This document shows, one piece after another, positions 1 to 26,217 of a stretch of 26,217 bases of DNA. Origin of the DNA: an uncultured Thiotrichales bacterium. GTDB taxonomy: Bacteria > Pseudomonadota > Gammaproteobacteria > GCA-2400775. The notes under the pieces are model-generated. The model was not told the DNA's origin. It saw only the letters and a program-made list of their open reading frames with translations, and did not search any database. The position numbers were made by a program, and so were the translations under genes. The stretch covers positions 1-26,217 of the forward strand of contig CAYUKF010000006.1 in NCBI GenBank assembly GCA_964445215.1, given 5' to 3'. Each line of letters begins with the position of its first letter. Position 1 is the first letter of the stretch.

Positions 1-135
1 TCTCGTTGCGCCCGAAGGGAAGCCATTAACGCCACGATTACGGCGTTGCAGCCCTTGCAAAGGAAGGCCACCCTTTGCGGCGGGCTGCGCCTTGTACTCG
101 TGGCGTTAATGGCTTTCTAACTCCGCATTGAGTAT
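1..135. repeat. Right half of a structured MITE-like repeat (same family as 5746-6012 and 16839-17104); left part lies outside the window
   Basis: CGCCCGAAGGG at 9-19; perfect 18-bp inverted repeat 20-37/98-115 (AAGCCATTAACGCCACGA/TCGTGGCGTTAATGGCTT); TACGGCGTTGCAGCCCTTG at 39-57 is identical to 5904-5922; likely end GAGTAT at 130-135 (cf. GAGTAC in the other copies). Right boundary uncertain. Confidence 0.75.
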
Positions 136-148
136 GAGACACTACACT

Positions 149-604
149 ATGTTATTGCTAGCTCTCTTTATCGTCGTACCGCTGGTCGAGATTTACCTGT
201 TGGTGAAAGTTGGCAGCGTGATTGGCCCCTTGCCAACAATTGCCCTGGTGGTGTTTACCGCAGTGCTTGGCACCCTGCTATTGCGTGCACAAGGTCTGGC
301 CACGCTGCGTCGTGTGCAAGCCAGCTTTGCTGCTGGGCAAGTGCCCGCTTTGGAGATGATGGAAGGCGTGGTCTTGCTGCTGTGTGGTGTGTTATTGCTG
401 ACACCCGGGTTTTTCACCGACACGCTGGGGTTTTTGTGCCTCATTACGCCGTTGCGACGTAGCTTGATTATGGCAGTGATTAAGCGTTTTAGCGTTTCAG
501 TAGCGCCGGATAGTGGGCCACCCAGTGAACAGTCAAATCGCTCAGGCCAATCAGAATCGGGCCCAGCGACAATCGAAGGTGAGTATCGACGCGAAGACGA
601 TTGA
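149..604 (+). CDS. fxsA: FxsA family inner-membrane protein
   Basis: LFIVVPLVEIYLLVKVG...IALVVFTAVLG...GVLLLTPGFFTD.LG pattern, polar C-tail ending TIEGEYRRED, usual position upstream of groES. Start placed at ATG 149; alternatives ATG 134 or the track's TTG 128. Confidence 0.9.
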   Translation: MLLLALFIVVPLVEIYLLVKVGSVIGPLPTIALVVFTAVLGTLLLRAQGLATLRRVQASFAAGQVPALEMMEGVVLLLCGVLLLTPGFFTDTLGFLCLITPLRRSLIMAVIKRFSVSVAPDSGPPSEQSNRSGQSESGPATIEGEYRREDD

Positions 605-674
605 TTCAGTGTGTCCTGGAATGTTATCGGGCGGCCCAGAATTTTATCGGGCAATCGATTTATTTTCTGCTAAA

Positions 675-705
675 CCCTTGACTCTGTCTGTTTCGCCCCT
701 ATCAT
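675..705 (+). promoter_or_regulatory. groES promoter: overlapping sigma32-like and sigma70-like elements
   Basis: CCCTTGAC(675-682)-N13-CCCCTAT(696-702) resembles the sigma32 consensus CTTGAA-N13/14-CCCCATnT; TTGACT(678-683)-N16-TATCAT(700-705) resembles sigma70. Confidence 0.6.
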
Positions 706-707
706 TG

Positions 708-734
708 TTAGCACTCAACAAGGGTGAGTGCTAA
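708..734. promoter_or_regulatory. CIRCE element (HrcA operator)
   Basis: Exact consensus TTAGCACTC-N9-GAGTGCTAA (708-716, 726-734), extendable to a 12-bp inverted repeat 705-716/726-737, between the promoter and groES. Confidence 0.95.
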
Positions 735-814
735 CAATCGCTAGCTTATGTGGCTATTGTTCTAAGCACAGTATTTAACTGTTTGATTATTAACGGTATT
801 TTAGGAGAAAGAAA

Positions 815-1105
815 ATGAACATTCGCCCATTACATGACCGGGTTTTGGTTCGTCGTTCCGAAGAAGAGCTGAAAAGCGCTGGCGGGATCGTCATTCCTGG
901 TAACGCAGCTGAGAAACCTTCACAAGGCGAAGTGCTTGCTGCAGGTAACGGTAAGATATTGGAAAATGGTGAAGTCCGCGCGATGGATGTCAAAGTTGGT
1001 GACAAGATCTTATTTGGCAAGTATTCCGGCAATGAAGTCAAAGTTGATGGCGAAGAGCTGTTGATGATGAAAGAAGAAGACATCATGGGTGTGGTTGAAG
1101 GCTAA
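815..1105 (+). CDS. groES: Co-chaperonin GroES
   Basis: [14 protein letters not shown]...[21 protein letters not shown]...[14 protein letters not shown]; AGGAG Shine-Dalgarno upstream. Confidence 0.99.
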
Positions 1106-1141
1106 GGCTATTTAATCACGCTGATGAAAACCAGAATTTAA

Positions 1142-2788
<1,647 letters not shown>

Positions 2789-2822
2789 TCATACTGCTTA
2801 GTTAAGTAAGCTCGTTAAAAAG

Positions 2823-2852
2823 GCCTCACTGAGAAATCGGTGAGGCTTTTTT
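2823..2852 (+). terminator. Rho-independent terminator of groESL
   Basis: GCCTCACTGA-GAAA-TCGGTGAGGC (10-bp stem with one G.U pair, GNRA loop) followed by T6 and preceded by A5, so possibly bidirectional. Confidence 0.9.
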
Positions 2853-3014
2853 ATGTCTGCGCCTTTTTATTATCTACGGTATGGAGTTGTGTAAAGCGTG
2901 GTGATGATGTAACGGTGACAAGGTCACAGACTGGATGGGGGCTTATCGCTATATTTAAAACCAGGAGTACGTGTAGCTAAATAACACTCATGCAGTGTAA
3001 GCAGGAGGTACGTT

Positions 3015-3116
3015 ATGAGCATAAAAAATGTGGTGATTGTGGTTATATTGGCAAGCCTTAGCGCGATGAATACAGCAGTATTATGCTTGATCTGTTGGCG
3101 TGGGGCTTCGGCTTGA
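3015..3116 (+). CDS. Putative 33-aa hydrophobic small protein, or 5' part of a frameshifted membrane-protein gene
   Basis: Not in the ORF track. AGGAGGT at 3003-3009, ATG 5 nt later; MSIKNVVIVVILASLSAMNTAVLCLICWRGASA*. Confidence 0.45.
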   Translation: MSIKNVVIVVILASLSAMNTAVLCLICWRGASA

Positions 3117-3316
3117 TTACAGCCTTGATTACGACCAATATTTATTTAGTGATGATTGGCCCTGTTGTCACCTATGGCATGTGCTTACGTTTCGTTCGCA
3201 CCGGTGCCCTAAGTGCGGCCACTGGGAGATGCGCCCTGAGGGAATACGGTAGCATTCCTGAGGAAGTGCTCTTGGGGTGCATCGTATTCACCATGATGTC
3301 CATCATCATGGCCTAA
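3083..3316 (+). CDS. Hypothetical hydrophobic ORF (77 aa), possibly the 3' part of a frameshifted gene starting at 3015
   Basis: ORF track; hydrophobic N- and C-terminal segments; no own SD; overlaps 3015-3116 in another frame. Confidence 0.3.
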   Translation: MLDLLAWGFGLITALITTNIYLVMIGPVVTYGMCLRFVRTGALSAATGRCALREYGSIPEEVLLGCIVFTMMSIIMA

Positions 3317-3390
3317 GACATCATTAATTTTTGGCTCCTTGCCACGCAACAATGGTGGACGCAGGAGGGACTAACCCCTACTGTAATTTT

Positions 3391-4575
3391 TTAACGCCCC
3401 GCCTGACTGGTCATGTGCGCTTCAAGAGAGCTTGTTTGATCAGGCTCATCATCATGGTTTTGCAGTGATAATCGGCCAAGGGCGGAGCCACTGTTGCTGC
3501 TGTTGTCTCCAGCATCTTTTTCTTCAAGGCTAATACGCAAGCGCAGATTGTTCTGCGAGTCGGCATTGCGTAAGGCTTCTTCCAGCGAGATTTTACTGGC
3601 CTTATAAAGCTTGTAAAGCGCAGCATCAAAGGTTTGCATGCCTAAATTTTCTGACTTAGTCATAATGTCTTTGATTTGTTCAATTTCACCTTTCAAAATA
3701 AGATCTTTTACTATTGGTGTGCCTAGTAAAATTTCGATAGCTGCAGTACGTTTGCCATCGAGGGTTTGCACTAGACGCTGTGAAATAAAGGCACGCATAT
3801 TCAACGATAGATCAGATAGCAACTGCTGGCGACGTTCTTCTGGGAAGAAATTAATAATACGACCAAAGGCCTGGTTAGCACTATTAGCGTGCAATGTTGA
3901 TAATACAAGGTGACCCGTTTCAGCAAAAGCGATGGCGTGCTCCATGGTTTCGCGATCACGAATTTCACCAATGAGAATAACGTCCGGTGCCTGACGTAAG
4001 GTATTTTTTAGTGCATCTGCGTAACTATTGGTATCAAAGCCGACCTCACGCTGATTAAGAATCGATTTTTTATGGCTGTGAACAAACTCGATTGGATCTT
4101 CGATAGTGATAATGTGACCACCGCTATTGGTGTTTCGGTAATCAATGAGGGAAGCTAGGGAGGTTGATTTACCGGATCCTGTCCCGCCAACAAATAGAAT
4201 CAGGCCACGTTTTTCCATAATTTGCTTTTTCAGTATCTGTGGCAAGCCCAGGCTTTCAAGGCTAGGGATAACGGTGTTGATGGAGCGTACCACCATGCCG
4301 ACTTCATGGCGCTGCTGAAAAATATTGACACGAAAACGACCGGTACCGTGTTCGGATACTGCCAAGTTCATTTCAGGCGCTTGTTCAAACGATGCTTGCT
4401 GATCTTCATCCATTAAGGCCATTGCCATGGCTTTAACGCGACCTGGTGGTAAGGGTGAACTTTCTATAGGCGTTAATACCCCCTGTGTTTTAATACTGGG
4501 GTACGCACCTGTGGTTAAATACAGATCGGAGCCTTCTTTGAGAACCAATATTTTGAGATAATCTTTAAATTCCAT
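3391..4575 (-). CDS. pilU: PilT/PilU-family type IV pilus retraction ATPase (PilU-like)
   Basis: GSDLYLTTG N-terminal motif, Walker A GGTGSGKST, TIEDPIE Asp box, ILIGEIRD Walker B, STLHAN His box, NLNQREVG-like ILNQREVG, GMQTFD. Start moved to ATG 4575 (MEFKDYLK); track start 4587. Confidence 0.85.
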   Translation of the reverse strand: MEFKDYLKILVLKEGSDLYLTTGAYPSIKTQGVLTPIESSPLPPGRVKAMAMALMDEDQQASFEQAPEMNLAVSEHGTGRFRVNIFQQRHEVGMVVRSINTVIPSLESLGLPQILKKQIMEKRGLILFVGGTGSGKSTSLASLIDYRNTNSGGHIITIEDPIEFVHSHKKSILNQREVGFDTNSYADALKNTLRQAPDVILIGEIRDRETMEHAIAFAETGHLVLSTLHANSANQAFGRIINFFPEERRQQLLSDLSLNMRAFISQRLVQTLDGKRTAAIEILLGTPIVKDLILKGEIEQIKDIMTKSENLGMQTFDAALYKLYKASKISLEEALRNADSQNNLRLRISLEEKDAGDNSSNSGSALGRLSLQNHDDEPDQTSSLEAHMTSQAGR

Positions 4576-4823
4576 GGATATGTGCACCGGTATCGATTGT
4601 GGAAAGTCTGTGACTGAGGTTATCGGCGGCTTTTTGCCAAGGCTTTAATCGGCGCTTTAATGTTAAAAACACTAAAACTATCTGTCTGATACAGGTAAAA
4701 TACACGGATTTGAGTACCAGAGCTTGAAGTCCATCGCAAAATGGACAGCTAGTTTGTAGTGCTGTGTCATCAATAGCTTGTCCCGGTATACAGAATGGGC
4801 AAGCAGAACCCAGGAAATGATCC

Positions 4824-5747
4824 ATGATGGATGATCGTGACGGCGTCATTTGGTTTGACGGCGAGCTAGTACCTTGGCGTGAGGCCAAGATACATGTTTT
4901 AACGCATACCCTACATTATGGTTTAGGGGTATTTGAAGGCCTACGTGCCTATAAAACAGAAAAAGGTGCTGCGATTTTTCGACTGCAAGAGCACACCGAC
5001 CGTTTATTTGATTCAGCGCATATTCTTAATATGCCTATGCCTTATAGCAAGGATGAAATCAATGCGGCTGTTATTCAGGCGGTTGCTGAAAATAATCTGG
5101 ATTCAGGCTATATCCGCCCAATGTGCTTTTATGGCTCCGAAGGCATGGGGCTGCGCGCCGATAATCTAAAAACCCATGTCATTGTCGCCGCCTGGGCCTG
5201 GGGCTCTTATATGGGCGAAGAGAATATGGTCAATGGTCTCCGAGTACGGACCTCTTCGTATACACGCCATCGTACCAACATCACCATGTGCCGTGCCAAG
5301 ACCAATGGTAATTATGTTAATTCAATGATGGCACTGAGCGAAGCCTTGGCAGTTGGTTGTGATGAGGCTTTGTTGCTTGATGTCGATGGATTCGTTGCCG
5401 AAGGCAGTGGCGAAAATATTTTCATCATAAAAAATAATGTCCTGTATACGCCAGATTTGAGCTCTGCCTTGGCTGGTATTACGCGTGATACCATGTTTAC
5501 CTTGGCGCGTGAATCAGGCTATGAGGTGATAGAAAAACGTATTAGCCGTGATGACGTCTATATTGCTGATGAGGCCTTTTTTACCGGCAGTGCAGCCGAA
5601 GTAACGCCCATTCGCGAGCTTGATGGTCGCGCCATTGGTCAGGGTGGTCGTGGTCCAGTAACCGAAGAATTACAAGCGTTATACTTTGATCAGGTTCATG
5701 GGCGTCGTAGTGAGCATGCACAATGGTTGCGTTACGTTAACAAATAG
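4824..5747 (+). CDS. ilvE: Branched-chain amino acid aminotransferase (PLP class IV)
   Basis: DRDGVIWFDG, THTLHYG.GVFEG.RAY, YIRP, AK..GNY.NS (catalytic Lys), EGSGENIF, LAGITR, FFTGSAAEVTPI. Confidence 0.97.
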   Translation: MMDDRDGVIWFDGELVPWREAKIHVLTHTLHYGLGVFEGLRAYKTEKGAAIFRLQEHTDRLFDSAHILNMPMPYSKDEINAAVIQAVAENNLDSGYIRPMCFYGSEGMGLRADNLKTHVIVAAWAWGSYMGEENMVNGLRVRTSSYTRHRTNITMCRAKTNGNYVNSMMALSEALAVGCDEALLLDVDGFVAEGSGENIFIIKNNVLYTPDLSSALAGITRDTMFTLARESGYEVIEKRISRDDVYIADEAFFTGSAAEVTPIRELDGRAIGQGGRGPVTEELQALYFDQVHGRRSEHAQWLRYVNK

Positions 5748-6012
5748 TACTCCAACAACCTTGTATTGATAGGTTCAGCGAACCAAGAAGCAGTCAGATG
5801 CTAGGCGCGCTTACGCAGGGCTAGTTATTCTAGCTCAAGTAAGTGCAACAACGCAGATGGCTGCTTCTTGGCTCGCCCGAAGGGGGCCAGCCAAATGTAC
5901 CACTACGGCGTTGCAGCCCTTGACAAGGCTACGTGCCCTCGGGGTGCAACAAGCCTTGTATTGGTACATTTGGCTGGCTCTGAACCTATCAATACAAGGT
6001 TGTTGGAGTACT
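5746..6012. mobile_element. MITE-like structured repeat, 267 bp, with perfect 33-bp terminal inverted repeats
   Basis: AGTACTCCAACAACCTTGTATTGATAGGTTCAG (5746-5778) is the exact reverse complement of 5980-6012; inner stems 5778-5795/5859-5876 and 5886-5902/5962-5978; CGCCCGAAGGG at 5874-5884. Structure is seen directly; mobility is inferred. Confidence 0.8.
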
Positions 6013-6067
6013 GGCCTGGCGCTATAACTATGGCTTTAAGTCATTTGGAGAGAGTGTTTTGGTACAG

Positions 6068-6286
6068 ATGAATACACCGGGAAATACATCGGGCAACACC
6101 GATCTTATTGAGCCGAACGCGCAAAACCGTTATGAAGTGACCCAGGCAGACTTGCCATTACATTGCCCCATGCCTGGCATGAGTTTATGGAACTCGCATC
6201 CGCGCGTATTTTTGCAAGTTGAAGAAAAAGGCGAGACAAAGTGCCCATACTGCGGCGCTGACTACGTATTGGTTGAGCAGAGTTAG
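6068..6286 (+). CDS. Small zinc-finger protein (zf-CHCC family)
   Basis: DLPLHCP...WNSHPRVFL....GE.KCPYCG..Y pattern; commonly follows ilvE. ATG 6068 preferred over the track's TTG 6059. Confidence 0.88.
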   Translation: MNTPGNTSGNTDLIEPNAQNRYEVTQADLPLHCPMPGMSLWNSHPRVFLQVEEKGETKCPYCGADYVLVEQS

Positions 6287-6436
6287 ATTTCTCTATAGTT
6301 ATTTATAGTGTCATGGTTCTACACTGGTGATATTGAGTTTCTAACAAGATGCGGAAAAAGCCTCATATGGCACGATACGACGCTATACCCTCGAATTTTG
6401 CCTTTATAACCCTGTGGGTTTATTAAGGATTTAGCA

Positions 6437-7834
6437 ATGCCAGGATTTATTGCCTGCGGTCATGCCACCTTGTTGCGCACTCACCTGAGACTTTTTCAAC
6501 AACCTGCTAGAATTGTTCCCGATAAGAATCAATATTCTCGCAACAGGGGAAAACGTATTAATATTACCCGTCTACAAAGTAGTTTTGCCGTAGATAAGGC
6601 ATTGGCTGAATACCCACTTTTATCTAAAGCTGTATATTTATTGCTCGTTGCCCTGTTTTTATTTAGCTTTATTTCTAAAGCGGGTATCAATATTTTTTGT
6701 GGGTTGGCTTATTTATGTTCCGTGGTTTTGCTTTGGCGGCTTGGCTTGAGATCGTTGCGCGATTACCCGTGGTGGGTGCTTTTTTTAATACCCGTTTTAA
6801 TAGGGATACCGCTGTCAGCGTTAACTGAAGCAGGTGGAATCTACGAAATAGGGCAATATCTAACGCGTTTTAAGTTTTTCATTTTGCCTATAGCCATTAT
6901 CTTGGTAGCTCGTAACAAAAATGCCTCAATGGGTTTGCTTGTTGCTGTGTGGGTGTCTGCGCTAATAGCTACTCTTTATGGATTTAGCCAGCCTGAGCAA
7001 AGAGTGTTAGGGAACTTTGAAGGTTTTCACTTTATTCTGCGTAACGCAGATATGCTAGTTATTGTTATATTGACATTAATAGTATTTTTATTTGACGAGC
7101 ATTTTAGGCAGCAATATAGCAATTGGTTCTGGGTACTATTTCTATCGCTACTATTATTAAGCGCTGGGCTACTAATGAGCGCCGCTCGTGGAGCCTGGCT
7201 AGGGTGTTTTCTTGGTATGGTGGTGTTCAGCCTTCTATTCTATAGACGATTTTTTATCATTATTGCCATTGTTATTGTTACATCACTATTTTTTTTCGGT
7301 GAGAGTGAGTTTATACATGAAGCTAAATCAATATTTGATTTTAGCGCTAATTTTTCCAATAACGCGAGACTTCAACTATGGCAAGCAGGGTGGGATTTCT
7401 CACAGAAACAATTTTGGTTTGGAGCAGGTTATTCTCAGGTAGAATCATTATTTCTAGATCACTTTTTTAGTCAATCAGTTAGTTATCAACAACAGTACGC
7501 TCTTGCAGTCTTATTTCCATGGGATTTTCACAATAGTTATTTACAGATATTAGTAGAATGGGGCGCAGTTTTCTTTGGCATATTTATGCTCTGCGGCGCC
7601 GTGTTACTTGTTAACCTATACCGCTCTATACATAGAACGATGAAAGAAAATTGTGCGGTTGTGAAAGCGGCAGTCGTTGTTTCTTTTGGTTATCTGCCCA
7701 TACAGTTCTTTCACAACGAACTTTATGGTTACGGTACGGTTATTTATTTATTATTGTTGACCGTAGCCTTGTCTGCAAAAACATGGCAATCCTCTGAGCA
7801 GAGCTTGCAGAGTAGTGAGGTAGATGCTGCTTAG
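6437..7834 (+). CDS. waaL: O-antigen ligase family membrane protein
   Basis: About 10-12 hydrophobic segments, SAARGAWLG, periplasmic loop with RLQLWQAGW and HNSYLQILVEWG; located in an LPS cluster. First ~50 aa are atypical, so the start is uncertain. Confidence 0.82.
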   Translation: MPGFIACGHATLLRTHLRLFQQPARIVPDKNQYSRNRGKRINITRLQSSFAVDKALAEYPLLSKAVYLLLVALFLFSFISKAGINIFCGLAYLCSVVLLWRLGLRSLRDYPWWVLFLIPVLIGIPLSALTEAGGIYEIGQYLTRFKFFILPIAIILVARNKNASMGLLVAVWVSALIATLYGFSQPEQRVLGNFEGFHFILRNADMLVIVILTLIVFLFDEHFRQQYSNWFWVLFLSLLLLSAGLLMSAARGAWLGCFLGMVVFSLLFYRRFFIIIAIVIVTSLFFFGESEFIHEAKSIFDFSANFSNNARLQLWQAGWDFSQKQFWFGAGYSQVESLFLDHFFSQSVSYQQQYALAVLFPWDFHNSYLQILVEWGAVFFGIFMLCGAVLLVNLYRSIHRTMKENCAVVKAAVVVSFGYLPIQFFHNELYGYGTVIYLLLLTVALSAKTWQSSEQSLQSSEVDAA

Positions 7835-7903
7835 TAATATTTGTACAGGAAATTGCATTTTGTGTTACTTCTTACTATATGTCAGCATGATTAATTACCT
7901 GGT

Positions 7904-8698
7904 TTGTTTAGAAATATTAGAGAAAACACGGTGTCATATCAATTATCAGTCATTATTATTACAAAAAATGAACAAGACCGGCTTGATCGATGTTTGCGCT
8001 CAGTCGCCGATATCGCAGACGAGATCATTGTGTTGGACAGTGGCAGCACTGATAATTCGGTAGCTATTGCGCAAACCTACACCGATAAAGTTTACATTAC
8101 GGATTGGCCAGGTTATGGCCCGCAAAAGCAACGCGCTCTCGATATGACCATGTATGACTGGGTCTTGTCTATCGATGCTGATGAAGTCCTTACACCGGAG
8201 CTTGCAGGTGAAATTCAAACCATACTTGCCACATCACCTGTAGAAGTGTCCTTTAAGATTCAATGGGCGGTGATGTTATTTGGTAAACAACTTGATTATG
8301 GTCGCAGCGCCCGTTTTGTTGAACGTTTATTTCGGCGAGAAGGCGCACGATTTAGTGATGATTTAGTCCATGAAAAGGTCATCCTGCCCAAAGGCAAAAC
8401 GTCTAAGCTAAAAAATCGCTTGTTGCATTATTCAAACCGTGATTTCAAGCATTTGCTGGACAAAACAAGTTTGTATGCCAACCTCGGCGCTGAAAAGCGA
8501 TATAAAGCGGGCTGTTACGGTGGCGGGCTCGTTGTCGCGGCACTGAGGTCAGTTTGGGTATTCTTCCAGATTTATATATTGCGCTTGGGGATAGTTGATG
8601 GTGGGCGCGGTTTTTTAATGGCCATAATCTACGCGCAATACACCTTTAATAAGTACGCAGGTGCATGGGCCATGCGTGAAGATGAAAAAACTAAATAA
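7904..8698 (+). CDS. GT2 glycosyltransferase (WaaE/KdtX-like LPS core glucosyltransferase family)
   Basis: LSVIIITKNE, DEIIVLDSGSTD.SV, WPGYGPQKQRAL, WVLSIDADE, VHE, LLHY, G.VDGGRGFLMA. Alternative start GTG 7931. Confidence 0.9.
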   Translation: MFRNIRENTVSYQLSVIIITKNEQDRLDRCLRSVADIADEIIVLDSGSTDNSVAIAQTYTDKVYITDWPGYGPQKQRALDMTMYDWVLSIDADEVLTPELAGEIQTILATSPVEVSFKIQWAVMLFGKQLDYGRSARFVERLFRREGARFSDDLVHEKVILPKGKTSKLKNRLLHYSNRDFKHLLDKTSLYANLGAEKRYKAGCYGGGLVVAALRSVWVFFQIYILRLGIVDGGRGFLMAIIYAQYTFNKYAGAWAMREDEKTK

Positions 8699-8769
8699 TG
8701 TGTCGCTTGAAAAAACAGTGGATAAATTTATCGACTATTTTCAGGGGTTGGTCGCTACCTAATGCGTAT

Positions 8770-9792
8770 TCAACAAAACTTTTTTCGTATTTTATAGCGT
8801 CGTAGCGGGTTAAGGTATTTCTTTCTAAGGCCTTTGTGTCCCTCGCTGAGAAACCATTCGACTGCATCTAGCACTCTGGCGCTTGATTTTCCATCGGTGC
8901 GCGGATGTATGATTTTTGTATAACGCTTGATCGCTTGCATGAGTTCTTCAGGTCTTGAAAGTGCCTGTGTAATCATATCTACTATTTCATCTGCGTTGTT
9001 GGTATTAAGAAGATAAGGATTTTTGATCTTATTTTTAAACGTGACCACCGGTTTTTGCGTTAGCAGAAATTCATGCATGATGGATGAGGTATCGCATAAC
9101 ATCGCATCGGCCTGCAACAATACGGGGATTAAGTCATCGCTCTCAATATAGCGCAGATTATCGCTCTGTATTGCCTTATAAGCAGCCACTACCTCGGGCT
9201 TCATTTTAGGGTGTAGTGTTACCAACCAGCGCCAATTTTTATTAACATTAGCTAATTGTTTGATTTGGCTTATTAAGTGAGGCGCTGAGGTGAGCCGTTT
9301 GGAAAAAGTTGATGCGTACAAAATGGTGGGCTGTTCAGTTTGAACCTTGGTATAGGTATTGCTAAATAGAGGGTCAAGCTTAGGCCAGCCAGTTTCAACT
9401 ACTCTAAAATAGCCGTGCTTTTTAGCAAGCTGTTGAAAAGGGCGTGTAGTGTCTGAGCCTTGCGTACAATAAAGGTCAAAAAATCCACGAATGGTAAAAT
9501 GATTAGGCTTGCCATCGACATTAAAACCATGCGATAGATTAACTTTAATCCCTGGAATCATATCCGGGATGTCATTGCCTGGCGCGTAACAGGCGTCAGG
9601 TGCGTAGTTTATGGCTTCTTCTATACTATAAATTCGATGCTCATCATCGCGTAGGTAGTCGTAATTCAATTCTTTTCCCGCCAGCAACCATGCTACTTCG
9701 CCACCACGCACCCGAATAGCGTGTTGCAATGGGCGCAGTATCGAATACGAGTAATTTTGGGTGATAAAGAAAAGATGCCGTTGGGCGTGCAT
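8770..9792 (-). CDS. CDP-glycerol glycerophosphotransferase-like (TagB/TagF/EpsJ family) GT-B-fold transferase
   Basis: FFITQNYSYSILRPLQ, GIKV.LSHG, FTIRGFFDLYCTQG, TGWPKLDPLF, ILYASTFS, LHPKM, DAMLCDTSSI..EFL...KPVVTF. Actual donor substrate unknown. Confidence 0.75.
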   Translation of the reverse strand: MHAQRHLFFITQNYSYSILRPLQHAIRVRGGEVAWLLAGKELNYDYLRDDEHRIYSIEEAINYAPDACYAPGNDIPDMIPGIKVNLSHGFNVDGKPNHFTIRGFFDLYCTQGSDTTRPFQQLAKKHGYFRVVETGWPKLDPLFSNTYTKVQTEQPTILYASTFSKRLTSAPHLISQIKQLANVNKNWRWLVTLHPKMKPEVVAAYKAIQSDNLRYIESDDLIPVLLQADAMLCDTSSIMHEFLLTQKPVVTFKNKIKNPYLLNTNNADEIVDMITQALSRPEELMQAIKRYTKIIHPRTDGKSSARVLDAVEWFLSEGHKGLRKKYLNPLRRYKIRKKFC

Positions 9793-9930
9793 GCCGATCG
9801 CTTTATTTGAAATAAATCCATCTGCAATTATATACGATATGCTGCCTTGGCAGCTTACCCCTGTCAGGCTGTTATTATTTTAGTGTTGGGAGGTAGAATG
9901 GTTAAGTTAAGCAGTGTAAGCACTTAAATA

Positions 9931-11001
9931 ATGTCTATAAAAATTAAGCCAAAACATATCTGTTTGCTGCGTCTATCAGCGCTGGGTGATGTTACTCATG
10001 TTTTGCCCGTTATCAGTGCTATACGAAAAGCCTGGCCTGATTGTAAAATCAGTTGGATCATCGGCGAATTCGAGAAAAAGCTGTTGCCCAATCTTTCTGG
10101 GGTCGAGTTTATTGCTTTTAATAAGGCAGCAGGGATAGCAGAATATTGGCGATTGTTTTCTATTTTGCGAGGCTGTCAATTTGATGTTTTGCTGCATATG
10201 CAGTTGTCACTACGCGCAAATTTAATTGCGGCAATGGTGAAGGCGCCAATAAAGATTGGTTTTGATAAAGAAAGGTCGAAGGAGGCGCATACCCTAGTCA
10301 TTAACCGATCGATTGCGCATGTTCCGCAGCAACATGTGCTTGAAGCATTATTGAGTTTTTTGCAACCGCTAAATATTACAGTCGATAAAGTCGATTATAA
10401 GATGCCAATATCAGCAACGGCTATGGATGTCGCCAAGGGCTTAATCCCGCCCGGTCGACCTTATGTGGTCATTAGCCCTGCATCAAGTCATGCTCTACGT
10501 AACTGGACGGCTGCAGGCTATGCTGCCGTGGCCGATCATTTGATTGTTGAACATGGGCTTGAAGTCGTGCTGTGTGGTGGTAGAAGTGCACTTGAGGCTA
10601 CGCTTGGGTTGGCAATAGAAAAAAAAATGCACTGCAGGCTGCGTAATATTATTGGCAAAGATACGCTAGAGCAGATGGTGGCGATATTACATAATGCTCT
10701 TTTTTTAGTGAGCCCTGACTCTGGCCCGGCACATATTGCCAATGCAGTCGGCACACCGGTACTGGGTTTGTATGCGGCAACCGATCCTCAGCGTTCAGGC
10801 CCTTATCATAGCCGTCATTGGTGTATCGATGCCTACGCTAAGGCAGCAGAGAAATTCCTAAATAAGCAGCCTTCTCAATTAAAGTGGGGAAGAAAAATAG
10901 AAGTGCCGGGAGTGATGTCGTTAATTGAGGTTGACGAGGTAATTTCGAAAGTGGATGAGATGTTGGCTGAGTTACTGCCTAATTCATTGTCTGGGTCATG
11001 A
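9931..11001 (+). CDS. opsX: GT9 ADP-heptose:LPS heptosyltransferase, OpsX-like (heptosyltransferase I)
   Basis: ICLLRLSALGDVTH.L, ISWIIG..EKKLL, FDVLLHMQ.SLRAN, VSPDSGPAHIANAVGTPV.GLYA.TDP.RSGPY; close to kdkA. The GT9 call is firm; the opsX assignment is from recalled similarity only. Confidence 0.8.
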   Translation: MSIKIKPKHICLLRLSALGDVTHVLPVISAIRKAWPDCKISWIIGEFEKKLLPNLSGVEFIAFNKAAGIAEYWRLFSILRGCQFDVLLHMQLSLRANLIAAMVKAPIKIGFDKERSKEAHTLVINRSIAHVPQQHVLEALLSFLQPLNITVDKVDYKMPISATAMDVAKGLIPPGRPYVVISPASSHALRNWTAAGYAAVADHLIVEHGLEVVLCGGRSALEATLGLAIEKKMHCRLRNIIGKDTLEQMVAILHNALFLVSPDSGPAHIANAVGTPVLGLYAATDPQRSGPYHSRHWCIDAYAKAAEKFLNKQPSQLKWGRKIEVPGVMSLIEVDEVISKVDEMLAELLPNSLSGS

Positions 11002-11400
11002 ATAGTTCGCATAAGATTTTTCTTCTACCACTGTTGAGCCTAGTGCAAGATTAATATCTCGCTTAACGTTGGAGCGCTCATCATTGGTCAAATAGACGGC
11101 TCGTGCCAAAGCGATAAACGGTTCACCGAAATCGCCACCACGCTCAAGATCACGTATATCATCTTCAATAACCCAAAGTTTACTATTTATTTCGCGTAAT
11201 GCTTTCCATTGCGGGGAAATATCAGTTTTATCATTGTTATGTTGCTGCCACACAGAGCTCAATAGCCCAAGTTCATAACGTATATTTTTCAATTTAGCTT
11301 CATCTGTGATGCGTTCAGACTTGATTTCAAGAATGGTGATTTTATCAATTAGCTCACCAAAAGAAATGGGGGTCATTACCTCATTCATCGGCTTATCCAT
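10996..11400 (-). CDS. DUF6165-like protein of unknown function
   Basis: PISFGELIDKITILEIKSERI.D..KL.N...E, IN..LW.IEDDIR..ER..DFG..FI.LAR.VY.TND.R..VKR.IN...GS...EEKSY. Alternative start ATG 11388. Confidence 0.8.
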   Translation of the reverse strand: MDKPMNEVMTPISFGELIDKITILEIKSERITDEAKLKNIRYELGLLSSVWQQHNNDKTDISPQWKALREINSKLWVIEDDIRDLERGGDFGEPFIALARAVYLTNDERSNVKRDINLALGSTVVEEKSYANYS

Positions 11401-11476
11401 ATAGAGTGTATCTCACAATTATTCACTGCTGTGCGCTGTGCTAAGCTGGTTACCCCATGTGGGTATAAGGCTAAAA

Positions 11477-12190
11477 ATGAGTCAAGTCATTCAATCCGGC
11501 AATCAGTATATCTTATTTGATGAGGCGTATTTGGCAAGTGAGAATTGCGCCAAATTCTTTGCAGCCGGTTTTAATAATGATTTAAATATCGATAATATCG
11601 ACCGTCAAGGGCGAGGAGAAGCAAAGTTTGTTCGCTATGAAGACCATTCCCTGGTCGTTAAACATTATCTGCGCGGGGGCTTGTTAGCACGCTTTATACA
11701 TGATCGATACTACGGTTGTAACGCAGAGATCACGCGCGCGTTTAGAGAATGGCATTTGTTAGCGATGATGAGAAAAAAAGGCCTGCCGGTGCCGCAACCT
11801 ATCGCGGCTCGTGTTGTGATCAAACAGTGTTTTTATCGGGCAGATCTCGTCACGGTACAAATAGAGAATGCTAAAACGCTTGCACAATACTTGTTTGAAT
11901 CAGCTCTTGTCTCTGATCAATGGCAGGCTATTGGTGCGTGCATTAAACATTTTCACCAGCAGGGTGTTTATCACGCTGATCTCAACGCCAGCAATATTCT
12001 CATTAATCAACAGCAAGAATTGTTTGTGCTGGATTTTGATAAAGGCGCGATAAAATCAGGTGAACTGTGGAAACTAGACAATATTGAACGATTACAACGG
12101 TCATTGCTTAAATTTAAACAAAAAACCCCTAATTTTCATTTTGAATTTGATAATTGGCGTCAGTTAATACAAGGGTATATAGCTACTTAG
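11477..12190 (+). CDS. kdkA: 3-deoxy-D-manno-octulosonic acid (Kdo) kinase
   Basis: GRG, VVKHYLRGGL....HDRY, RAFREW.LL, GLPVP.PIAA, YHADLNASNIL, LDFDKG, N..RL.RSL.K. ATG 11477 preferred over the track's 11438. Confidence 0.9.
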   Translation: MSQVIQSGNQYILFDEAYLASENCAKFFAAGFNNDLNIDNIDRQGRGEAKFVRYEDHSLVVKHYLRGGLLARFIHDRYYGCNAEITRAFREWHLLAMMRKKGLPVPQPIAARVVIKQCFYRADLVTVQIENAKTLAQYLFESALVSDQWQAIGACIKHFHQQGVYHADLNASNILINQQQELFVLDFDKGAIKSGELWKLDNIERLQRSLLKFKQKTPNFHFEFDNWRQLIQGYIAT

Positions 12191-12210
12191 CCTGTAAGCT
12201 TGCAGCAGCT

Positions 12211-13110
12211 TTATTTGATCGGCTTATCTGAATATTTAAAACGACGGTGCACCCAGTAATATTGTTCTGGATATTCTCTTGCTATGCTTTCAATCAATTG
12301 ATTTATTCTCGAAGCATCCTCAGTCAAATCATCACTGGGAAAATTTTCCATTGCGGGCAATAACCGCAACTCATAATCAAGGCCATTTGATTTGCGAATC
12401 GGAAAATAAGGGATTACTGGCGCACCACTGATTTTGGCTATGCGTGATGTGCCGGGGTTGGTCGCGACATTATGGCCAAAAAAAGGCACTTGAATACTGC
12501 TTCGACCAGCATAAGCTTGGTCTGGCGCATACCAGACAATAAACCCCTTTTTTAAACTGCGCAGCATTTGTTTAACATTGTCATGGGCTATCATCGCGTC
12601 AAACCAATGACTTCTACCTTTTTCAACAATAGCCTCGAAAACCGGATTTCTATGTGGCCGATACATGCCGTGAATATCAAATCGGGTCTCACGTTGCAGT
12701 AAGGCACCACCGAGCTCTACAGAGGTGAAGTGTCCACCGACTAACAGCACGCCTTTGCCTTTAGCAAGCGCTTTTTGCAGATATTCTTGTCCGGTAATTT
12801 CTATTTTTGCCGGGATCTGATCGCCACGTTTCCACCAGCTGATTAACATCTCCATCACCATTATGCCGAGTGCTTGAAAATGCGCATGAACGAGGATATC
12901 AATGTCCTCAGGTTTTTTCTCTGGGAAGGCACGTTGTAGATTGTTTTGAGCGATCCGCCGACGTCGGTGAATCAATCGGTGAAGCAAGCGACCTAGTGGT
13001 GACCCGAAACGCATCAATGCTCTAGCAGGTAGCAGTGCAATGATACGGATAATGGCCACGACGAGCCACGATAGCCAATGACGAGGGTGATAAAGTTGCG
13101 TGTGTTTCAA
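12211..13110 (-). CDS. lpxL: Lipid A late acyltransferase (LpxL/HtrB family)
   Basis: HPRHW..W, RRRIA..NL..AFPE, GKGVLL...HFTSVE, YAPDQ, VPFFG, QYYWVHRRFK; TTG start. Acyl-chain specificity not determinable. Confidence 0.9.
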   Translation of the reverse strand: MKHTQLYHPRHWLSWLVVAIIRIIALLPARALMRFGSPLGRLLHRLIHRRRRIAQNNLQRAFPEKKPEDIDILVHAHFQALGIMVMEMLISWWKRGDQIPAKIEITGQEYLQKALAKGKGVLLVGGHFTSVELGGALLQRETRFDIHGMYRPHRNPVFEAIVEKGRSHWFDAMIAHDNVKQMLRSLKKGFIVWYAPDQAYAGRSSIQVPFFGHNVATNPGTSRIAKISGAPVIPYFPIRKSNGLDYELRLLPAMENFPSDDLTEDASRINQLIESIAREYPEQYYWVHRRFKYSDKPIK

Positions 13111-13244
13111 GTATCTTAAGAAGCGTTAAGGATCAGCGTGCTATGCTAGCATACGTTATTCTTTTGCACTGCCAGATAGTTGGGCAGACGTGCCCAATAC
13201 CTAGCTAACAATACAGCTTTTTGGTTTAGCCAAGCAGACTACAA

Positions 13245-14528
13245 ATGCGTCACCTCTATACGTTACTTGCCCTACCCATCGTCATTTTCTTTGAGCTGCG
13301 CTTATGGTGGCGAGCACTTTGGTCGCAGCAAATTCATCCCGTATGGCAGCAGCGCCTAGGTCAACGCTTTGGTCAGGCGCCGGTTTTTTCTGTTGCACCT
13401 ATTTGGTTGCACGCCGTCTCGGTTGGCGAAGTGCAGGCACTAGTGCCTCTATTAAAACAAATTATTAATCGTTACCCCGATACGCCGGTGTTAGTAACCA
13501 CCATGACGTCTACAGGCGCTGACCGTCTTAAGCAGAGCCTCGGCGACCACGTCACACATTCTTATTTACCCTATGATTTACCTTTTGCGGTGAAGCGTTT
13601 CCTCAAGCGTAGCAAGCCCTGTATAGGCTTGATTATGGAAACCGAGATCTGGCCAAATCTCTACTATTATGCTGCGCTTGAATCAATTCCTTTAATGCTG
13701 ATTAATGCGCGTTTATCACATCGTTCAGCACATTCTTATGGCCGTTTTGCGAGCCTGACAGGAAAAACTTTACGCTGTCTGAATGTAGTCGCTGCACAAA
13801 CATCCGCCGATGCTGAGCGATTTATTGCCTTGGGTGTCCCACACAAGCGCGTGTTTATGACGGGAAATGTTAAATTTGATATCAGCATTGCATCGAGCCA
13901 ACTTGAGGAGGCAGAAGCACTGCGCCGTGTCTGGGGAAACAGTCGCTCGGTCTGGATTGCTGCCAGCACACATGATGGTGAGGATGAGCAGATTTTACAA
14001 AGTTTTGATCTTGTTCAAAAAACTGTGCCTGAGGCGCTGTTAGTGTTAGTGCCGCGTCATCCAGAACGCTTTGACAAAGTGGAATCGCTTTGTCAAAAGC
14101 ATGGCTTAAACGTTATACGGCGCAGTGCTAACACTATATGTTCGGATGATACCCATGTCTTTCTCGGTGATAGCATGGGTGAACTGGCGATGTTTTATGC
14201 AGCGGCAGATGTCGCATTTGTAGGGGGTAGCCTGGTGCCAATAGGTGGGCATAATTTATTAGAACCCGCTGCCGTGGGTTTGCCTGTGATAATTGGTCCT
14301 TACACGCATAATTTTGAATATATTAGTGAATTGCTATTGGACAAGGGTGCGGCACGACGAGTCATGGATGCTAACGAGCTTGGTTTGGCTGTGATTGAAT
14401 TTTTGCAAGAGCCCAATCTACGAGACAATGCTGGCGAGCAGGGACGGTGGGTTGTTGAAGAAAACCGTGGAGCAGTCAATGCGGTAGTAGCCTTAATTGC
14501 CAAGCAATTGGATTCAATTGCCAGTTGA
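13245..14528 (+). CDS. waaA: Kdo transferase
   Basis: IWLHAVSVGEV, TTMT.TG, YLPYD, METEIWPNL, INARLS.RS, GNVKFD, WIAASTH.GE, VPRHPERF, DSMGEL, GGHNLLEPAA. Confidence 0.97.
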   Translation: MRHLYTLLALPIVIFFELRLWWRALWSQQIHPVWQQRLGQRFGQAPVFSVAPIWLHAVSVGEVQALVPLLKQIINRYPDTPVLVTTMTSTGADRLKQSLGDHVTHSYLPYDLPFAVKRFLKRSKPCIGLIMETEIWPNLYYYAALESIPLMLINARLSHRSAHSYGRFASLTGKTLRCLNVVAAQTSADAERFIALGVPHKRVFMTGNVKFDISIASSQLEEAEALRRVWGNSRSVWIAASTHDGEDEQILQSFDLVQKTVPEALLVLVPRHPERFDKVESLCQKHGLNVIRRSANTICSDDTHVFLGDSMGELAMFYAAADVAFVGGSLVPIGGHNLLEPAAVGLPVIIGPYTHNFEYISELLLDKGAARRVMDANELGLAVIEFLQEPNLRDNAGEQGRWVVEENRGAVNAVVALIAKQLDSIAS

Positions 14529-14567
14529 ATAGGGAAGAATATTTAGCGGCTTTACCAATTTATCCGC

Positions 14568-14734
14568 TTAAGGAAGCTCTGAATAAGTCTGGGTGAATTT
14601 AGGCTGAGATAAAGTCGTTGCAATTGGTTTCGAAGTGAGCGGCAATAGTCGCTCTCTTGCTGTGATCTTCGCAACCAATTGGAGCGATTTTAGCCAGCGT
14701 AAAACAATCATGACTTGCTTTAGGGCTTCCTTAA
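14568..14734. mobile_element. 167-bp nested-hairpin MITE-like repeat with TTAA ends, overlapping the tolC 3' end
   Basis: Outer stem TTAAGGAAGCTCTGAATAAGTC (14568-14589) pairs with 14712-14734 (22 bp, 3 G.T, one bulge); inner stem 14611-14635/14667-14691 (25 positions, 2 G.T, 2 mismatches); innermost GAGCGGC-AATA-GTCGCTC. Confidence 0.7.
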
Positions 14735-16039
14735 CCAGCGATTCACCTCACGAATATCATTGTTGGTCAGTGCGCCTGCGGCTTGTTTTAGACGCAGCGT
14801 GTTCAAAATATAATCATAACGCGCCCGCGCGCGATCACGTTTAGCACGAAATAATATCCGTCTCGCATCGAGCACATCGACCGTGGTACGAGTACCAACT
14901 TCCAGGCCTACTTCATTAGCTTGCAGAGCACTCTGGCTGGATTTTTCAGCTTGTTTTAATGCATTAATACGGCTGATGCTTGCTAGCACTCCCAAATACG
15001 ATTCCCTAACCTGACGTACCGTGCTACGCCGTTGTTGTTCAAGTTGCTGGCTTGCTTCGTTAAGGCGTGCCAGTGCCTCACGTGTTTGTGATCGAATTCG
15101 TCCGCCTTGGTAAAGCGGTACATTAAACTGCAAGCTTAACGCTGTGCTATCGATTTCGCTACCACCGAGGCTACCACCACCAGAAACGTTATTAGACTGA
15201 CTGGCGACAATATCAACGGTAGCGTAGTGGCCAGATTTTGCACGATCTATGGCATGGCGTAAATTTTCGCTGGCAAATTGCGTGGCCTGTACGTTAAGAT
15301 TTTCGTTGAGCGCAACTTCAACCCAGCGCTCAATATTATCAGGATCAGGCGAAGGTAGAGGGGTGTTGGCAATTAAGGCAGCCAGAACACCGTGATAGTT
15401 GCCAGTGACCTCACGCAAGCCTTCATACGCACTTAGTAACGTATTGTCAGCATCGATGCCATCAGCAATAGATAAATCATAGCTCGCTTGTGCTTCGTGA
15501 ACATCGGTAATAGGAATCAGGCCGACATCAAATCGCTCATTGGTTTGATCAAGTTGGCGCGCGATAGCTTTTCTTTCGGCCTTGGCAAACGTAACATTGT
15601 CTTGTGCGGCCAATACATCAAAGTAACGCTCGGCGACACGCACGATCAGCTCTTGTTTAGCGCCAGCAAAATTGGCCTCGGCTTCGCCAACAATGGCATC
15701 GGTCTGGCGCCGCTGTATGATCGCATCGCGATTGTATACAGGCTGTGTCAGGTTTAGCGTATAGCCATGTGAGTTAAAGTCTTCGTTGCCACCAAATTGA
15801 CCAATATCGAATTGGCGGTCTTGTGAATTATCGGTGGTGTTGGCGTTGAGGTTGATATTAGGTAAAAAATTTGCCCGCGCCTGTGGTCGCGACTCTAAAG
15901 CGGCATTATAAGCTGCCTCGGCTTGGTTGACCTGCGGGTCATTGACTAAAGCAAGCGCAAGAATTTCTTCAAGATTAACGGCGTTAGCATGGCAAGACAG
16001 GCCAAACGCAGCAAGTAAGATCAGCATGCGAACTGACAC
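14720..16039 (-). CDS. tolC: TolC family outer membrane channel
   Basis: Signal peptide ending CHANA, ARANFLP.I.L, GYTLNLTQPVY, QELIVRVAERYFDVL.AQD, RFDVGL..ITDVHEAQA.YD, VPLYQGG, EVGTRTTVDVLDA, ARYDYILN.L.LKQAAG.L. Start probably GTG 16039 or ATG 16027; the track's 16114 overlaps pcm. Confidence 0.93.
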   Translation of the reverse strand: MSVRMLILLAAFGLSCHANAVNLEEILALALVNDPQVNQAEAAYNAALESRPQARANFLPNINLNANTTDNSQDRQFDIGQFGGNEDFNSHGYTLNLTQPVYNRDAIIQRRQTDAIVGEAEANFAGAKQELIVRVAERYFDVLAAQDNVTFAKAERKAIARQLDQTNERFDVGLIPITDVHEAQASYDLSIADGIDADNTLLSAYEGLREVTGNYHGVLAALIANTPLPSPDPDNIERWVEVALNENLNVQATQFASENLRHAIDRAKSGHYATVDIVASQSNNVSGGGSLGGSEIDSTALSLQFNVPLYQGGRIRSQTREALARLNEASQQLEQQRRSTVRQVRESYLGVLASISRINALKQAEKSSQSALQANEVGLEVGTRTTVDVLDARRILFRAKRDRARARYDYILNTLRLKQAAGALTNNDIREVNRWLRKP

Positions 16040-16082
16040 TTCCACTCTAGAAACAGTGCACTTAGTGATTAAAATGCGCCGC

Positions 16083-16745
16083 CTAAAATATGAAACTGGA
16101 CGGCGTTTTAGCATTTTTCAGTGGTGCTAAGTCTGTTTCAAACAAGCTTTGTTTCACCCATTCGTCCATGGTCACGCGGGTAACGAGTAAAGCTTCCATA
16201 ATGGGAGTTTGGCCAACAATGACAAACAAGCGCCCACCGACATTGAGACTTTGCGCAAAGGCGTCGATATATTGTGGCAACGAGCCCGTTACAGCGATGA
16301 CATCGTAGCTTTCTGCGTCAGTTTTCCAGCCATTTGAGGCATCACCCTGCTCAAGGGTGACATTACTGATGCCGTGATGATCAAGGCGTGATTTGGCTTG
16401 TGCCAAGAAGTCTTCATGAAGATCGATGCTGGTGACATGCGCGGCTATGTTAGCCAGCATAGCCGTGACATAGCCACTGCCTGTGCCTACTTCGAGTACG
16501 CGCTCGGCGTGCTGGATGTTCAGTGTTTGCACCATGCGTGCTTCAAGTTTGGGCGACATCATTACTTCGCCATGGTCCAACGCAATATTGATATCAGCAT
16601 AGGCCAGTGGTTTATTGCTATCGTTGACAAAGGTGTCACGTGGCAGCGTCTCCAACAAATCCAACACACGCTGGTCGAGCACGTCCCAAGGGCGTATTTG
16701 CTGTTCAATCATATTAAACCGAGCTTGCGCCAATTCCATCATCAT
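16083..16745 (-). CDS. pcm: Protein-L-isoaspartate O-methyltransferase family protein (pcm paralog type found upstream of tolC)
   Basis: ARFNMIEQQIRPWDV, AYAD, VLEVGTGSGY (SAM-binding motif), YDVIAVTGS, L..GGRL..IVG..PIM, LFET. Start within the ATG run 16745/16742/16739. Confidence 0.88.
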   Translation of the reverse strand: MMMELAQARFNMIEQQIRPWDVLDQRVLDLLETLPRDTFVNDSNKPLAYADINIALDHGEVMMSPKLEARMVQTLNIQHAERVLEVGTGSGYVTAMLANIAAHVTSIDLHEDFLAQAKSRLDHHGISNVTLEQGDASNGWKTDAESYDVIAVTGSLPQYIDAFAQSLNVGGRLFVIVGQTPIMEALLVTRVTMDEWVKQSLFETDLAPLKNAKTPSSFIF

Positions 16746-16838
16746 CACCAAAAATTCGCGATCCAAAGAGTTGCTATTCTAGCTAGCCTGGCCATAGGAC
16801 GCCAGCTTAGCGATAAGGTTTGTGTGATTTGTCAGGCA

Positions 16839-17104
16839 GTACTCCGTCAAGGTGATAATATCGGGTTCAGCGTCACAGGAAAGTTGTTCTGCACGGCGCG
16901 CTTTCGAAGCGCATAGCGGAGCCACGTCAAGAAAGCGTAACACCGCAGAACGGCTTCCCTGTGGCGCCCGAAGGGCTTGTCTGTCTGTGCCCACGGACGG
17001 CGTTGCTTTTCTCTCGACTTGGAGCCACCAAGCCTTCGAAAAAGCGCCTAGCCGTGAACGCAGACAGACAAGCTGAACCCGATATTATCACCTTGACGGA
17101 GTAC
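16839..17104. mobile_element. MITE-like structured repeat, 266 bp, with perfect terminal inverted repeats
   Basis: GTACTCCGTCAAGGTGATAATATCGGGTTCAGC (16839-16871) is the exact reverse complement of 17072-17104; inner stems 16870-16892/16945-16967 and 16976-16987/17061-17072; CGCCCGAAGGG at 16965-16975. Confidence 0.8.
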
Positions 17105-17130
17105 AGGATGGTATCCTATACCGCAACAAG

Positions 17131-19165
<2,035 letters not shown>

Positions 19166-19173
19166 AACTAAAT

Positions 19174-19620
19174 ATGGCTAGAAAAGCTAAAGTGGCAAAG
19201 ATCATTCCGATCAAGCCTGAAATTACCTCCGAAAATAAATGCGGCTTTTGCCAAGGTAGCAAATGTTGCAGTTATGTCACACAGGAAATTGATACCCCCA
19301 AGTCGAAGAAAGATTTTGATCATCTGATGTGGGTCATATCTCACGGTGATTTGGAGATTTATAAAGATGATGACGGCTGGTATTTAATGATTCCACAGAA
19401 ATGTAATCATTTACTGCCTGATGGTCGTTGTGGCACCTACGACACGCGACCACAAATTTGTCGTGACCACACTAACGATTTTTGTGAATATGACCAACCA
19501 GCAGAAGAAAGCTTCAAGCTACACTTTCGTAATGATAAAGAGCTCGACAAGTATTGCCGTAAGCGTTTTAAAAAGTGGGATGGACGTCACGAGCAATGGG
19601 CGAAGAAAAAGGCCAGTTAG
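19174..19620 (+). CDS. YkgJ-family cysteine-cluster protein (CxxCxxCC putative Zn/Fe-chelating domain)
   Basis: CGFCQGSKCC, C.HL..DGRCG.Y..RPQICR, FCEY. Confidence 0.82.
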   Translation: MARKAKVAKIIPIKPEITSENKCGFCQGSKCCSYVTQEIDTPKSKKDFDHLMWVISHGDLEIYKDDDGWYLMIPQKCNHLLPDGRCGTYDTRPQICRDHTNDFCEYDQPAEESFKLHFRNDKELDKYCRKRFKKWDGRHEQWAKKKAS

Positions 19621-19787
19621 TTTATTGCTGAACATAATTCGCCAACATATTCGGCAGACTTATATTAAGTAATTTTCCCTTGCTGATTGCTGTGAGCCTG
19701 GTTTATTAGGGCAGTCTTAAAACAGCATCAACTTCATGCCAATAAACATACTGGCAAATTCACCAGTGTGAGGATAGCTCAGACACT

Positions 19788-20333
19788 ATGCCGAAGACGC
19801 TGCCACGTATCATTGATAAATCGACTCTTGCTAAAACTCGTTTGTTTAAAATTGAAGCCTTGAAACTAGAGTTCAGTAATGGTGTTACGGTCGAATATGA
19901 GCGCTTGCTCAGCTCATCAGCGGGTGCCGTCTTAATCGTACCGATGCTGGATAACGATACCGTTTTACTCATTCGCGAATACAATGCCGGTGTTCATCGA
20001 TATGAGTTGGCCTTGCCGAAAGGCCGTGTTGAGGCTGGAGAGGATTGGCTCGACGCCGCTAATAGAGAAATAAGAGAAGAAATTGGCTATGCAGCACATT
20101 CACTTGAGCATTTGCGTACAGTCAGTATCGCACCGGGTTACCTCAGCCATGAAACACACCTTGTATTGGCACAAGATCTTTATGAGAGTCGCTTACAGGG
20201 TGATGAACCTGAAGAGATTGAAGTAATCCCTTGGCAGCTAAGCGAGCTTGATAAACTATTTGCCAGTGGCGAGATAAGTGAAGCACGTAGCATAGCTGCC
20301 TTATATATTGTGCGAGACAAATTAAAAGGATAG
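19788..20333 (+). CDS. nudE: ADP-compounds Nudix hydrolase
   Basis: LF.IE.L.LEFSNG....YERL, GAV.IVP, EY.AG...YEL.LPKG, Nudix box GRVEAGEDWLDAANREIREEIG, EARS.AAL; upstream of cysQ. Confidence 0.93.
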   Translation: MPKTLPRIIDKSTLAKTRLFKIEALKLEFSNGVTVEYERLLSSSAGAVLIVPMLDNDTVLLIREYNAGVHRYELALPKGRVEAGEDWLDAANREIREEIGYAAHSLEHLRTVSIAPGYLSHETHLVLAQDLYESRLQGDEPEEIEVIPWQLSELDKLFASGEISEARSIAALYIVRDKLKG

Positions 20334-20338
20334 CCAAC

Positions 20339-21157
20339 ATGTCGAATGATGAACTTAATCGCTTATTACCTGCGGTGATAGAAATTGCCAAGCGTGCAGG
20401 TGAAAAAATCTTGCAGGTCTATGAGCGTGAGTTTGAAGTGACAGAAAAAGAAGACCGCTCTCCATTGACTGAGGCTGATATGGCTGCTCATCATTGTATT
20501 GTTGCAGGGCTAGAAAAACTGACGCCAGAGATTCCAATTTTATCCGAAGAGTCGGCAAAAATTTCTTTTGCCGAGCGCCAATCTTGGCAGCGTTATTGGT
20601 TGGTGGATCCGCTCGATGGTACGCGAGAGTTTATTAAACGTAATGGCGAATTCACAGTCAACATTGCCTTGATTGAGAACCATGATTCTGTACTCGGTGT
20701 TATTTATGTGCCGGTACAGAGCCTTAGTTACTATGCTGCGCGTGGACATGGTGCGTTTAAGCAGGAAGATGGCACAGTAGCCACTAAAATTACCAGTAAA
20801 ATATGGCAAGGTGGTACGCTTAAAGTTGCTGGTAGCCGCTCACATCGTGGTAATTCACTCGATGGCATGCTTGAGAAAGTTGGTGATTACGAAATAATCA
20901 GCATGGGCAGTTCATTAAAATTATGCCTGGTTGCGGAAGGCGTCGCCCATATCTATCCACGTTTTGGGCTGACATCAGAATGGGATACTGCCGCCGCGCA
21001 ATGCATTGTCGAAGAGGCTGGTGGTCGTTTGACTGAAATGTCATTCGAACCACTTAAATACAATACTAAAGATTCGTTGTTGAACCCGTGGTTCTTTGTT
21101 GCAGGAGATTTAGATCTCGACTGGCAGCAATACATCCCAGATGATGTAGAAGCATAG
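20339..21157 (+). CDS. cysQ: 3'(2'),5'-bisphosphate nucleotidase
   Basis: SPLTEAD, ILSEE, WLVDPLDGTREF..RNGEFTVNIALI, GSSLK.C.VAEG, EWDTAAAQC.VEEAGG. Confidence 0.96.
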   Translation: MSNDELNRLLPAVIEIAKRAGEKILQVYEREFEVTEKEDRSPLTEADMAAHHCIVAGLEKLTPEIPILSEESAKISFAERQSWQRYWLVDPLDGTREFIKRNGEFTVNIALIENHDSVLGVIYVPVQSLSYYAARGHGAFKQEDGTVATKITSKIWQGGTLKVAGSRSHRGNSLDGMLEKVGDYEIISMGSSLKLCLVAEGVAHIYPRFGLTSEWDTAAAQCIVEEAGGRLTEMSFEPLKYNTKDSLLNPWFFVAGDLDLDWQQYIPDDVEA

Positions 21158-21171
21158 TAGAGGAGTAGTTT

Positions 21172-22185
21172 TTATTTACCCCAACGTGAGGATATATCAC
21201 TACTAAATTCTTCCCAGGCGCTTTTTGCGGCAGCGCCAAGTTTCTTGCCTATTTTCTTTTTCTGTTGGAATTTAATCTCAAAGAGATCAGCAACCTTGCT
21301 TTTCTCTAACAAGTAATCGTCGCTAGTCATGAGTTCATCGACCAGTTTAAGTTCTAATGCTTTTTGACCATACCAATGCTCACCTGTCGCGACTTGCTCT
21401 ATATCCAATTCTTTACGGTACTCAGTAATGCTTGATTTAAACAAATCATGAATTTCTTCTAAGTCTTGTTTTAACTTTGCGCGATCTTCGTCGGTATTTT
21501 TACCGAACATGGTTACCGTACGCTTATATTTTCCTGCCGTAATTTGTTCAAAATCGACACCGTGTTTTTCTAATACGCGGCGAAAATTAGGTATTTGTGC
21601 CAGCACGCCAATGGAGCCAATAATAGCAAACGGCGCCGCAATAATTTTGTTTGCAGTGCACGCCATAAGATAGCCGCCACTTGCGGCCACCTTATCTACC
21701 GCGATAACCAGCGGTATCTCACGTTGACGAATGCGCAATAATTGTGAGGCCGCCAAGCCATGTTCATGCACAGTGCCGCCGGAGTTTTCCAAGCACAGCA
21801 GCACTTCATCTTCTTTGTTGGCAATGGTGAGTAGTGCAGTGATTTCTTCGCGTAGTGATGCCACCGCTGTGGCACGAATATCTCCCTTGAAATTTAACAC
21901 AAAAAGTCGTTGTTTAATTTTATCAGAATCTTCTTTTTTCTTGGCCTTATTTTCTTTCTTATGTTTTTTGTTTGTCTGTTTAAGTAGCTTTTTGTCTAAC
22001 ACTTCATGCTCTAATAGTTGACGCATGGTATCGTATTTTTGGTTAATATTTTTTATGATCAGACGCTCTGCAGTTTTATCGCGACGACTGAGAGAGAAAA
22101 CAATGGTTAATGCGATAACCAGAGCGATCAATAAGGTCGCCGTTTTTGCAAAGAAAAGTCCGTATTCAATTAGTGCTGAAATCAT
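21172..22185 (-). CDS. sohB: S49 family inner-membrane peptidase SohB
   Basis: EYGLF.AKT N-terminal TM, Lys-rich linker, FVL.FKGDI.A..V.SLREEI, LENSGG.VH..GLAASQL.R, DKVAASGGY.MAC, IIGSIGV.AQIPNF, TAG.YKRT.T.FG, VATGEHWYG. Confidence 0.95.
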   Translation of the reverse strand: MISALIEYGLFFAKTATLLIALVIALTIVFSLSRRDKTAERLIIKNINQKYDTMRQLLEHEVLDKKLLKQTNKKHKKENKAKKKEDSDKIKQRLFVLNFKGDIRATAVASLREEITALLTIANKEDEVLLCLENSGGTVHEHGLAASQLLRIRQREIPLVIAVDKVAASGGYLMACTANKIIAAPFAIIGSIGVLAQIPNFRRVLEKHGVDFEQITAGKYKRTVTMFGKNTDEDRAKLKQDLEEIHDLFKSSITEYRKELDIEQVATGEHWYGQKALELKLVDELMTSDDYLLEKSKVADLFEIKFQQKKKIGKKLGAAAKSAWEEFSSDISSRWGK

Positions 22186-22236
22186 TATAATTCCTAGTTT
22201 ATTCTATCCAGTCGGCGATAATGTTAGATGCAGTGG

Positions 22237-22635
22237 TTAGTTAACTAATGGTGGTAGCGTGATTGTTCGTAATTCTCGCTGATTTAAAGGCAGCCCATCG
22301 CCGCCGTCGAGAACGTTAAAGTGCAAGGTGTCAGCATTTTGGTGATATAGCGCCTTATAAAAAGCAGTCATCTGATGTGACAGTAAAATATCATCCTCAC
22401 GGAAGCCAGCAACGTATAGTAGGCCGTTTTTACTTGGGTGTATTGTAATTACCTGTCGGCGCCTGTCATCTACTCGTATTTGAGGGGTGCTCACTGTAAA
22501 GCCATAAGTTGCCTCAACTTGTGATGCCCTTTCGATTTGATAAAGTTGTGCTTGATTGTTTATCCACCAGCCCCAGCCGATGAAAGCAGCGCAGATAAGG
22601 ACGAAGGTGAGTGACAGGTAGCCAAGTGTTTTCAT
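22237..22635 (-). CDS. Hypothetical single-pass membrane protein with a weak PDZ-like segment
   Basis: 132-aa ORF with ATG start; TM segment LGYLSLTFVLICAAFIGWGWW; VITIHPSKNGLLYVAGFREDDILLS resembles PDZ 'V..V.P..PA..AGL..GD.IL'. Confidence 0.6.
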   Translation of the reverse strand: MKTLGYLSLTFVLICAAFIGWGWWINNQAQLYQIERASQVEATYGFTVSTPQIRVDDRRRQVITIHPSKNGLLYVAGFREDDILLSHQMTAFYKALYHQNADTLHFNVLDGGDGLPLNQRELRTITLPPLVN

Positions 22636-22676
22636 CGTAGCGTCGACCTAGGCGTGAAGCGACAAAACATGGGAGA

Positions 22677-22735
22677 TGGTGGCCAGGGACGGAATCGAAC
22701 CGCCGACACGGGGATTTTCAATCCCCTGCTCTACC
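22677..22735 (-). pseudogene. Exact 59-bp copy of the 3' part of tRNA-Phe (mid D-loop to CCA), with a degenerate 5' continuation to about 22765
   Basis: 22677-22735 is identical to 22825-22883; the tRNA 5' acceptor strand is not conserved in the copy. Confidence 0.85.
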
Positions 22736-22824
22736 CTGACGCTGCGCGTCCCCGCTACCCTGCGTTGTAGTTGGGCAATAAATTTATTATTAATGGTTTC
22801 ACGCATATTGGACACGTAAATAAA

Positions 22825-22900
22825 TGGTGGCCAGGGACGGAATCGAACCGCCGACACGGGGATTTTCAATCCCCTGCTCTACCGACTGAGCTACCTGGCC
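22825..22900 (-). tRNA. tRNA-Phe (GAA)
   Basis: GGCCAGGTAGCTCAGTCGGTAGAGCAGGGGATTGAAAATCCCCGTGTCGGCGGTTCGATTCCGTCCCTGGCCACCA: 76 nt, full cloverleaf, GAA anticodon, encoded CCA. Confidence 0.98.
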
Positions 22901-22927
22901 ATTTGTCAGGCCAGCGCGAAGCCGGAT

Positions 22928-22956
22928 ATTAAACGCGTTTGGGCTGTGTACGTCAA
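22928..22956 (-). promoter_or_regulatory. sigma70-type tRNA promoter
   Basis: Minus strand TTGACG-N17-TTTAAT followed by a GC-rich discriminator-like stretch, ~27 nt upstream of the tRNA. Confidence 0.65.
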
Positions 22957-22977
22957 GTTGAACCAACATGAATATGT

Positions 22978-23247
22978 TTATTCAGGAGCTACATAGCCTT
23001 CAGGCTTGGCGCAGCCATCACCAAAAAAGAATTTTTCCATCTCTGCTTCAAGGAAGCTACGTGCCTTAGGATCAAGCGCGCTGAGACGATTTTCGTTAAT
23101 GAGCATGGTTTGGTGGCTTAACCATGCCTGCCAGCCTTCTATTGATACATTGTCAAAGATACGTTTGCCAAGCTCGCCAGGATAGGGGGCGGCTTTTAGA
23201 CCTTCGGCTTCTTTTTTTAGGTGTACACACTGTACTGTACGGCTCAT
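22978..23247 (-). CDS. yggX: Fe(II)-trafficking / oxidative damage protection protein
   Basis: [15 protein letters not shown]...[29 protein letters not shown]; ATG 23247 overlaps the mutY stop (TAATG). Confidence 0.96.
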
Positions 23248-24311
23248 TATAGTTTTCCAAATAGTGCGTAATTGAACTGCTGCAGTAATTTGCTTACGGG
23301 TGCGGCCAAACCTAGTGATGCTGGCTGCTGACGATTGTACCAAAGCTGAGGTGCGCTCTCCATGACAATTTCCGAGTTGTCAGTAACTTGAGCATGTATT
23401 GGCGTGACATATAAACGGTAATGAGAGAATGTATGGCTAAATGGTGTTCCATTTAAAATATTGTCTATGCCAAGGCCAAGCTGTTGCTGACACCATTGTG
23501 CAATGTCAGTTTCAATATCACATTGAGGGAAGCACCATAAGCCACCCCAGATGCCGCTTGGTGGACGTTGCTGTAGCAAGATCTCATTTTGCTTATTGCG
23601 CAGCAGTAGCATGATGGTATGTTTTTCAGGCAGAGTGCGCTTAGGTTTCTTGCCTGGGTAGAGGGCGACCGATTCTGTTTTGAAAGCGACACAGTGTTTA
23701 TTCATTGGACAGAGCTGACACAGTGGTTTACTGCGGGTACAAACCGTTGCGCCAAGATCCATAATTGCCTGAGTATAGTTAGCAACTCTTCTTGTCGGCG
23801 TTTGTTGCTCTGATATATCCCATAGCCGTTGCTCAACAGCAGATATACCCGGCCAGCCTCTTATACCAAAGCAGCGTGATAGCACACGTTTTACGTTGCC
23901 ATCAAGTATTGGCTGGCGTTGGTTTTTTGATAAGGACAAAATCGCAGCGGCGGTAGAGCGGCCAATACCAGGCAGATTAATCAATTGTTCTAAGGTATTA
24001 GGAAGCTTAGCATCGTGTTCGCGGCAGATGATTTGCGCCGTGCGATGCAGGTTGCGCCCCCTGGCGTAATAACCCAGCCCGCTCCAATGATGCAATACCT
24101 CGTCGATTGAGGCAGCGGCCAGTTTTCCTACACTAGGGAAGCGTACGATAAAACGCAGATAATAAGGGATAACGGTTTTGACCTGCGTTTGTTGCAACAT
24201 GATCTCCGACACCCACACATGATAGGGAGATTGTTGTTGCCACGGCAGGTCTTTGCGACCGTGCTGATCGAACCAGCTAAGCAGGCGGTCGCTAAATTTA
24301 GCTTCAGCCAT
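23247..24311 (-). CDS. mutY: A/G-specific adenine DNA glycosylase
   Basis: [44 protein letters not shown], Hh[22 protein letters not shown], [4Fe-4S] CTRSKP.C..CP...C, H.FSHY.L. Confidence 0.98.
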
Positions 24312-24318
24312 TTTCTGT

Positions 24319-26217
24319 CTAAAACAAGTTTTTAAATTTACTTTTCAGTTTATCTTCTATATTTTCTTTTGGTGCTTCCGTGGTGACACCAGTTTCGCCA
24401 CTGTCATTAGCTGCGGCATTATCTTTTATACCTAGCTTGTCGAACAGCTGGCCTTTGAGCCGGCCTTTCTCTTTATCGATTTTTTCTTTGGCTTTTTTCT
24501 TAGTTTCGTCACTAATCATAGCTTTTAAATCAGGCTTGAACTTAGGATTGGTGAAGGTGCCGCCAATGTTTACAGGTATTTTTAAGCCTTTAAGGTTGGC
24601 AAGTTCTTTGCCACCTTGGCCTTTCGACGTCTCGACGATCGCAACTTCAATAAAATAATCGATTGACTCATTGACAAGGTTAGCTTTGCCGCGACCAGCG
24701 ATGCGGAAAAAAGGTGACTTCATTAAAAGATCTTGGTTTTGTAAAAGACCACTTTTGATATTGACAGTACCACTAAGCTCGGCAAAATCAGTTTGTTGCA
24801 GTTCATCATTACTACTTGTTTTTTTGCCGGATAACTTTGCTTTAGCATCGCGAATAATCTTTGATATGTTGATGCCTTTCACTGCACCGTTAATAAAAGA
24901 AAACTGAATATCGCCATTGGCTGTTTTCTTTATTTGCTCTGGTGTCGAACCACGCATAGTGAGTTTTGCCTTAGCGTTGACAGTGCCGATGATTTTGTCG
25001 TCATCGATTAAATCTTTGAGTAAGGTGCCAGCATTCACACCTTTGAGACTTTCATTGACCGAGATGATGGGCGTGTCAAGATTACTATTGAGCTGAATAT
25101 GGCCTTGATAGCTACCATTATAAAGCGTGGCAGTTAACGGATGCAACGTGATTAAACCGCCTTTTGCTGTCAATGTAGTCGCCAGCTGAGTGAGCGTTAG
25201 TTGATTGATTTTAAGTGTACCAACATCAAATTTGGCATTAGCAGTTAAAGTGCGCAAGGGGTGCATCCAGCTATTATCAACCGCTCCCGGTGTAGTGGCA
25301 GGGCTGTTGCTGGTGCTGGTGCCGGATGCTGGCGTGTTGGCAGTAGCACTATCTTCCGCCGTGGGGGGTAGGTAGCGATCGAGGTCGATGTTATCTAATT
25401 TTAGTTTGGCGTTGATCGAAGGCTTGCTAAACTCAGAGATACTGAAATCACCACTTAGCCGCGTATCATCCAGTTTGACGCCAAGACTGGTTAGTGACAG
25501 TTTATTAGTATTGCCAGCAAAGTCGAGGCTAAGACTTGTCTTTGCCAAGACAGCGGGGTCAGCAGTTTCTATGGTGATACCAAGTTTTGATAGTAGCTCA
25601 CGTAAAGAAAATTCGTCGATATCAAGCTGACCTTTAAATTGAGGCGAACTAGATAATTGGCTAGCTGTTAATTGTCCTTTGGCATGAATGTCTAAGGCAG
25701 TAAAGGCAAGGTTTTGCAGCGACAACACATCCTTTCCAATGTCCAAGCTAAGGTCACTGCTGAGCCTTATTTCCATTGCTTGCATTGGTAAGGCAGGCCC
25801 ATTAAGCGTGCTGATGAAGTTGAAATCACTAATAGCAACCAGTTGATTAGCTAAATCAACGCTGGTAACGCCCTTTATATTGATGTGTCCGTCAATGACC
25901 TTAGGCTCACTATCGACATCAAAGTCGATTTTTAGCGCCACAGGTTTGCCTGGCAAGATAGTGCCGACGTTTAGATCAAAGCCACTAACCGTGAATTTTT
26001 GCGGTGTTTGTTGATCATCCCAAACAATCTCTGCATCACGGACATCAATACCACCAATACTAAATGCTGAGAGACCAACCAGTGCACCACCATTTTCAGA
26101 CTGTGATGCTTTTTCTGTGCTGGCTCCGGTTAGGTCGGCCCAATTACTCACGCCTTGCTTATTAACGCCAAGGTAAAGCTTGAGCCCGTGTAACGTAATG
26201 GCATCGGCTTTAATTTC
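24319..26217 (-). CDS. asmA: AsmA family protein (5' end lies outside the window)
   Basis: Frame open from the window edge (EIKADAITLHGLKLYLGVNKQGVSNW...), so 26151 is not the true start; LDDTRLSG, LD.IDLDRYLPP, A.LY.G.Y.G, G...F...NGAVKGINI, TDFAELSG, N.DL.MKSP.FRI.G.G.ANL....IDY; usual neighbour of mutY. Confidence 0.9.
   Translation of the reverse strand, partial: EIKADAITLHGLKLYLGVNKQGVSNWADLTGASTEKASQSENGGALVGLSAFSIGGIDVRDAEIVWDDQQTPQKFTVSGFDLNVGTILPGKPVALKIDFDVDSEPKVIDGHINIKGVTSVDLANQLVAISDFNFISTLNGPALPMQAMEIRLSSDLSLDIGKDVLSLQNLAFTALDIHAKGQLTASQLSSSPQFKGQLDIDEFSLRELLSKLGITIETADPAVLAKTSLSLDFAGNTNKLSLTSLGVKLDDTRLSGDFSISEFSKPSINAKLKLDNIDLDRYLPPTAEDSATANTPASGTSTSNSPATTPGAVDNSWMHPLRTLTANAKFDVGTLKINQLTLTQLATTLTAKGGLITLHPLTATLYNGSYQGHIQLNSNLDTPIISVNESLKGVNAGTLLKDLIDDDKIIGTVNAKAKLTMRGSTPEQIKKTANGDIQFSFINGAVKGINISKIIRDAKAKLSGKKTSSNDELQQTDFAELSGTVNIKSGLLQNQDLLMKSPFFRIAGRGKANLVNESIDYFIEVAIVETSKGQGGKELANLKGLKIPVNIGGTFTNPKFKPDLKAMISDETKKKAKEKIDKEKGRLKGQLFDKLGIKDNAAANDSGETGVTTEAPKENIEDKLKSKFKNLF

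Follow-up and report, generated by a model that had tools for sequence, protein, structure and literature searches.

The window, by which we mean the whole 26,217-nucleotide stretch of DNA that was analyzed, contains two full copies of a noncoding element and the remainder of a third. Copy A (positions 5747 to 6011) measures 265 bp from GTAC to GTAC and copy B (16839 to 17104) measures 266 bp, in agreement with an earlier description made from the sequence alone (the sequence-only reading), which had reported copies of ~266 bp bounded by GTAC. The third copy (1 to 147) is cut off by the contig start. Copy A is preceded by a target TA (5745 to 5746), which lies inside the TAG stop codon of the open reading frame at 4824 to 5747, and comparison of empty and filled sites places the right target copy, now TG, at 6012 to 6013. 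Copy B lies 22 nt upstream of a TPP riboswitch, that of thiC. The element has no open reading frame of its own, and nearly all of its bases are paired.

When folded as single strands, copies A and B each gave a three-way junction as the MFE structure, with energies of -174 and -161 kcal/mol, respectively (z = -16 and -15 relative to dinucleotide shuffles). This is the multiway junction of left arm, mini-hairpin and right arm that had been proposed. A terminal stem of ~33 bp encloses two head-to-head 97-nt modules and a CCC-GNA-GGG mini-hairpin; its 33-nt arms are 100% complementary in both copies, as expected from the 32 to 33 bp previously claimed. In copy A, the left terminal arm, that is, the terminal inverted repeat (5747 to 5778, + strand), is followed by the left module (5779 to 5875, +), the central CCC-GAA-GGG mini-hairpin (5876 to 5884, +), the right module (5884 to 5980, -) and the right terminal arm (5980 to 6011, -). 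Copy B has its left module at 16870 to 16967 (+), the CCC-GAA-GGG mini-hairpin at 16967 to 16975 (+) and its right module at 16975 to 17073 (-). What is left of the third copy is an incomplete left module, the mini-hairpin, the right module (19 to 116, -) and the right terminal arm, which ends in ..GACACTACAC|TA. The central motif had been rightly placed near the middle of the element, and only the counts needed correction: around CCCGAAGGG there are 129 and 127 nt in copy A and 128 and 129 nt in copy B, rather than 127/127 and 126/129.

A single covariance model, R1, recognizes five modules in the window, including one, the left module of copy B, that was absent from its training set. The scores were 70.8 bits (E = 7e-17) for the left module of copy A, 64.5 bits on the - strand and 26.6 bits on the + strand for its right module, 49.8 bits (E = 3e-11) and 59.3 bits for the left and right modules of copy B, and 91.6 bits for the third copy. 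Since this one model matches both arms on opposite strands, the arms are indeed head-to-head homologues. The right-arm motif reported earlier, ACGGCGTTGC...GCCTTG, is what the conserved core CAAGGCG...GCAACGCCG gives as its reverse complement, and the third copy in which it occurs is that at 1 to 147. From the outside in, each module consists of a basal stem of ~20 bp, an internal loop, a 7-bp stem, a small loop (gcag / cAa) and a 7-bp distal hairpin. The internal loop contains a few near-invariant bases, C-AA-G-GC on its 5' side and AAC-g-C-c-G on its 3' side.

Twenty-eight full elements, drawn from at least 10 genomes, measure 259 to 265 bp and can be aligned end to end. RNAalifold assigned 88 pairs to this alignment, 73 of which show compensatory changes. 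The consensus of the terminal arm over the 28 elements is GTactccnnCaangtnatAntnnnggattcagC, and all 28 keep the CGCCC-GNA-GGG center; in its C(GNA)G loop the first G and the third A are conserved and the middle base varies. The stems of different copies had been called unrelated in sequence. Given the shared terminal-arm consensus, together with module stems that fall into a few subfamilies recurring in distant genomes, this was an overstatement, and the stems are diverged relatives with compensated changes. Elements with two modules always carry them in the order +/-, and the reverse order was never seen. Each strand thus has a sense module in its 5' half, an arrangement like that of two transposon ends set back to back.

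Insertion sites and target duplication

Copy A is absent from the closest relative of the window's genome (G008), whose flanking sequences are 94% identical. The empty site there reads AACAGC-TA-GCCTGG, and the filled site reads ..TA-[GTAC..GTAC]-TG-GCCTGG, so the stop codon of the upstream open reading frame lies within the CTAG used for the insertion. Contigs from seawater metagenomes carry copy A at its site; those covering positions 4900 to 6900 run into the copy from both sides, and none has a joint that skips the element. The site of copy B is empty in five relatives (G005, G008, G002, G004 and G006), with GC-TA-GG at the corresponding point in G008. Conversely, elements found in G008 (contig C126, a 92% identical copy), G005 (C97) and G004 (C36) have empty counterparts in the window's genome. 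Overall, at each of the five sites tested, one genome has the insertion and a sister genome lacks it. These data bear out the description of the copies as nonautonomous, TA-flanked MITE-type repeats.

The size of the target duplication can be seen at the G005 C97 site: the BLAST matches of the two flanks have exactly 2 nt in common, and GGT-TA-GGCA has become GGT-TA-[element]-CA-GGCA. Across 27 elements, TA adjoins the left end in 22 and the right end in 15. The 4-mer formed at each junction is CTAG in 30 of 54 cases, and the others are mainly CTGG (5), CCAG (3), TTAG and CTAA; the inner G/C of the junction is invariant and the outer flanking bases vary. At copy B the junctions read CA|GTAC..GTAC|AG, the T expected on either side being absent, and the empty site of the sister genome is C-TA-G. 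A decayed TA duplication and a CAG..CAG 3-bp repeat with TAC..GTA ends explain these junctions equally well. Copy B also prompted us to consider a 4-bp CTAG duplication with TG..CA ends, as in IS3/IS481-like elements. This model was rejected because the outer flanking bases differ among insertions and the inner G/C never does, and because the overlap at the G005 site is 2 nt.

The element therefore has the general features of a MITE: it is small and noncoding, has terminal inverted repeats, duplicates its target, occupies polymorphic sites and is present in many copies. We consider it probable that the copies are a nonautonomous DNA transposon of this kind, which duplicates the TA of CTAG-like sites, is mobilized in trans and carries a structured module. 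Each half of the element resembles one transposon end, made up of a terminal inverted repeat of ~33 bp followed by a 97-nt subterminal hairpin module. The two halves meet at the C(GNA)G mini-hairpin, and the total length stays within 259 to 265 bp. Since the element encodes nothing, its movement would depend on an enzyme supplied in trans.

Covariation and strand asymmetry of the module

Covariation in the module is very strong. Among 126 modules taken from genomes other than the window's, standard pairs fill 94.3% of the pair cells, compared with 59.6% after shuffling and 36 to 43% when the partners are slid. Double-sided changes occur in 34 of the 36 module pairs, and the covariation score is 0.84 versus 0.19. 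The terminal stem behaves similarly: over 28 elements, 95.4% of cells are paired versus 67.7%, and 179 cells are double changed versus 55. Because the alignments were fitted to the model and include many related copies, the significance suggested by the shuffle controls is inflated; the effect is still very large. Compensation is slow. The pair of copies that are 92% identical show 10 broken pairs and 7 G-U pairs with no double change, which indicates that compensatory changes accumulate among spreading lineages rather than through instant correction of one arm by the other.

Selection on the module is also strand specific. The consensus pairs include 264 G-U pairs and only 32 A-C pairs, and the MFE is lower for the + (sense) strand in 79 of 105 modules (p = 1e-9). 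With R1, 91.6 bits were obtained in the sense orientation against 24.2 bits in the antisense orientation, the antisense score being a third or less of the sense score. From stems that drift in sequence and stay paired, a few unpaired bases that are nearly invariant, and tolerance of G-U on one strand, we infer that the module functions in the form of a folded single strand. This agrees with the earlier suggestion of an element recognized by its shape plus a few motifs and acting in single-stranded form, given that structure is kept beyond sequence, the unpaired motifs do not vary and wobble pairs are strand specific.

If so, the subterminal module would have to adopt its fold on the inward-running strand of each end, most likely for propagation of the element and less likely for a benefit to the host. 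The folded strand could be DNA that becomes single stranded in the course of transposition or replication, or RNA transcribed inward from one end or the other. C(GNA)G triloops form very stable DNA mini-hairpins. Together with the tolerance of G-T pairs, the presence of such a mini-hairpin makes our guess lean toward single-stranded DNA, RNA also being possible.

Sibling MITEs and candidate mobilizing enzymes

The same module is carried by other MITEs. In one complete genome (G037), an IS5-family insertion sequence (NF033581; 315 aa, 1,256 bp, ~70 copies, end AGGAATCTCTGATTAAGTCC) adjoins a 263-bp sibling MITE that has the same terminal repeat and two R1 modules. The MITE and the insertion sequence together form a 1,519-bp unit, of which a copy at a second site is 99.9% identical. 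A sibling class with RGGARCCTCTGATT ends and 4-bp YTAR flanks is present in ~45 copies in the window's genome, where the intact copies are ~170 bp long and several have one module. A third type of end, TTAACCCGGCAAGGG.., bears the module in other families. The module therefore occurs within at least three unrelated kinds of MITE ends, and since module and junction are seen with different ends, they are cargo that has swapped its outer ends at least twice.

The adjacency in G037, where a sibling MITE shares its ends with an IS5-family insertion sequence, makes mobilization in trans by a DDE transposase plausible for elements of this kind. One explanation is accordingly that an IS5-family transposase, either of the IS427/IS711 type or a relative of the G037 enzyme, moves the element and is supplied only occasionally, for example, by plasmids or by insertion sequences lost during MAG assembly. 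The IS427/IS711 group duplicates TA within YTAR, which fits the TA-within-CTAG target found here, and the sibling class, with its YTAR flanks, shares its terminal repeat with the G037 insertion sequence. The G037 sibling MITE bears the same two modules, and its subterminal sequence resembles the inner terminal stem of the GTRC class (the elements with GTRC... ends, to which copies A and B belong), a likeness seen by eye without a scored alignment. Against this, the outer 20 nt of the GTRC class are unrelated to the IS5-type terminal repeat. The 4-bp YTAR duplication and GG/GA ends of the IS5 group are found in the sibling class and are lacking in the GTRC class. NF033580, the model of the cognate IS427-type transposase, had no match over the cutoff in 10 genomes, high-copy ones included. 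IS5_4 transposases were not associated with the module (14 of 41 module-positive and 29 of 109 module-negative genomes of the class; p = 0.42), and four element-rich genomes (G126, G027, G092 and G093) have no such gene. We regard an IS5-family mobilizer as possible, if doubtful.

The sequence-only reading had proposed instead a MITE moved by an IS630-like (IS630/Tc1-mariner type) transposase. Duplication of TA at CTAG is the classic IS630 target preference, and this duplication (copy B being atypical), together with long terminal inverted repeats, is what we observed. The corresponding DDE_3 transposase with matching ends was missing, however. All nine genomes examined from the genus lack it, as do the high-copy genomes G126, G027, G037, G040, G084, G092 and G093, and in the class it was rarer in genomes with the module (7 of 41) than in those without (35 of 109; odds ratio, 0.44). 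On present evidence, the mobilizer is not an IS630-type transposase, and we consider this explanation of the element very unlikely.

A further possibility is a REPIN-like element that moves as single-stranded DNA by means of an HUH tyrosine transposase (RAYT/IS200-like) reading the hairpin shape and its bulges. It would account for structure being kept more than sequence, for the invariant unpaired bases and one-strand wobble and for the C(GNA)G triloop, so stable as a DNA mini-hairpin. RAYT-like genes were also enriched in module-positive genomes (31 of 41, versus 56 of 109 module-negative genomes; odds ratio, 2.9; p = 0.009), an association that genome size can produce. The transposase tallies over 151 genomes (DDE_3, IS5_4 and RAYT) include one unpublished genome, G047, on which no claim rests. 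Inspection of the flanks led us to drop RAYT as a partner: in G126, G027, G115, G093 and G040, the canonical RAYT genes have GTAG-type REPs of their own on their flanks, the nearest 1 kb or more being free of the module, and 240-aa Y1 genes are flanked by other inverted repeats. Moreover, G001 has six Y1 genes and no module, and G004 has 12 modules and no Y1 gene. The element duplicates TA, and we know of no target duplication made by HUH elements. Movement by an HUH enzyme is, in our view, highly improbable.

A search for a transposase gene between matching ends, as suggested in the earlier description, found none bracketed by GTRC.. ends. Autonomous insertion sequences with the same ends are the one general MITE feature that we did not find for the GTRC class; only the sibling class has one, in G037. 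Several candidate parents were examined and rejected. Module pairs ~0.75 and 1.3 kb apart (loci L060/L058) and long-spaced ends in G126 (L189, ~2.9 kb; L190) enclose ordinary host genes; the genes at these four loci include those for a pentapeptide-repeat protein, a YhcB-like protein and a DegS-like protein. An IS4-like element (G000, C20) adjoins a truncated copy, has unrelated ends and is not followed on its far side by the remainder of that copy, and an insertion sequence on G000 C219 has no matching end. The GTACTCC motifs on C269 and C137 are coding sequence rather than element ends. Transposases of the rve type are sporadic, and G008 has none.

Within the MITE interpretation that we favor, it is not obvious why a DDE cut-and-paste enzyme that acts on double-stranded ends should lead to selection of an internal single-strand fold. 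Tentatively, the 97-nt module could be a structured DNA or RNA recognition element for an unrecognized mobilizing or host factor, passed between transposon backbones. This reading would explain its conservation in about a quarter of the sampled gammaproteobacterial families despite the lack of a cognate transposase.

Distribution, genomic setting and known systems

The window's genome is a 1.9-Mb MAG (77% complete, 292 contigs) in which between 116 (nhmmer) and 123 (covariance model) modules were counted, 27 head-to-head pairs among them. Many of these copies lie at contig ends. The other genomes of the genus have 98, 65, 45, 12, 9, 1, 0 and 0 modules. In an even sample of the class, with one genome per family, the module was detected in 42 of 151 genomes (covariance model, E <= 1e-4), often with scores as high as those in the window's genome. 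A sample of the phylum added one family outside the class, with the module in 16 of its 36 genomes. Hosts of the exact pattern include "Ca. Thiodiazotropha," Sedimenticola, Thiolapillus, Stutzerimonas stutzeri, Pseudomonas profundi, Chromatocurvus, Methylococcales and others. Viral contigs contained no exact match to the module core, and plasmids gave a single weak 72-nt match, to an Azotobacter plasmid. Comparison with Rfam returned no family at the gathering score, and at E values up to 10 just generic miRNA-hairpin models far below threshold, so there is no known-family match in that database. A literature search covering MITE, IS and REP families and marine bacteria did not find a description of the family.

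Alternatively, the module could be an RNA or DNA signal maintained mainly for the host, with MITEs as its vehicle; it might end or stabilize transcripts, direct processing, donate promoters or bind nucleoid proteins. It is shared by MITEs whose ends are of at least three unrelated kinds, it is under strand-specific selection and its copies lie mostly between genes (of 60 solo modules, 6 overlap a long open reading frame). Copy B, 22 nt before the thiC riboswitch, contains an outward promoter-like site (CAGACA-16-TATTAT, 17061 to 17088). Other observations argue against a host role: insertions are not fixed, all five tested sites differing between sister species; modules per genome range from 0 to more than 120 within one genus; there is no common neighboring gene; and no U-tract terminator is present. 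Nor do solo modules face their flanking genes in a consistent direction: 5 are co-oriented and 17 anti-oriented in the window's genome, whereas the numbers are 8 and 2, respectively, in other genomes. We therefore consider retention mainly for the host unlikely.

Our preferred interpretation, a trans-mobilized MITE with a structured module, places the element in an ordinary kind, since it works like Correia, ERIC or RUP-type MITEs without having sequence in common with them. What is out of the ordinary is its fixed geometry, its transferable covarying module and the missing mobilizer. MITEs are usually seen as passive, decaying deletion products that are functional just at their ends, yet in dozens of bacterial families this element has kept its three-way geometry fixed and its module both covarying and strand specific. 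If the fold is needed for movement, it would imply a single-strand step or a cofactor in an undescribed TA-targeting transposition pathway; if it serves the host, the element would be a widespread structured noncoding element missing from Rfam. In practical terms, the family disrupts metagenome assemblies, and its insertions hit stop codons and promoter regions. The presence or absence of insertions also provides a set of markers for population studies of marine Gammaproteobacteria at the strain level.

Among the closest parallels are the Correia elements (CREE/NEMIS) of Neisseria, which are small noncoding palindromic repeats of ~100 to 155 bp with a TA duplication and long terminal inverted repeats. 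They are confined to one genus, where they number dozens to hundreds of copies, fold into hairpins and can donate promoters; to our knowledge, no transposase has been established for them. The element described here has no sequence relation to them, is longer (259 to 265 bp) and occurs in dozens of families, and its paired covarying subterminal modules and fixed three-way junction are absent from Correia elements. ERIC/IRU sequences (MITEEc1) of Enterobacteriaceae and Vibrio are imperfect palindromic intergenic repeats that are reportedly transcribed and folded. The comparison with ERIC made in the sequence-only reading holds as an analogy and does not extend to sequence, as 5,426 complete E. 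coli genomes showed no similarity to the element, which also differs in size and architecture.

Among transposase-linked MITEs, those derived from IS630, for example, RUP with IS630-Spn1, duplicate TA and share the CTAG preference of IS630. The element has TA and CTAG in common with them, whereas the genus and the high-copy hosts lack DDE_3 and no insertion sequence with matching ends was found. With IS5-family MITEs and the G037 insertion sequence (NF033581), the sibling class shares modules and ends, and CTAG/YTAR-type targets are held in common; in contrast, the element itself has GTRC... outer ends, a 2-bp rather than a 4-bp duplication and no association with IS5_4.

Two other systems invite comparison on account of their folds. 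REP and REPIN sequences, thought to be recognized as folded single-stranded DNA, resemble the element in being hairpin-forming extragenic repeats in inverted pairs. The element is several times larger and duplicates TA, and the local RAYT genes are flanked by short GTAG REPs instead. Integron attC sites are recognized by their folded single-strand shape and a few extrahelical bases, and the sequence of their stem is free to vary. Here the analogy is one of principle: the element forms no arrays, is accompanied by no cassettes or integrase, has other motifs and is inserted at dispersed TA sites. As a minor observation, comparison with the G008 copy shows that the distal part of the right module of copy A holds a piece resembling a small REP-like hairpin.

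IS5-type ends and Y1 genes

The window contains a nested hairpin of 167 bp (14568-14734) that begins with TTAAGGAAGCTCTGAA and finishes with GGGCTTCCTTAA. Both belong to the IS5 type of end that is found in the sibling MITE class, some copies of which carry the same 97-nt hairpin module as the ~265-bp elements. When the 14568-14734 hairpin was searched with R1, the covariance model for the module, no match was obtained. In another genome, G037, a two-module MITE directly adjoins an IS5-family IS (locus L184, 702-2220), and the two have their ends in common. The MITE and the IS have been duplicated jointly in this genome as one 1,519-bp unit (L184 and L187), which is followed in L187 by a tandem second IS copy.

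Multi-copy Y1 (RAYT-like) genes of 230 to 290 aa, flanked by 26- to 27-nt inverted repeats, are present at loci L012, L176 and L177 in genomes G008, G040 and G126. The repeats center on GGGGTCAGA in L012 and L176 (G008 and G040) and have another sequence in L177 (G126). These genes behave as IS200-type elements. They were considered as partners of the module and rejected as unrelated, since they carry inverted repeats of their own.

A separate REP-like hairpin and the spread of the module

A separate REP-like hairpin of ~29 nt, with the core GTGCCCYYGGGGTG, has 64 copies in the window's genome, G000. Sites were recorded at window positions 5925-5950 and on three other contigs (C17:1691-1985, C19:4570-4862 and C9:18519-18604), and inverted doublets also occur. 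Some elements enclose a nested copy, which brings their length to 293 to 295 bp, and part of the right module of copy A (5747-6011) has been replaced by a piece of this hairpin.

At one site, G008 contains a 276-bp element (C137:8520-8796), and the counterpart in G000 is an unrelated 38-nt stretch (C129:2230-2267). This stretch qualifies neither as a copy of the element nor as an empty site with clean edges, and it might represent a footprint or a replacement. In the phylum sample, the module was found in 16 of 36 genomes of one family outside the class, f167, and all remaining families sampled from other classes were without it. This confinement to f167 suggests that the module spread horizontally into one lineage.

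Copy B, neighboring genes and other window features

A TPP riboswitch (17127-17228; 63 bits) follows copy B (16839-17104) after a gap of 22 nt and precedes an ORF of 631 aa (17270-19165) that we take, from its position, to be thiC. The right arm of copy B contains an outward promoter-like site, CAGACA-16-TATTAT (17061-17088). When copy B inserted, it may have split the original promoter or taken its place. By crude ORF calling, solo modules between same-direction genes in G000 were anti-sense in 17 cases and co-oriented in 5; in loci from other genomes, 2 were anti-sense versus 8 co-oriented.

On the minus strand, two tRNA matches (22680-22751 and 22828-22900) are separated by 77 nt. The second is weak, at only 36 bits, and was noted in the sequence-only reading as a tRNA-like copy with an inserted hairpin. 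At the start of another ORF (6437-7834), contig word depth in four seawater/subsurface metagenome runs jumps from ~6-60 to 430-1,590 over ~45-130 nt (6441-6574). The short sequence there is very widely shared, and many metagenome contigs terminate at 6468 and 6510-6516.
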